64,000 nt of DNA from Bdellovibrionales bacterium. Lineage in GTDB: Bacteria > Bdellovibrionota > Bdellovibrionia > Bdellovibrionales > UBA1609. The DNA is taken from contig CBDHDF010000007.1 in NCBI GenBank assembly GCA_965261545.1, positions 128,001-192,000 on the forward strand. The letters run 5' to 3'. The notes below the pieces were generated by a model, which was not told the origin of the DNA, did not search any database, and worked only from the letters and a program-made list of their open reading frames with translations. Positions within the stretch are counted from its first letter, which is position 1. Every line of letters begins with the position of its first letter. Below are positions 1 to 64,000 of the stretch, piece after piece. Made by a program: the position numbers and the translations under genes.

Positions 1-203
1 CTTCCAATAATGTTATTGCTTTATCCTTTATTGTATCGGAATCATACATGACAAAAATACCATCAAAAGTCCAGAGTAACTAAAAGAGGCCAATTATATA
101 GACCAGCGAAGCTGTCCACCGAGTTGCTTCGTGCAAAGAAGTGGGGGCCTAGATAAGATTCATGGGCGTGGGTGGGGAAGCAAGGCGCCCCCATGAATGT
201 TAC
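1..203 (-). mobile_element. Possible end of an IS66-like element inserted into the first IS4 copy (continues off-window)
   Basis: IS4 homology stops abruptly at 204. The adjacent minus-strand sequence starts GTAAC, like the IS66 terminus at 20572. No transposase is visible in the window. Confidence 0.3.
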
Positions 204-890
204 CATTTGAATAGCATTGGCGATTTCGTTGAGAGCGGGAGAATAGCAAAGATTCTTTGTCACACCCGATAAAACGTCATAAGCATGAGATAGATACATA
301 CGTAAGAAATGAGTTTCCATCTCATTTGGGCAAGGGTACCCACAATAACCCTCCTTTAAAAGATCTTTAGAGCGAGGAAGTGCTAATTGGTCGCCATCTA
401 TGGCATAGATATAAAAGCCATGAAACGTTTTTCTCAATGGTTCGTAGTCTGTAATCAGAGATTCAAAGATATTTTTAAAAAATAGGTAAGAAATACTTTG
501 ACGTATCTTGCTGAGACTGCTTTTGACTGGCATGAGAAGCAGGTCACCAAAATGAGTCCATACCGTCTTAAGAGCGATTTGGTAGCCTTCGTAATTTGTT
601 CCGGAAATAAGATAGATAATAGTAAAAAAGAAAATTTGAGGATTAAATTTTCGATTCCTTTTTTGTTTTTTTGGATCGACAAGGTGCTCTGGCTTGAAGG
701 AAGAATCAAGTTTTGGTAGAATAAAATGGTCATCTGTGACGCGAACTCGTCATTTGGGGGCTTTCGAGATCAATATTGGATTGCATGTGACTTACTCCTT
801 GGTTGAGGGTTGGGTGTAAAATAAAACAAGTCTTATTCTTGTCGATTTATCTAATAATTTCAAGAGATTTTTCTTAAGGAAACGGCATTG
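204..890 (-). mobile_element. IS4-family element, truncated copy (5' half only)
   Basis: Near-identical to the full copies. Ends in TIR CTTAAGGAAACGGCATTG at 890. Transposase homology is lost after ANAIQM. Confidence 0.95.
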
Positions 891-1272
891 AGTCAGGGGT
901 CATTGAGGAATACATTTGATTATGCATGCCATTTCCCGGGGAAGCTCTAACGCGAGATAGGACGATTTTGTAACACCAAGGGCCTTGCATGTTGATATAT
1001 CAGTGGCAGAAGGTACCCGAGTGCTGCTTTCACCAATGCCTTTGGCCGCTTTGAAGCTGTGCCATGAGGAGGATCGGTTGTAGGAGCACTTTGCCCCCCC
1101 AGGATAAGTCTTTGAGGGATCTTAAGACTAATGAATAGCTAAGAGGATAGGTTAAGGAAGCTCCCTTGTTGACGTATTCAAAACCGCTAGCCTCAACTAA
1201 TAGTGCTTTTGGTGGGCACATAACCGTTATCCCATAATTGTCTTTTGTGCAACCTGCTGCTGATGAATGGCC

Positions 1273-3161
1273 GAGCCTGTAAACTATTTTGTGTAACTGC
1301 CGAATCATATTAGGATGAACTATCATCCTGAAAGGAGAAGGCAAAATGGATATCAAGACAATAGGCAAGGAACTAGCGAAGAACGTCAAGACCCAAAAGG
1401 ATTTATCCGACATAACGGGTCAACTGATGAAGGTTGTTTTAGAGACAGCTCTTAATGCGGAAATGGACGATCACCTAGGTTATGAGAGGCATGAGAAGTC
1501 TGAGACCCGCAAATCCAACACTCGCAATGGTTACAGTAGAAAGACCATAAAGGGAGAGAAAGGCGAGGTGGAGCTTCAGGTCCCCCGTGACCGAAGTGCC
1601 TCCTTTGAGCCCCAAGTCATTCCCAAAGGCAAGACTCGTCTTGAGGGCTTTGAAGACAGTATTCTGACCCTCTATGCGAGGGGAATGACGACCAGGGATA
1701 TTCAAGGAGCTATCAAAGACCTCTACCATGGTGCAGAGATATCCCACTCAGTGATAGCCAACGTGACGGATGCTGTTATTGATGAAGTTACGGCTTGGCA
1801 GAACCGCCCCTTGGATAGCACTTACCCTATCGTATTTTTGGACTGTATCGTGGTGAAGGTCCATCAAGACAAGAGAGTTATTAATAAGGCGATTTACCTA
1901 GCTCTTGGTATTACAGAGGAGGGTCAGAAAGACTTGTTGGGCCTATGGATTTCTGAAAATGAGGGTTCAAAGTTTTGGTTGAGTGTTTTGACTGAGCTGC
2001 AAAATCGAGGGTTGAAAGACGTATTTATATTTTCTGTAGATGGTCTTACAGGTTTTCCTCAAGCCATTTCAGCGGCTTTTCCCAAGTCTAAAGTACAACT
2101 GTGCATTGTCCATATGGTCCGCAATTCCCTTCGCTATGTTCCTTCCAAGGATATGAAAGCTGTCGCCCAAGACCTCAAGTCCATTTATGGCTCTACGACT
2201 CTGACAGAAGCTGAAAAGGCCCTTGAGGAATTTTGTACCAAGTGGTCTTCAAAGTATCCGAATATTGAAAAGTCTTGGCGTAGGAATTGGGACAATCTCA
2301 TCACTATTTTCGATTATCCGGATGAAATCAGAAAGATTTTTTATACCACAAACGCCATAGAGTCGTTAAATAGCGTGATCCGCAAGGCGATCAGAAATCG
2401 TAAGATATTTCCCAGTGATCGGTCGGCTTTAAAAGTTGTATATTTAGCGATAAAAATGGCCTCTAAGCGATGGACACGACCATTACACAACTGGAAGCCA
2501 GCCATGAACAGGTTTGCCATTGAATACGGTGACCGTTTTGACAACTAAGTTTTTTAATAAGGTCCACCACCTGCCTTATAAGGGGGCTTAAAAGCCCCTC
2601 TAAGGCGTTGACAGAAGTACTGGAATACCGAGACTATGGTTAGGGTAATATAGTATGGGAACCTAAATACATGCCCTCTTGGTGCAGATTTGGGTTCCCA
2701 TTTTTTTTCATATTTCATCCCAATTCTGGTATTTCTCGAATATCCTAAGTTAAAAAAAATAAAAAAAAGGGGGTAATATAGTATGGGAACCTAAACACAT
2801 GAACCCTTTGATGAGATTGGAATTTCCATTTTTTTGAGAGAGCCATTGCTGATTTTTTTTCAACCAAGATGATAATTATTTATTTGAGTTCTTTCCAGTT
2901 CTGATATGATCCCATTACGGCTCCATAATACAATCAAAAGTCCAGAGTAACTAAAGAGGCCAATTATATAGACCAGCGAAGATGTCCACCTCCCCATTAA
3001 CTTATAATGCATTGTGACTGACAAAATCGCTTGAAGGAAAAAATGTCAATTATACATTGACGAATAATATGGGACTGTGCTTTTTACCAGGAGTGGAGCC
3101 ACATAAGTGGCTTTAAGATTTAAGAAAAAAATTGCAGTTACACAATTATTTTTACAGTCCC
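1273..3161 (+). mobile_element. IS256-family element, copy 1 (1889 bp)
   Basis: Imperfect TIRs GAGCCTGTAAACTATTTTGTGTAACTGC / GGGACTGTAAAAATAATTGTGTAACTGC; 8-bp TSD GAATGGCC; ~610-bp 3' tail. Confidence 0.96.
1346..2548 (+). CDS. IS256 family transposase
   Basis: RNGY, VPRDR, QLCIVH and YTTNAIES mutator-family motifs; SD AAGGAG. Confidence 0.96.
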   Translation: MDIKTIGKELAKNVKTQKDLSDITGQLMKVVLETALNAEMDDHLGYERHEKSETRKSNTRNGYSRKTIKGEKGEVELQVPRDRSASFEPQVIPKGKTRLEGFEDSILTLYARGMTTRDIQGAIKDLYHGAEISHSVIANVTDAVIDEVTAWQNRPLDSTYPIVFLDCIVVKVHQDKRVINKAIYLALGITEEGQKDLLGLWISENEGSKFWLSVLTELQNRGLKDVFIFSVDGLTGFPQAISAAFPKSKVQLCIVHMVRNSLRYVPSKDMKAVAQDLKSIYGSTTLTEAEKALEEFCTKWSSKYPNIEKSWRRNWDNLITIFDYPDEIRKIFYTTNAIESLNSVIRKAIRNRKIFPSDRSALKVVYLAIKMASKRWTRPLHNWKPAMNRFAIEYGDRFDN

Positions 3162-4047
3162 GAATGGCCATGCTCGCCAGCACATATAAACTCCCGTCTT
3201 GCACATTGTCTAGCATAATTTAGGTTCTTTAATCTCGGATTATGATAGTGGTACACTCCTTTGAGTTGATTGTCCGTATAAAGTTTGTATTTGTAAATAG
3301 CATTGCCTGATGGTGTTGTGTTAGCTGCTGCCACAGTGACTCCACAATGACTTATCGGCCTTGCTTCGGAGTGCCGCTGGCGGTATCAACGGAAAGAAAA
3401 AGATCAACGATCGCTGGCCTTATCTGTCTTGTGGGTGAATTAAAATCAATGGTGAGTTCTGCTTTATATTCACCAGCAGTTGTCGTCTTTACAATGTTTC
3501 TTGCCATGATTGATTTTGTGGTAAGTTGTGCTGTATTTCTAATGGGTGTATTCGCCGCCACAATGATATTGTCAGTTCCTGTAAAGTCACAACTTGTGCG
3601 AAAACTTCCTATGTTGATATCTTTAATCGGCTGATTTAATCTTGTGTCGATAGTGAAGGGACCCAAGTTGGAACCGACAGGAGTTGTTTGTTTGAAATGA
3701 CAATCACAGGTGTCGGGGTTTTGTATAGTTTGCAGAACAAATTGTTTTATATTGGCACGCACGAGTTGTTGTTTGATAGATTGAAGTTCTCTATGCTGAA
3801 ATGAAAGCATACTTATTACAGCAGATATGCTCAAACCCACAATGAGCACAGAGACCAGCGCAGCAGTGAGTGTGAAACCTTCACTCGATTTTATTTTGAA
3901 GGGTTGTGAGAACTGCTGCTGAATTATTTGTAAATTAATTATAAGATTTCTTTGAATACAGAAAATACGGGTATATCCGAAAATACGAAAGATCATCATC
4001 ATATTATATATGATTGTATCTATTTGTTTTTTTGTCAACTATTTCAT

Positions 4048-4096
4048 CGAATTGGGCGCGAATTTGGTCAAAAATAACGACCGACACCAAGACGCG
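4048..4096 (+). repeat. Degenerate solo copy of the ISNCY-like left end
   Basis: CGAATTTGGTCAAAAATAACGACCGACACCAAGACGC resembles CGAATTGGGTCAAAAATAACGACACCAAGACGC at 7547. Confidence 0.7.
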
Positions 4097-4380
4097 GCCC
4101 CGACACGTCTCAGATGGTCTCATCCACCACCTCCTTAAGCCTTGGGGGTCTCATTACTTGGCAATGAAGCAATGTAGATAGTACAAGATTCTTAGATTAG
4201 ATAGATAGGTATCAAGTTAGTTGTGGCCTTTTGTCAGATATTTTTTTAAAAAACACAAATTTTTATCAATGTCTGTTAAAATATATACGTAAATATTAAG
4301 TAAAGTAGATAAAGAAAAATAAGCTAGAAGCAAAACCCTTTGAGTTTTTAAGCATAAACATTGAGAGTCAACGAGGGTGA

Positions 4381-4989
4381 ATGAGTAAGGTGCCATATAT
4401 TTTGAATCCAGAAAATTTTTTCCGGGAAGAGGTTGCCAAGGCCCTTCAACAGTGTGGTATTGAGGCCATCCCCATGATCTCAGAGTACTTGGTGGGTCTC
4501 CTTCAATTTTATATGGATATAAATAATCTCTACGAAGAGGGGGATCCTAAAAATGGTGGCAAGAAATTGGACAAAACTCTTGCAGAAAGATTTTTCATGG
4601 CTCATTCTTCAACGCCCCATATTAAAAAGGATCTCTTAAAGCGCTTGGGAGATTCTAGCTTATACATAAGTGGTTTTTTTGGAGATTCTCTAAAGAGAAA
4701 GGTCGTTGATATTGATTATTATGCAAGCATTGGTGGACTTGCTTATGGAAGTCTCGCAGCTCAAACCCATGAAGATACCATAGCCAGAGTGTATGATGAA
4801 TTTGCTAATAGATTCTTAAATTATGTGGATGTTTTGACAGTTATAAGTCAGCAAGCCTCTATTCAACCCAAAGAAGATATATTGAGACTTTATGATAAGT
4901 ATATTGCCACCGGCTCTAATCTAGCCAAAGAGCAGTTAATAGAAATGGGCATGCTCAATGTCTCTGATTGTAAAAAAAGTTGTCAATAA
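4381..4989 (+). CDS. Conserved hypothetical protein
   Basis: Intact 202-aa ORF with SD. The motif LGDSSLYISGFFGDSL..KVVDIDYY resembles Bdellovibrionota/Myxococcota hypotheticals (from memory). Confidence 0.8.
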   Translation: MSKVPYILNPENFFREEVAKALQQCGIEAIPMISEYLVGLLQFYMDINNLYEEGDPKNGGKKLDKTLAERFFMAHSSTPHIKKDLLKRLGDSSLYISGFFGDSLKRKVVDIDYYASIGGLAYGSLAAQTHEDTIARVYDEFANRFLNYVDVLTVISQQASIQPKEDILRLYDKYIATGSNLAKEQLIEMGMLNVSDCKKSCQ

Positions 4990-5013
4990 AGAAAAACGTA
5001 TCTATTCAGGGGG

Positions 5014-5103
5014 CAATGCCGTTTCCTTAAGCCATTTTGGGCATATGGAAACACGCTCATAGGGGGTTAGGAGTCAAAGAGTGAGCTTAAGGAAACGGCA
5101 TTG
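5014..5103. mobile_element. 90-bp MITE carrying the IS4 element's TIRs
   Basis: CAATGCCGTTTCCTTAAG...CTTAAGGAAACGGCATTG with 10-bp TSD ATTCAGGGGG (5004-5013, 5104-5113). Confidence 0.93.
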
Positions 5104-5583
5104 ATTCAGGGGGTGTCACGTCCATTCAAATCTAAACTATTGAGTAATAACGTTCTTGGAAGGTGATAAAAGAGCTTCTCAGGATTTTGTGTTTTTGACT
5201 TTTTTACGCAGCTTTTCCACGTCTTTGGAAGTGAGTCTAGTACATAGACAAATCGCTTCTACCTCAAAGCCATTTTGAATCATTCGTAATGCCGTCTCTT
5301 CACGACCCTCTTCGCGACCCCTCTCGATACCCTTCTTAAGGCCCTTTCTCATTCCCTTTTCCTCAGCTTCATCCAAAGAACATTGCAATGCTGACATAAC
5401 TCTTTGATCCTCCTCGATACTTTTTTTTCAATCTTACTGAGTACGTTTAGAGTGAAATCTGAATCGTTTCGGTGGATATAATCCACCGCTTTTTGAATAA
5501 GGAACTTCTGATCCTTCTCACCTAAGTTTGTACCCATCTGAAACAACTCCACAATGGTCTCATGGCGAAGCTTCCAGATACTA

Positions 5584-7482
5584 CCTGAAATCCCTAAAAG
5601 TTGTAACTAGGTTTAATGTATTGCGTTAACTTTCCTCTCTTCCTATGGAATTGGCTGCTGTCAACGGTTTGAGAGGTTTAATAGTATTAATATATTTAAT
5701 ATGATTCATAAGAATTTGCTGCGAAAGGTCCTCTTCGTCCCCATTGGATAGATGAGGCATAGTGGTAGCCACAGCCACCGTCACATTTGAAACAGATAAA
5801 AAACATCATTTTGTCTTGGGAAGCCCATCTATTTGGAAGGCTGAAAAAATATCCTTTTGTTTTTTAGACAGCTCTCCAAGCATCAGATCACCTGTAGCTA
5901 ATTCATAAAATTTTAATCGGTCCATCATTTTGTAAATTTCTATTTTAGACATTTTTTTATATAACTTCTTATCTTTCATAACAGTATCAATATGTGAAAT
6001 TAAAATTAAAGAGAGAAAATTAATAAAGATGCTTCCCCTCATATTCATGAGAGAATGAACTCGACTTCTCCTTCCATTAATATCATGCTTGAATGAGAAA
6101 AATACTTTCTCAATGATATCTTTGTTTCGATATAAACTCAATATATTTGTTTTCTTTAAATCATGACTATTTGTAATTAATATCATAATACCCAGCGTAG
6201 AAGATTCTTCATTAATATTTTCTTCATTTAAAGAAATCTTAAATGGAGTGCAATCAGAGATATTGAGAAACCTTTTTTTATTTCCTAAAGTTTCTTTCAT
6301 ATAGGAACTAGCTTGTTCTTCTGATTTCAAATCTTTCTCAAGAAAGAGTTTCATAAAATCAAGCAACTCTTTCATTAACACAGATTCCTCATAAACCCTT
6401 CTTTCTTTGTCTAAGAAAATATGAGCCGTACAATCAAATCCTCCGATTTTTATTGATTCTTTGCAATGCGAATAAATTTCCTCATTAAAAGTAAAAGAGC
6501 ATGATGGAGATTTTATTTTCTCATTTAAAGCCACAGCAAGCTCTCTTGAGAGTTTTGTTCTAAAACTCATGGGTATCAAATACTTCAATTCCTTACGATG
6601 CAGTCCCTTAATATTTTCTACACTAGAAAAACCCTTATCCATAACTAAACAATCTAAATCTAATTTATAACTTGTTATGATCTCAATAATATTCGATAAA
6701 GTTTTGACATCCGGTATACTTCCAGGATAGATTCTGTACGCTATAGGCGTATGAGTTTTATTGTCTTCAGATTTCCTACTTATCAGACCTAAGTTTATTT
6801 GTTCGAGATTCTCTCCATCTCTGTTGTAACCTTTCTCTAAAAATTCATTATTCATAGAGTAGGAAGAAAAGGATGTGATGTCAAACATTACCGTACCAGA
6901 ACCCTTCACTTGATTTATCCATTCGCTAAAGAAAGATTCTATCTTTTTTTGATCTCTCCCAAGATCACATAAGAGATTGCTTATTTTTTGTGACGACATA
7001 AAATTTTTCTTTGAAACATAAGCTTCTTGACACCACATATCGTAAAGATAAAAGGGCTCTCTTTTGATTATTTTAAAAAAAGCTAAATGCAAATAATGTT
7101 CGTAATTATCTGGATAAATTTTAGACAATGTTTTTAGAAGATTTAGTTGTTCGCATATTTTCTCTAAGAAAAATAAGGCTCCCACATTATAGGAGCCTAT
7201 GGGAATCTTTTTTCTTTTGGTCTTAATTTGACCTGTAAACTCATCCTTTCTTCCAAGGTAGATGCGTTTTTGCCTGGCCTGCTTTTTTTCCTTGTCCCAA
7301 AAGCTTTCAACTTTATAGACATAGGTTTTTCCCTTATTTTTTTGCTCAAAAGTGTATGACATCGTTAATATTGTAACTATGCTTTTGAAGAGATGACAAT
7401 CTCTTAATCAAAGTGAAGGCCTTCTCAGACAATAATCAGGACTTAAGTCCTACACCTAGTTACAACTTTTAGGGATTTCAGG
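5584..7482 (-). mobile_element. IS1634-family element, copy a
   Basis: TIRs CCTGAAATCCCTAAAAGTTGTAACTAGG; 6-bp TSD ATACTA. Confidence 0.92.
5806..7362 (-). CDS. IS1634 family transposase
   Basis: FDITSFSSY, GYNRDGE, MDKGF and Y.NKDIIEKVF motifs. Confidence 0.92.
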   Translation of the reverse strand: MSYTFEQKNKGKTYVYKVESFWDKEKKQARQKRIYLGRKDEFTGQIKTKRKKIPIGSYNVGALFFLEKICEQLNLLKTLSKIYPDNYEHYLHLAFFKIIKREPFYLYDMWCQEAYVSKKNFMSSQKISNLLCDLGRDQKKIESFFSEWINQVKGSGTVMFDITSFSSYSMNNEFLEKGYNRDGENLEQINLGLISRKSEDNKTHTPIAYRIYPGSIPDVKTLSNIIEIITSYKLDLDCLVMDKGFSSVENIKGLHRKELKYLIPMSFRTKLSRELAVALNEKIKSPSCSFTFNEEIYSHCKESIKIGGFDCTAHIFLDKERRVYEESVLMKELLDFMKLFLEKDLKSEEQASSYMKETLGNKKRFLNISDCTPFKISLNEENINEESSTLGIMILITNSHDLKKTNILSLYRNKDIIEKVFFSFKHDINGRRSRVHSLMNMRGSIFINFLSLILISHIDTVMKDKKLYKKMSKIEIYKMMDRLKFYELATGDLMLGELSKKQKDIFSAFQIDGLPKTK

Positions 7483-8409
7483 ATACTACTCATTATAAGC
7501 AAAATCGGCCTAGAAAGCAAATTCCTGCCAACTCCACGGTAAAGGTCGAATTGGGTCAAAAATAACGACACCAAGACGCATCACATTAAAACACCTTCGT
7601 GGTGCCCGGGTTATGGTCCTCCACCTGGCTGGCTCATTATTCCGACACCGAGTTCCCACTTTTCTCTTTTTGAGTCAAAAATGTGCGTTGAGGAGACTCC
7701 CTCACTCAATAAGACACCGGTTGTTACGCCTTCTAAAACAGATCAGCCGAGCTACCCCTCTGTTGATCCTCTCAGTAAGATTGATCTTTGGAAACAAACA
7801 ATCAACGAGGGGGTCTTCAGTGAGGGAGTCGGCTGTTAATGCTTACTTAACTGCAATTTCAGGCTTATATCAACAAAGTTCTAAGGCTAAAAAAGGGGAG
7901 TTGCTAGATCATGCGGAACTGGTCACAAACCTCTCTAGGAAGCGACTCATAAGGAGATTAAACGAGATTCAACAAAATAATGGCTCTGTGCCACTCAAGC
8001 GGTCAGGGAGGCCTCTGGCTTATTCTCAAGAGGAGTTACGACCCCACATCAAATATTTGTGGGAACAAATGGAAAAAATCTCGGCTGTACGAATAAAAGC
8101 CGCTCTACCGGATTGGCTCCCCAATTATGAGTCGTGTCCTCCCCACTTAAAGCTTCAGTTAGAAAAAATGAGTGCCAGCACCTTGAAGCGTTATCTGAAG
8201 GAAATTCGCTTGGCTTCATTGGTCTCTAAGGGATTGTCCACAACCTGTCCTGCCCAATATATGAAAAATAAGGTTCCCATCAATACACTGGACTCCAAGG
8301 TCACAAGGCCTGGTTATATACAAACAGATACGGTTGCTCACTGTGGAACGAGTGCCCAAGGCCCTTTTATCAGCTCTCTTACAGTGACCGACATTAACAC
8401 CACATGGAC

Positions 8410-9826
8410 CAATGCCGTTTCCTTAAGCCACCACACCCCTCTGCCTCTGCGTTAAGCTATTTCTTTTAAAAGAACTCCCAGCGCTTTTGATAGACCTTTC
8501 ATAGCTTCTTTTGAAGTGCCTCCTCTTCTCCATTGAAATCTTCATCAGCAACTTTATCTGCTTCCTAAATTTCTGATAGAGCCCCGCAACAAAAAGAGGG
8601 ATGCTATCCATTATGAAATCAAGAATCAGTTTAAAGTTAGGTTTTTTGTAGTCATTTTTTACCAACTGATTCACACTGTCTTCATCCTCATTTATGCTCA
8701 TTTGAATCTTTGTATAATTGAAGAGCCAAAAATAAGAATACAGCTCTTGCAATATTCCATTAAGGCTTGTTGAGTGCCACTGCTCCATTTTCATTGTCGA
8801 TGTAAAATCACGAAATGTCGTTTCTATTTCCCAACGACGAGAGTAAAGAGCAACCATATCCTTCTTGTCCAAGGAGCCATGCGGAAGATTAGTGGCCAAA
8901 ACAGAGAACTCCCCAGTCTTTGGGTTTTTATACTTATAGAGATGAATGACCACCCCCTCAATAACCATTTGTGAATACCAACCTGGGCCATTAAATAAAT
9001 TTACGATGGGGATAAAAGTAGAGCCTCGCTTACAACGCGCAATAAAGAAGTTACTGGCTTGAGCATGGGCCTTAATAATCTCTGTAGATAAATAAAGCCT
9101 ATCGTAGAGAGTTATGCTATTACTCTCAAAACTACCTATCATTTGAATAGCATTGGCGATTTCGTTGAGAGCGGGAGAATAGCAAAGATTCTTTGTCACA
9201 CCCGATAAAACGTCATAAGCATGAGATAGATACATACGTAAGAAATGAGTTTCCATCTCATTTGGGCAAGGGTACCCACAATAACCCTCCTTTAAAAGAT
9301 CTTTAGAGCGAGGAAGTGCTAATTGGTCGCCATCTATGGCATAGATATAAAAACCATGAAACGTTTTTCTCAATGGTTCGTAGTCTGTAATCAGAGATTC
9401 AAAGATATCTTTGAAAAATAGGTAAGAAATACTTTGACGTATCTTGCTGAGACTGCTTTTGACTGGCATGAGAAGCAGGTCACCAAAATGAGTCCATACC
9501 GTCTTAAGAGCGATTTGGTAGCCTTCGTAATTTGTTCCTGAAATAAGATAGATAATGGTAAAAAAGAAAATTTGAGGATTAAATTTTCGATTCCTTTTTT
9601 GTTTTTCTGGATCGACAAGGTGCTCTGGCTTGAAGGAAGAATCAAGTTTTGGTAGAATAAAATGGTCATCTGTGACGCGAACTCGTCATTTGGGGGCTTT
9701 CGAGATCAATATTGGATTGCATGTGACTTACTCCTTGGTTGAGGGTTGGGTGTAAAATAAAACAAGTCTTATTCTTGTCGATTTATCTAATGATTTCAAG
9801 AGATTTTTCTTAAGGAAACGGCATTG
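8410..9826 (-). mobile_element. IS4-family element (1417 bp)
   Basis: 18-bp TIRs; TSD CCACATGGAC. Confidence 0.97.
8423..9669 (-). CDS. IS4 family transposase; the true N-terminus probably lies upstream of the 348-aa ORF (see frameshift finding)
   Basis: AIDGD, YDRLY and YSRRWEIETTFR (YREK) motifs. The frame stays open for ~65 codons upstream of Met 9469 and includes RNRKF. Confidence 0.85.
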
Positions 9827-9836
9827 CCACATGGAC

Positions 9837-11253
9837 CAATGCCGTTTCCTTAAGCCACCACACCCCTCTGCCTCTGCGTTAAGCTATTTCTTTTAAAAGA
9901 ACTCCCAGCCCTTTTGATAGACCTTTCATAGCTTCTTTTGAAGTGCCTCCTCTTCTCCATTGAAATCTTCATCAGCAACTTTATCTGCTTCCTAAATTTC
10001 TGATAGAGCCCCGCAACAAAAAGAGGGATGCTATCCATTATGAAATCAAGAATCAGTTTAAAGTTAGGTTTTTTGTAGTCATTTTTCACCAACTGATTCA
10101 CACTGTCTTCATCCTCATTTATGCTCATTTGAATCTTTGTATAATTGAAGAGCCAAAAATAAGAATACAGCTCTTGCAATATTCCATTAAGGCTTGTTGA
10201 GTGCCACTGCTCCATTTTCATTGTCGATGTAAAATCACGAAATGTCGTTTCTATTTCCCAACGACGAGAGTAAAGAGCAACCATATCCTTCTTGTCCAAG
10301 GAGCCATGCGGAAGATTAGTGGCCAAAACAGAGAACTCCCCAGTCTTTGGGTTTTTATACTTATAGAGATGAATGACCACCCCCTCAATAACCATTTGTG
10401 AATACCAACCTGGGCCATTAAATAAATTTACGATGGGGATAAAAGTAGAGCCTCGCTTACAACGCGCAATAAAGAAGTTACTGGCTTGAGCATGGGCCTT
10501 AATAATCTCTGTAGATAAATAAAGCCTATCGTAGAGAGTTATGCTATTACTCTCAAAACTACCTATCATTTGAATAGCATTGGCGATTTCGTTGAGAGCG
10601 GGAGAAAAGCAAAGATTCTTTGTCACACCCGATAAAACGTCATAAGCATGAGATAGATACATACGTAAGAAATGAGTTTCCATCTCATTTGGGCAAGGGT
10701 ACCCACAATAACCCTCCTTTAAAAGATCTTTAGAGCGAGGAAGTGCTAATTGGTCGCCATCTATGGCATAGATATAAAAACCATGAAACGTTTTTCTCAA
10801 TGGTTCGTAGTCTGTAATCAGAGATTCAAAGATATCTTTGAAAAATAGGTAAGAAATACTTTGACGTATCTTGCTGAGACTGCTTTTGACTGGCATGAGA
10901 AGCAGGTCACCAAAATGAGTCCATACCGTCTTAAGAGCGATTTGGTAGCCTTCGTAATTTGTTCCGGAAATAAGATAGATAATGGTAAAAAAGAAAATTT
11001 GAGGATTAAATTTTCGATTCCTTTTTTGTTTTTCTGGATCGACAAGGTGCTCTGGCTTGAAGGAAGAATCAAGTTTTGGTAGAATAAAATGGTCATCTGT
11101 GACGCGAACTCGTCATTTGGGGGCTTTCGAGATCAATATTGGATTGCATGTAACTTACTCCTTGGTTGAGGGTTGGGTGTAAAATAAAACAAGTCTTATT
11201 CTTGTCGATTTATCTAATGATTTCAAGAGATTTTTCTTAAGGAAACGGCATTG
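9837..11253 (-). mobile_element. IS4-family element, tandem partner of the 8410 copy
   Basis: Separated from the previous copy only by a central CCACATGGAC; the same decamer follows at 11254. ORF 9850-10896. Confidence 0.97.
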
Positions 11254-12624
11254 CCACATGGACAGAGTGTCGGGCTATGTTTACCAAGAAAGGGACGGAG
11301 GTGAGAAGGCAAATCAACAACATTAACCAAGCTATACCTTTTAAACTACTGGCCATGAACTCAGACTCAGGAAGTGAGTTCTTAAACAAGCCTGTCCTTC
11401 AATTCACCCAATTATCTAACATCAAGTTCACTCGTTCTCGCCCCTACAAAAAGAATGACAACTGCTACATTGAGCAAAAAAACTTCACCCACGTCAGAGA
11501 ATTGTTTGGCTATGAGAGGTTTGAAGATCCAAGGCTAGTTCCTTTAATGAATGACATTTATAAAAACCACTGGAGTCCCCTCCAGAACTTCTTTCTCCCC
11601 ACATTTAAACTTCAGGAAAAGGTACGAGTGGGAGCCAGAATCAAGAAAAAGTATGGCACCCCTAAGACTCCCTATCAGAGAGTTATTGAAAGTGGGGTAT
11701 TAAACCATGAGGAGGATGAAGCACTGAGGAGGCGTAAAGCTGAACTCAACCCCTTTGAGCTAAAGAGGGGACTTGAACTAAAACTTAAAGAGTTTTTCAA
11801 ATTAGTACGACAGGAAAATATCAAGGAGGTGGCATAAGATGAGCAAAATGACAAACCGCTCCTTGGTGTCGTTTACTTATGACCCAATACGAAGGTTTAT
11901 ATCATGGATATTCAACAACTTACAACGAAAATTGAGGATATTTTTCCCAAATTTTTGTCTTAAAACGGGAGTGAGTCCATCCAGAGAGTCTTGAAAATTC
12001 AGGGGACCCCTCCAGTGTTTTTGTCGTCCGTGATAGACCAGTATGGGAATGACCGGATAATTCCAGCGATTGTAAACAAGGGTCTGGTACCTCAGAATTT
12101 GTTGGAGAACTTGAGAATCCTGATGACTTTTGTGTTCGAGCAGAAAAAAAAGACGTACCCGTTTTTGGGACCCCTTGACTTGAACTGAGAATAAAAGGTC
12201 AATGCGCCGCTCATTGCCCTCTTCATCTGTAAAGACAGTTATTTCTGGTTTGAGAGTTTTCCAGTTAAAGAGCTTAAACTCCTGTGTCGTCAAGACAAGA
12301 CGGAAAATGTCTAGGCAATATCTCTCATTCAGGAAAGTTTCATTGAATAGAGCATTATGGGACTGAGACTGTTGTTTTCTTTTTTCTGAGATTTTCTTTG
12401 GTGGCAATGTCAGTGGAGTCCTCGCAAAGTCTAGGAATTCAAGTTTGTACTATTTTGTATCGACAATCACTCAGTGACATAAGTAAAGTCAAGTAGGTAG
12501 GCTTGAGTCAATGAGGCTAAGGTTGTTCAGATAGTGGGTGAGTTTATGGCTTCAAGTCAATGGCTAAAGAGGGCAAGAGTTAAGTAAAGTGCCGCCAAAG
12601 CAAAAAATGAAAGGAGATCAAAAA

Positions 12625-14482
12625 ATGAAAGGAATGAAACCCATAAGGTCCATGAGACCTTTATTGCTTTTGTGGTTATTGTCACTGTTGATGGTTCTGC
12701 CTTCATGTGCCTTTTTGAGCAAAGAGGGCCGAGTGAGCCAAGAGGGCAAAGAGAGCCGAGAGAGTCAAGACAAAGGTCTGAATCAGAACCAGAATCAGAA
12801 TCAGAACCAGAATCATACAAATCCATCAGGGGACTCTTCTGCATCTCTATCTGCATTTTTATCTACATCATCTACATCAAAAGATCGTGCCGCTTCCTAC
12901 AAGGCTGTGGTTCGTAAGCATGAAGAAAAGATGAGGCGAATCACCCTAAAATCAGGAGGCCGACTCCAGTTACCCCATGGATCTGGCTTCCAAGGTCGTT
13001 ATAGTTCCCATGGCGGCCATGGTTCCCACAGCGGACCTCGTGGATCTCGTCCTCATGGTACGAAAAGAGGTGATAGTGATAAGAGGGGTGACAAAAGAAG
13101 GCCCTCTTCTGTGAATCTTGTAGGCCCCGATGGTGATGTGATTTTATTTTATAAAGAGAAAAGCCAACAAGGAGAAGATAAGATTGTGATCCAAGAGTGT
13201 GAAGTGGGTCCTGCTATAGATAAGGTGAGTGATTGCCAGCGGCCCCATGGTGCATTTATAAGAAAAGTCCCTGTGAGTGACTTTAAGCGTCGCCTTCAAT
13301 CCGTGCTAAGAGTTAATAAGCTTCCTACCCTAGGTCCCAAAGAGGCTCGGCAGGTCAAAGCCTATAGAGAGGGCATAGAGGGCATGGAAGCTCCAAGTCA
13401 TGACCTTGTTCGACAAAGAGATGAGGCGCAGGAAAAGGTCTCAGGCATAGAAAAGTTCATAGAGGCCTATGGAGAAGAAAATGCAGGATCTCTTATAAAA
13501 AAATTAGCTACCTTAAGAAAAAACCTTGAGGAACTTGACTCAAAAATTGACAGCAAGCAGGAGTTCGCTGATGCCGTGAGTGCTCTGAACGGAGTCATTG
13601 AAAGCTTGGTGGATGAAGTGATAGGAAGCCCTCGGGTGAACACACGTCTTTATTCAAAAGACAAAACAGGCATTGAATACAGTGTTTTGAGAGCCTATGT
13701 GAGACTAGCATTGTCTCAATATGGTTTTGTCCCCGTGTCTGCAGGTTCTTTTATCATGGGGAGCCCTAAGACTGAAAAAGTTCGAGGTTCGGATGAGACC
13801 CCTCATAAAGTAACAATTTCTAAGCCCTTTGAAATAGGCACCACAGAGGTGACTCAATGGCAGTGGTTTGTTGTGATGGGGACAAATCCTTCAAAATTCC
13901 AAGAAAAAGAGCATTGCCCAGAAAGTTATATGGAACAAGATGGAGTTTCAATGTGCGCCGATCATCCTGTGGAGAGAGTGTCTTGGGAGGACGTCCAAGA
14001 ATTTATAAATGAGTACAATCGCAGGGCGAGAGAGTCCCACGGTGACAAATATGAATACCGTTTGCCTACGGAAGCGGAATGGGAATTTGCAGCCAGGGGT
14101 GGTGCAAAAGCAGGCACAAAAACAGCCTACTCCTTTGGTGACAATCCTTCAGAACTTAAAAACTATGGTTGGCATCAGGGGAACTCTGGATCTGGTAACC
14201 AAAGCCGACAATCAAGGTCCGTGGGATTGCTGAGCTCCAATCCCCTAGGGCTTTATGATGTTCATGGAAATGTGTGGGAGTGGGTCGAAGACTGGTATGA
14301 GAGGGAGTATCCTGAAGGTCCTGTCACAGACCCTAGAGGTCCGAGAAGTGGCTCTTACCGTATTGCGTGGTGGCGGTTGGAGCGGCAACGCTCGCTTCCT
14401 GCGCTCTTCCGATCGTATCAGCGATCGGCCTGATTATCGCTGGAGCGGTATCGGTTTCCGCCTTGTGAGGACGCCTATGTAA
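12625..14482 (+). pseudogene. Putative lipoprotein with C-terminal FGE-sulfatase/SUMF1 (C-lectin fold) domain; frameshift near 14358
   Basis: Signal ending VLPSC; TEVTQWQW, PVERVSW, RLPTEAEWEFAARG and GNVWEW motifs. The final VLRGGGW...GFRLVR lies in another frame. Confidence 0.85.
14360..14482 (+). other. Candidate DGR variable region
   Basis: RGGGWSGNARFLRSSDRISDRPDYRWSGIGFRLV is built largely from NNC/NNT codons and is followed by a pyrimidine tract and hairpins. Confidence 0.6.
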
Positions 14483-14620
14483 CCCCTTTGCCCTTTTACA
14501 CTTTTACCCTTTTCCAGGCGAAGCGAAGCGAGCCTCAGCGTGCCAGCCGTCAGGCTGGGCACAAGGCAAGAAGGAAGGAGAGGGAAAGGCTGAGCCCGCG
14601 GAGCGTGGCGAAAGCCACCC
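14483..14620 (+). promoter_or_regulatory. Pyrimidine tract plus GC-rich hairpins (candidate DGR cis element or terminator)
   Basis: CCCCTTTGCCCTTTTACACTTTTACCCTTTTCC; GTGCCAGCC-GTCA-GGCTGGGCAC at 14540-14562; GTGGC-GAAA-GCCAC at 14605-14618. Confidence 0.55.
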
Positions 14621-14695
14621 CTCTCTCCGTATTTAGTTTTTGTACTTAAGTATTGCCCGGTGATTATTCTGACTGAAAAAATGGAGGAGAGCTTT

Positions 14696-16084
14696 ATGGA
14701 TTTTCGTAGAGAACAGGATAGTATGGGTGAGGTTCAAGTTCCTGCCCATTGTTATTGGGGGGCGCAAACTCAGCGTTCCATACAAAACTTTAAGATTGGT
14801 GGGGATCGTTTTCCCAGGGAAATGATTCGTGCCCTTGGAATATTAAAGAAGGCGGGGGCCCAGGCCAATGCCCAGTTGGGACTCCTCGATGAAAAGAAGC
14901 TGCCGGCCATTGTTCAGGCCGCCTCTGAGGTCATTGAGGGAAAGTGGGATGAGCATTTTCCTTTGGTAGTTTGGCAGACGGGAAGTGGCACTCAGACAAA
15001 TATGAATAGCAATGAAGTGATTGCCAACAGGGCCATTGAGATTCGAGGGGGGCAGTGTGGTGATAAAAGTATTCACCCCAATGATGATGTGAATAAGGCT
15101 CAGTCCTCCAATGATACCTTTCCCACGGCTATGCATATTGCTGTTGGCGAACAACTTTATAAGGTTTTGTTGCCCCAAATGGGCAAGTTGTTTAAGGCTT
15201 TGAGTGAGAAGTCCATGGAATTTAAAGAGATTGTTAAAATTGGGAGAACTCATTTGATGGATGCGACTCCTTTGACCTTGGGGCAAGAGTTTTCTGGTTA
15301 TACCACTCAAGTGGAGCAAGGCATGATTCGAGTCAAGGGAGTTCTTCCAAGGGTTTATCCTCTGGCTCTTGGTGGAACAGCTGTGGGGACGGGTTTAAAT
15401 ACCCATGTTGAGTTTTCAAATATGGCTGTAGGTTTTATTGCTCGCGAGACAGAACTTCCCTTCGTGAGTGCCGAGAATAAGTTTGAGGCTTTGGCAAGTC
15501 ACGATGCTTTGGTGGAGGTGAGTGGTGTTTTAAAGGTGATTGCTTGTAGTTTAATGAAAATTGCCAACGATATTCGTCTTATGGGAAGCGGACCTCGTTG
15601 TGGTATTGGGGAGTTGATCTTGCCAGCCAATGAGCCGGGGAGTTCAATTATGCCAGGAAAGGTCAACCCCACTCAATGTGAGGCTATGACCATGGTTTGT
15701 GCCCAAGTGATAGGGAATGATATGGCTGTCAGTGTGGGGGGGGCCAATGGTCATTTTGAACTCAATGTTTTTAAACCCATGATGGTTTTTAATGTTCTTA
15801 ATTCCATTCGTTTAATAAGTGACGCCTGTGAGTCTTTTACAAATCATTGCATTGTAGGTCTCCAAGCCAACGAGCCTCGAATTCGCGAACACCTTGAGAA
15901 TTCTCTGATGCTTGTGACGGCTTTAAATCCTCATATTGGATATGACAATGCGGCTAAAATTGCAAAACAGGCTTATGAGAAGGGCACCACTTTGAAAGAG
16001 GAGGCCATCGACCTTGGACTTCTCACGGCGGAGGAATTTGACGAAAAAGTTTGCCCAGAGAAGATGGTAAGTCCCTTTGGATAG
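14696..16084 (+). CDS. fumC: Class II fumarate hydratase
   Basis: [22 protein letters not shown] and [15 protein letters not shown] signatures. Confidence 0.97.
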
Positions 16085-16982
16085 TTCAGATAGTTCAATA
16101 AGGAACAACAATTTAAAAATGAAGCACAACTATTTACATAAGATAGACTGGCTGGATGGGGAGAAAGTTCGGCCTTATGTATTTTTTCGTCAAGGAAACG
16201 AAGTGAAAGACCCTGGAAGTCGCTTTCATTGTGACTGGTTTCCCTTTGAACCCATGGGTTTGGATTCTCTAAAGATAAGTAGCCTTGATTTCTCCGAACA
16301 TATTCTCAATATGGAGCATAGAGCCTTTCGTAGCTCTCAAATGCCCATACCCCGGTGGGCCTTTTATGATTGTGCATTGATGCCGGGTTTTGTTTCGGGC
16401 TTTGCCCATAGAACCTCTATGTTATCCAAGGAATGGATAGAAGCCTTGGGAAATCGTTCTCAGATTGAGTGGACTCCCATTTCTCTTTTTATCATTATCC
16501 CCACCATGGGTGAGGGAGAGTGGATGGCTCATAATCTTTGCTCTATGAATACTTTGATAAAGAAAGAAAGCCGTTACTATGGGTTGGGATTTTTAACCAA
16601 GGCTTTTGGTCTTTGGTATGCCAATGTTGAAACCTGTTGTGGTGTGACTCAGTGGACTAGCCCCGCTCTTCGTCTCCATGCCCACTATGGAGATATGGAA
16701 ATTTTATCATCTTACACTCTAGTTCACGATTACGCTCATACCTTGACTTATCGCTTGAAGGTGAATGCAAACTATTGGGAGTCTTTTTTTACTGGCCAAT
16801 TTCATTCAGGTTTTACCAGAAAGTATCATAAACAGAATTTTGATCTAAACCATCAATCAGCGTCGAGTTTGATGAATCTTCAAGAAAAGATTGAGATGGG
16901 TGAGGGGCCTTTTTATCTCCATGCTTCAGACATGAGTCGCCATAAATTGGAGGGAGCACTCCCCCTTTATCAAATGGCATGA
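16077..16982 (+). CDS. Hypothetical protein
   Basis: Intact ~290-300-aa ORF directly after fumC; start uncertain. Confidence 0.7.
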
Positions 16983-16991
16983 AAAAAAGCC

Positions 16992-18530
16992 CTATTGTGA
17001 TTGTTCAGGTTGTAATTTCTTCTTAGAAGTGGAATCGAATTTTTTGTGGAAAAGAAATTTGGAAGGTACAGCCTTCCAATTACCAGTGTTTAGAGAAATT
17101 CTATAGTCAGTAGGACATCCACCACGGCCTGTTCCTGCCACACGGTACAGCAAAGCCATCGCAAGATGAAATCTAGGACCCTGAAAATAATGAATTTCAA
17201 TACTTTTATTTTCAGAAGGTGCAAATACATAAGGCTGAGAGGTACAGCGCCACCTCGGAGAATGAAGAGAGTCATCTTGGAGAATAGTCTTTCCGTCGAG
17301 AATAACTCTCATTCCATCGTCAGAGACCATGGCAAACTCATAGGACTTTGATTTTGATCCATTGTTGGGCATAATAAATCCTGAAATACGCAATGAGAAC
17401 CACTCATAGAGTGTATCACCATTTAGGTCTTTAATAAGGGTTCCATCATTGGTTTGAAATCCGTCTTCAAAATATAGAAAAGGGGTATTGACTTGATTCA
17501 AATGGATAAGAGTTGGAATTCTCGTGCCATGTTTCAAATAGCCATCGAGTTTCTTATTATATTTGGTTTGAGAAGAATTCAGGTAATATATATATCCAGC
17601 AAGTCCGTTGGATGAAGTGGAGCATTGTGAATTTTTAAATGGATTACAGATAATTTCCACGGTGTTTACGTTCCAAGAATGACTTTTTTTGCTGGTATCG
17701 CCATTGTTATCAACAGCTACGACATGAAAACTATGTGTTCCAACACGAAGATTTGTTAGAGTTTCTGAGTGGGATGCTTGGCAGCTCCTAGGCTCTTCGT
17801 CATTCAATTGACATGTCACTGAACTCACGCCATCTGAATCTGTCACCAGTAGGCTGATAAGGGCGTCTTTATTTTCTGCATGATCTATAGGAGCTTGATT
17901 AAAATTAATGATAGGACCTTCTCCCGGAGTTTTTTTAAGTACGGGCTCTGGAGGAGGCTCTTTTTTTGGTGGACTTGCAGGTGCGGGCTCTGGAGGAGGC
18001 TCTTTTTTTGGTGGACTTGCAGGTGCGGGCTCTGGAGGAGGCTCTTTTTCTGGTGGACTTGCAGGTGCGGGCTCTGGAGGAGGCTCTTTTTCTGGTGGAC
18101 TTGCAGGTGCGGGCTCTTGAGGAGGCTCTTTTTCTGGTGGGCTTGCAGGTGCGAGTTCTTGAGGAGGCTCTTTTTCTGGCGGACTTGCAGGTGCGGGCTC
18201 TGGAGGAGGCTCTTTTTCTGGTGGACTTGCAGGCGCGGGCTCTGGAGAAGGCTCTTTTTCTGGTGGACTTGCAGGTGCGGGCTCTGGAGAAGGCTCTTTT
18301 TCTGGTGGACTTGCAGGTGCGGGTTCTGGAGGAGGTTCTTTTTCTGGTGGGCTTGGTGCAGGTTCTATTTTGGGAGGATCCAATTGCGTTGTCACAATGG
18401 GGTTTGGATTCAAGGGTTGTTGGGCCTCTTGCTCAGAACTTGGTTTGATGAACGCGCTTCTTTGTTCAAGGCAACCCACTAAAAAAAACAAAGATATTAA
18501 GAGTGTCAGTAGTGAAAAAGAAATTCTCAT
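16992..18530 (-). CDS. Lipoprotein with Pro-rich repeat stalk, Ig-like domain and C-terminal PA14 domain
   Basis: SD GGAG plus MRISF...LVGC lipobox; EWFSLRISG, SDDGMRV and HYFQGPRFHLA PA14 motifs. Confidence 0.85.
   Translation of the reverse strand: MRISFSLLTLLISLFFLVGCLEQRSAFIKPSSEQEAQQPLNPNPIVTTQLDPPKIEPAPSPPEKEPPPEPAPASPPEKEPSPEPAPASPPEKEPSPEPAPASPPEKEPPPEPAPASPPEKEPPQELAPASPPEKEPPQEPAPASPPEKEPPPEPAPASPPEKEPPPEPAPASPPKKEPPPEPAPASPPKKEPPPEPVLKKTPGEGPIINFNQAPIDHAENKDALISLLVTDSDGVSSVTCQLNDEEPRSCQASHSETLTNLRVGTHSFHVVAVDNNGDTSKKSHSWNVNTVEIICNPFKNSQCSTSSNGLAGYIYYLNSSQTKYNKKLDGYLKHGTRIPTLIHLNQVNTPFLYFEDGFQTNDGTLIKDLNGDTLYEWFSLRISGFIMPNNGSKSKSYEFAMVSDDGMRVILDGKTILQDDSLHSPRWRCTSQPYVFAPSENKSIEIHYFQGPRFHLAMALLYRVAGTGRGGCPTDYRISLNTGNWKAVPSKFLFHKKFDSTSKKKLQPEQSQ
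17944..18365 (-). repeat. ~10 tandem units of 42 bp encoding PPEPAPASPPEKEP
   Basis: Directly visible tandem array. Confidence 0.97.
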
Positions 18531-18771
18531 TGTATCTCCAATTATTTTTCTTATAAATGAACCAACTTGGAGATACATGCAGTATATTTTACACATTGAA
18601 ATAAATTTCTTATTCTCTTGATCGGGAATATAAAAATAAACTTTAATATTAATTGGAAAATGTTGTACTTTAACGAGACATTCGCCAATTGTTGTTGGGT
18701 CCACTATTACATCTCTTTAAAATTATAACAATGATATGATATAGGACTTTTTTATGGTGGAGGGAGAGCGA

Positions 18772-18915
18772 ATGAGTGCAGGTTGGCAGTTTGGAATCGA
18801 CCGGGGGGGGCCTTTACCGATATTGTGGCGCGCAGGCCGGATGGTGGCTATGTGATTCGTAAGATGCTTTCCGACGCTCCGGAGGACGAAGACGATGCTG
18901 CACTCCAGGGCAGTG
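18772..18915 (+). pseudogene. 5-oxoprolinase/hydantoinase N-terminal remnant
   Basis: WQFGIDRGG/AFTDIVARRPDG...DAALQG, with a frameshift at the G-run. Ends at the recombinase element. Confidence 0.8.
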
Positions 18916-20529
18916 ACTCCCCGGACACAATGGCAAACTTTTGGATGTTGGCACAACGTGTCGAACCACAATTTCATTTGTCTTAATGTTCAGCTCAACC
19001 TCCTTTACCAGTAGCCTTACAATCTCCTTTTTTTGCTCAAAACTCAATACCTTTAAGTTGGCACTCACTTTTTTTTGGAATTCTTGGAGTTGATCTACAA
19101 GCTGTAATTGTTGTCCTTCTTGCCTTTGCTCATACTCTAAAGATTGCTTTTCATTTTCAAGTTGCTTTATTTTGCCTCTTATTTTTTTTAATCGTGACTC
19201 TATTTCTGATAGATTTAGAGTTCCATTTTGATAAAGATCCAAGAGACGTTCCTTTTCATGTGTTATTTGACGAATCTCCTGAGCCTTTTTTGCAATTAAT
19301 TTTTCCAATGATTGTTGTTGGCCTTTTTGCTCATGAATTCTATTTGTATACTCATCTATAACTGCCTGAGGATTTTCAAGTAATTTAACTGTTTGTTCCC
19401 AAACTAAGTCATCTAAAACTTCAACTCTTACGGGATGAGATGAGCAAACTCTACCTTTAGCTGGCCATCTATGACCATCTTGTCCCATACAGCGATAATA
19501 ACAACGCTTATACCTTGAATTAGAAGCGGGTTTGCCATAGATCGAATAACCACACTCTTTGCATCGTAAAAGACCACTTAACAAATACTCATATTTTTTA
19601 TTATTCCGAGGGGAAAGTTTTTTGTTAGTTTCCAATTGACTGGATGCATCTTGAAAAGTTTTTGAAGAAATTATAGATGGAACGGGAATATATATCCAAT
19701 CCTTTTTATTTCGATCGGAAGAGCTTGATTTAGGATTTTTTGGATAAAAATTATTGTCTCTTGCTAACTTGGTTGGACGCAACCTTTCTACCTGGATAGT
19801 CTTTCTAAAAGCAGCTTGTCCATAATAAGCGGGGTTTTTAAGCATACACCAAACAGTTGAACGCTCCCAAATACCTTGTTGTTTTTTAGTAGGCACCCCC
19901 CTTATATTTAATTCCTTTGCAATTGCTCTAATACTTAGTTTGTTTCGGCAATACATTTGAAAAACATCTTTAACAACTTTAGACTCTTCTGGATGGACCT
20001 CATATCGTGCGTCAGCGGAGTCTGCTTTCGGAATATATATATAACCATAGGGAGCTCCACATAAAACGCTAACAAAGCCCTTAGAAGCCTTTTGAAGTTT
20101 ACCCCTTCGACTTCTTTCCATAATTTTTTCTCTTTCATATTCTGAAATGACTCCTTGTATTTGTAGCAAAAGCTGATCTTCGGGTGAATTTGTAATATCT
20201 CTATTAGAAAAAATAATTTCAACACCTAGCCTCTGAAATTCTTCAATTAGAATCAATTGATGGGCATATTTACGAGCTAATCTGTCTGGACATAACACAA
20301 GTACCTTTGTAACCTCCCCAGAAAAAGCTTTGTCGCGAAGGGAGTCTAAAGCAGGACGAACAAGGGTGGCACCACTCACACCATTATCCGTAAATATAAG
20401 ATCCTCCTCTACACAAAAGCTGTGTTCCTTAGCGAAATCGTGAAGACTAGAAATCTGTGAATCAATGGTTCCCTCTTGAGCTTGTTTATCTGAGGACACT
20501 CGACAATAAAGAGCTACTGATGTTTCCAT
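18814..20529 (-). CDS. Large serine recombinase (resolvase, recombinase and Zn-ribbon domains)
   Basis: YCRVSS catalytic motif, DRLAR, APYGY, LLSGLLRCKECG. The ORF runs through the terminal repeat (LPLCPGS) and takes its stop from flanking DNA. Confidence 0.93.
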   Translation of the reverse strand: METSVALYCRVSSDKQAQEGTIDSQISSLHDFAKEHSFCVEEDLIFTDNGVSGATLVRPALDSLRDKAFSGEVTKVLVLCPDRLARKYAHQLILIEEFQRLGVEIIFSNRDITNSPEDQLLLQIQGVISEYEREKIMERSRRGKLQKASKGFVSVLCGAPYGYIYIPKADSADARYEVHPEESKVVKDVFQMYCRNKLSIRAIAKELNIRGVPTKKQQGIWERSTVWCMLKNPAYYGQAAFRKTIQVERLRPTKLARDNNFYPKNPKSSSSDRNKKDWIYIPVPSIISSKTFQDASSQLETNKKLSPRNNKKYEYLLSGLLRCKECGYSIYGKPASNSRYKRCYYRCMGQDGHRWPAKGRVCSSHPVRVEVLDDLVWEQTVKLLENPQAVIDEYTNRIHEQKGQQQSLEKLIAKKAQEIRQITHEKERLLDLYQNGTLNLSEIESRLKKIRGKIKQLENEKQSLEYEQRQEGQQLQLVDQLQEFQKKVSANLKVLSFEQKKEIVRLLVKEVELNIKTNEIVVRHVVPTSKSLPLCPGSHCPGVQHRLRPPERRKASYESHSHHPACAPQYR

Positions 20530-20571
20530 TTTTAACCTCCATTATTTTCTGTTGTTTTACTTTCTGCTTTA

Positions 20572-22112
20572 GTAACTGCTCGCACCTTACATAGGAATTT
20601 CTCCCTTGAGAGCCATATTGATGGCCTCTAAGGAAGAGAACCCCTTGTTTCTCATAGTCTTGACATAACTGGTAATCCGACAAAAGTGCTTTGCCATTTT
20701 TGCTGTCCTGAAGCAACCTGATACTTTCTTTTTCACCTTATTCATTCTCAAGTCTCGCTCGGCTCTGTTGTTGGTTGGGTCCACCTCTTTCACTTTGGCA
20801 AAGAGAAGGATTTCTGCTTCATATTTTTTAAAGCGGAGCCAAAGATTTTGAGCATCTGTATGTTTCACTCGTCCTTTTTTACCATTCTTCTCTGGAAAGG
20901 GAGGAAGCTCCTTTAAAGCCCTTGTGAGAATATTCCTATACCTCCTCTGAAGAGTTTGATACTCCTTTCGAGTCAATATCTTAGATTTTCTTTTTTGGAC
21001 CAATTCAACAGCTTCCTGAAGAAGTTTTTTCAGATTGGTGGCCCATTTCGAACCAGAGCTATCCTCCACAAATTTCAATTCCCTAAGAAGATGGGCAACG
21101 CACAGAGCATGAAGCATATCTGTATAAGAAAAATAGGGACTCCAACAGTCATGTACCAAGATACCTCCATACCTGTCCAATATGCCAATATCTTTGATGG
21201 CATCTTTTCCACGGGAAGGATGGATGAACTGCAATGTAAGATCACCACAGCTATAAGTATGAATCCAGTAGTTCTTCTTATTGACTCTCATGGAGGTTTC
21301 GTCAACATGAATGACCACAGACTCAAGGATTTGTTGTTTTGCCCATTGTTCCCACTCTTGAAGAGATTCGCTCAGTTGAGAAATATACTTCAACATGGTT
21401 GAGGGTGAGATAAAGCGGCCAACGAGACCCTTGTAGTGTTCACCAACACGCTGGAGAGACATCATTTGAATGACAATAAAATTAATAATTGAGGCCCTAA
21501 TTCCAATACCATATTGGATCGGTCCATCTATGCCCTCTGGGAATGGGCCTTTGTTTTCTGTACCACATTCATGGCACTCTTTGATTTCAGAGGTGACAGT
21601 GTGGGTGTTTATCTCATAGAGAATATCAATTTTTTTACGCTCTTCGGAGCCTTTCATCTCAGTTTCCTTCAAATCGGCCCCACATTTAGAGCAATTTGAT
21701 GGAGACACTGTTTCCTTGCTCTCTGTGTCCTTACTGTTATCGAGCCTTGATCCTTTCTTGCTGTCTTCCTCAGCCCCTTCCTTATTACGGTTCCCATTGC
21801 TACCAGAGTTCTGAGAAGGGGGCAGCCCACTATTGCTGGAGTTTTTACGAGTCTTTTTTTCCAAAAATAAAGTCACTACAACTGTGAGAATGGTCAGCAT
21901 GGACTGAATAAATAGTTTAGTCTCTCGTGGGATACTCTTGTCAGAAAGAATCTTCTTAGATTCCTTCTGGAGGTTTTCAATTTCGCTTCGTAAGGATTGT
22001 TTTCTTGTATTCACGAAAGAATTATTAAATGGGGAGGCTTGAGAATCAATACTTTAGTATAAAAATGGTCTTTAGGCTAAAAGTCTGGTGTAGAAGGGGT
22101 GCGAGCAGTTAC
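20572..22112 (-). mobile_element. IS66-family element, single-ORF (ISBst12-like)
   Basis: TIR GTAACTGCTCGCACC; 8-bp TSD CTGCTTTA. Confidence 0.93.
20587..22014 (-). CDS. IS66 family transposase
   Basis: KNSSNSGLPPSQ, HVDET, CVAHLLREL and TNNRAERDLR motifs. Confidence 0.94.
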   Translation of the reverse strand: MNTRKQSLRSEIENLQKESKKILSDKSIPRETKLFIQSMLTILTVVVTLFLEKKTRKNSSNSGLPPSQNSGSNGNRNKEGAEEDSKKGSRLDNSKDTESKETVSPSNCSKCGADLKETEMKGSEERKKIDILYEINTHTVTSEIKECHECGTENKGPFPEGIDGPIQYGIGIRASIINFIVIQMMSLQRVGEHYKGLVGRFISPSTMLKYISQLSESLQEWEQWAKQQILESVVIHVDETSMRVNKKNYWIHTYSCGDLTLQFIHPSRGKDAIKDIGILDRYGGILVHDCWSPYFSYTDMLHALCVAHLLRELKFVEDSSGSKWATNLKKLLQEAVELVQKRKSKILTRKEYQTLQRRYRNILTRALKELPPFPEKNGKKGRVKHTDAQNLWLRFKKYEAEILLFAKVKEVDPTNNRAERDLRMNKVKKKVSGCFRTAKMAKHFCRITSYVKTMRNKGFSSLEAINMALKGEIPM

Positions 22113-22295
22113 CTGCTTTAATTGTTTCTTTATTTTTGGAACAACAACTTCGTATGTCTGTTGAACCCGTGTGGCTTGGTCGCTTTGATAGACACTTTTT
22201 AACTGAGCTGTCCATGGATTTTGATGTTTTGTTTGGTGGGCCATTATCATTCCTTTGACTATGGTTCGAAGCTAAATGGGAAGAATCCTCAGGTG

Positions 22296-23712
22296 CAATG
22301 CCGTTTCCTTAAGCCACCACACCCCTCTGCCTCTGCGTTAAGCTATTTCTTTTAAAAGAACTCCCAGCGCTTTTGATAGACCTTTCATAGCTTCTTTTGA
22401 AGTGCCTCCTCTTCTCCATTGAAATCTTCATCAGCAACTTTATCTGCTTCCTAAATTTCTGATAGAGCCCCGCAACAAAAAGAGGGATGCTATCCATTAT
22501 GAAATCAAGAATCAGTTTAAAGTTAGGTTTTTTGTAGTCATTTTTTACCAACTGATTCACACTGTCTTCATCCTCATTTATGCTCATTTGAATCTTTGTA
22601 TAATTGAAGAGCCAAAAATAAGAATACAGCTCTTGCAATATTCCATTAAGGCTTGTTGAGTGCCACTGCTCCATTTTCATTGTCGATGTAAAATCACGAA
22701 ATGTCGTTTCTATTTCCCAACGACGAGAGTAAAGAGCAACCATATCCTTCTTGTCCAAGGAGCCATGCGGAAGATTAGTGGCCAAAACAGAGAACTCCCC
22801 AGTCTTTGGGTTTTTATACTTATAGAGATGAATGACCACCCCCTCAATAACCATTTGTGAATACCAACCTGGGCCATTAAATAAATTTACGATGGGGATA
22901 AAAGTAGAGCCTCGCTTACAACACGCAATAAAGAAGTTACTGGCTTGAGCATGGGCCTTAATAATCTCTGTAGATAAATAAAGCCTATCGTAGAGAGTTA
23001 TGCTATTACTCTCAAAACTACCTATCATTTGAATAGCATTGGCGATTTCGTTGAGAGCGGGAGAAAAGCAAAGATTCTTTGTCACACCCGATAAAACGTC
23101 ATAAGCATGAGATAGATACATACGTAAGAAATGAGTTTCCATCTCATTTGGGCAAGGGTACCCACAATAACCCTCCTTTAAAAGATCTTTAGAGCGAGGA
23201 AGTGCTAATTGGTCGCCATCTATGGCATAGATATAAAAACCATGAAACGTTTTTCTCAATGGTTCGTAGTCTGTAATCAGAGATTCAAAGATATCTTTGA
23301 AAAATAGGTAAGAAATACTTTGACGTATCTTGCTGAGACTGCTTTTGACTGGCATGAGAAGCAGGTCACCAAAATGAGTCCATACCGTCTTAAGAGCGAT
23401 TTGGTAGCCTTCGTAATTTGTTCCTGAAATAAGATAGATAATGGTAAAAAAGAAAATTTGAGGATTAAATTTTCGATTCCTTTTTTGTTTTTCTGGATCG
23501 ACAAGGTGCTCTGGCTTGAAGGAAGAATCAAGTTTTGGTAGAATAAAATGGTCATCTGTGACGCGAACTCGTCATTTGGGGGCTTTCGAGATCAATATTG
23601 GATTGCATGTGACTTACTCCTTGGTTGAGGGTTGGGTGTAAAATAAAACAAGTCTTATTCTTGTCGATTTATCTAATGATTTCAAGAGATTTTTCTTAAG
23701 GAAACGGCATTG
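22296..23712 (-). mobile_element. IS4-family element
   Basis: TIRs; 11-bp TSD ATCCTCAGGTG; ORF 22309-23355. Confidence 0.97.
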
Positions 23713-24005
23713 ATCCTCAGGTGGATGCCAACGATAGCGAGCATATTTACGACCAATTGCATAAAGTGAATGATTATATATATTTATGGAAATTTCAATG
23801 GAAAAGTTGTCTATTGTGTCCGGGGAGTTTGTCAGCCCCGTCCTTTCGAATATCTTTGCACACTACGCCTTTGACATTTGGTTCAAAGGTGCAGTCAAGA
23901 AGTACACGAGAGGACAAGTGGAAATGTATCGCTACTGCGATGACATCATATTCTGCTGTGAACTTCAGGAGGATGCTGAGAAGGTTTACAGATCACTCCA
24001 AGGAC

Positions 24006-27000
24006 CAATGCCGTTTCCTTAAGCCACCACACCCCTCTGCCTCTGCGTTAAGCTATTTCTTTTAAAAGAACTCCCAGCCCTTTTGATAGACCTTTCATAG
24101 CTTCTTTTGAAGTGCCTCCTCTTCTCCATTGAAATCTTCATCAGCAACTTTATCTGCTTCCTAAATTTCTGATAGAGCCCCGCAACAAAAAGGGGGATGC
24201 TATCCATTATGAAATCAAGAATCAGTTTAAAGTTAGGTTTTTTGTAGTCATTTTTTACCAACTGATTCACACTGTCTTCATCCTCATTTATGCTCATTTG
24301 AATCTTTGTATAATTGAAGAGCCAAAAATAAGAATACAGCTCTTGCAATATTCCATTAAGGCTTGTTGAGTGCCACTGCTCCATTTTCATTGTCGATGTA
24401 AAATCACGAAATGTCGTTTCTATTTCCCAACGACGAGAGTAAAGAGCAACCATATCCTTCTTGTCCAAGGAGCCATGCGGAAGATTAGTGGCCAAAACAG
24501 AGAACTCCCCAGTCTTTGGGTTTTTATACTTATAGAGATGAATGACCACCCCCTCAATAACCATTTGTGAATACCAACCTGGGCCATTAAATAAATTTAC
24601 GATGGGGATAAAAGTAGAGCCTCGCTTACAACGCGCAATAAAGAAGTTACTGGCTTGAGCATGGGCCTTAATAATCTCTGTAGATAAATAAAGCCTATCG
24701 TAGAGAGTTATGCTATTACTCTCAAAACTACCTATCATTTGAATAGCATTGGCGATTTCGTTGAGAGCGGGAGAAAAGCAAAGATTCTTTGTCACACCCG
24801 ATAAAACGTCATAAGCATGAGATAGATACATACGTAAGAAATGAGTTTCCATCTCATTTGGGCAAGGGTACCCACAATAACCCTCCTTTAAAAGATCTTT
24901 AGAGCGAGGAAGTGCTAATTGGTCGCCATCTATGGCATAGATATAAAAGCCATGAAACGTTTTTCTCAATGGTTCGTAGTCTGTAATCAGAGATTCAAAG
25001 ATATTTTTAAAAAATAGGTAAGAAATACTTTGACGTATCTTGCTGAGACTGCTTTTGACTGGCATGAGAAGCAGGTCACCAAAATGAGTCCATACCGTCT
25101 TAAGAGCGATTTGGTAGCCTTCGTAATTTGTTCCGGAAATAAGATAGATAATAGTAAAAAAGAAAATTTGAGGATTAAATTTTCGATTCCTTTTTTGTTT
25201 TTCTGGATCGACAAGGTGCTCTGGCTTGAAGGAAGAATCAAGTTTTGGTAGAATAAAATGGTCATCTGTGACGCGAACTCGTCATTTGGGGGCTTTCGAG
25301 ATCAATATTGGATTGCATGTGACTTACTCCTTGGTTGAGGGTTGGGTGTAAAATAAAACAAGTCTTATTCTTGTCGATTTATCTAATAATTTCAAGAGAT
25401 TTTTCTTAAGGAAACGAGCCTGTAAACTATTTTGTGTAACTGCCGAATCATATTAGGATGAACTATCATCCTGAAAGGAGAAGGCAGAATGGATATCAAG
25501 ACAATAGGCAAGGAACTAGCGAAGAACGTCAAGACCCAAAAGGATTTATCCGACATAACGGGTCAACTGATGAAGGTTGTTTTAGAGACGGCCCTTAATG
25601 CGGAAATGGACGATCACCTAGGTTATGAGAGGCATGAGAAGTCTGAGACCCGCAAATCCAACACTCGCAATGGTTACAGTAGAAAGACCATAAAGGGAGA
25701 GAAAGGCGAGGTGGAGCTTCAGGTCCCCCGTGACCGAAGTGCCTCCTTTGAACCTCAAGTCATTCCCAAGGGTAAGACTCGTCTTGAGGGCTTTGAAGAC
25801 AGTATCCTGACCCTCTATGCGAGGGGAATGACGACCAGGGATATTCAAGGAGCTATCAAAGACCTCTACCATGGTGCAGAGATATCCCACTCTGATAGCC
25901 AACGTGACGGATGCTGTTATTGATGAAGTTACGGCTTGGCAGAACCGCCCCTTGGATAGCACTTACCCTATCGTATTTTTGGACTGTATCGTGGTGAAGG
26001 TCCATCAAGACAAGAGAGTTATTAATAAGGCGATTTACCTAGCTCTTGGTATTACAGAGGAGGGTCAGAAAGACTTGTTGGGCCTATGGATTTCTGAAAA
26101 TGAGGGTTCAAAGTTTTGGTTGAGTGTTTTGACTGAGCTGCAAAATCGAGGGTTGAAAGATGTATTTATATTTTCTGTAGATGGTCTTACAGGTTTTCCT
26201 CAAGCCATTTCAGCGGCTTTTCCCAAGTCTAAAGTGCAACTGTGCATTGTCCATATGGTCCGCAATTCCCTTCGCTATGTTCCTTCCAAGGATATGAAAG
26301 CTGTCGCCCAAGACCTCAAGTCCATTTATGGCTCTACGACTCTGACAGAAGCTGAAAAGGCCCTTGAGGAATTTTGTACCAAGTGGTCTTCAAAGTATCC
26401 GAATATTGAAAAGTCTTGGCGTAGGAATTGGGACAATCTCATCACTATTTTCGATTATCCGGATGAAATCAGAAAGATTTTTTATACCACAAACGCCATA
26501 GAGTCGTTAAATAGCGTGATCCGCAAGGCGATCAGAAATCGTAAGATATTTCCCAGTGATCGGTCGGCTTTAAAAGTTGTATATTTAGCGATAAAAATGG
26601 CCTCTAAGCGATGGACACGACCATTACACAACTGGAAGCCAGCCATGAACAGGTTTGCCATTGAATACGGTGACCGTTTTGACAACTAAGTTTTTTAATA
26701 AGGTCCACCACCTGCCTTATAAGGGGGCTTAAAAGCCCCTCTAAGGCGTTGACAGAAGTACTGGAATACCGAGACTATGGTTAGGGTAATATAGTATGGG
26801 AACCTAAATACATGCCCTCTTGGTGCAGATTTGGGTTTCCATTTTTTTTCATATTTCATCCCAATGCTGGTATTTCTCGAATATCCTAAGTTAAAAAAAA
26901 TAAAAAAAGGGGGTAATATAGTATGGGAACCTAAACACATGAACCCTTTGATGAGATTGGAATTTCCATTTTTTTGAGAGAGCCATTGCTGATTTTTTTT

Positions 27001-27317
27001 CAACCAAGATGATAATTATTTATTTGAGTTCTTTCCAGTTCTGATATGATCCCATTACGGCTCCATAATACAATCAAAAGTCCAGAGTAACTAAAGAGGC
27101 CAATTATATAGACCAGCGAAGATGTCCACCTCCCCATTAACTTAATAATGCATTGTGACTGACAAAATCGCTTGAAGGAAAAAATGTCAATTATACATTG
27201 ACGAATAATATGGGACTGTGCTTTTTACCAGGAGTGGAGCCACATAAGTGGCTTTAAGATTTAAGAAAAAAATTGCAGTTACACAATTATTTTTACAGTC
27301 CCAAGGAAACGGCATTG
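24006..27317 (-). mobile_element. IS4-family element with IS256 inserted inside its TIR
   Basis: TSD CTCCAAGGAC. The TIR is broken at 25415 and completed at 27303-27317. Confidence 0.95.
25416..27302 (+). mobile_element. IS256 copy 2, transposase frameshifted
   Basis: 8-bp TSD AAGGAAAC; 2-bp deletion near 25893 (CACTCTGATAG versus CACTCAGTGATAG). Confidence 0.95.
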
Positions 27318-27327
27318 CTCCAAGGAC

Positions 27328-28744
27328 CAATGCCGTTTCCTTAAGCCACCACACCCCTCTGCCTCTGCGTTAAGCTATTTCTTTTAAAAGAACTCCCAGC
27401 CCTTTTGATAGACCTTTCATAGCTTCTTTTGAAGTGCCTCCTCTTCTCCATTGAAATCTTCATCAGCAACTTTATCTGCTTCCTAAATTTCTGATAGAGC
27501 CCCGCAACAAAAAGAGGGATGCTATCCATTATGAAATCAAGAATCAGTTTAAAGTTAGGTTTTTTGTAGTCATTTTTTACCAACTGATTCACACTGTCTT
27601 CATCCTCATTTATGCTCATTTGAATCTTTGTATAATTGAAGAGCCAAAAATAAGAATACAGCTCTTGCAATATTCCATTAAGGCTTGTTGAGTGCCACTG
27701 CTCCATTTTCATTGTCGATGTAAAATCACGAAATGTCGTTTCTATTTCCCAACGACGAGAGTAAAGAGCAACCATATCCTTCTTGTCCAAGGAGCCATGC
27801 GGAAGATTAGTGGCCAAAACAGAGAACTCCCCAGTCTTTGGGTTTTTATACTTATAGAGATGAATGACCACCCCCTCAATAACCATTCGTGAATACCAAC
27901 CTGGGCCATTAAATAAATTTACAATGGGGATAAAAGTAGAGCCTCGCTTACAACGCGCAATAAAGAAGTTACTGGCTTGAGCATGGGCCTTAATAATCTC
28001 TGTAGATAAATAAAGCCTATCGTAGAGAGTTATGCTATTACTCTCAAAACTACCTATCATTTGAATAGCATTGGCGATTTCGTTCAGAGCGGGAGAATAG
28101 CAAAGATTCTTTGTCACACCCGATAAAACGTCATAAGCATGAGATAGATACATACGTAAGAAATGAGTTTCCATCTCATTTGGGCAAGGGTACCCACAAT
28201 AACCCTCCTTTAAAAGATCTTTAGAGCGAGGAAGTGCTAATTGGTCGCCATCTATGGCATAGATATAAAAACCATGAAACGTTTTTCTCAATGGTTCGTA
28301 GTCTGTAATCAAAGATTCAAAGATATCTTTGAAAAATAGGTAAGAAATACTTTGACGTATCTTGCTGAGACTGCTTTTGACTGGCATGAGAAGCAGGTCA
28401 CCAAAATGAGTCCATACCGTCTTAAGAGCGATTTGGTAGCCTTCGTAATTTGTTCCGGAAATAAGATAGATAATGGTAAAAAAGAAAATTTGAGGATTAA
28501 ATTTTCGATTCCTTTTTTGTTTTTCTGGATCGACAAGGTGCTCTGACTTGAAGGAAGAATCAAGTTTTGGTAGAATAAAATGGTCATCTGTGACGCGAAC
28601 TCGTCATTTGGGGGCTTTCGAGATCAATATTGGATTGCATGTGACTTACTCCTTGGTTGAGGGTTGGGTGTAAAATAAAACAAGTCTTATTCTTGTCGAT
28701 TTATCTAATAATTTCAAGAGATTTTTCTTAAGGAAACGGCATTG
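27328..28744 (-). mobile_element. IS4-family element, tandem partner of the 24006 copy
   Basis: CTCCAAGGAC occurs three times (23996, 27318, 28745). Confidence 0.97.
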
Positions 28745-29247
28745 CTCCAAGGACGAACCGAGAGGTTTTCCCTTAAGATGAATGTAGAGAAAACCAAGCG
28801 TATCACCTTTTCTAAAGCCAAGGCTCGACGAGGTGAGAAGCAAGGTACCTTCGACTTCTTAGGTTTCACCTTCTACATAAGTAAACGCAGAGGGCGCATA
28901 CTGCCCAAGATTAAATCCAATGGACGTAGAATAAGGAAGAAGCTACAGGTAGTCAAAGAGTGGTGCCGAGCCAACCGTCACAGAGGTACATTGTGCGAGC
29001 TGTGGGAGAGGTTTTGCAAGAAGCTCAGAGGACACGCCCAGTACTATGCTGTCTCCGATAATTACAAAGGAGTGAAGAATTTCTTTCACTACGCCATTAG
29101 GATTTTCTTCAAATGGATGAACAGACGTAGTCAGCGAAGATCTTTTGATTGGAATAAGTTTAACAGGTTCCTTGCTAACTTTCCTCCACCAAGGGTTCGC
29201 ATAGTACACAAGCTGTATTGATATAGTTGAGTGAGTAGAGTTATCGT

Positions 29248-29320
29248 CCGCCTATTGCCTTAATTGGGCACGATGGGTGGGAACGGGGGTTGGGTCGGGT
29301 AACCGGCCCTTCTACCCAAT
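29248..29320 (+). ncRNA. Group II intron domains V-VI and 3' end
   Basis: CCGCCTATTGCCTTAATTGGGCACGATGGGTGG (triad CGC, AC bulge); DVI hairpin with bulged A, ending CCCAAT; abuts IS1634 coding sequence. Confidence 0.8.
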
Positions 29321-31559
29321 AATGTTATCACATCTGTAATACTTCCCGGATATAATCTGTAAGCTATTGGAAGGCTAGCACTCTTAATATTGGAATCTAC
29401 TTTGAAGTTTTGACTTAAAATACCTAAATTGGTTTGAGCCAAATTCTCGCCATCTCTATTGTAACCTCTTTCCAAGAAGTCATTCTCAGAACCATAAGAG
29501 GAAATAGAAGTAATGTCGAACATGACGGCTTGAGAACTATCCTTATGGCTTTGAATCCAATTCATAAAAAAATTTTCTATAGCATCTTCATCATTACCAA
29601 TAATAGATAGAAATTTACTTATTAATTTTGAATTCAGATTATGATCATTTGAAACATAAGAAGCCTCACACCATAAAGGGCAATGCCGTTTCCTTAAGCC
29701 ACCACACCCCTCTGCCTCTGCGTTAAGCTATTTCTTTTAAAAGAACTCCCAGCCCTTTTGATAGACCTTTCATAGCTTCTTTTGAAGTGCCTCCTCTTCT
29801 CCATTGAAATCTTCATCAGCAACTTTATCTGCTTCCTAAATTTCTGATAGAGCCCCGCAACAAAAAGGGGGATGCTATCCATTATGAAATCAAGAATCAG
29901 TTTAAAGTTAGGTTTTTTGTAGTCATTTTTTACCAACTGATTCACACTGTCTTCATCCTCATTTATGCTCATTTGAATCTTTGTATAATTGAAGAGCCAA
30001 AAATAAGAATACAGCTCTTGCAATATTCCATTAAGGCTTGTTGAGTGCCACTGCTCCATTTTCATTGTCGATGTAAAATCACGAAATGTCGTTTCTATTT
30101 CCCAACGACGAGAGTAAAGAGCAACCATATCCTTCTTGTCCAAGGAGCCATGCGGAAGATTAGTGGCCAAAACAGAGAACTCCCCAGTCTTTGGGTTTTT
30201 ATACTTATAGAGATGAATGACCACCCCCTCAATAACCATTTGTGAATACCAACCTGGGCCATTAAATAAATTTACGATGGGGATAAAAGTAGAGCCTCGC
30301 TTACAACGCGCAATAAAGAAGTTACTGGCTTGAGCATGGGCCTTAATAATCTCTGTAGATAAATAAAGCCTATCGTAGAGAGTTATGCTATTACTCTCAA
30401 AACTACCTATCATTTGAATAGCATTGGCGATTTCGTTGAGAGCGGGAGAATAGCAAAGATTCTTTGTCACACCCGATAAAACGTCATAAGCATGAGATAG
30501 ATACGTACGTAAGAAATGAGTTTCCATCTCATTTGGGCAAGGGTACCACAATAACCCTCCTTTAAAAGATCTTTAGAGCGAGGAAGTGCTAATTGGTCGC
30601 CATCTATGGCATAGATATAAAAGCCATGAAACGTTTTTCTCAATGGTTCGTAGTCTGTAATCAGAGATTCAAAGATATTTTTAAAAAATAGGTAAGAAAT
30701 ACTTTGACGTATCTTGCTGAGACTGCTTTTGACTGGCATGAGAAGCAGGTCACCAAAATGAGTCCATACCGTCTTAAGAGCGATTTGGTAGCCTTCGTAA
30801 TTTGTTCCGGAAATAAGATAGATAATAGTAAAAAAGAAAATTTGAGGATTAAATTTTCGATTCCTTTTTTGTTTTTCTGGATCGACAAGGTGCTCTGGCT
30901 TGAAGGAAGAATCAAGTTTTGGTAGAATAAAATGGTCATCTGTGACGCGAACTCGTCATTTGGGGGCTTTCGAGATCAATATTGGATTGCATGTGACTTA
31001 CTCCTTGGTTGAGGGTTGGGTGTAAAATAAAACAAGTCTTATTCTTGTCGATTTATCTAATAATTTCAAGAGATTTTTCTTAAGGAAACGGCATTGCCAT
31101 AAAGGGTAAAGGTAATAGGGCTCTTTTGTAATGATTTTAAAAAAAGATAAATAAAGAATTTGTTCATAATCATCTGGAAAAGATTTTTTAAGTATTTGTA
31201 TCAAACCTAATCTCTTGCTAATGTATTTCAATAAATGGAGAGAACCAATATCTTGGGAAGATGTTGGAATACTGGGTTGAGATTTAGGAATTAGTTTACC
31301 TGTTGATGGGTCCTTTTTGCCAAGGTAAACCTTTTTAGAACGAGATTGTTTCTTCTCTTTGTCCCAAGAGCTTGTGGACCTATAGAGGTAAGTTTGGCCC
31401 TTTATTTCTTGCTCATATATAGAAGACATGACCACAATTATGGCTATGAATGCAACGCGTTGTCAAGACTTTAAAAGGATAAGCATTCAATATATTCGAC
31501 TTCAGAGCAAAAACTAGACTTTAATCCACAACCTAGCGATAACTGAAGAAGATTTCAGG
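29321..31559 (-). mobile_element. Second, diverged IS1634 element (5' part only), hit by IS4 and by the group II intron
   Basis: Transposase pieces at 31107-31435 and 29321-29680 (FDITSISSY, GYNRDGE). End GATTTCAGG at 31559 matches the copy-a terminus. Confidence 0.85.
29681..31096 (-). mobile_element. IS4-family element, transposase frameshifted
   Basis: TSD CCATAAAGGG; 1-bp deletion near 30546. Confidence 0.96.
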
Positions 31560-31581
31560 AACGTATTGACTCATTTAATAG

Positions 31582-32031
31582 CTAGTTCAAGAGGTTTTCA
31601 CATACACGCTCGACTTTATTGGGGCTGTGGATGACGATTTCTGCGGAGTATAGGGGCTGGAGGTTTTCGCTGACGGGGCATCCTCTGGCGCCCACTTCAT
31701 AGGTGGAGCAGGGGCCTTTTTTATCACAAATGGATGCCTGAACATGCATGCCCAAAGAATCTTGTGGGCAGATATACCTTGTTTGTGGGTCGACCTCAAC
31801 CGTGGGAGATAATTTGCGAGAGTTTTCTATGCACCAAACCCAAATGGGTTGTCCATCCGTTTTGTTGTTGTAGGCACTGGAGGGACCGTGGTCAAGGGAG
31901 TCGTGTCGCTTTGTGTACTCCGTGTCGTTGGGGCCCTTTCCAGGGTCATTATAGGCTCTGGCCCAAGGGCCTGATGATGTTGTTATGCCTATTAAAAAGA
32001 ATACCATAGGAAGGTGTTTAAGGTATTTCAT
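31582..32031 (-). CDS. Small secreted Cys-containing hypothetical protein
   Basis: SD GGAG, signal peptide ending ARA, 6 Cys. Confidence 0.65.
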   Translation of the reverse strand: MKYLKHLPMVFFLIGITTSSGPWARAYNDPGKGPNDTEYTKRHDSLDHGPSSAYNNKTDGQPIWVWCIENSRKLSPTVEVDPQTRYICPQDSLGMHVQASICDKKGPCSTYEVGARGCPVSENLQPLYSAEIVIHSPNKVERVCENLLN

Positions 32032-32480
32032 AGGGTCTCCTCATAGGGATAAGGATACGAGATACTTTAAGTATCAGTAAGTATCGATGATTCATGTTTT
32101 CATTATTTATTATATCGTAAATAAATGCTTGTTTTATAAGCTTTTTGAAGACTTTCTCTCCATTTTCTATACTTCTGTAATGAACTGGGAGTTCTCCATT
32201 GTCCAGTGGTGTTAGGCGACAAGTGAGGGGTGAGACGAAGTGTAACCTAACTTAGCTAGTCGCTGTCGCGAAATAGACTTAAGAAGTCTTGCGATTCAGC
32301 TTCAAGGTGGTTTTTTGGTAAATTATAATCTCCAATTTGTATAAATTCTTTAAAGGGATTTCTTTCCTGAAGATAGCGAGTAGAGAATTCTAGGTCAAAA
32401 CGGGCAACAATTCTGATTTAAAAGTCGTTCCACTTTAGCCCGCATTTCTCACGAGCTTGTTAGCCCACTTTCGACTTTCA

Positions 32481-32794
32481 TCAATTTCCTTTTGGGATGC
32501 ACTTAATCATACATACATCTGTTCCTGGAAGTTGGCTATATATTCCCCGCTTCTGTGCTAGGATTTTGGGGTCGACAGCTGCGCAGGCGTTTTGATCGGC
32601 GGCTGACGCGTTTACCCAACGTTGCGTCGATGTTCTGCCATGGTTGGCCCATCTCGCCGAGTTGTAACATCTTACTCCTATAGGTTGGTGGTTTGAATTG
32701 AAACGCACTCTTGTCAAGTTGGCGGATACGACGGATGAGGAGCCGTAGGATTTTCCTTCATAAAGGTAAAGTCCTAGAGGGCAGTCGACATAAA
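32481..32794 (-). pseudogene. C-terminal remnant of a Cys-rich protein truncated by IS21; paralog of the 900-4002 gene
   Basis: Ends VCMIKCIPKGN versus ACIIKCIPQ; IYVDCP versus ITVMCP. Confidence 0.55.
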
Positions 32795-32946
32795 TGCAAA
32801 ATTTCACCTAGTTTGACCCACCCAATTTCACCTGGTTTGACCCACCCAATTTCACGAAGTTTGACCCACTGAATTTCACCAAACATTGACCCACTTAGAT
32901 CTTCATAGATATTCTTTCTGCGCTACGCATTAACGAGGAGGTGTCT

Positions 32947-34464
32947 ATGGGCAAACAAGGTAAGAAAAAAGGAGCAAGAATGATCAACAATATTAAGAAA
33001 TACATAGAGCTTGGACTCAGTTCGAGACAAATAGCTCGAGCTATGGGTGTTAGTCGGAACACTGTGAAGAAGTATGTGAAGGATAGTCCCGGAGGCCCTA
33101 ACAGCCGCTCAAAGGGGTCGCATGGGCCCTACCAAGCCCCATGGTCATCCAAGGTGAATTGGACAGATGTTCGCCTCAAACAAAGCCTAGGGACTCAATT
33201 AGCTCATTACTGGGAGCGACATATTCAGTCCGAGATTGACGGTGTGAGTTATCTTTCTTTTTGGAGAGAGTTTCGTCGGAGGCACCCAAGTATAAAGCTT
33301 GATATGCACCAGACATTCACCCCTGGTGAACGGAGTGAGTTTGACTATAAGGGAAAAGACTCTTGTTTTGGCTATACAGATGCCAAGACTGGGGAGTTCA
33401 TCCAATGTCGATTATTTGGGATGATACTTCCATCGAGTCAGTTTTTCTTTCCCTGCGCCACATTAACAGAGCAGCGGGAAGATGTTTTTTCCTCCATAGC
33501 TTCTGGTTTTGAGTTTTTTGGTGGTGTGACCGGAACCATTGCTTTTGATAACGCAAAGGTTCAAGTGACAAGAGCTGATACTTATGATCCCGATATTAAC
33601 TCTGAGTTTCACCTCTTGTGTGATCACTACAATGTGGCTCCTTTGGCGATGAGGCCATCTCATCCCAAAGACAAGAGTCTTATCGAAAATACCCTTGGAG
33701 TCTTTTGGCGCTGGTCTTGGCCCCAGATAAGAGAGCGACAAATGTATTCTCTAGCAGACATCAACGCTGAGTTGAAGCATTTGGCAGCTATTTTCAATGA
33801 TCGTATTCAAAAAAAGTATGGGTTGAGTCGTCGACAGAAGTTTGAATCTTTTGAGAAGTCAAAATTGAATCCTCTTCCTGAAAGACGCTATGAGAGTGGA
33901 TTCTGGAAGCATGCCAAGGTTCATCCGGATTGTCACATTCAATATAACTACAATTTTTACTCTGTTCCTTATAAGCATCGCGGCAAGAAATTAGATATTC
34001 GTATTAGCCAACAATGCTTGGAGGTTTATTCAGAATTAGAGCGGGTGGCGATACATCACATCCCCCAGGGCAGTCGAGGGCGCTACTTTACGACAAAATC
34101 TCATCTCCCTGAGTCCCACCGGGCCATTTTAGAGCAAACGCCACAAAATGTACTTAAAGAGGCATCAAGCCTTGGAGAAAGCATTCACAAAGTTGCCGAG
34201 CGGCTTATCAAAGAGCCTCGCCATCCGCTTATGTATCTTCGTCGTGTTCAGGGGATACTCAATCTAAGAAAACGGTATTCAACAGCTTCTTTGGAGCAGG
34301 CTTGCTCATTTTTTGTAGATGCAGCTTTAAGTGACATTAGGGTTCGTGGAGTTGAGAAAGTCATTTCAGCAAAAAGTCATCGAAAAGAGGAGCCAAGAGT
34401 CTGCCGTCAACCTAATGAAAATTTAAGAGGTTCAGAGCACTGGGAGAATGCTTGCCGCCACTAA
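32947..34464 (+). CDS. istA: IS21 transposase
   Basis: HTH, PGE.SEFDY, FDNAK, PKDKSLIE and NFYSVP motifs. Confidence 0.93.
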   Translation: MGKQGKKKGARMINNIKKYIELGLSSRQIARAMGVSRNTVKKYVKDSPGGPNSRSKGSHGPYQAPWSSKVNWTDVRLKQSLGTQLAHYWERHIQSEIDGVSYLSFWREFRRRHPSIKLDMHQTFTPGERSEFDYKGKDSCFGYTDAKTGEFIQCRLFGMILPSSQFFFPCATLTEQREDVFSSIASGFEFFGGVTGTIAFDNAKVQVTRADTYDPDINSEFHLLCDHYNVAPLAMRPSHPKDKSLIENTLGVFWRWSWPQIRERQMYSLADINAELKHLAAIFNDRIQKKYGLSRRQKFESFEKSKLNPLPERRYESGFWKHAKVHPDCHIQYNYNFYSVPYKHRGKKLDIRISQQCLEVYSELERVAIHHIPQGSRGRYFTTKSHLPESHRAILEQTPQNVLKEASSLGESIHKVAERLIKEPRHPLMYLRRVQGILNLRKRYSTASLEQACSFFVDAALSDIRVRGVEKVISAKSHRKEEPRVCRQPNENLRGSEHWENACRH

Positions 34465-34545
34465 TCACATAGCCCCGGTGGGTGGTTCTCAACCACCTAA
34501 CGGGTCATTTTGACCTCCATAAGAGAGGTCGTATAGGAGAAGAAA

Positions 34546-35274
34546 ATGATTAAACAAACAGAAAATTTATTAGAGATATTAAAAATGAGGGGAGTTTTAG
34601 CAACCTTGAGCCAGAGGCTCAAAGAAGCTGAGGAGCAGGATCTTGGTTACGAGGACTTTCTAAATGTCATCTTTGAGGACGAAAAAATCCATCGTGACAA
34701 TCAGAAGGTCTTAAGACTTATCAAAAGAGCAGCTTTGAAGCAAAAAGCAAGCCTTGAGGCCTTTGAAACCAAGCCCAGCCGAGGAGTCGATCGAAGAGTT
34801 TTGAGTGATCTAGCCCTTATGAGATTTGCTCAAAGAGGTCAAAATATAATTATCTCTGGCCCAACAGGTGTTGGAAAGTCATATTTGGCTTGTGCCATAG
34901 GCAATCACGCCTGTCGCCAGGGTTTTTCCACTCAGTTCTTCAGAATGAATACTCTTGTTGAAAAATTCAACTTAGAAAGAGCCCAGGGGACATATCTAAA
35001 CTTCCTTAAAAGGCTAAAATCAATCTCTATACTTGTGTTGGATGACTTTGGTATCAAACCCCTTACCTCCAGCCAATATCAAGACCTTTACGATGTGATT
35101 GATGAACGAGGCCCTGACCTGAGCCTCATTCTTACAACCCAACTTCCAATAAAAAATTGGAGTGAAGTCATTGGGGATCCCATCGTTTGTGAAGCTATTA
35201 TGGATCGCATAACCTCTCAAGCTATCAAAATAGCCATGTCTGGAAGCTCATTTAGGCAGAGAAAGACGATTTAA
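34546..35274 (+). CDS. istB: IS21 AAA+ helper ATPase
   Basis: GPTGVGKS Walker A, LVLDDFG Walker B, EAIMDR. Confidence 0.95.
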   Translation: MIKQTENLLEILKMRGVLATLSQRLKEAEEQDLGYEDFLNVIFEDEKIHRDNQKVLRLIKRAALKQKASLEAFETKPSRGVDRRVLSDLALMRFAQRGQNIIISGPTGVGKSYLACAIGNHACRQGFSTQFFRMNTLVEKFNLERAQGTYLNFLKRLKSISILVLDDFGIKPLTSSQYQDLYDVIDERGPDLSLILTTQLPIKNWSEVIGDPIVCEAIMDRITSQAIKIAMSGSSFRQRKTI

Positions 35275-35350
35275 GGAGAATCCATGCAAAAGCAGACCTT
35301 AGAAGACACCATCAGAAGACACTCCATCGGAACTATTGAATCATGTACCC

Positions 35351-35448
35351 GCCAGTTATCCACAAAATTTACCCACGGCAGCGCTGCGTTGATAGACATC
35401 GGGGTCACAGACGCAGCGTCACCATGGATAAATTTGTGGATAACTGGC
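35351..35448 (+). repeat. Long hairpin closed by inverted TTATCCACA (DnaA-box) motifs
   Basis: GCCAGTTATCCACAAAATTTACCCACGG...CCATGGATAAATTTGTGGATAACTGGC. Confidence 0.85.
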
Positions 35449-35729
35449 TCGCTATTCTCTGCCATTTTGAGCCATGGGTTCAACATCCCCATCGAAAAAC
35501 CCTCCATTGAAACCTCAAAAATGGGAAGGGCCGAGATTCTCAATGACAAAGTGGCCAATTTTAGTTGGCATCTAACATTCTGGCAAATAAGCCTTAACCC
35601 ACCGTTGGGACATCGTGACATTGAGGGTGTAAAAGTTACTGAGTCAGCAGAAAAAAGAAGGTTTAAATTGACAAAGTTTGAGCCACCGTGAAATTCAAAA
35701 TTGGACCTCAAATTGACTGACTGAGGGGT

Positions 35730-37146
35730 CAATGCCGTTTCCTTAAGCCACCACACCCCTCTGCCTCTGCGTTAAGCTATTTCTTTTAAAAGAACTCCCA
35801 GCCCTTTTGATAGACCTTTCATAGCTTCTTTTGAAGTGCCTCCTCTTCTCCATTGAAATCTTCATCAGCAACTTTATCTGCTTCCTAAATTTCTGATAGA
35901 GCCCCGCAACAAAAAGAGGGATGCTATCCATTATGAAATCAAGAATCAGTTTAAAGTTAGGTTTTTTGTAGTCATTTTTCACCAACTGATTCACACTGTC
36001 TTCATCCTCATTTATGCTCATTTGAATCTTTGTATAATTGAAGAGCCAAAAATAAGAATACAGCTCTTGCAATATTCCATTAAGGCTTGTTGAGTGCCAC
36101 TGCTCCATTTTCATTGTCGATGTAAAATCACGAAATGTCGTTTCTATTTCCCAACGACGAGAGTAAAGAGCAACCATATCCTTCTTGTCCAAGGAGCCAT
36201 GCGGAAGATTAGTGGCCAAAACAGAGAACTCCCCAGTCTTTGGGTTTTTATACTTATAGAGATGAATGACCACCCCCTCAATAACCATTTGTGAATACCA
36301 ACCTGGGCCATTAAATAAATTTACGATGGGGATAAAAGTAGAGCCTCGCTTACAACGCGCAATAAAGAAGTTACTGGCTTGAGCATGGGCCTTAATAATC
36401 TCTGTAGATAAATAAAGCCTATCGTAGAGAGTTATGCTATTACTCTCAAAACTACCTATCATTTGAATAGCATTGGCGATTTCGTTGAGAGCGGGAGAAT
36501 AGCAAAGATTCTTTGTCACACCCGATAAAACGTCATAAGCATGAGATAGATACATACGTAAGAAATGAGTTTCCATCTCATTTGGGCAAGGGTACCCACA
36601 ATAACCCTCCTTTAAAAGATCTTTAGAGCGAGGAAGTGCTAATTGGTCGCCATCTATGGCATAGATATAAAAACCATGAAACGTTTTTCTCAATGGTTCG
36701 TAGTCTGTAATCAGAGATTCAAAGATATCTTTGAAAAATAGGTAAGAAATACTTTGACGTATCTTGCTGAGACTGCTTTTGACTGGCATGAGAAGCAGGT
36801 CACCAAAATGAGTCCATACCGTCTTAAGAGCGATTTGGTAGCCTTCGTAATTTGTTCCTGAAATAAGATAGATAATGGTAAAAAAGAAAATTTGAGGATT
36901 AAATTTTCGATTCCTTTTTTGTTTTTCTGGATCGACAAGGTGCTCTGGCTTGAAGGAAGAATCAAGTTTTGGTAGAATAAAATGGTCATCTGTGACGCGA
37001 ACTCGTCATTTGGGGGCTTTCGAGATCAATATTGGATTGCATGTGACTTACTCCTTGGTTGAGGGTTGGGTGTAAAATAAAACAAGTCTTATTCTTGTCG
37101 ATTTATCTAATGATTTCAAGAGATTTTTCTTAAGGAAACGGCATTG
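35730..37146 (-). mobile_element. IS4-family element without a matching TSD
   Basis: Flanks ACTGAGGGGT and CCCCCTGAAT differ. Confidence 0.96.
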
Positions 37147-37234
37147 CCCCCTGAATAGATAGAGCCTGTAAACTATTTTGTGTAACTGCCGAATCATATT
37201 AGGATGAACTATCATCCTGAAAGGAGAAGGCAGA

Positions 37235-39063
37235 ATGGATATCAAGACAATGTGTGCCACGAAGTCACGGAGGTGACATGCTGATGTGAAGATGGAGGTA
37301 GGTCCTCCGCACTCGGATTTCAGGATTTGAGTGCAAACAACCTTGCTGCTGCATGGGAGGCAAGGCCCTTGTAGTGAGCGAGCAAGGAAAAGGCCGTAGT
37401 AAACGGTCATGTAAGTACTAGGGAGATGAGCGAAAGCAAACCCACCGACGACGCATCGAAAGATTAACAGTCGCGTCAAAACCGAAGGAAGGTTGTCTCC
37501 GTCGGGATAAGTCTAGAGGAAGCCTGATGACCGATCTAGACGGCGTGCGGTGTATAGGGGGCATGAACCTAGTACAGGCTTCGTATCGGAACGTGGGAAC
37601 CTGCTGGTGGATGATAAGGGAAACGCTATAAGGGAGACCCCCGAAGTGCTAAATACCGATGCCACCAACCAGGGGCAGAGTGATTCGTAGTAGTGATGAA
37701 GTTCTTGTAATGAGAATGGAGCGAAGGGGTCACATGATTTATGGAAGTAGTCAGGCCAACTTGGTTATGCTGAGGAGGAGCCTAATGAAACGGAAAATCA
37801 TAGGAGCCGTGTGAGGGGAGACTTTCAAGCACGGTTCTGTGAGGGGCAGTGGGGGAAGTTCCCACTGCCTACTCGATAGGCAAGGAACTAGCGAAGAACG
37901 TCAAGACCCAAAAGGATTTATCCGACATAACGGGTCAACTGATGAAGGTTGTTTTAGAGACAGCTCTTAATGCGGAAATGGACGATCACCTAGGTTATGA
38001 GAGGCATGAGAAGTCTGAGACCCGCAAATCCAACACTCGCAATGGTTACAGTAGAAAGACCATAAAGGGAGAGAAAGGCGAGGTGGAGCTTCAGGTCCCC
38101 CGTGACCGAAGTGCCTCCTTTGAGCCCCAAGTCATTCCCAAAGGCAAGACTCGTCTTGAGGGCTTTGAAGACAGTATTCTGACCCTCTATGCGAGGGGAA
38201 TGACGACCAGGGATATTCAAGGAGCTATCAAAGACCTCTACCATGGTGCAGAGATATCCCACTCAGTGATAGCCAACGTGACGGATGCTGTTATTGATGA
38301 AGTTACGGCTTGGCAGAACCGCCCCTTGGATAGCACTTACCCTATCGTATTTTTGGACTGTATCGTGGTGAAGGTCCATCAAGACAAGAGAGTTATTAAT
38401 AAGGCGATTTACCTAGCTCTTGGTATTACAGAGGAGGGTCAGAAAGACTTGTTGGGCCTATGGATTTCTGAAAATGAGGGTTCAAAGTTTTGGTTGAGTG
38501 TTTTGACTGAGCTGCAAAATCGAGGGTTGAAAGACGTATTTATATTTTCTGTAGATGGTCTTACAGGTTTTCCTCAAGCCATTTCAGCGGCTTTTCCCAA
38601 GTCTAAAGTGCAACTGTGCATTGTCCATATGGTCCGCAATTCCCTTCGCTATGTTCCTTCCAAGGATATGAAAGCTGTCGCCCAAGACCTCAAGTCCATT
38701 TATGGCTCTACGACTCTGACAGAAGCTGAAAAGGCCCTTGAGGAATTTTGTACCAAGTGGTCTTCCAAGTATCCGAATATTGAAAAGTCTTGGCGTAGGA
38801 ATTGGGACAATCTCATCACTATTTTCGATTATCCGGATGAAATCAGAAAGATTTTTTATACCACAAACGCCATAGAGTCGTTAAATAGCGTGATCCGCAA
38901 GGCGATCAGAAATCGTAAGATATTTCCCAGTGATCGGTCGGCTTTAAAAGTTGTATATTTAGCGATAAAAATGGCCTCTAAGCGATGGACACGACCATTA
39001 CACAACTGGAAGCCAGCCATGAACAGGTTTGCCATTGAATACGGTGACCGTTTTGACAACTAA
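37235..39063 (+). CDS. IS256 transposase split by a group II intron (exons 37235-37251 and 37878-39063)
   Basis: Joining the exons gives ATG GAT ATC AAG ACA AT|A GGC AAG, identical to copy 1. Confidence 0.9.
37252..37877 (+). ncRNA. ORF-less group II intron (IIB, class D/RmInt1-like), 626 nt
   Basis: 5' GTGTG and 3' ACTCGAT; DV GAGCCGTGTGAGGGGAGACTTTCAAGCACGGTTC at 37804-37837; EBS1 GTTGTCT (37492-37498) pairs with exon AGACAAT; no TSD. Confidence 0.95.
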
Positions 39064-39433
39064 GTTTTTTAATAAATAAGGTCCCCTTATAAGAGGGCTT
39101 AAAAGCCCTCTTAGGCGTTGACAGAAATGCTGGAATACGAGACTATGGTTAAGGGTAATATAGTATGGGAACCTAAATACATGCCCTCTTGGGCAGACTT
39201 GGGTTTCCATTTTTTTTCATATTTCATCCCAATGCTGGTATTTCTCGAATATCCCAAGTTAAAAAAAATAAAAAAAGGGGGTAATATAGTATGGGAACCT
39301 AAACACATGAACCCTTTGATGAGATTGGAATTTCCATTTTTTTGAGAGAGCTATTGCTGATTTTTTTCCAACCAAGATGATAATTATTTATTTGAGTTCT
39401 TTCCAGTTCTGATATGATCCCATTACGGCTCCA

Positions 39434-40713
39434 TGAGGTGGACCCCAATGTCAGACTGAAAAACTTGATTTTTAAGCTACACCACAGCGCACAAAGAAGC
39501 CCCGTGTTAATGTGTTAAATCCACCTCTCCCATATGCACCTGATAAGGGGTGCAATCCTGAAGAGACTGGTGTGGCCTTTTATTATTATAAAAATTAAAA
39601 TACGTTTTAAAACCTTTGTTGGCTTGAACCATTGATTTGTCTTGATAGCCTTTCAAGTAAACCTCTTCGTACTTAACAGACCGCCAAAGCCGCTCGATCA
39701 TAATGTTGTCTAAACACCTGCCTTTGCCGTCCATACTGATCGAGATTCCATGATTTTTCAATAATTTTGTGAAAACCTCAGAAGTGAATTGGCACCCTTG
39801 ATCAGTATTGACGATATCAGGGCAACCAAATGTTTCTATGGCTTCCTCAAAGACTTCTAAACAAAAAGTTGTCTCAAGGCTATTAGAAAGTCTCCAAGAC
39901 AGAACAAATCGGCTAAACCAATCTATCACAGCTACCAAGTAAGCAAAGCCACCAGACAACCTTATAAAAGTAATATCAGTAGCCCACACTTGGTTGGGGG
40001 AGCAGATATTAAGCCCCTTAAGTAGGTAGGGATAAACCTTATGCTGATGGTTTCGCTGACTGGTGTTTGGACCTGGGAAGATAGCGAAAAGACACATCTT
40101 TTCCATGAGCCGCTGAATCCTCTTGCGGTTGACCCCATGGCCATTAAGTCTTAAGTGAGCTGCCATTTTACGGCTCCCATAAAAAGGGGTCTCCAAGTAC
40201 TGTTTGTCAATTAAACTCATCAGTTTTAAGTTGTAGGCACTCTCAGGTATGGGCTTGTAGTACAAGGCTCCCTTAGAGAGTCCTAGCAACTCACATTGGC
40301 GAGTGACACAAATATTTGGATGTTTCCAATTGATAGCGGCTTTTTTCTCAGGCATTGAAGCTCTCAGATTTTTTTTTTAACCAATCATTTTCAACCTTTA
40401 ACTGCCCTATTTGCCGATACAATTCATCAATGGTTTTTCTTTGTTCTTCTACCTCGTTGTTGTCCTTTTTTTTGCTCGCTAAGGCCTTAGGAATGGCTTC
40501 AATAGCTTGCTTCTTCCAATCTTGGATTTGGATGCGGTGAACTCCATGCTTGGAGGCCAACTCTGCCATTGTGTCAGTCTCACGAATGGCGTCAAGTGCG
40601 ACTCTGGCCTTAAATTGTGCGCTGTGTTTCTTTCTCATTATCCCCTCCTATGAGGGGCTTTTTACCCGCTGCGGTGTAACTTAGCAACCAGTCTGTTTTT
40701 GGGGTCCACTATA
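39434..40713 (-). mobile_element. IS3-family element (1280 bp)
   Basis: TIRs TGAGGTGGACCCC / GGGGTCCACTATA; 3-bp TSD CCA. Confidence 0.94.
39507..40638 (-). CDS. IS3 transposase OrfA (40348-40638) and OrfB (39507-40355), -1 frameshift fusion
   Basis: WATDITF, TDQGCQF and DNIMIERLW motifs; A10 slippery run at 40369-40378. Confidence 0.92.
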
Positions 40714-41076
40714 CCATCTCCCCATTAAATTATAATGCATTGTGACTGACAAAATCGCTTGAAGGAAAAAATGTCAATTATACATTGACGAATAATATGG
40801 AGCTGTGCTTTTTACCAGGAGTGGAGCCACATAAGTGGCTTTAAGATTTAAGAAAAAAATTGCAGTTACACAATTATTTTTACAGTCCCAATAGATACAA
40901 TATCACAATGAATGAGACATATAGGATTTTTTCTTGACTCTATTGCGGTTTGAGTAGCCTTAGGCCAAAGATACCACAGGAGGATGAGCTAACTGCACAA
41001 TCAGAACTTAACGCACTCCTAAACTTGAATATGGTTAACAAAAAGTAAGAAAAGATGGTCTAAATAAAGTATTGGA

Positions 41077-41262
41077 TCACACCTTCCACAAATGGCTGGT
41101 TTTAACCCTCCCTCCCATCGGTGCTCTGTCCGCAGTACCAAGTCCATTAATTACGTGTAGCTCCAGATTCACTTTTGGAGATTTGTAGACACAATTTTGA
41201 AATAGAAATAATGGTATGGAAAAAAAGAGAATTAATAAGACAATTTGTATTTTCCTTTTCAT
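41077..41262 (-). pseudogene. Truncated FQNC-type lipoprotein N-terminus
   Basis: SD GGAGG; MKRKIQIVLLILFFSIPLFLFQNC followed by an early end. Confidence 0.5.
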
Positions 41263-41404
41263 TGTGACCTCCGTACGTATTGGGTCAAAAGTAAAGTGAC
41301 TTATCACTTTTATTATAACAATCTGATATGCTTGGGTCAATATAAACCTTACTCGCAATATTGTATTTGCAACATTTCATGCAATTGTTTCATTCACTAT
41401 GACT

Positions 41405-44104
41405 CAATGCCGTTTCCTTAAGCCACCACACCCCTCTGCCTCTGCGTTAAGCTATTTCTTTTAAAAGAACTCCCAGCCCTTTTGATAGACCTTTCATAGC
41501 TTCTTTTGAAGTGCCTCCTCTTCTCCATTGAAATCTTCATCAGCAACTTTATCTGCTTCCTAAATTTCTGATAGAGCCCCGCAACAAAAAGAGGGATGCT
41601 ATCCATTATGAAATCAAGAATCAGTTTAAAGTTAGGTTTTTTGTAGTCATTTTTTACCAACTGATTCACACTGTCTTCATCCTCATTTATGCTCATTTGA
41701 ATCTTTGTATAATTGAAGAGCCAAAAATAAGAATACAGCTCTTGCAATATTCCATTAAGGCTTGTTGAGTGCCACTGCTCCATTTTCATTGTCGATGTAA
41801 AATCACGAAATGTCGTTTCTATTTCCCAACGACGAGAGTAAAGAGCAACCATATCCTTCTTGTCCAAGGAGCCATGCGGAAGATTAGTGGCCAAAACAGA
41901 GAACTCCCCAGTCTTTGGGTTTTTATACTTATAGAGATGAATGACCACCCCCTCAATAACCATTCGTGAATACCAACCTGGGCCATTAAATAAATTTACA
42001 ATGGGGATAAAAGTAGAGCCTCGCTTACAACGCGCAATAAAGAAGTTACTGGCTTGAGCATGGGCCTTAATAATCTCTGTAGATAAATAAAGCCTATCGT
42101 AGAGAGTTATGCTATTACTCTCAAAACTACCTATCATTTGAATAGCATTGGCGATTTCGTTGAGAGCGGGAGAATAGCAAAGATTCTTTGTCACACCCGA
42201 TAAAACGTCATAAGCATGAGATAGATACATACGTAAGAAATGAGTTTCCATCTCATTTGGGCAAGGGTACCCACAATAACCCTCCTTTAAAAGATCTTTA
42301 GAGCGAGGAAGTGCTAATTGGTCGCCATCTATGGCATAGATATAAAAACCATGAAACGTTTTTCTCAATGGTTCGTAGTCTGTAATCAGAGATTCAAAGA
42401 TATCTTTGAAAAATAGGTAAGAAATACTTTGACGTATCTTGCTGAGACTGCTTTTGACTGGCATGAGAAGCAGGTCACCAAAATGAGTCCATACCGTCTT
42501 AAGAGCGATTTGGTAGCCTTCGTAATTTGTTCCTGAAATAAGATAGATAATGGTAAAAAAGAAAATTTGAGGATTAAATTTTCGATTCCTTTTTTGTTTT
42601 TCTGGATCGACAAGGTGCTCTGGCTTGAAGGAAGAATCAAGTTTTGGTAGAATAAAATGGTCATCTGTGACGCGAACTCGTCATTTGGGGGCTTTCGAGA
42701 TCAATATTGGATTGCATGTGACTTACTCCTTGGTTGAGGGTTGGGTGTAAAATAAAACAAGTCTTATTCTTGTCGATTTATCTAATGATTTCAAGAGATT
42801 TTTCTTAAGGAAACGGCATTGAGGTGGACCCCAATGTCAGACTGAAAAACTTGATTTTTAAGCTACACCACAGCGCACAAAGAAGCCCCGTGTTAATGTG
42901 TTAAATCCACCTCTCCCATATGCACCTGATAAGGGGTGCAATCCTGAAGAGACTGGTGTGGCCTTTTATTATTATAAAAATTAAAATACGTTTTAAAACC
43001 TTTGTTGGCTTGAACCATTGATTTGTCTTGATAGCCTTTCAAGTAAACCTCTTCGTACTTAACAGACCGCCAAAGCCGCTCGATCATGATGTTGTCTAAA
43101 CACCTGCCTTTGCCGTCCATACTGATCGAGATTCCATGATTTTTCAATAATTTTGTGAAAACCTCAGAAGTGAATTGGCACCCTTGATCAGTATTGACGA
43201 TATCAGGGCAACCAAATGTTTCTATGGCTTCCTCAAAGACTTCTAAACAAAAAGTTGTCTCAAGGCTATTAGAAAGTCTCCAAGACAGAACAAATCGGCT
43301 AAACCAATCTATCACAGCTACCAAGTAAGCAAAGCCACCAGACAACCTTATAAAAGTAATATCAGTAGCCCACACTTGGTTGGGGAAGCAGATATTAAGC
43401 CCCTTAAGTAGGTAGGGATAAACCTTATGCTGATGGTTTCGCTGACTGGTGTTTGGACCTGGGAAGATAGCGAAAAGACACATCTTTTCCATGAGCCGCT
43501 GAATCCTCTTGCGGTTGACCCCATGGCCATTAAGTCTTAAGTGAGCTGCCATTTTACGGCTCCCATAAAAAGGGGTCTCCAAGTACTGTTTGTCAATTAA
43601 ACTCATCAGTTTTAAGTTGTAGGCACTCTCAGGTATGGGCTTGTAGTACAAGGCTCCCTTAGAGAGTCCTAGCAACTCACATTGGCGAGTGACACAAATA
43701 TTTGGATGTTTCCAATTGATAGCGGCTTTTTTCTCAGGCATTGAAGCTCTCAGATTTTTTTTTTAACCAATCATTTTCAACCTTTAACTGCCCTATTTGC
43801 CGATACAATTCATCAATGGTTTTTCTTTGTTCTTCTACCTCGTTGTTGTCCTTTTTTTTGCTCGCTAAGGCCTTAGGAATGGCTTCAATAGCTTGCTTCT
43901 TCCAATCTTGGATTTGGATGCGGTGAACTCCATGCTTGGAGGCCAACTCTGCCATTGTGTCAGTCTCACGAATGGCGTCAAGTGCGACTCTGGCCTTAAA
44001 TTGTGCGCTGTGTTTCTTTCTCATTATCCCCTCCTATGAGGGGCTTTTTACCCGCTGCGGTGTAACTTAGCAACCAGTCTGTTTTTGGGGTCCACTATAC
44101 ATTG
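41405..44104 (-). mobile_element. IS4-family element with IS3 inserted 2 bp from its tip
   Basis: TSD CACTATGACT at 41395 and 44105; ORF 41418-42464. Confidence 0.95.
42820..44099 (-). mobile_element. IS3-family element, copy 2 (orfA 43734-44024, orfB 42893-43741)
   Basis: 3-bp TSD CAT; near-identical to the 39434 copy. Confidence 0.94.
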
Positions 44105-44239
44105 CACTATGACTATATAACTTGACTTAGTTATTAACACCCAAACATATGTAATATATTGAGATTACTTAGAAATAACTGATCAAAAGTCTTTCAATAT
44201 AGTCAATACTATTATTCTATAATTGTAGGAGGTTGCAGT

Positions 44240-44891
44240 ATGAGGACAGGAAATATCAAAGTGAGATGCCCTAAATGTGGAATGAGTTACAAGGGAAAGG
44301 CAAAGTTAAATCAGACAAGAATCAAAAGCCAATTCAAAGATACCGATGCAAACCATGCAATCATTATTTCACAACAAATACCCTTCGTACCACAAAGAAT
44401 CAGCGTAGGCTTGATTTAAACAACAAGGTCTATTTATTGTGAGAGGAATACGCTACGTGGTATTAGCCGATTGCTTGGCTGCGAATATAACAAGGACATT
44501 CAATCTATTTCTAGCGTTGATGAGCAACGCAAAGAACTTGGGTTCTCAACCACATATGTGCCAAGTTAAGGCATCATAATGTCACCTTAACCACAAGACA
44601 TGGGCCACCACAAAGAGCAGGAGCGATTACAAATGCAGCAATTCCCGCCGAAATTAGTTTCTGCTACTACAGCCTGTTTCAGGAGGTTTTGAAAAAACAT
44701 ATCGTAGATTTTTCCTCTATTTTTGGCCAATTTTGAGAGGTATTGCTTTGCATTAAGTTGCTGTAATCAGAGTGTATATTTAAAATAGAAATGCCAGGTT
44801 TCAAAACGAATCTCGGCGGGAATTGCTGTTACAAGTGCACGCACCTTGACTTGCTTATTGCATTCAAAATGGGTATAAATTAGTGGCTTAA
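44240..44891 (+). pseudogene. Decayed IS1-like transposase
   Basis: SD GGAGG; CPKC...QRYRCKPCNHYFT Zn ribbon; LRGISRLLGC HTH; NHICAKLR and KTWATTK fragments in shifting frames. Confidence 0.65.
44636..44828. mobile_element. 193-bp MITE of a second family
   Basis: TIR CAGCAATTCCCGCCGA(A/G)ATT; 9-bp TSD TTACAA(A/G)TG. Confidence 0.85.
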
Positions 44892-45090
44892 GCGGCGTCT
44901 CACTTTTGTCATATATCCACTCTGGCCATTATCTCATAAAAATTAAGTCAAGTTATTAAAATAGGATGTATCTATTCAGGGGGGCATTTACTACAATACA
45001 AAGTCACGCCCTCATTGGGCAACTTTTAGATTTAAATATTTAAAAATATATCATGTATTTATTTAAAATATGCATATTGGAGGCTCTTCC

Positions 45091-46122
45091 ATGGCACAGC
45101 TAAAATCTCAAAATACTTCAAAGCACTTAGGGACCAATGAAGGCTCCTATCTCTCCCAAAGGCCCCGAAGAAATCGACGCATGGCTTCCATTCGCCAGAT
45201 GGTGAGAGAAACCACCCTTCTGCCATCAGACCTCATTCTGCCCCTCTTCGTCACATCCAAGGAGAAAAAGGAAAAAATTTCCTCCATGCCAGGGGTTTAT
45301 CGACACTCCATGGAGTCTTTGATCCCTGAAGCTCAGAAAGCCTTTGAAAGAGGTATTCCTGGAGTGCTTTTGTTCCCAGCCCTTGAAGACTTCGTAAAAG
45401 ATGAGGTGGCCTCCGAAGCCATCAACCCCCATGGTTTACTTCAAAAAGCCATTCGAGCCATCAAAAGAGAGCTTCCCAAGCTCTGTGTCATCAGCGATGT
45501 CGCCATGGACCCCTACTCCATCCATGGCCATGACGGACTATGGAAAGATGACAAGGTTCTCAATGACGAAACCATTGACATACTGGCTGCCATGGCTGTG
45601 AACCAAGCACGATCTGGAGTCGATTATGTGGCCCCCTCGGATATGATGGATGGGCGAGTGGGGGCCATTCGAGAAGCTTTGGATCGTGAGGGCTTTTCAA
45701 ATGTGGGGATTATTTCCTATGGTGTTAAGTATGCCTCAAGTTTTTACAGCCCCTTTCGGGAGGCTCTCAGCTCCGCCCCCAAACACGGTGACAAAAAAAC
45801 CTACCAAATGGACCCTGCCAATTCCAAAGAGGCCGTAAGGGAGATGCTCCTAGATGAAAACCAAGGAGCTGATATTCTTGTGGTCAAACCCGCCTTGGCC
45901 TACCTGGACATCATTGCCAAGGTCAAAGACCAGGTTCAACTTCCCGTGGCCACCTACCATGTCAGTGGTGAATATGCCATGATTAAGGCGGCCAGTGAAA
46001 GATCTTGGATTGATGGAGAAAAGGTGATGCTTGAAGCTCATCTCGCCATGAAAAGAGCCGGGGCAGATATTATTTTTACATACTCGGCCATAGAGATCGC
46101 GGAGATACTTCATGGAAGCTGA
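45091..46122 (+). CDS. hemB: Porphobilinogen synthase
   Basis: RPRRNR, APSDMMDGRV, KYASSFYSPFR, VKPALAYLD and YHVSGEYAMIK motifs. Confidence 0.97.
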   Translation: MAQLKSQNTSKHLGTNEGSYLSQRPRRNRRMASIRQMVRETTLLPSDLILPLFVTSKEKKEKISSMPGVYRHSMESLIPEAQKAFERGIPGVLLFPALEDFVKDEVASEAINPHGLLQKAIRAIKRELPKLCVISDVAMDPYSIHGHDGLWKDDKVLNDETIDILAAMAVNQARSGVDYVAPSDMMDGRVGAIREALDREGFSNVGIISYGVKYASSFYSPFREALSSAPKHGDKKTYQMDPANSKEAVREMLLDENQGADILVVKPALAYLDIIAKVKDQVQLPVATYHVSGEYAMIKAASERSWIDGEKVMLEAHLAMKRAGADIIFTYSAIEIAEILHGS

Positions 46123-46948
46123 ACAAACTGAAGTTTACGATATGATTTCTCCAAAACCCAAAGAAGTTCCTCCCATAGTCTCTATAGCTCCTATCGTCCC
46201 TATCCTGGTGAGTATTCCCCATGCAGGCACCCACTTTCCCAAAGAACTCGCCGCCAACTACCACCCCCACATTCTCCAACACCCCACGGACACAGATTGG
46301 TTTGTGGATAAACTCTATGACTTTGCTTTGCGCTTGGGAATCACCCTCATTGTGGCCAAGCTCTCAAGGTATGTCATTGACCTCAACCGCAACCCCGAAA
46401 ATCAAGCCCTTTACTCTGAAGAAAGACCTCAGACCTCCCTTGTGCCCACCCATAGCTTTGAAGGAAAAAGTCTCTACATCGGGAACCCTCCCAACAGCAA
46501 AGAAATTCATCGTCGCCTCACAAATTACTATCACCCCTACCATGTGGCCATTTCAAATAAACTTAGGGAATTCAAGTTAACTTTTGGACATGCCCTATTT
46601 TTTGATGCTCACTCTATCAAACACCTTGTCCCCGGCCTAAATCCAAAGCCCTTTCACCAAATCACTTTGAGCGATCACAACGGACAATGCGCCCACCCAA
46701 AACTTGTGGAGCAAGCTCTTCAAAGTCTTCGAAGTGGACCCTATGCAGTGGCCTACAATGAAAACTTTCTTGGAGGTCAATTGGTTCGAAGTATGGGGCA
46801 GCCGGCAAAGAATATTTATGGCCTTCAATTAGAAATGTGTCAAAATATTTATATGGATGAGGACACCACTTGTTACCTCCCTAAAAAGGCCGCTCAAGTT
46901 CAGAAACTCTTAGAGCAGCTTTTTAAAGACCTCATCCGTTGCCTTTAG
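46112..46948 (+). CDS. hutG: N-formylglutamate amidohydrolase
   Basis: SIPHAG, DTDWFVD, SRYVIDLNR, DAHSI and QLEM motifs. Confidence 0.88.
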   Translation: MEAEQTEVYDMISPKPKEVPPIVSIAPIVPILVSIPHAGTHFPKELAANYHPHILQHPTDTDWFVDKLYDFALRLGITLIVAKLSRYVIDLNRNPENQALYSEERPQTSLVPTHSFEGKSLYIGNPPNSKEIHRRLTNYYHPYHVAISNKLREFKLTFGHALFFDAHSIKHLVPGLNPKPFHQITLSDHNGQCAHPKLVEQALQSLRSGPYAVAYNENFLGGQLVRSMGQPAKNIYGLQLEMCQNIYMDEDTTCYLPKKAAQVQKLLEQLFKDLIRCL

Positions 46949-47138
46949 TTCAGAAAGAAGTGGGTGAGCATGACGCCTTACAGAGATTCACTCTACTCTC
47001 ATTTAGGGAGTGGTCGCCCCCGTTCGTGTGAGTCGTGATATACGATCCCCCTTGATATAGATACAAATAAAGAAATGTTATTCGTCTCGAAAGATTTTTT
47101 AAATTGCACAATCCCTTTTTATTAGGGACAAGAGTCAT

Positions 47139-47246
47139 GCCAAGGGGAGAGAATTAATCTAAGAGGGAAAATGTAACGCCAAGGGGAGAGAATTAATCTA
47201 AGGGGAAAAAATGACGCCAAGGGGAGAGAATTAATCTAAGAGGGAA
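47139..47246. repeat. Three tandem 38-39-bp units GCCAAGGGGAGAGAATTAATCTAAG(A)GGGAA
   Basis: Units start at 47139, 47178 and 47216, between convergent genes. Confidence 0.9.
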
Positions 47247-47288
47247 GATTGGCTTCGGGAAGAAAACTCTTTGAATGAAGTCTCAAAT

Positions 47289-48641
47289 TTATTTGATGAA
47301 AGTAGCTTGCTTTTGTATAAGCTTTAAAATCTCTTTACGACAGGTCAGTTGTCTCTGAATTTGCTCTCGATAAGAGTACTTTAAAAGCTCCCCCAAGGGT
47401 CTTCCTTTCCAGCCGAGGGCCAAGAGGTCTTTTCCTGTCACTAAAGGTAAAGGGAGCTTGCCCCCGCCTAGGCAGGCCGCTTGATAATGCTTCTGATGTT
47501 GACACAAAACTTCATCGGATTGATTCCATGCCTTTAAGAACCACTGAGAAAACTCCATCCATCGAGATGCGTCTTTTTGATCTAAAATTTGAAAAGCTTC
47601 CCACCAAGTCTCCCGGTGAGTTAAGACTCTATAAGCCAATATATAATTGAATATTTCTTTTTTCATTGCATTGGAAAGTTTCCATCTCGACAAATACCTT
47701 TTCCAATTCGACAAATACTTTTTCCAACTCACTGTTTTTTCGGAGCCATCAGCATGGGTGTCAGAACCAGAGGGAATGTCAGAGTTAGAAGGAAGAGTCA
47801 AAAGAAGTAAACCCGCGAACAGCGAAGAAAGATTTTTCTCTGAAAAATGACGCATGAGAAACTTTATTTTTTCAAAGCTGTGGCCTTCAAGAGCAGCACT
47901 TAATTCACCAAAAAGGCAAGAGTTCAAATGAGCCGTCCTGATAAGCTCCAATCCTTTGTAATTATGAGGGCTTTCCATCATTTTTTTCATTTCAATCACA
48001 ATTCTTTCTATGGATATGTATGCAAGCTTTTCTCCAAGGTCACAAATAGCATGAAAAGTCTTCTCCTCTATGGATAGGTTCAATTCCACGGCAAACCGAA
48101 TGGCTCTCAGTATTCTTAGGTGATCTTCTAAGAATCTCTTTTTAGGGTCTCCTACACATCGTATGATCCCCCTTTCCAGGTCCTTTTGCCCCCCGACAAA
48201 ATCAATCACCTGTTGCCCATCAAAAAATAGAGCATTAATGGTAAAGTCTCTTCTTAGAGCATCCTCCCTAGGTGCGCTGTAAGTCACACTTTGAGGATGT
48301 CTTCCATCATGGTACTCCTCGTCATGTCGAAAGCGCGTCACTTCCACTTGCCCTCCACCATTGAGAGGAATCATGACCACTCCAAAGCTCTTACCTAATT
48401 CGAAGGATCCCGGGAATAAACTTAAAACTTCATCTGGTTCGGCATCGCTGGCTATATCTAAGTCTTTGGCCACTCGTTCCAAAAGGGCATCTCGGACACA
48501 ACCCCCTGTCCAATAAGTACAGTGGCCATTTGCTAAGAGTTTTTTAAAAATGGAAGAAGCCTCTTTCCAATGAGGATATTTTTGCAAATTCTGGAGTATA
48601 TATTTACATTTATCCCTACAATTATCCCTACATTTATCCAT
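47289..48641 (-). CDS. cca: CCA tRNA nucleotidyltransferase / poly(A) polymerase family
   Basis: GGCVRD, DLDIA, RRDFTINA and EDHLRILRAIRF motifs. Confidence 0.9.
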   Translation of the reverse strand: MDKCRDNCRDKCKYILQNLQKYPHWKEASSIFKKLLANGHCTYWTGGCVRDALLERVAKDLDIASDAEPDEVLSLFPGSFELGKSFGVVMIPLNGGGQVEVTRFRHDEEYHDGRHPQSVTYSAPREDALRRDFTINALFFDGQQVIDFVGGQKDLERGIIRCVGDPKKRFLEDHLRILRAIRFAVELNLSIEEKTFHAICDLGEKLAYISIERIVIEMKKMMESPHNYKGLELIRTAHLNSCLFGELSAALEGHSFEKIKFLMRHFSEKNLSSLFAGLLLLTLPSNSDIPSGSDTHADGSEKTVSWKKYLSNWKRYLSRWKLSNAMKKEIFNYILAYRVLTHRETWWEAFQILDQKDASRWMEFSQWFLKAWNQSDEVLCQHQKHYQAACLGGGKLPLPLVTGKDLLALGWKGRPLGELLKYSYREQIQRQLTCRKEILKLIQKQATFIK

Positions 48642-48781
48642 AGAGTTTAAATACTTAATAAATATTGACTTGTAAATGTTAACTGTGGATATTGATTGGC
48701 CGATACGAACTTGTGTAGGGGGGGTTGATTTATGAGGGTTGATTCCTTTAATCTTAACTGTGAAAGGGTGAAGGGATATTC

Positions 48782-51082
48782 ATGATCTTAAATATTTCAA
48801 ATACAACTCATTTGTTTAGTCTATGGTTGGGCCTATTGTTAGGTCTGTATCGCTATGTTTTGGCTTCCTTGGCTTCTTTGATTTCAAATAGCTCGACGAT
48901 TTCAAATGGCTCAACGATTTCAAATAGCTCGACTCAAGTATTGAGCATGATCTTGACCTTGCCTTTGGCCCTGTTTTTCTTTTTCTTGTCTTTTTCTCAA
49001 CCTGTGCAGGCTCGACAAATGAGGGGGAAGATTGACTTAGCTTGTAAGCATATTTCACCTATTGAACACAGTTATCTTTCGAGACATATCAACTATAGAG
49101 AGACAAGTAAAAATCTCGAATCGAGAACGATCACTCAGTTTATCAAGAAGTTGGATGGGTCTAAGATTTATCTCTTAGAAAGTGACGTTAAGAAGATTCA
49201 AAAAAAGATGAAGGGAATTTTTGGCAAGGTGAGAATGCGAAACTGTAGCCCTATCAAAGAGTCCCATGACTTACTCATGGTTCGTATCAATGAGAGAGTG
49301 CGTTTTGCCACAAGTTATTTAGGACCTAAGTTTAAATTTAATAAAAACACTCAATTGATTCTGGACCCTGATTATAGAAAATACTCTAAAACGAAGAGAC
49401 AGGCTGATAAGTACCACAAAAAGTATATTCAGTTTCAGGTTTCCAATTACTTAGCGACCGATATGAAGCCTGAAGAGGCTAAGCAAAATGTTGTGCGGAG
49501 TTATGAGAGGATGTTGAAGAGAGTCGGTAAGATGGGGAAACCTGAAAATAGATCGGACCTATGGGCTATTTATGTAGATGCCTTTGCCATGGCCCTGGAT
49601 CCTCATTCCAGGTATCTATCTCAAGATGCTTTAGAGGACTTTCAAATTCAAATGCGCCTGTCTTTGGAGGGCATAGGGGCCACGCTGAGCAACCGGGATG
49701 GCTTTACTGTGGTGGAGCAGTTGGTTCCAGGGGGAGCGGCGGCGAGATCGGGCCTTTTGAGACCCAAGGACAAAATCATTGCTGTGGGTCAGGAGGATGG
49801 ACCTTTAGAAAATATTGTGGAACAGGAATTGCGTGATGTGGTTAAAAAAATTAGAGGCCCCAAGGGAAGCAAGGTGCGTTTAAAGATATTGCGTAAGAAG
49901 AAGAGTAAGGGGGGGGGCAGAAAGCCTCTTACAGTGGTTCTGGTTCGTGATAAGGTTAAATTGGAAGACGAGGCGGCCTCTGTCCACTATATAGAGAGGC
50001 CGGAGAGTGGTAAGAAGAAGTTGATTGCCCTACTTAATCTTCCTTCTTTTTACGCAGATGGCCGTCACCATGGCCGTTCTTCGGCCAAGGACCTTAAAAA
50101 ACTTCTCGCTGAAGCCAATAAAAAGAAAGTTGATGGAGTCATTCTTGATCTTTCCACCAACGGGGGAGGGGCTTTGGATGATGCTGTTAAGATTGCAGGG
50201 CTCTTTTTTAAGAAAGGAAATGTCGTTAAGCAATCCCATAGAGATCCCCAGCAAGGGGAAATTGTTTTGCCAGATAATGATTCCACTGTGGACTATGCCG
50301 GTCCCCTCGTGGTTCTCACCAGTCGAATCAGTGCCTCTGCATCGGAGATTGTGGCGGGAACTCTTCAAGATTACAAAAGGGCTCTTGTTGTGGGTGGAGA
50401 TCATACCTTTGGGAAGGGGAGTGTTCAATCGGTGGAGCCTCTTCCCCCTGGCCTTGGTGCTATTAAAACCACAGTGGGTATGTTTTTCATTCCGGGGGGA
50501 GGCTCCACACAACATCGTGGAGTTACCTCGGATATCTCCATGCCAAGTGAGTACTCCATGAACGAGGTTGGAGAAAAAACATTAGACTATTCTCTTCCTC
50601 CCAAAAAAGTCAAGCAGTTTCTTTCCAAAGAGGCCTATGTTCCCAAGGGAAAGAAAGGTTTTTGGAAAAAAGTGACGGCTTCATTGGCCAGGAAGTTGGG
50701 TTTTAAATCCAAGACACGCATTGCGGCCAGTGAGGACTTTGACAAAATTCGCAAGAGTATTCTTAAGAATAAAAAACGAGGAAAACTCCTTAAAGTGAGT
50801 GAAGTTTTGGAAGATAAAAAGGACTCAGAAGAGAAGCTTACAAAGGGTACGACGAGTTTTCAAAAAGGGAAGTCAAAAATCACTGACAACAAGCCTGCCA
50901 ATGGAGACGATGATAAATCTTCGGCAGATAAGTCTTTGGAGGAGACGGGCATTCTCAGCCCTGAGGAAAAGAAGAAAAGGTACCTTCAAAGAGCTGACAT
51001 TCAAGAAGCTCTTCATATCATGATGGATTATATCAAAGAGAGTGCAAAATCAGTTACCCTTGGGGCAAAGGCTAAGAGGTAG
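48782..51082 (+). CDS. prc: Tail-specific (S41, PDZ) protease; the start may be further downstream
   Basis: LDPHS, EGIGA, SASASEI and TFGKGSVQ motifs. Confidence 0.92.
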   Translation: MILNISNTTHLFSLWLGLLLGLYRYVLASLASLISNSSTISNGSTISNSSTQVLSMILTLPLALFFFFLSFSQPVQARQMRGKIDLACKHISPIEHSYLSRHINYRETSKNLESRTITQFIKKLDGSKIYLLESDVKKIQKKMKGIFGKVRMRNCSPIKESHDLLMVRINERVRFATSYLGPKFKFNKNTQLILDPDYRKYSKTKRQADKYHKKYIQFQVSNYLATDMKPEEAKQNVVRSYERMLKRVGKMGKPENRSDLWAIYVDAFAMALDPHSRYLSQDALEDFQIQMRLSLEGIGATLSNRDGFTVVEQLVPGGAAARSGLLRPKDKIIAVGQEDGPLENIVEQELRDVVKKIRGPKGSKVRLKILRKKKSKGGGRKPLTVVLVRDKVKLEDEAASVHYIERPESGKKKLIALLNLPSFYADGRHHGRSSAKDLKKLLAEANKKKVDGVILDLSTNGGGALDDAVKIAGLFFKKGNVVKQSHRDPQQGEIVLPDNDSTVDYAGPLVVLTSRISASASEIVAGTLQDYKRALVVGGDHTFGKGSVQSVEPLPPGLGAIKTTVGMFFIPGGGSTQHRGVTSDISMPSEYSMNEVGEKTLDYSLPPKKVKQFLSKEAYVPKGKKGFWKKVTASLARKLGFKSKTRIAASEDFDKIRKSILKNKKRGKLLKVSEVLEDKKDSEEKLTKGTTSFQKGKSKITDNKPANGDDDKSSADKSLEETGILSPEEKKKRYLQRADIQEALHIMMDYIKESAKSVTLGAKAKR

Positions 51083-51836
51083 AGGCGATGAGTTCACTCA
51101 AGCCCACTTTCATATCTTGGTGTATCTTTTGTTTGAGTTTCTGGTGGGAGTTGGGAGGGTAGCTAGATATATCCACTGAGGGAAGAATTTTAATGAAGAC
51201 CTTTCGTTTCCATTTTCCACAGTTGATTCGGAGAGATTTTGGTGGAAGGGTCTCCAGTGCACCACTTATCACCACAGGCACAATGGGCATTTGAGCTTCA
51301 AGGGCGAGTAGAAAAGGACCTGATTTAAAATCTCCTAGTTTCTCTTCCCGTTGTCGAGTTCCCTCGGGGGCGATGGCTATGGAAAAAAAACGACTTTGGG
51401 CCTCTTTGGCCACTTGATGATAAGTGCTGATGGTTTTTGAACGATTGGATCGGTCGATAAGAATGGTTTCTTCCGCACGGAGAATAGAGCCAAAGATAGG
51501 AATTTTGCTTAATTCTCTTTTTGACACAAATCTGACCGTGACGGGCAGACACATAACAATAAGGAGAATATCCAATATACTTGTGTGATTGAAAAGTACA
51601 AGGTGGCTATCTTTGGGGATATTTTCGAGCCCTTCCAGTTGAGCTTTGATACCTGCCAGTGAAAAAAAGCTTTTGCACCACAAGACTCTCATAGACCGTT
51701 TGAAAGGGTGGTCATTTTTTATAAAGAAAGAGACAAGGATAAGCATGGGTCCCAAAAAAATGCAAGAGCAAGCGATGTACATAAATGCGATGGGGCTTCT
51801 TATATAACTAAGAAAATTAAGAAAGTGAATAAACAT
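51072..51836 (-). CDS. plsC: 1-acyl-sn-glycerol-3-phosphate acyltransferase
   Basis: NHTSILD and PEGTR motifs. Confidence 0.9.
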   Translation of the reverse strand: MFIHFLNFLSYIRSPIAFMYIACSCIFLGPMLILVSFFIKNDHPFKRSMRVLWCKSFFSLAGIKAQLEGLENIPKDSHLVLFNHTSILDILLIVMCLPVTVRFVSKRELSKIPIFGSILRAEETILIDRSNRSKTISTYHQVAKEAQSRFFSIAIAPEGTRQREEKLGDFKSGPFLLALEAQMPIVPVVISGALETLPPKSLRINCGKWKRKVFIKILPSVDISSYPPNSHQKLKQKIHQDMKVGLSELIASTS

Positions 51837-52929
51837 TTTTATCCTTGGGGGCTGCCACCCCTTTATCCTTGGGGGTTGCCACCCCTTGGGTTATTGAGTT
51901 TTTGAGCTTTTGAACAGTGGATTCTTGAGTCGTGGGACCATGTTCTTTGGGTTGTAAAACCACTCTCTTCTTGTGTCCATCCAGATGAGGCCGGCGTGTT
52001 TTATGCCCCATTTTGAAGTGGTGGGCACAATTTTTAGAGCAGGTTCTCAACTCTCGGTTCTTATCTTGGCTCTTTCGAAAACAATCTGTACAAACGATGT
52101 CTTTTCGATGGCATTGTAGGCAGTGGATACGCTGGTGACCTGGATCTCCACAGTGGGGGCAAAGACGATACTTTTGAGAGGGCTTGAGGTGCTGGTCTAA
52201 GGCCACCCGATAATCAAAGACAAAGCACTCTCCTTGGAATCCTTCAGGGTTGCGGGGAAATTCTTTTAAATAATTGATAATTCCGCCATCCAATTGGTAA
52301 ACATTTTTATAGCCTTGCTCTTGGGCAAGGAGTAGAGCCTTTTCACAGCGAATTCCCCCAGTGCAGTACATAAGAACTTTCTTGTTCTTGGAAAGATTTG
52401 AGTTTTTTAAGTAGTGTGGAAACTCATTAAACTCATGGATTTGAGGATCAATGGCGTTTTTAAAGTGCCCCATTTTTGTTTCATATTGATTCCTAACATC
52501 TAATAAAATAACATCTTTTTCTTTTAAAGCCCTGTGCCACTCCTTGGGAGAGAGGTGAAGATTCTTGTCACCGGGGACGAGGTCAGGTCGGTGAAGGGAA
52601 ACAATTTCTTTTTTTGTTTTGACCTTCATGTCGTGGAAGGGGTGTTTGTGGGACCATGAATCTTTAAAAATGAGTTCTTCACGAAGGCTTTCTTCACGAA
52701 AATTGTCTTCACGAAGGCTTTTTTCACAAAGGCTTAAAATGAGATTTTTGTAGTGGGTGATGGCGACTTCTGATCCTGAGAGGGTCCCATTGAGACCCTC
52801 AACTCCCACAAGAAGGAGTCCGCGCAGGTCAAGGTCTGTGGCCTCATTAAGGAGCCTCTGCTTGAGGCTGTCAAATTGATGAGGGGCGATGGGGGTGAAC
52901 TTATAAAAAGTTGTAATCAAAACATCCAT
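51817..52929 (-). CDS. trhO: Rhodanese-domain tRNA U34 hydroxylase (UPF0176)
   Basis: EGLNGT, DVRNQYE..GHF, YCTGGIRCEKA and CFVFD.R motifs. Confidence 0.92.
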   Translation of the reverse strand: MDVLITTFYKFTPIAPHQFDSLKQRLLNEATDLDLRGLLLVGVEGLNGTLSGSEVAITHYKNLILSLCEKSLREDNFREESLREELIFKDSWSHKHPFHDMKVKTKKEIVSLHRPDLVPGDKNLHLSPKEWHRALKEKDVILLDVRNQYETKMGHFKNAIDPQIHEFNEFPHYLKNSNLSKNKKVLMYCTGGIRCEKALLLAQEQGYKNVYQLDGGIINYLKEFPRNPEGFQGECFVFDYRVALDQHLKPSQKYRLCPHCGDPGHQRIHCLQCHRKDIVCTDCFRKSQDKNRELRTCSKNCAHHFKMGHKTRRPHLDGHKKRVVLQPKEHGPTTQESTVQKLKNSITQGVATPKDKGVAAPKDKNVYSLS

Positions 52930-53121
52930 AGGGTTTTAGTAATAAAAAAAGGGAAAACAGTCAAGAATCAACAATATGTTGCTTTTGAGCAACCAACAAT
53001 AGTAGTATAAGGGACTTGAGGTGAAAAGATATCCATAAAACAAAGGTGCTAAGAGATTTGAGTCGAGAAAATATTCATCATGGCATTTATGGCTATGGCG
53101 CCCACGGCGGTGGTGGTCCAC

Positions 53122-55719
53122 ATGTTGTCCGTCAATAGTGGTGAAAACAGCCCTCCTAGTGGTGGCGAGAATAGTCCAAGCCTAGAGTCGCTTTCAGGAA
53201 TTGTCGAAAGAGTGACATTTCATAATGAGCAAAATGGGTGGTCTGTTCTCAAAGTTTCCTCTTTCAGAGATGTGACGCCCGTGGTGGTGATTGTTCATCA
53301 GGCTAAGGTTTTTGCCGGGGCCACCATGGAGTTTTGGGGGCAGTGGGTGGAGCACTCCAAGTATGGTCGCCAATTTAAGGCTGTGCGCGCCCTTGAAAAA
53401 AAGCCCGCCTCTGCGGCAGCTTTGGAGAAGTATTTAGGCTCAGGGCTTATCAAGGGGGTGGGACCTTTCACAGCCAAGAGAATTGTGTCTTATTTTAAAG
53501 ATCGCACTTTTGAAGTCTTTGAAAATTCCATTGAAGAACTCATGCAGGTTCCGGGAATTGCCTCTAAGAAGTTAGCTTTTATTAGGGAATCTTGGGAAGA
53601 GCATCGTGCGATTAGGGATGTTATGATTTTTCTCCAGAAATATGGCATCAGCACTCTCTTCGCCACCAAGATATATAAAACTTATAGGGATGATGCCATC
53701 TCTATAGTTTCAGAAAATCCCTATCGTTTGGCCCAAGATATTTATGGGATTGGCTTCTTTTCAGCGGACAAAGTGGCTCTCTCCATGGGCTTTGAAAGGA
53801 TGGGGGTGCCTCGTATTGCTGCGGGGATGAAGCATGTTTTGGCTTCCAGCCGTGATAAGGGCCATTGCTATTTGAAAGAAGATCAGATTCTTACACAAAC
53901 CACAGAATTGCTCAGTGAAGATATTCCAACAGAAAAATTAAAAAGTGTGCTTGACTCTCTTGTGCAAACTCAAGAGGTTCGATTTCGAAGGCTCGAAGTG
54001 AGAGGGGGGGAGAGCATTCATTGCTTTTACTCCAAGACTCTTTATTTTGATGAGATTCAGGTAGCCCATCTCATCAAAAGATTTGTATCTCAGTCCATAA
54101 AGGTCGATGAGGAACGCATTCGATCTTGGGTCTCTAGGTATTGTCAGAAAAATGAGATGCTTCTCAGTGAAGAACAAGAACACGCGGTGTGTACCATACC
54201 TTCTCGCGGTTTTTCTATTCTTACAGGTGGTCCGGGTTGTGGAAAAACCACTTGCACGAAGGCTCTTGTGGCTTTGCTTCAGGCCATGAAGCTAAGGGTG
54301 ACCCTTGTCGCTCCCACGGGGCGAGCTGCCCAGAGGATGACAGAGGTGATTGGCTTAGAGTCCAAGACGATTCACAGGTTGTTGGGATGGGTACCAGCCC
54401 ATAATCATTTCCAGAAAAATGAACAAGATCCTCTCGAAACGGATTTTGTGGTTTTGGATGAGGCTTCTATGCTCGATATTTCTCTGGCAGCCCACCTTCT
54501 CAAAGCGATTCCTCCGTCGGCTCAAGTGCTTTTTATTGGTGACCCGGATCAATTGCCTTCGGTGGGGGCAGGGCGTGTGTTGGCCGATCTTTTGGAGTCA
54601 GATGTGATTCCATCTCTTCGTTTGACTCAAGTTTTTCGTCAGGCTCAAGCCTCTTCTATTATTCGATTTGCCCATGATATCAATGGAGGAAGGATTCCCA
54701 AAATCATTTCCCCCATCCACAATCCCCATGCCTATGAAAAGGGGAATGATTGCTTGTTTCTCGATGCGAACGAAGCCACTCAAGATCAAATGAAGTTTAT
54801 ACGTCAGGTGCGTGGAATTGCCAATTCCTTGGGAAAAGATGGACGGCTTTTAAAATTCAAGGATGAGTGGGTGGGCAAGATGCTCAAGTCCATGGGAGGG
54901 GAGGGGGCTGAAATTGATGAAGTCGAAGTCGATAAGCTTTATCGTCCTCCCTTGGAAAGTGATGAGGAGGTGAGAAGACCGGCCCTATCTATTCCTGAAA
55001 AGTTTCGATATGTGGATATTTCTAAATTGGCCAACTCTAAGTCTGAAATTGAAGAGCTTATGTCGGTCCTTAAATCAGTCCATCCTTGGTCATCTCTTCA
55101 CTTTGGCATGACGGCTGTTGATACAGTTTTAAGAGTTTATACTCAATCCATAGAAAAGTGGCTGGGACGAAAATCTGAAATTCAAATATTAACCCCCCAA
55201 GTGCGAGGAAGTTTAGGAACCATCAACCTCAATGAGTCTATTCAAAAGCTTTGCAATCCGGAGTCACCTATGACCAAGCAGGTTCAAATGGGTTACAGAG
55301 TTTTGCGAGTCCATGATCGAGTGATTCAAACTCGTAACAACTATGATTTAGGTGTTTTTAATGGAGATATTGGCCGCATTGTAGACTTGGATATGGAGAA
55401 ACTGTTATGCACAGTGCTTTTTTCTGGGGGAACTGAGGAGCGGGAGGTAGTTTTTCAAAGGGAGGATCTGATAGATATTCAGTTGGCTTATGCCATTACA
55501 GTGCATAAGTCTCAGGGAAGTGAATTTGAGGTGGTTATTATTCCTGTCCTTGGCCAACACTTCAATATGCTTTTTCGCAATCTCATATACACAGGGCTGA
55601 CTCGTGCTAAAAAGCTTGCTATTTTTGTAGGCAGTCGCAAGGCTCTCTCCATGGCCATTCGCCAAGTGGATAGCCGGGAAAGGCAGACCGCCTTGAAGTC
55701 ACTGATCGAGGGTCACTGA
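53122..55719 (+). CDS. recD2: RecD2-like SF1B helicase
   Basis: OB and HhH N-terminus; GGPGCGKT, DEASM, GDPDQLPSVG and AITVHKSQGSEF motifs. Start uncertain. Confidence 0.93.
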   Translation: MLSVNSGENSPPSGGENSPSLESLSGIVERVTFHNEQNGWSVLKVSSFRDVTPVVVIVHQAKVFAGATMEFWGQWVEHSKYGRQFKAVRALEKKPASAAALEKYLGSGLIKGVGPFTAKRIVSYFKDRTFEVFENSIEELMQVPGIASKKLAFIRESWEEHRAIRDVMIFLQKYGISTLFATKIYKTYRDDAISIVSENPYRLAQDIYGIGFFSADKVALSMGFERMGVPRIAAGMKHVLASSRDKGHCYLKEDQILTQTTELLSEDIPTEKLKSVLDSLVQTQEVRFRRLEVRGGESIHCFYSKTLYFDEIQVAHLIKRFVSQSIKVDEERIRSWVSRYCQKNEMLLSEEQEHAVCTIPSRGFSILTGGPGCGKTTCTKALVALLQAMKLRVTLVAPTGRAAQRMTEVIGLESKTIHRLLGWVPAHNHFQKNEQDPLETDFVVLDEASMLDISLAAHLLKAIPPSAQVLFIGDPDQLPSVGAGRVLADLLESDVIPSLRLTQVFRQAQASSIIRFAHDINGGRIPKIISPIHNPHAYEKGNDCLFLDANEATQDQMKFIRQVRGIANSLGKDGRLLKFKDEWVGKMLKSMGGEGAEIDEVEVDKLYRPPLESDEEVRRPALSIPEKFRYVDISKLANSKSEIEELMSVLKSVHPWSSLHFGMTAVDTVLRVYTQSIEKWLGRKSEIQILTPQVRGSLGTINLNESIQKLCNPESPMTKQVQMGYRVLRVHDRVIQTRNNYDLGVFNGDIGRIVDLDMEKLLCTVLFSGGTEEREVVFQREDLIDIQLAYAITVHKSQGSEFEVVIIPVLGQHFNMLFRNLIYTGLTRAKKLAIFVGSRKALSMAIRQVDSRERQTALKSLIEGH

Positions 55720-55731
55720 TCGAGGATCGTT

Positions 55732-57447
55732 CTATGGATTTTTAGCCACATTATGAGTCAGTTCTTCAATATAAATAGTATAAGATCCGTGTTTTACTCC
55801 CACAGAGCTTACCCCTAGATAATGTACCCCATTTTGTGTGGTAACAAACTCTTCGATGGTGCAATTTTCTAATATGGTTGTGGCAAGGCTTGCATTTTGT
55901 TTATATTTATTCCCATACTTACCATATCTTTTATACTTTTCATTCTCTTTATTCTTGCGAACCGATCCCCAAAGTGGTTTGCCATCGGAGTTATGAATGG
56001 CTAAGGCGAAGGAGATTGAGGTTTCGTTAGCGGCACGGGGCTCCACTTGAATGCGATACTTACGGTGGAGTTTAAGATCTATAACATACCAGTTCTTATC
56101 GTTAGGTTTTTCGATAGTTCCTTCCTCTGATACTCCGAGGCGGAGAACTTTGGGTTTCCTTGTTGGGTTTGTTGCATCGAAAAAGTCTTGATCCTCTTGG
56201 GTGGGCATGCGAGCTTCTATTTTGTATCCACCTATAGCTCTTCCGTATCCCCCCACTTTTATTTGGTAGACTGCTGTCTCAGGTGTTACAAAAACCACGA
56301 GGCTGTTTTTTTCTGAAGCGTCGTCATTTTCTCCCAACTTTTCTCCTCTGAGATAAACGCCTCGCAAGTAGGGGTCCGCAAGGGGGAGACTTCCTCTTTC
56401 TTCAATAGCCACTCCGTTCAGGGATATCGCATAAGGTTCACCACCATGCAATTCAACTTCATACCAGTCTTCATCTCCCAAGAAGTCAATAACTTCACTT
56501 TTGGCCTCTCCCACTGTCAATGAGGTGGGTTGGACCTCTGTTCCCGGATCAAGCCCCTTGCGGACAGCTTTTCCTAACTTTCCATTGCTACCACCACGGC
56601 CATTGGAAGAACATGTTTCCACCATTCCATTTTCACCAACATTTATGCCAGTGGCACCTTGGCAGTGGGAAGAAGTTCCCTTGGCCCTTGTCCCCTTATT
56701 TGCTTCACTACGGGTAGACTTATCCCCATCATCTGTTTTCTTGCTACCACCAAGATATTGGAAAGGGCCCGGAGGCAAAGCACCTTTGCTATTGGAAGTT
56801 CTTGTTTTTTGGGAAGTACCCATCATGGGTGCATGAATATTTATTGGGTTTGAGGATTCTTGGAGAGATTTTGTCTGATAAGAAATAGCCATTTCTCCGA
56901 GTTCGCCAAAGAGTTCAGTGATGTCCTCTATGGATAAGGGGCGAATGTTGAATAAATCTTCAGAGTCCGAACCTAATTTTGCTGTCATCTCTATTTCTGT
57001 ATCATCCTCTGTATCACCTATTTCCTCTTCATATTCTTCTGTCATTGTGTTTTCAGTTTCATTTTCTAAAGCATCTTGCATAGCCTTGTTGAAAGCAGAA
57101 ATATCATGAATATAGTCATAGGTTGGATCGACTGTCTCTAAGCTCTTTTGAAAACGGTGGAAGCTTTTTTTTTGTATGAAATTTTGTGTTATATCTATTT
57201 GAGAATCTTTCAAATATTTCTTCATAGAATCATATTCTTGGTTTATGTTTTCTATGAAAGAGGCGGGACGTGATAAAGCTTCTTTGTTCATTTTCTTTTG
57301 ATCTTTGTGATTGTTGTAGGAAAAGACCGTAAAGAACAAAGCAAAGATGAGTAGACTCAAAAAAATGAGATCCGCTAATATTTGTTTTTTAATTTTATTC
57401 TTATTAAATTTATTAAATTTTCTAAATAAATTATTTTCATACAACAC
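55732..57447 (-). CDS. Membrane-anchored protein with two PPC-like beta-sandwich domains
   Basis: N-terminal TM segment; GDEDWYEVEL...DPYLRG...ENDD and NDKNWYVIDL. Confidence 0.7.
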   Translation of the reverse strand: MLYENNLFRKFNKFNKNKIKKQILADLIFLSLLIFALFFTVFSYNNHKDQKKMNKEALSRPASFIENINQEYDSMKKYLKDSQIDITQNFIQKKSFHRFQKSLETVDPTYDYIHDISAFNKAMQDALENETENTMTEEYEEEIGDTEDDTEIEMTAKLGSDSEDLFNIRPLSIEDITELFGELGEMAISYQTKSLQESSNPINIHAPMMGTSQKTRTSNSKGALPPGPFQYLGGSKKTDDGDKSTRSEANKGTRAKGTSSHCQGATGINVGENGMVETCSSNGRGGSNGKLGKAVRKGLDPGTEVQPTSLTVGEAKSEVIDFLGDEDWYEVELHGGEPYAISLNGVAIEERGSLPLADPYLRGVYLRGEKLGENDDASEKNSLVVFVTPETAVYQIKVGGYGRAIGGYKIEARMPTQEDQDFFDATNPTRKPKVLRLGVSEEGTIEKPNDKNWYVIDLKLHRKYRIQVEPRAANETSISFALAIHNSDGKPLWGSVRKNKENEKYKRYGKYGNKYKQNASLATTILENCTIEEFVTTQNGVHYLGVSSVGVKHGSYTIYIEELTHNVAKNP

Positions 57448-57659
57448 CTTGCGCCGAAATCTACGTTAAAACTACAAATTAAACTTAAATAATTTAAAAA
57501 CTTAACTTACATAATACATTTTGTGAGATGTATCTATATCTATACATCCATAAGAGTATCGGAAGGATTTATAAATTTATAAAGTGATTGACGACTTAAA
57601 TAATTCTTCAGGAATAAATGGACTTCCGTCGATTTTGTTTCCACCTATGGAAGTGCCGC

Positions 57660-58330
57660 CGATGTGTTGGTGAGTTCCCGGACGTAGGTCCCCATTTAGA
57701 TCGTCTGTTTTCAAAATTCGTCCTTGAACCCGACTATCCGCAATCTTGTTTCTATATCTGTTTTCTCACTGATACAGAAACAACCCACATGTAGGCTTCC
57801 TCGCTGCTGATCTTTATCCGGAAATCAAGTCTCTCAACTTACCGAAACTTACCAAAACTATCAGCCCGTGGAACGAATTTCACACGATCCTATATTTAAC
57901 TTACTCGGCTCTCTATTTCTCACGCTTGAGATGTTTTTTACATTCAAGCTGGTTTTCTTTAATTATCAGGTACATAAAACAGCTGTGTCTTGCTCACCTA
58001 TTCAAGGTCTTCACCCTTACGGGATCGCCTTATCCTGTTCCCCCTGCCGCCCATGTCAACATGCAGTAAATATCAGAGTCATAATTGCTCTATGGAGGTT
58101 CGTTGTCCATGGGGCGAGGCTCGTCACCGTTTTTATCAAGAAAATTTCAAGATTTACGAAGCTATTCAATCTTTTATCAAACTACATTATTTCATATTTC
58201 ATAACTCCTCCCCCTCAGAAATGCCTAGCCACAGTCATTTGTAATGTAAAAGGCATAATTAAACTCCTGGGTATTCCTATTCCACCCAATGACTGCGTTA
58301 CATGCAGCATACTAAGACCACTGAGGTGAG
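57660..58330 (-). ncRNA. Candidate bridge/seek RNA region of the IS1111 element
   Basis: Downstream of the recombinase, as known for IS1111. The transcript contains CCTCCA (58093-58098) and ATAGGTG (57995-58001), matching the two halves of the predicted circle junction. Boundaries unknown. Confidence 0.5.
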
Positions 58331-58331
58331 T

Positions 58332-58426
58332 CAGTTATCCACAGACTCATCCATGGTGACGCTGCGGCTATGGCCCTAGGGGAGCCAATAAGGCAGCGCT
58401 GCTGTGGATGAGTCTGTGGATAACTG
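58332..58426 (-). repeat. DnaA-box-closed hairpin homologous to 35351-35448
   Basis: CAGTTATCCACAGACTCATCCATGGTGACGCTGC...GCAGCGCTGCTGTGGATGAGTCTGTGGATAACTG. Confidence 0.85.
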
Positions 58427-58502
58427 CGACGGAGTCTCCACACAAGTGTGTTGGCAACTCTGTCCTCCGTGGTTTCATGTACAAAGCTCGGATCCTGAAA
58501 TG

Positions 58503-59561
58503 CTAGGCTCCCATCTTCTCCAAATTGGCTTGGAAAGCATATTCCTTATAGCCACGGTTGTCCCGCAGCATCGCATAGCAGATACAGCTCATCTTGCGAG
58601 CCAGGGCCACAACAGCCTTATTGGTTCCCCTCCTCGACTCAACCTCTAAGGCCCATTTCCGAACAGGATCATCACATTTAGTGCTCTTTTTGAGCCAAGC
58701 CCGCGCCCCATGGATGAGATAGCGACGTAATATCTCATTGCCACTTTTGGTGATGGAGCCCATCATACGAGTGTTTGCTGAAGAGCTAACACTGGGAACT
58801 AAACCCAGGTAGCTGGCAAACTTACTGGCATCATCAAAACGACTGATATCATCCACCACTGCCACCATAGCCGCAGCCGTGAGAAGACCAACTCCAGGCA
58901 AAGTTCTCAATTGTTTTACAGACTCTTTCTCCTGAACTAAAAACTCAATCCGGTGGGTGATAGACTTTTCTTGCTGTTGGAGGGCTTCGGCCTGACCGTA
59001 CAATTCCTGAAGAGTGCTGCGAATAAAAGGATTGGGCACTTTGGAAATAGTCGCTGGTGCTTTCACCCAAAACTGATTTGCTCCCACGGGAATCGTAAGA
59101 CCCTGTTCCCTCAAAAGACCTCTGATGTGGTTTGTTAAACTCACCCGTGTGCCTACAGTAAGTTCACGGGAAACGAGCAGACTCTTTATGTCTCTGGAAC
59201 CAGGACTACGGAGATGAACCTCACAATCACTATCAGGGTTCAGGCGCAGAAAAGTATTTAAAGCCTTGGCATCCCGCTCGTCGGTTTTCTTGCCGCTGAT
59301 ACCTATGCCCCTAAACTTGTTTGGGTTGATGATGTGAACAGTGTGACCCAAATCCTGTAATTTCTGGACATAGGGGTTAACCCCTCCTGTGGCCTCAATG
59401 GCTATCTCACAGGGTTCTCTATTTGAGAAATAGCGAGGAAGATTCTTGGTCTGAATACAACTGACTCTAGGGACTCCTTGAACCATTTCTCCCTTTTGAT
59501 CTGTAGCATAAAGAACTGAGTTATTCTTGTGAAAATCGACTCCTATGTATAACTTGGGCAT
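58503..59561 (-). CDS. IS110-family DEDD recombinase
   Basis: IGVDFHK, IEATG, KTDERDA, LPGVG and YLGLVP..SSS motifs; SD AAGGAG. Confidence 0.95.
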   Translation of the reverse strand: MPKLYIGVDFHKNNSVLYATDQKGEMVQGVPRVSCIQTKNLPRYFSNREPCEIAIEATGGVNPYVQKLQDLGHTVHIINPNKFRGIGISGKKTDERDAKALNTFLRLNPDSDCEVHLRSPGSRDIKSLLVSRELTVGTRVSLTNHIRGLLREQGLTIPVGANQFWVKAPATISKVPNPFIRSTLQELYGQAEALQQQEKSITHRIEFLVQEKESVKQLRTLPGVGLLTAAAMVAVVDDISRFDDASKFASYLGLVPSVSSSANTRMMGSITKSGNEILRRYLIHGARAWLKKSTKCDDPVRKWALEVESRRGTNKAVVALARKMSCICYAMLRDNRGYKEYAFQANLEKMGA

Positions 59562-59565
59562 TGCC

Positions 59566-59991
59566 GCTCCTTTCGTTTGTGAGCCTTTTGAGCTCGGTTT
59601 TTGTGTGGATAAGTATAACAACTTAGACCACGATGAAAAGGGGCGGCACTTCCATGCCTCCAGAAGGATTTATAAATTTATAAAGTGATTGACGACTTAA
59701 ATAATTCTTCAGGAATAAATGGACTTCCGTCGATTTTGTTTCAAGAAGAACACTAAAGTGCCGATTGTTCTTAGAGCATTGTGCTCCTTTCGTTTGTGAG
59801 CCTTTTGAGCTCGGTTTTTGTGTGGATAAGTATAACAACTTAGACCACGATGAAAAGGGGCGGCACTTCCATGCCTCCAGAAGGATTTATAAATTTATAA
59901 AGTGATTGACGACTTAAATAATTCTTCAGGAATAAATGGACTTCCGTCGATTTTGTTTCAAGAAGAACACTAAAGTGCCGATTGTTCTTAG
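59566..59991. repeat. Tandem duplication (217-bp period) of the IS110 left end plus flank
   Basis: 59566-59774 matches 59783-59991. Confidence 0.93.
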
Positions 59992-60027
59992 GTGAGACAT
60001 ACAAATGGCCAACATGGAGATAAAGTG

Positions 60028-61272
60028 ATGCCTAAAAAAGAAAAACTATCAAAATCTCAACTAAGATATTGTTGGTTGAGATTTCTGGCTATACTATGTA
60101 GCCTTATGATCTCTATGGCTTGCACTGACCAACCTGAAGATCTTGCAGAGTTCAGTCGCAAAAGCACCGAGATGCCTGTCTCCATTGATATCGATGCCTT
60201 GGAGACAATCAATAGCTCAAATGCTTCTTACTTTCCCATTAAGGGAACCTGCTCGGAAGAGGGTCGTGAAGTGACTCTCCACATTGAAGGAGTTCAGACC
60301 TCAACTCTTTGCTCCAATCAAGCTTGGAATGTGACTGTGGATATAACTCACACAAATAAAAAAAATCTTGTCAATATAACAGTCTTTCATTCAGCAGCCA
60401 GTGGAGAAAAAGGAGAAGCTTTTTCCAGCATCAACAATCAATTTATTTGTGACAGCCATTTTATAGGCGTTCCGGCGATGAGCGAGTATACAACCCATAG
60501 CTTTTGTGTGGCTAAGTACGAAATGAAAAGCAATCAACGAGGTCATACAATTTCTCATCCCAAGGGTTTGCCTAGAACGAAAATCAACCGTAATGATGCG
60601 GCGGATCAGTGTCGAACTATGGGAGATGGGCATGACCTCATCACCAACGATGAGTGGCAAACTCTTGCTCGCAATATTGAGCAGGTACCAAGTAATTGGG
60701 AGGCAAGTACGATAGGGTCTCCAGGAGGCATCAATCAAGGTCATTCAGGTTCTTTTTTACCCATGGACCCCCTTCCTGCAAGCGATAATGACAGCAAAGG
60801 TTGCTTTAAAACCAAAGAGCAGTGTGATGGCACCCTGTGGAGCGTTAAAAAAAGAACTCATGCTCTCTCCAATGGTGAAGTTATTTGGGATCTTTCTGGA
60901 AACGTTGAAGAGTGGGTCAAAGATGACAACGGTGAGAGGTATGGCACCAGCGATTATTGGTCAAAGATCACAGCTAAAAGTCATCTACGACGGAGTCATT
61001 TGAATCGAAGGAGTACAAATAGATCAAGGTTGACTAAGGATCAATTTGGCCCCTACAGAGATTACTCTCAACATGATGCAGCTCCCTATGCAGGATTGGG
61101 TTATGCTCGCATTGACTTCAATGGGGGGGCTATTGTTCGTGGAGGTTACTGGCGGTGGGGTTGGTTATGGGGGCCGGCTTCAGGTATTTTTGCTGTCAAT
61201 CTCAGTTATCCTCCCTCCTATGCCTCCAAGAAATTGGGATTTCGATGTGTCTTTCACCCCCGCGTACTATAG
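60028..61272 (+). CDS. Putative lipoprotein with Ig-like and FGE/SUMF1-like domains
   Basis: SMAC lipobox-like; FCVAKYEM, LITNDEWQ, WDLSGNVEEW and RGG...LGFRC motifs. Confidence 0.82.
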   Translation: MPKKEKLSKSQLRYCWLRFLAILCSLMISMACTDQPEDLAEFSRKSTEMPVSIDIDALETINSSNASYFPIKGTCSEEGREVTLHIEGVQTSTLCSNQAWNVTVDITHTNKKNLVNITVFHSAASGEKGEAFSSINNQFICDSHFIGVPAMSEYTTHSFCVAKYEMKSNQRGHTISHPKGLPRTKINRNDAADQCRTMGDGHDLITNDEWQTLARNIEQVPSNWEASTIGSPGGINQGHSGSFLPMDPLPASDNDSKGCFKTKEQCDGTLWSVKKRTHALSNGEVIWDLSGNVEEWVKDDNGERYGTSDYWSKITAKSHLRRSHLNRRSTNRSRLTKDQFGPYRDYSQHDAAPYAGLGYARIDFNGGAIVRGGYWRWGWLWGPASGIFAVNLSYPPSYASKKLGFRCVFHPRVL

Positions 61273-61399
61273 AGTTTCAGGGCCACCATCCCAGCACAGA
61301 GGCTAGAAATTGAGAAGCAAGGGTGGTTCCATTTGTGGGAAGAAGCCTTGTAAGTTATCCTCCCCCTTAGAGGTTGTTATTAGGTCAAAGTAGGTCAGT

Positions 61400-62413
61400 G
61401 TGAAGAACTTTTCTGCAGGTCTTTCTTGTAAACATGCATATACATATTTCGTTGCGGCCATCACCGTGGCCACGACGATGACGGTGATGACGATCATGAT
61501 ATTGATGGTTTTTTCCCCTCAGTCGTGGGGGCAAACCGAGCACAAGCTTATCCGCCGCATGGCTGTCTTTCCTATTCAAGTTGCCCCCAAATTAAATTCT
61601 CTTGCTGAGGAGGCTTGGTGGAGCCTTAGAGAAGAGCTTACCAAGGATAAGAGGTTTTTATTGGCCAGCCGTAATTTTTTACAGAATAAGGATGTCTTTC
61701 GAGCCCATGGGGAGCTTGGCCCTGCTGATGTCATTATATTGAGTCGGCTCCTCGATGCCCATGCTCTTGTAACCACCTTTCTTAAGGAGCGTCAACTCAC
61801 CATGAATGTTTATGAGGGGGAGTACGGTCGGCTTCTTTGGTCTTACACACTGGACTTAAATCAATCAGAACCCCTGAAAGGCCAGCTCATAAAAGCCACT
61901 CAAAGGCTCGCTCAAGCTTTTATTGCCAACACTCCCTACCAAGGCTTCGTCATCATAGACCACTTATGGGAGGGGAATGTGACGATTCCTTTGGGTAGAA
62001 AGACCATTGTTAAAGCCAGTGTGGGAACCCATGCCAAAGTAGATATAGGAGATGTTGTTCAATTTATTCATATTCGCAGTGAGAAGCTTCAAATGCTCTT
62101 TGAAGGTGATCTACATATTGAAGTCTTTGCCGAGGGACGAATTATAGATATCGGCCGAAGGGAAGTCATCATTGAGATTCTCAACGCCACAGATATCTCT
62201 CATATTGTTGAAGGAACTCTTGTTCGCTTGCCCAAGGAAGCCAAGAGGTTGCAAGAACACTATGGTTTAAACTGGAAAGATAAGAACATCCGTCTCCAAT
62301 ATTTTTCTTCTGAAATATACTCCTTTCAAAAGGAGGAAAATGAAAAAAAGCCATTGGCTCTTTCCATGGCTTTTCTTTTCAATTTAGCAGCCTTTCTTCT
62401 TATCGCCCTTTGA
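61400..62413 (+). CDS. Hypothetical exported/membrane protein
   Basis: Intact ORF with signal-like N-terminus and C-terminal TM segment; start uncertain. Confidence 0.7.
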   Translation: MKNFSAGLSCKHAYTYFVAAITVATTMTVMTIMILMVFSPQSWGQTEHKLIRRMAVFPIQVAPKLNSLAEEAWWSLREELTKDKRFLLASRNFLQNKDVFRAHGELGPADVIILSRLLDAHALVTTFLKERQLTMNVYEGEYGRLLWSYTLDLNQSEPLKGQLIKATQRLAQAFIANTPYQGFVIIDHLWEGNVTIPLGRKTIVKASVGTHAKVDIGDVVQFIHIRSEKLQMLFEGDLHIEVFAEGRIIDIGRREVIIEILNATDISHIVEGTLVRLPKEAKRLQEHYGLNWKDKNIRLQYFSSEIYSFQKEENEKKPLALSMAFLFNLAAFLLIAL

Positions 62414-62681
62414 TCGAAAACCTGGCAAGAATTTCATACTCAACACAGGTCTTTCGTCTTGAAATCTAGCCATAAATCTAGACATAACTGAGGAGATTTC
62501 AGGAGATTTCGGATGGGCCCAAACTTCTTGGCCCTTTGGAGAGGTCATGCTGGAGGTATGGATATTACCTTGACATATTCTTATGCGACATCAAACATAT
62601 ATTTATATATTGATCATATGATTTAATTTAATTTAATTTAATTTTTAATCCATTCAAGGAAACACTAAAGGAGAAAAAGAC

Positions 62682-63149
62682 ATGAAATTCGTTTTTCGTA
62701 CTCATACAGCCAATACAGTCAATGCCACCAAGACAATTTATGAAATCATGATAAAGCCGTTACTTATTATTATGAGCTTGTGTCTTACCATGCTTCTTAC
62801 CAAGCCTTTACAGGCGGCGAATGGTGCCATTGCTGTTCAAATGCAGGGTTGGGGATTTTATGTTGGGGCGAGGTGCTACACAGAAAACGGTGCAGATCAT
62901 GTGGGATCATGGAAACGTCTCAGTGTTGGGTTGACCCACAGGTGCTCCACTGCATCCACAGACTCCCAGCCCAGTTATATGAAAATCCAGCGTGTCAATT
63001 TATGGGGTCGAGATAGAGGGAGTGTTTGGAGAGTTTATCGACCAGATGATTGTAACCATAAAAAAGATTTTTGTATCTATGTGAGGGGGGGGAGTCTTGG
63101 TAAATCAAGGTATGAGACCAATTGTAACGGATATTTAAAATGTTATTAG
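62682..63149 (+). CDS. Small secreted Cys-rich hypothetical protein
   Basis: SD AAGGAG; signal peptide ending LQA; 6 Cys in the mature part. Confidence 0.7.
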   Translation: MKFVFRTHTANTVNATKTIYEIMIKPLLIIMSLCLTMLLTKPLQAANGAIAVQMQGWGFYVGARCYTENGADHVGSWKRLSVGLTHRCSTASTDSQPSYMKIQRVNLWGRDRGSVWRVYRPDDCNHKKDFCIYVRGGSLGKSRYETNCNGYLKCY

Positions 63150-63152
63150 CCC

Positions 63153-64000
63153 TCATGTTGAATGGAGAAGCTCCTGAAATTCCTCCCAGCGGATAATGGG
63201 AACTCCAAGGCTTTCAGCCTTGTTAAGCTTGGACCCTACAGAATTTCCAGCGAGGAGGTAATCAACTTTCTCGCTGATGGAGGACTTGATTTGTCCTCCA
63301 TGGAGGGTGATAAGGTCTTTGATGTCGTTTCTTGCCATGTGAAAAGTTCCTGTGATGACAAAACTAAGGTCTTGGAGAGGGGCTGTGGCGTATTGATGAG
63401 CCTTTGTATATTGGATTTGTACTCCGGCATCTTGAAGTTTTTGGAGTTCCTTGAGGGAGTTGGAGTGGGCAAAGTACTGTCGAAGAGAGGAAGCCGCTTT
63501 GGGTCCAATATCGTAAATACTGAGGAGCTCTTCTTCTGTGGTTGAGGATAGACTTTCGATATCTTTGAAGTGACGACTAAGGGAGCGGGCAGTTTGTTCA
63601 CCCACAAAGCGAATGCCAAGAGCATAGATAAACTTATCAAATTGAGGCCGCCGACTGTCGCTGACACTTTTTATCAAGTTGTTCACAGATTTTTTGCCCT
63701 GTCTTTCTAAATTGAGAATACTTTCACTTTTGCTATCTAGGAGGTAGATATCGCTGTAGGTTTTGATGAGTCCATGGTCCACAAATTGTTCGATAAGTTT
63801 ATTTCCAAGTCGATCTATATTCATTGCTTTTTTGGATACAAAGTGTTTTAAGGATTCTTTGATAATCGCCGGACACAATGGATTGTGACACCTTAAAATC
63901 GCCTCATTATCTCGACTTTTAAGGGGGCTATGGCAGGAGGGGCACTTTGGGGGGAAGGCAAAGGCGAGAGAGTTTTCTTTTCTTTTTTCTTTCACCACAG
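63153..64000 (-). CDS. ligA: NAD-dependent DNA ligase, C-terminal part
   Basis: CPSC Zn finger, HhH (LGIRFVGE) and BRCT (FVITGTF, GSKLNKA) domains. Confidence 0.96.
   Translation of the reverse strand, partial: VVKEKRKENSLAFAFPPKCPSCHSPLKSRDNEAILRCHNPLCPAIIKESLKHFVSKKAMNIDRLGNKLIEQFVDHGLIKTYSDIYLLDSKSESILNLERQGKKSVNNLIKSVSDSRRPQFDKFIYALGIRFVGEQTARSLSRHFKDIESLSSTTEEELLSIYDIGPKAASSLRQYFAHSNSLKELQKLQDAGVQIQYTKAHQYATAPLQDLSFVITGTFHMARNDIKDLITLHGGQIKSSISEKVDYLLAGNSVGSKLNKAESLGVPIIRWEEFQELLHST

Follow-up and report, generated by a model that had tools for sequence, protein, structure and literature searches.

How does a unit the size of an insertion sequence move when its recombinase gene runs out through one of its terminal repeats without reaching a stop codon? 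This question is raised by positions 18916 to 23828 of the window (the whole stretch of DNA analysed, 64,000 nucleotides), where a gene for a large serine recombinase (LSR) lies between inverted repeats. The window does contain a recombinase-driven element of insertion-sequence size: once the nested IS66 and IS4 elements are removed, 1,936 bp remain, with 1 and 3 differences from two uninterrupted copies, and the gene content is a 538-codon LSR with an overlapping gene of 69 amino acids. The features of the locus are given below, with the basis of each in parentheses.

18772..18912, + strand: 5′ fragment of a hydantoinase/oxoprolinase gene, the left half of a target, frameshifted in a G run (sequence)
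18913..18915, no strand: LSR-downstream junction, a 2-nt crossover core and 1-nt spacer (filled versus empty sites; same anatomy in related loci)
18916..18942, − strand: downstream inverted repeat, the P arm, which also encodes the final LSR residues ahead of the joint (repeat match, family end profile)
18916..20529, − strand: LSR, 538 codons inside the element (Pfam, invariant Ser12, structure model)
20486..20563, − strand: 3′ portion of the small 69-aa ORF, overlapping the LSR start (sequence)
20572..22112, − strand: nested IS66-family element with an 8-bp target duplication (PF03050)
22113..22244, − strand: 5′ portion of the small ORF, encoding its conserved strand and helix; the product is a candidate directionality factor (40-homologue alignment, profile, complex model)
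22296..23712, − strand: nested IS4-type (DDE_Tnp_1) element with an 11-bp target duplication (PF01609)
23725..23826, − strand: conserved coding segment of about 34 codons with no start codon, putative LSR C-terminus only once the ends join (frame and selection tests)
23802..23828, − strand: upstream inverted repeat (P′ arm) (repeat match, family end profile)
23829..23832, no strand: upstream junction, a 2-nt spacer (one base above the usual) and 2-nt core (three empty alleles of the RT gene in the genome)
23831..24001, + strand: 3′ half of a group II intron reverse transcriptase (RT) gene, beginning one codon ahead of S-P in domain 4 (RVT_1; empty alleles read PQGSCVSP)

The nested IS66 divides the small ORF near codons 42-44, and the RT gene half at 23831..24001 is ended early by another IS4 copy. 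The inverted repeats (18916-18942 and 23802-23828) are 27 nt long and complementary at 24 of 27 positions (89%). All 20 matches to this 27-mer in the genome, with up to five mismatches allowed, fall at element ends. The original prediction of a minimal, multi-copy, non-DDE element is borne out across copies, which share identical ends but differ in their flanks and C-termini: seven uninterrupted copies, two interrupted copies and two end fragments occupy 6 distinct sites, four of them group II RT genes, and the intact 1,936-bp copies, spread over the 6 sites, are 97-100% identical. Classification as a DDE insertion sequence was rejected, since DDE genes occur within the span solely in the nested IS66 and IS4. 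The two-gene unit carries no phage structural or replication modules. A search of 40 related genomes at E 1e-50 returned no matches to the element. A promoter scan found 2 promoters, against 1.4 expected.

Insertion sites and targets

Comparison of filled sites with the ten matching empty group II RT alleles in the same genome places the crossover at a 2-bp core, with the empty site restored and no target duplication. The claim that the element makes no target site duplication thus holds for long duplications, but the window by itself cannot show the absence, as its flanks come from two different targets. Direct repeats at the ends of 60 related loci measure exactly 2 bp in 38, 0 bp in 17, 1 bp in 4 and 4 bp in 1. 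Core dinucleotides vary (AT, CT, GT, TA, AC and others), and in 30 of 39 coherent end pairs the two sides carry the same core. Serine integrases do not usually show mismatched cores such as those in the other nine, some of which may have arisen in assembly.

The window copy has the 5′ part of the oxoprolinase gene on its left and the 3′ half of the RT gene on its right, and the missing halves of both genes flank another copy, at C10:793054-794989. The oxoprolinase 3′ part beside this second copy matches Hydant_A_N, and one public contig spans the empty oxoprolinase site. Exchange between element copies would rearrange the host genome in this way.

Ends in related loci were placed by a trained profile, and 108 of the 170 scorable ends fall at a single codon within the group II intron RT motif PQGxx[I/L/V]SP, a tally in which IS5 ends are under-counted because the IS5 clade scores low. 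The motif stands in exact register at these 108 ends, all other registers together account for 6, and 37 of the 170 ends have no target class. Orientation within RT targets is split 15 to 16. Separate LSR clades target IS5, IS256 or IS110 transposases, and target class follows LSR clade, with 3 label changes on the FastTree phylogeny against a shuffled mean of 25.6; IS5 ends had been re-labelled by motif, and two regular-expression labels judged false (L014 upstream, L035 downstream) were dropped before the tree was built. A Pfam check covering 62 of 162 abutting frames confirmed the RT label in 19/19 and the IS5 label in 14/14, and supported IS256 in 4/5 and IS110 in only 1/6. The related loci do not amount to independent observations. 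The inner repeat arms match the target arms at 52% and 43%; one RT arm has an identity peak of 0.42 at shift 5, equal to the 5-bp inward shift expected of attB, and the other arm has no such shift.

A relaxed-specificity transposon of the TndX/TnpX kind, for which RTs are simply multi-copy and neutral targets, could account for the varied core dinucleotides and for the use in this genome of an oxoprolinase gene, an RT domain-0 site and one further, unassigned site (two of the six sites are not RT genes). Such an element is improbable here, given the use of one codon in one register and both orientations over several phyla, the tracking of target class by LSR clade and the match between repeat and target arms. 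In addition, DUF4368, carried by 63% of the multi-targeting LSR clade according to the available text of Durrant et al. (PMC10083194), is absent from the LSR by Pfam and from the precomputed domains of its 120 closest homologues. A relaxed multi-target element of the TndX/TnpX type is not upheld, in view of the varied cores and the single codon of a conserved motif in mobile elements. Judged from sequence, insertion is targeted at conserved motifs in the coding regions of other mobile elements, for the most part those of group II intron RTs, and the element is a 1.9-kb LSR-moved jumping gene that parasitises other mobile elements, of which no published description was found.

An attachment site within the recombinase gene

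The LSR ORF (18814-20529, − strand; 571 aa including a flank-coded tail) matches PF00239, PF07508 and PF13408, and Pfam and structure modelling together give the serine-integrase domain set of catalytic serine, recombinase, zinc-ribbon and coiled-coil domains. Ser12 is invariant in 32 homologues. The frame leaves the element through the terminal repeat and enters the flank, with 538 codons inside. The gene had been predicted to lack its own stop and to take its C-terminus from the target; it does run out through the repeat, but its own C-terminus and stop are coded at the upstream end of the element, in frame only in a circle, and the target-derived tails are by-products of integration.

Joining of the ends in frame gives repeat, 1 nt, 2-nt core, 1 nt and repeat. 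The resulting frame is open for at least 26 codons in 98/98 loci (48.9 expected) and stop-free past the repeat in 97/98, compared with 26-64 for the other five frames. Among 18 sequences of the extension, differences at the three codon positions number 1218/910/2080, and synonymous and non-synonymous changes 1031/436, a pattern that indicates purifying selection on the circle-only frame. It is thus shown statistically, from sequence comparison, that the att site splits the LSR gene, with 30-35 conserved last residues at the upstream end. A circular form is implied because the joined frame is under selection.

No circle joint was found in the assembly or in four public runs of one sample (contigs drop rare forms). 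Viral contigs yielded a single chance match with no LSR and otherwise 0 matches, two viral loci that were inspected held no joined form, and among the hits of searches for natural joined LSR proteins 0 of 23 and 0 of 3 were joined forms. The predicted near-palindromic attP has a natural counterpart in the related cassette of phage WO (below), but a joint of this element was not seen in any of the material searched. Two junctions in this genome, including that of the window, carry one extra base that puts the extension out of frame and leaves a 12-codon tail, so that the extension may be dispensable in cis. At one junction a long-read error was rejected as the source, as short-read contigs show the extra base at the RT3 junction.

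It is very improbable that these loci are defunct leftovers of prophage or ICE integration modules that were multiplied passively along with the introns and IS elements holding them. Intact, near-identical copies at 6 distinct sites with empty alleles present, selection on the circle-only frame, and a unit of about 2 kb that is constant across many phyla (spacing 1,874-2,057 bp in the 66 of 160 related loci with both ends located) all speak against passive copying, even though phage WOVitA1 uses the same cassette and five variant-B copies, with identical flanks inside one intron and one shared SNP, may have spread together with that intron. The preferred reading is that this is probably an insertion-sequence-sized element that a serine integrase excises as a circle and then re-integrates, with targeted homing and an att-split LSR.

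The small protein and the proposed cycle

The 69-aa ORF shares 44 nt with the start of the LSR gene, and its profile matches upstream of the LSR in 137/147 loci; an alignment of 40 homologues shows a conserved strand and helix in the 5′ part. A 'ribbon-helix-helix' gene in a Bradyrhizobium copy was rejected as the small ORF, being an extra third gene. Searches of Pfam and NCBIfam gave no family for the small protein, scores against Atlas were all under 0.8, and its single-helix model had no match in the PDB. The complex model with the LSR scored 0.71 against 0.00 for the best control, on a measure whose mark was reached by 116/157 solved pairs and 2/215 mismatched pairs; at least 72% of contacts recur between runs, with partner pLDDT of at least 66, and the pass may partly reflect resemblance to solved integrase-factor complexes. 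The modelled interface (LSR residues 371-397, 484-509 and 518-528) comprises the coiled-coil base and last strand. According to the available text of PMC12286644, verified directionality factors are predicted to bind this region, and extra C-terminal strands could block the factor site. The small ORF had been proposed as a directionality factor, and the model docks it where such factors bind, but it speaks to binding only.

A cycle can be proposed in which the circle would encode full-length LSR for integration, and the integrated copy a truncated LSR with its last strand exposed. The small protein would then bind this strand and the coiled-coil base as a directionality factor for excision, and homing to selfish elements would provide multi-copy, low-cost sites. 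It is unlikely that, in the same targeted, circle-forming element, the circle-only tail plays no role in directionality and serves just to stabilise or activate the LSR, with the small protein acting in transcriptional control or as a chaperone. The two extra-base junctions would fit such roles, as would a small protein that folds poorly alone (pTM 0.32) and belongs to no known family, but the predicted interface coincides with the region named for directionality factors, and extra strands are said to be able to block it (PMC12286644, available text).

With circle-only completion of the LSR, the element may have a built-in switch between jumping in and out, and this provides a testable model of directionality in which DNA state (circle versus integrated) sets the serine-integrase C-terminus. 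It would also be a minimal non-DDE element whose insertions inactivate group II introns and transposases at conserved codons and which promotes rearrangement of genomes. The related integrases with clade-specific targets form a natural series for the evolution of LSR specificity and a possible source of compact integrase-factor pairs.

Comparison with known systems

The closest parallel is Wolbachia phage WOVitA1, with recombinase gwv_1156, upstream gene gwv_1155 and an attP that was Sanger-sequenced (PMC5062602, available text). Its recombinase is 36% identical to the element LSR and falls, on a long branch, inside the family tree, and its small ORF is homologous and likewise overlapping (E 2.5e-8). 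The attP lies inside the LSR 3′ end and shows the element's repeat consensus around a 4-nt centre, which is the joint predicted here, and the phage and prophage forms of the recombinase diverge from codon 535 (580 versus 551 aa). Of 109 natural tails, the joined WOVitA1 tail is the one that the extension profile ranks highest, with a weak match (E 0.058) in the part beyond the repeat. The WOVitA1 module moves a 65-kb phage into a non-coding repeat, whereas the element is 1.9 kb and has coding targets. The available portions of PMC5062602 and PMC9203015 contain no mention of a split gene, inverted arms or a role for gwv_1155.

A broader reading is offered tentatively, as a real possibility: these elements could be widespread serine-integrase hyperparasites in which the circle-coded tail fills the factor site and makes the LSR integration-only, and integration removes the tail, so that the 69-aa protein binds and the LSR becomes excision-competent. 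Clades would have been re-tuned to RT, IS5, IS256 or IS110 motifs, and the cassette adopted by phage WO, with gwv_1155 as its factor; a candidate directionality factor for this phage is thereby named.

IS607-family elements share insertion-sequence size, serine chemistry and the lack of target duplication, but have an N-terminal DNA-binding domain and no terminal inverted repeats (PMC6188088, available text). Assignment of the LSR as an IS607 transposase was rejected (42 bits against a cut-off of 110, with terminal repeats present). Integrases of SPbeta, Bxb1 and phiC31 have the same domain order, a near-symmetric attP and insertion into conserved coding motifs, with a small partner that is predicted to sit at the DBD2-coiled-coil junction and add a strand, as modelled here (available text of PMC11722253 and PMC12286644). 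In contrast, the element has no phage genes, is 1.9 kb, reaches many copies per genome, targets mobile elements and apparently tolerates core mismatches. In archaeal SSV1-type split integrases and in the immunity system of mycobacteriophage BPs, attP also lies within a gene and integration alters the protein. SSV1 and BPs use tyrosine recombinases, the altered gene of BPs is the repressor, and SSV1 is split far from the C-terminus. Transposons of the TndX/TnpX type use relaxed, AT-rich targets around a fixed core. Tn4451/Tn4453 (TnpX), Tn5397 (TndX) and the multi-targeting LSR clade (PMC10083194, available text) are likewise non-phage elements moved by an LSR into several sites, with a 2-bp core and no duplication. 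The present element differs from this type in having no cargo, no fixed core dinucleotide, targets in coding motifs and an att-split LSR gene.

Structure, copies and junctions of the 1,936-bp element

The 1,936-bp element encodes a large serine recombinase (LSR; PF00239, PF07508 and PF13408) between terminal inverted repeats, and its window copy is interrupted by a nested IS66 and a nested IS4 with target duplications of 8 bp and 11 bp, respectively. Repeats, recombinase and nested elements were as originally described.

Inverted repeats of the element and IS4-type copies in the window
18916-18942 and 23802-23828: terminal inverted repeats, 24/27 identical
22296-23712: IS4-type copy
24002-25400: IS4-type copy
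27341-28387: IS4-type copy
29694-30939: IS4-type copy

Without both insertions the window copy measures 1,936 bp and differs from two uninterrupted copies at one and three positions. Genome-wide, BLAST gives well over 100 matches to the nested IS4-type element, and the genome is in massive IS expansion. Elsewhere in the window, a 3′ fragment of a further group II intron reverse transcriptase (RT) gene lies between IS copies (28742-29221, by eye; no Pfam match), and about ten 42-bp tandem repeats (17829-18416) encode a proline-rich linker in a gene for a lipoprotein-like protein that has a PA14 domain.

Searching the genome with the 27-mer at up to five mismatches returned 20 matches, all 20 of them element ends, which belong to seven uninterrupted copies, two interrupted copies with both ends and two single-end fragments; the anticipated set of copies with shared ends, differing sites and differing C-termini is present. 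The copies represent two variants (A and B) that are 97% alike. Despite this identity, the 4-nt stretch that would separate the repeats once joined differs throughout, inverted core included, which suggests that the core may have been swapped with targets or flipped.

Six distinct insertion sites are occupied. The same codon, directly before the S-P of PQGxx[V/A]SP, is interrupted in three different RT genes, a fourth RT gene carries the insertion in domain 0, and the remaining sites are an oxoprolinase gene and one site of no named gene. Group II intron RNA surrounds two of the sites (Rfam), and ten empty RT alleles are present in the genome. The intron hosting variant B (L163:222-5900, in C10:1010000-1018000) sits in units of a short tandem-repeat array, where it has formed tandem intron pairs; the usual consensus is missing from the start of its 5′-end. 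A second, unrelated multi-copy LSR element (C10:13647-15233 and at least seven more copies, such as C7:537178-538764 and C3:8099-9685) encodes a 685-aa LSR of 24% identity with small upstream ORFs; it apparently lies inside a transposase gene at the first conserved aspartate motif, and may be another element targeting mobile elements.

Junctions read flank, 2-nt core, 1-nt spacer and repeat, with one extra base at two upstream junctions. The oxoprolinase core is AA in the empty allele and at the upstream junction, with the element's AC at the downstream junction, a pattern suggesting that integration took place although the two cores did not match. The window copy has the start of the oxoprolinase gene on its left and the 3′ half of an RT gene from a group II intron on its right, and the missing halves of both adjoin the copy at C10:793054-794989, so these two copies have swapped flanks. 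Either a genuine genomic rearrangement or contigs wrongly joined during assembly could account for the swap. Contigs of four public runs, all from a single sample that may be the source sample, contain the left junction of the window copy; in one low-depth contig the oxoprolinase site is empty and its reading frame intact.

Ends and targets across the family

Scans of species genomes gave 346 relatives and scans of metagenomes at least 501; 160 loci were kept, the counts of which overstate independence because the loci are related. Matches were likewise obtained in 47 plasmid records, and in 0 of 40 related genomes at E 1e-50. A profile built on the outermost 24 nt (cut-off ≥12; in-gene maximum 10.1, n = 159) placed 98 upstream and 85 downstream ends, both being found at 66 loci that span 1,874-2,057 bp. 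An open frame extends to 83 of the 85 downstream ends.

Targets were scored at 170 of the 183 ends, the other 13 being too short. The RT domain-4 motif occurs at the exact register in 108/170, all other registers together giving six matches; IS motifs occur in 25 (two judged false), and 37 have no target label. In the 62 of 162 abutting frames that were compared with Pfam, support was found for RT (19/19), IS5 (14/14), IS256 (4/5) and IS110 (1/6) flanks. In a 135-row FastTree, 50 rows of which lack a target label, IS5 (20 rows), IS256 (4) and IS110 (4) targets each occupy one branch with support of 99-100, and RT targeting is spread along the backbone. RT insertions are divided 15 to 16 by orientation. 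Of 39 coherent pairs, 30 have identical cores. At six loci the two target halves are both left halves or both right halves, which indicates either further exchange or collapse in the assembly. Inner repeat arms and target arms are 52% and 43% alike; the 5-bp inward shift expected of target arms under the attB rule, as given in the accessible part of PMC11722253, appears in one arm and is absent in the other.

Two plasmid members merit description. Locus L176 (2419-4650; Bradyrhizobium plasmid NZ_CP066357.1) is a 2,232-bp, three-gene variant that splits an annotated RT gene and carries a ribbon-helix-helix gene before the small ORF. Locus L175 (2685-4652), on the long-studied Pseudomonas putida TOL plasmid pWW53 (NC_008275.1), has both ends in the RT domain-4 site, with two more recombinase genes downstream.

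The joined recombinase frame and the small protein

In the integrated element the LSR frame exits through the repeat, giving products of 540, 544 and 571 aa and one longer tail. Among the 120 closest homologues conservation stops at the repeat-coded motif, and the tails beyond it are not conserved. The proposal that target DNA supplies the C-terminus holds for these variable tails, but the element also encodes a conserved extension of its own at its upstream end. If the ends are joined around a 4-nt centre, the LSR continues in frame into the upstream end, giving a predicted protein of 645 aa in intact copies. This frame stays open over 26 codons or more in 98/98 loci (48.9 expected from shuffling), and the 20 codons past the repeat are stop-free in 97/98, the counts for the remaining frames being 26, 45, 64, 40 and 61. 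The extension aligns as a conserved peptide in the close clade and is under selection: in 18 sequences, differences at the three codon positions number 1218/910/2080, and 1031 single changes are synonymous versus 436 non-synonymous. Since the extension lacks a start codon and does not share the frame of co-directional targets, it would most simply be translated from a circle.

Of 147 loci with sufficient sequence, 137 have a match to a profile of the 69-aa small ORF immediately before the LSR and three more have one slightly farther out, with none elsewhere; the profile was built partly from 39 of the matching loci. The suggested role of the small protein as a directionality factor has modelling support at the level of binding, from a predicted complex with the LSR, which scored 0.71 against 0.00 for the best control, a mark attained by 116/157 solved and 2/215 mismatched pairs; contact agreement between runs was ≥72% and partner pLDDT ≥66. 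Likeness to solved complexes may partly account for this pass. In the model, the final strand of the LSR (518-528) is paired with a strand of the small protein, whose helix packs against the base of the coiled coil.

The element would excise to a circle, which would yield a full-length LSR that integrates, and excision would be carried out by the truncated LSR with the small protein, the LSR tail and small protein perhaps competing for one site. Against such competition, no circle was seen in the assembly, the contigs of the four public runs or viral contigs, and the extra-base junctions would yield a 12-codon tail.

Relation to known serine integrases

The element is a real and apparently undescribed serine-integrase variant that is IS-sized and parasitic on other mobile genetic elements, and whose own att site divides the integrase gene. 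No paper describing the family was found in the full-text literature, a coverage outside which most subscription papers and ISfinder lie. The accessible portions of Durrant et al. (PMC10083194, preprint and supplements) name no RT or intron targets and report no enrichment for transposase targets; judged by eye, their representative cluster10375 resembles a family member, and its att sites differ from the element's ends. According to the available text of Shin et al. (PMC12286644), the predicted binding mode of most verified directionality factors adds a strand to the corresponding sheet, and extra C-terminal strands of SCCmec recombinases could block the factor site.

The best phage match of the LSR is the WOVitA1 recombinase (36%); the gene that overlaps it upstream is a match to the small-ORF profile, at E 2.5e-8. 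Among 109 natural tails, that of the phage form ranks first against the extension profile (E 3.6e-5, or 0.058 when the repeat-coded residues are left out), and the prophage record departs after codon 534. The near-palindromic attP predicted from joined ends has a natural form here: in the particle-derived record, the family repeat consensus flanks a 4-nt centre within the 3′-end of the recombinase gene, and this attP was Sanger-sequenced, according to the accessible part of PMC5062602.

Follow-up and report, generated by a model that had tools for sequence, protein, structure and literature searches.

The 626-nt insert in an IS256 transposase gene of the window (i.e., the whole 64,000-nt stretch of DNA that was analysed) is confirmed, from its sequence and predicted structure, as a real and structurally intact ORF-less group IIB intron, whose RNA is of class D (RmInt1 type) and is predicted to self-splice. 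The account we hold to be likely is that of a non-autonomous group IIB retroelement with a class D RNA, which would be mobilised by a borrowed class D IEP and which inactivates a minority of the IS256 copies. The intron, its host element and the two intron-free transposases of the window are as follows.

37162 to 40889, forward strand: IS256-family host element (1889 bp in the empty state), which in this case contains the intron as well as an IS3-type insertion and is flanked on both sides by an 8-bp target duplication.
37235 to 37251, forward strand: transposase exon 1 (five codons plus 2 nt), with IBS1 and IBS2.
37252 to 37877, forward strand: ORF-less intron of group IIB, its RNA of class D type, belonging to family A, which has 17 starts in this genome; identified by Rfam, fold, copies and alignment.
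37878 to 39063, forward strand: transposase exon 2 (PF00872).
1346 to 2548, forward strand: intron-free IS256 transposase, intact at 400 aa, with the empty site after 1362.
25489 to 26689, forward strand: intron-free IS256 transposase split over two frames (144 and 272 aa), with the empty site after 25505.

The intron lies in sense orientation, begins with GTGTG, ends with AT and splits codon 6 of the transposase after its second base. Its removal yields an open transposase frame of 400 aa from ATG 37235, and the frame on its 3' side is that of a Mutator/IS256 transposase (PF00872, 406 bits). The host element bears imperfect inverted ends; around the intron itself there is no target duplication, only the dinucleotide AT being common to the end of the 5' exon and the end of the intron. 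Two Rfam models match the intron and are the sole ones to exceed their gathering scores across the window, i.e., D1-D4-2 at 37294-37411 with 88.5 bits (cut-off 36) and DV/DVI at 37802-37877 with 66 bits (cut-off 40). The predicted fold has z = -4.21, with 0 of 20 shuffles equally good. The features expected of a group II intron are present, namely a GUGYG 5' end, an AY 3' end, the lack of a target duplication, a fold into six domains, the catalytic triad of DV and a bulged A in DVI seven bases before the end, while the DV bulge is AA against a consensus of AC. No sigma-70 promoter or terminator was seen in 37100-37950. The initial annotation had claimed this insert in codon 6 with these ends, without a duplication and with an intact DV/DVI, and had proposed both the Infernal search and the folding of domains I-III as checks; its claims are borne out, apart from the departure in the DV bulge. 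It had also stated that the other two IS256 copies carry the identical empty site; both are empty, with 1 and 0 mismatches in 50 nt at the junctions after 1362 and 25505, respectively.

The domains and long-range contacts of the intron are located as follows.

37257 to 37596, forward strand: domain I, from centroid helices, the D1-D4-2 match and the two-sided changes in DI-DIII pairs given below.
37452, forward strand: delta' (C), the partner of delta G37491, pairing in 8/9 aligned introns (L019 fails).
About 37462 to 37465, forward strand: EBS2, with 3/4 pairs to exon positions -9 to -12 at the IS256 site and two matching changes in variant C2:291100; its register is not fully settled.
37491 to 37498, forward strand: delta (37491) and the 7-nt EBS1 (37492-37498), with 7/7 EBS1 pairs to the 5' exon.
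37555, forward strand: EBS3 (U), in a column that pairs with the first 3'-exon base in 9/9 introns.
37597 to 37733, forward strand: domain II (37597-37676), J2/3 with gamma A37677, and domain III (37680-37733); the gamma column pairs with the last base in 9/9 introns.
37734 to 37801, forward strand: domain IV stub (68 nt) with a 7-bp basal stem, a DIVa-like hairpin and an SD at 37772-37780, from fold and alignment.
37785 to 37814, forward strand: remnant frame of 9 codons, which opens at the IEP start and closes at the DV stop usual for class D; the class D IEP genes L012 and L015 end at this same stop.
37803 to 37838, forward strand: domain V, with the AGC triad at 37805-37807 and the AA bulge at 37827-37828, from Rfam and alignment.
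37841 to 37874, forward strand: domain VI, with bulged branch A37871, which buries the in-frame GTG 37849 of the downstream transposase, from fold and Rfam.

Domains I-III were aligned over nine introns, i.e., the window intron and eight relatives: family B of the same host, five IEP-bearing introns and two ORF-less ones. The window structure is kept in 83.3% of the alignment cells, in comparison with 33-43% for slid controls, a contrast biased in its favour given that the tested structure was derived from one aligned row. Two-sided changes are found in 53/112 DI-DIII pairs, and EBS1, EBS3, delta-delta' and gamma-gamma' covary over the nine introns. The EBS1 pairing amounts to 6 or 7 of 7 in all nine, each EBS1 being chosen as the best 7-mer within a short stretch. 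EBS2 is a weak contact, with 3/4 pairs at the IS256 site, or 4/5 in a slipped register preferred by the automated scan, and 4/4 in variant C2:291100. These results agree with the pairing of EBS1 GUUGUCU with exon AGACAAU and of EBS3 U37555 with the first 3'-exon base, both of which the initial annotation had given. The retention of an SD and ATG in the domain IV stub had likewise been pointed out, and this SD and ATG 37785 occupy the start position of class D IEP genes. The AA bulge of DV, where Rfam has AC, recurs in L019, an intron of another genome.

The contacts of subgroup IIB are all found, i.e., EBS1, EBS3, delta-delta' and, with 3/4 pairs here, EBS2. As for the class, domains I-III are collinear with those of the five IEP-bearing introns, whose proteins form one clade that includes that of L038, the Sinorhizobium meliloti 1021 pSymA intron, which we take to be RmInt1; D1-D4-2 is, in addition, the Rfam model matched. 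The long-range contacts and the class D alignment therefore indicate a IIB RNA of class D type, an assignment made from the RNA alone because the intron encodes no IEP, and the layout like that of RmInt1 proposed by the initial annotation is upheld. Subgroup IIC introns have no EBS2, a short RNA and a CGC triad; this subgroup was rejected given the presence of EBS2, the length of 626 nt, the AGC triad and the class D alignment.

The genome contains 17 starts of the intron, of which eight are at the IS256 junction, seven elsewhere and two directly behind another copy. Eight full copies are identical to the letter, and a contig run from a second study contains the intron without any letter change. 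The seven insertions outside IS256 are exact and share no flanking homology with IS256; three are in repeated elements (present in 37, 23 and 21 copies) and four in single-copy DNA. When the EBS of the window intron were paired with six distinct sites, four reached 10/11 pairs, a level attained by 0.14% of 300,000 random positions, and the other two 7/11. Two variants, read by eye, have EBS changes that match their own sites: C2:291100 has five, yielding 11/11 pairs there versus 7/11 with the EBS of the window intron, and C2:494623 has one in EBS1, giving 7/7 pairs. These matching changes point to spread by retrohoming in trans. In copy C2:245651, an EBS1 change worsens the pairing.

Within IS256, the seven alignable occupied copies fall on four haplotype lineages, each of which has empty relatives, and this points to repeated homing rather than to one transposing carrier copy. 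The haplotypes are mosaic, and two occupied copies have one flank in common; given this mosaicism, gene conversion occurs and could account for part of the IS256 occupancy. A bias towards one strand, as expected for an endonuclease-minus intron, was considered as well: the locally G-rich strand carries the site in 7/8 occupied versus 33/59 unoccupied IS256 sites (P = 0.089), and P = 0.022 is obtained when weak-skew sites are dropped, with a cut chosen post hoc. This bias was not counted, given the skew is scrambled and two sites are non-independent. The deletion of the ORF, the retention of the ribozyme and the several copies at EBS-matched sites are what is seen in TeI3-type families, and IS256 appears as a homing target. 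The mobilisation in trans of a non-autonomous intron, suggested by the initial annotation, is supported.

The copies directly behind another one are exact head-to-tail pairs, at C2:405046/405672 and C11:520568/525126. At the tandem junction, the boundary between exon and intron offers 7+3 pairs and a U-G EBS3 wobble, and the intron 3' end is less good (5+2). Two certain pairs represent no excess under random placement (P about 0.2); a value of P = 0.004 is obtained if two further IS-interrupted loci are counted, and these loci are ambiguous. In them (C2:236742-239521 and C4:185506-188822), the same 1.9-kb IS is bordered by family A halves that overlap, and no duplication surrounds it; they are either trimmed tandems or IS-mediated duplications. 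Comparable routes have been published: excerpts of PMC4615759 describe head-to-tail insertion for RmInt2, and those of PMC12584367 describe tandems of EcKTE56.groEL formed via an EBS3(U)-IBS3(G) wobble, at 22.4% for the ORF-deleted form versus 4.2%.

The likely history of the intron can be put together from these data. The IEP gene is deleted down to its start and stop, the ribozyme is complete on paper, and near-identical copies occupy sites that pair with its EBS1 and EBS2. Transcribed together with the host element, the intron would have been spliced and would then have entered new DNA targets by reverse splicing, presumably with a borrowed class D (endonuclease-minus) IEP as helper. It would in this way have spread through the IS256 site, which is abundant, and through comparable sites of other repeats, and its EBS3 U, which could also take the first G of a resident copy, would give rise to the head-to-tail pairs. 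The effect on IS256 is plain insertional inactivation of a minority of copies. Against this account stand the lack of an intact class D IEP, the two sites with only 7/11 pairs, the mosaic IS256 haplotypes with the flank common to two occupied copies, and the off-consensus DV bulge.

The genome has 30 RT matches. The class D IEP family among them groups with L038 and other class D proteins (support 95/99), and all its copies in the assembly are broken, with several lesions each, whereas most intron copies are pristine. In one copy the 5' RNA is missing, a 1936-bp recombinase element interrupts the sequence and there is a stop in frame; a second is 5'-truncated and has two frameshifts, its called product of 334 aa being without the N-terminus; the remaining ones are fragments. 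Fragments of the class D IEP are 98.5-99.7% alike and show that a protein of this kind was present in the genome recently. The intron RNA that belongs to the broken IEP resembles family A in short blocks only, and therefore this intron is not the parent of family A; all 23 D1-D4-2 matches in the genome are in the ORF-less families A and B. Long uninterrupted IEP frames are found outside class D only (463 aa twice, 435 aa once and 495 aa four times), in a separate clade with D1-D4-6 RNAs, and these intact proteins are only 30-35% identical to a class D protein. The three intact types are represented at C11:346787-348175, C7:387880-389184 and C11:940183-941667.

No ORF-bearing parent of family A was found in 60 related genomes, where the one match covers only 41 nt, or in scans of GTDB (0 and 5 loci), metagenome (11 loci) and viral (0 loci) sequences, the searches being exact-pattern or sampled and hence not proof of absence. 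The best relatives of family A are about 70-76% identical to it. Likewise, the scoring of 8000 candidate proteins yielded no intact twin for the broken class D IEP, the best other match being 76%. The assembly comprises 11 contigs, is 96.8% complete and is repeat-rich, so absence from it is weak evidence. The initial annotation had named the want of a spliced product and of a cognate class D IEP as the mark of a dead relic, and half of this was found, i.e., the assembly holds no intact class D IEP. In this respect the family departs from the TeI3 pattern, in which an intact related driver is present. The driver was most likely a class D IEP that has since been broken or deleted, or that the assembly lacks, and at present the family may therefore be stranded.

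If the ribozyme were dead, the copies would owe their spread to DNA-level processes alone, whether hitchhiking on IS elements, gene conversion or the duplication of segments. The mosaic IS256 haplotypes, the flank common to two occupied copies, the absence of an intact class D IEP and the non-consensus DV bulge are in line with such a spread, which we nevertheless regard as unlikely given the seven exact insertions outside IS256, which lack flanking homology and mostly pair with the EBS, the two variants whose EBS changes fit their own targets, and the recurrence of the same DV bulge in L019. A live ribozyme could instead be served by another class of protein, i.e., the intact IEPs of the other group II introns of this host would splice and mobilise a class D RNA today. 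In this case, two divergent ORF-less class D introns would still be spreading, via a borrowed maturase/RT of another intron class, after the knockout of all class D maturase genes, one of them by a serine-recombinase element. That long IEP frames are confined to the other types, that both ORF-less class D families are multi-copy while sharing only about 71% identity, and that no near-identical intact class D IEP was among the 8000 scored proteins would fit this reading. It is nonetheless quite improbable, both as a rescue across classes and as the fuller scenario: the weakness of absence from such an assembly, the near-identity of the class D IEP fragments, which places such a protein here recently, and the distance of the intact IEPs from class D all argue against it, and the driver IEPs described in the available portions of PMC2882425 serve closely related RNAs. 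If true, it would imply a general bacterial factor for splicing and mobility across group II lineages, and a driver IEP of a different class would bear on the origin of a common splicing apparatus.

The initial annotation read the intron as a splice gate on the transposase. For this copy the dependence on splicing stands: translation of the unspliced RNA from the native start would end after 13 residues, and therefore this one interrupted copy needs splicing. Translation bypass from GTG 37849, which is in frame with the transposase (404-aa ORF), was judged weak, given the start is predicted to be fully paired within DVI (unpaired probability 0.0) and GAGG is only 4 nt away. For the supply of transposase across the genome, the claim is not supported: among 67 IS256 junctions, 57 are empty, a further 2, also empty, are broken a short way downstream, and the intact 400-aa frame is present in 43 intron-free copies; therefore the intron cannot control this supply. 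That the intron is retained in codon 6 since IS256 transposition thereby becomes conditional on splicing is accordingly a reading to which we give very little credence, even if the short unspliced product, the buried GTG and the IS256 site's share of 8/17 starts speak for it, and even if RmInt1 is argued, in the portions of PMC3035460 and PMC4238363 available, to limit its host IS by poor splicing (0.07% in vivo). In addition to the empty junctions and intact frames, splicing would yield the 400-aa product in only 3 of the 7 occupied copies that could be scored, no occupied pair resembles transposition products of a gated element, the intron is also antisense to an IS3-type transposase and in single-copy sites, and the copies present no pattern of selection for a gated form. 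The intron is thus an element that inactivates a minority of IS256 copies, as described for RmInt1, rather than a control switch. A 626-nt skip joint in three runs, which are contigs of unrecorded kind, was rejected as evidence of splicing, since it equals the empty IS256 copies in the DNA.

The precedents for our preferred reading, i.e., retrohoming in trans with insertional inactivation of IS256 copies, are already known: ORF-less introns mobilised in trans, homing to IS elements, transposase loss and tandems via a U-G wobble. Simon et al. (2008) is reportedly a survey of ORF-less bacterial introns that may already describe ORF-less class D ones. Such class D-type introns are also found in unrelated records, i.e., L014 and four of the five loci of the GTDB scan. 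L014, L018, L019, L020 and L021 have, like the window intron, a short domain IV without an RT frame, and D1-D4-2 matches are present in four of the five, L020 being cut before that part. They are 69-76% identical to the window intron over part of its length and have other targets. With L038, the intron shares the aligned 7-nt EBS1, EBS2, EBS3, delta-delta' and gamma-gamma', yet BLAST yields 65% identity over only 294 nt.

In the parts of PMC5894124, PMC4615759 and PMC3035460 available, RmInt1 and RmInt2 of Sinorhizobium meliloti (IIB3/class D) target an IS transposase gene, as the window intron does. They encode their own IEP, whereas the window intron does not, and their host is the IS630-family ISRm2011-2 rather than IS256. 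L038 has a G-C EBS3 pair, which fits RmInt1 as given in the available text of PMC4615759; the same text describes for RmInt2 an EBS3 U, relaxed EBS2 pairing and head-to-tail copies, all like the window intron. TeI3 of Thermosynechococcus elongatus, as covered by the excerpts of PMC2882425, resembles the window family in having one ORF deletion that left traces of the start and the stop, many copies, EBS that diverged towards new targets and insertions in IS elements, and its mobility is by a driver IEP in trans. That driver is intact and closely related in the same genome, and TeI3 is CL/IIB1; the window intron, in contrast, has a class D RNA, no parent that could be found, and a sole class D IEP that is broken. 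EcKTE56.groEL (IIB1) is similar in its tandem copies and wobble, and differs in that, in the part of PMC12584367 available, its ORF deletion is engineered and its target is one strict groEL site. No report that combines a group II intron, IS256 and retrohoming was found in the open literature searched, and IS256 as the host family of such an intron may be a new, small point. The system is of modest value: it provides a compact class D intron from nature, with EBS variants in the same genome, and it offers a clean test of the RNA-specificity range of IEPs since the assembly shows no intact class D protein.

IS elements from several families saturate the window. An element with a 348-aa DDE transposase has nine copies at places between 63 and 42464. 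The IS3-type element within the IS256 copy carries an empty copy of another target site of family A (junction after 39826), antisense to its transposase. The IS256 element extends for about 610 nt past the transposase stop (39064-39434 and 40714-40889 in the window). This tail contains a hairpin and an internal repeat, none of its ORFs exceeds 78 aa, and it is possibly a non-coding RNA or decayed cargo.

Family B, the second ORF-less class D family, is found at C2:910162-910805, C2:47262-47908 and five more starts, and is about 71% identical to family A. Its EBS1 differs, its domain IV is rebuilt without SD and ATG, and its domain VI is nearly identical to that of family A. Some of its copies are in the terminal repeat of a 1.9-kb IS that also hosts one copy of family A, and a chimeric intron (C2:463512-464144) joins domain I of family B to domains II-VI of family A behind a B-type 5' exon. 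In the ORF-less class D-type intron of L021 (1900-2750), the D1-D4-2 block is duplicated and another intron is nested at domain V.

Class D introns are themselves entered, or followed directly, by insertions of the intron type with the 463-aa IEP (C11:346168, C10:511249, C2:910815 and C2:263416). A variant of this 463-aa IEP type is followed by IS256 exon 2, an arrangement that suggests it may once have entered behind a copy of family A. At C11:939832-943790, two full introns with the 495-aa IEP are placed one behind the other. The 1936-bp element (C11:871158-873093, and about ten more whole or partial copies) is bounded by inverted ends of 12 bp and encodes a large serine recombinase (Resolvase, Recombinase, Zn ribbon). 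Four types of group II intron RT gene contain it, three of them at the PQG motif and the fourth at another site, and it appears to be an integrative element with intron RT genes as its target. No report of such genes as a serine-recombinase target was found in the literature searched, including passages of PMC10083194.

Reverse transcriptases other than group II IEPs are present at C4:59374-60432 and C11:1009752-1010651, the former of which looks DGR-like by its motif.
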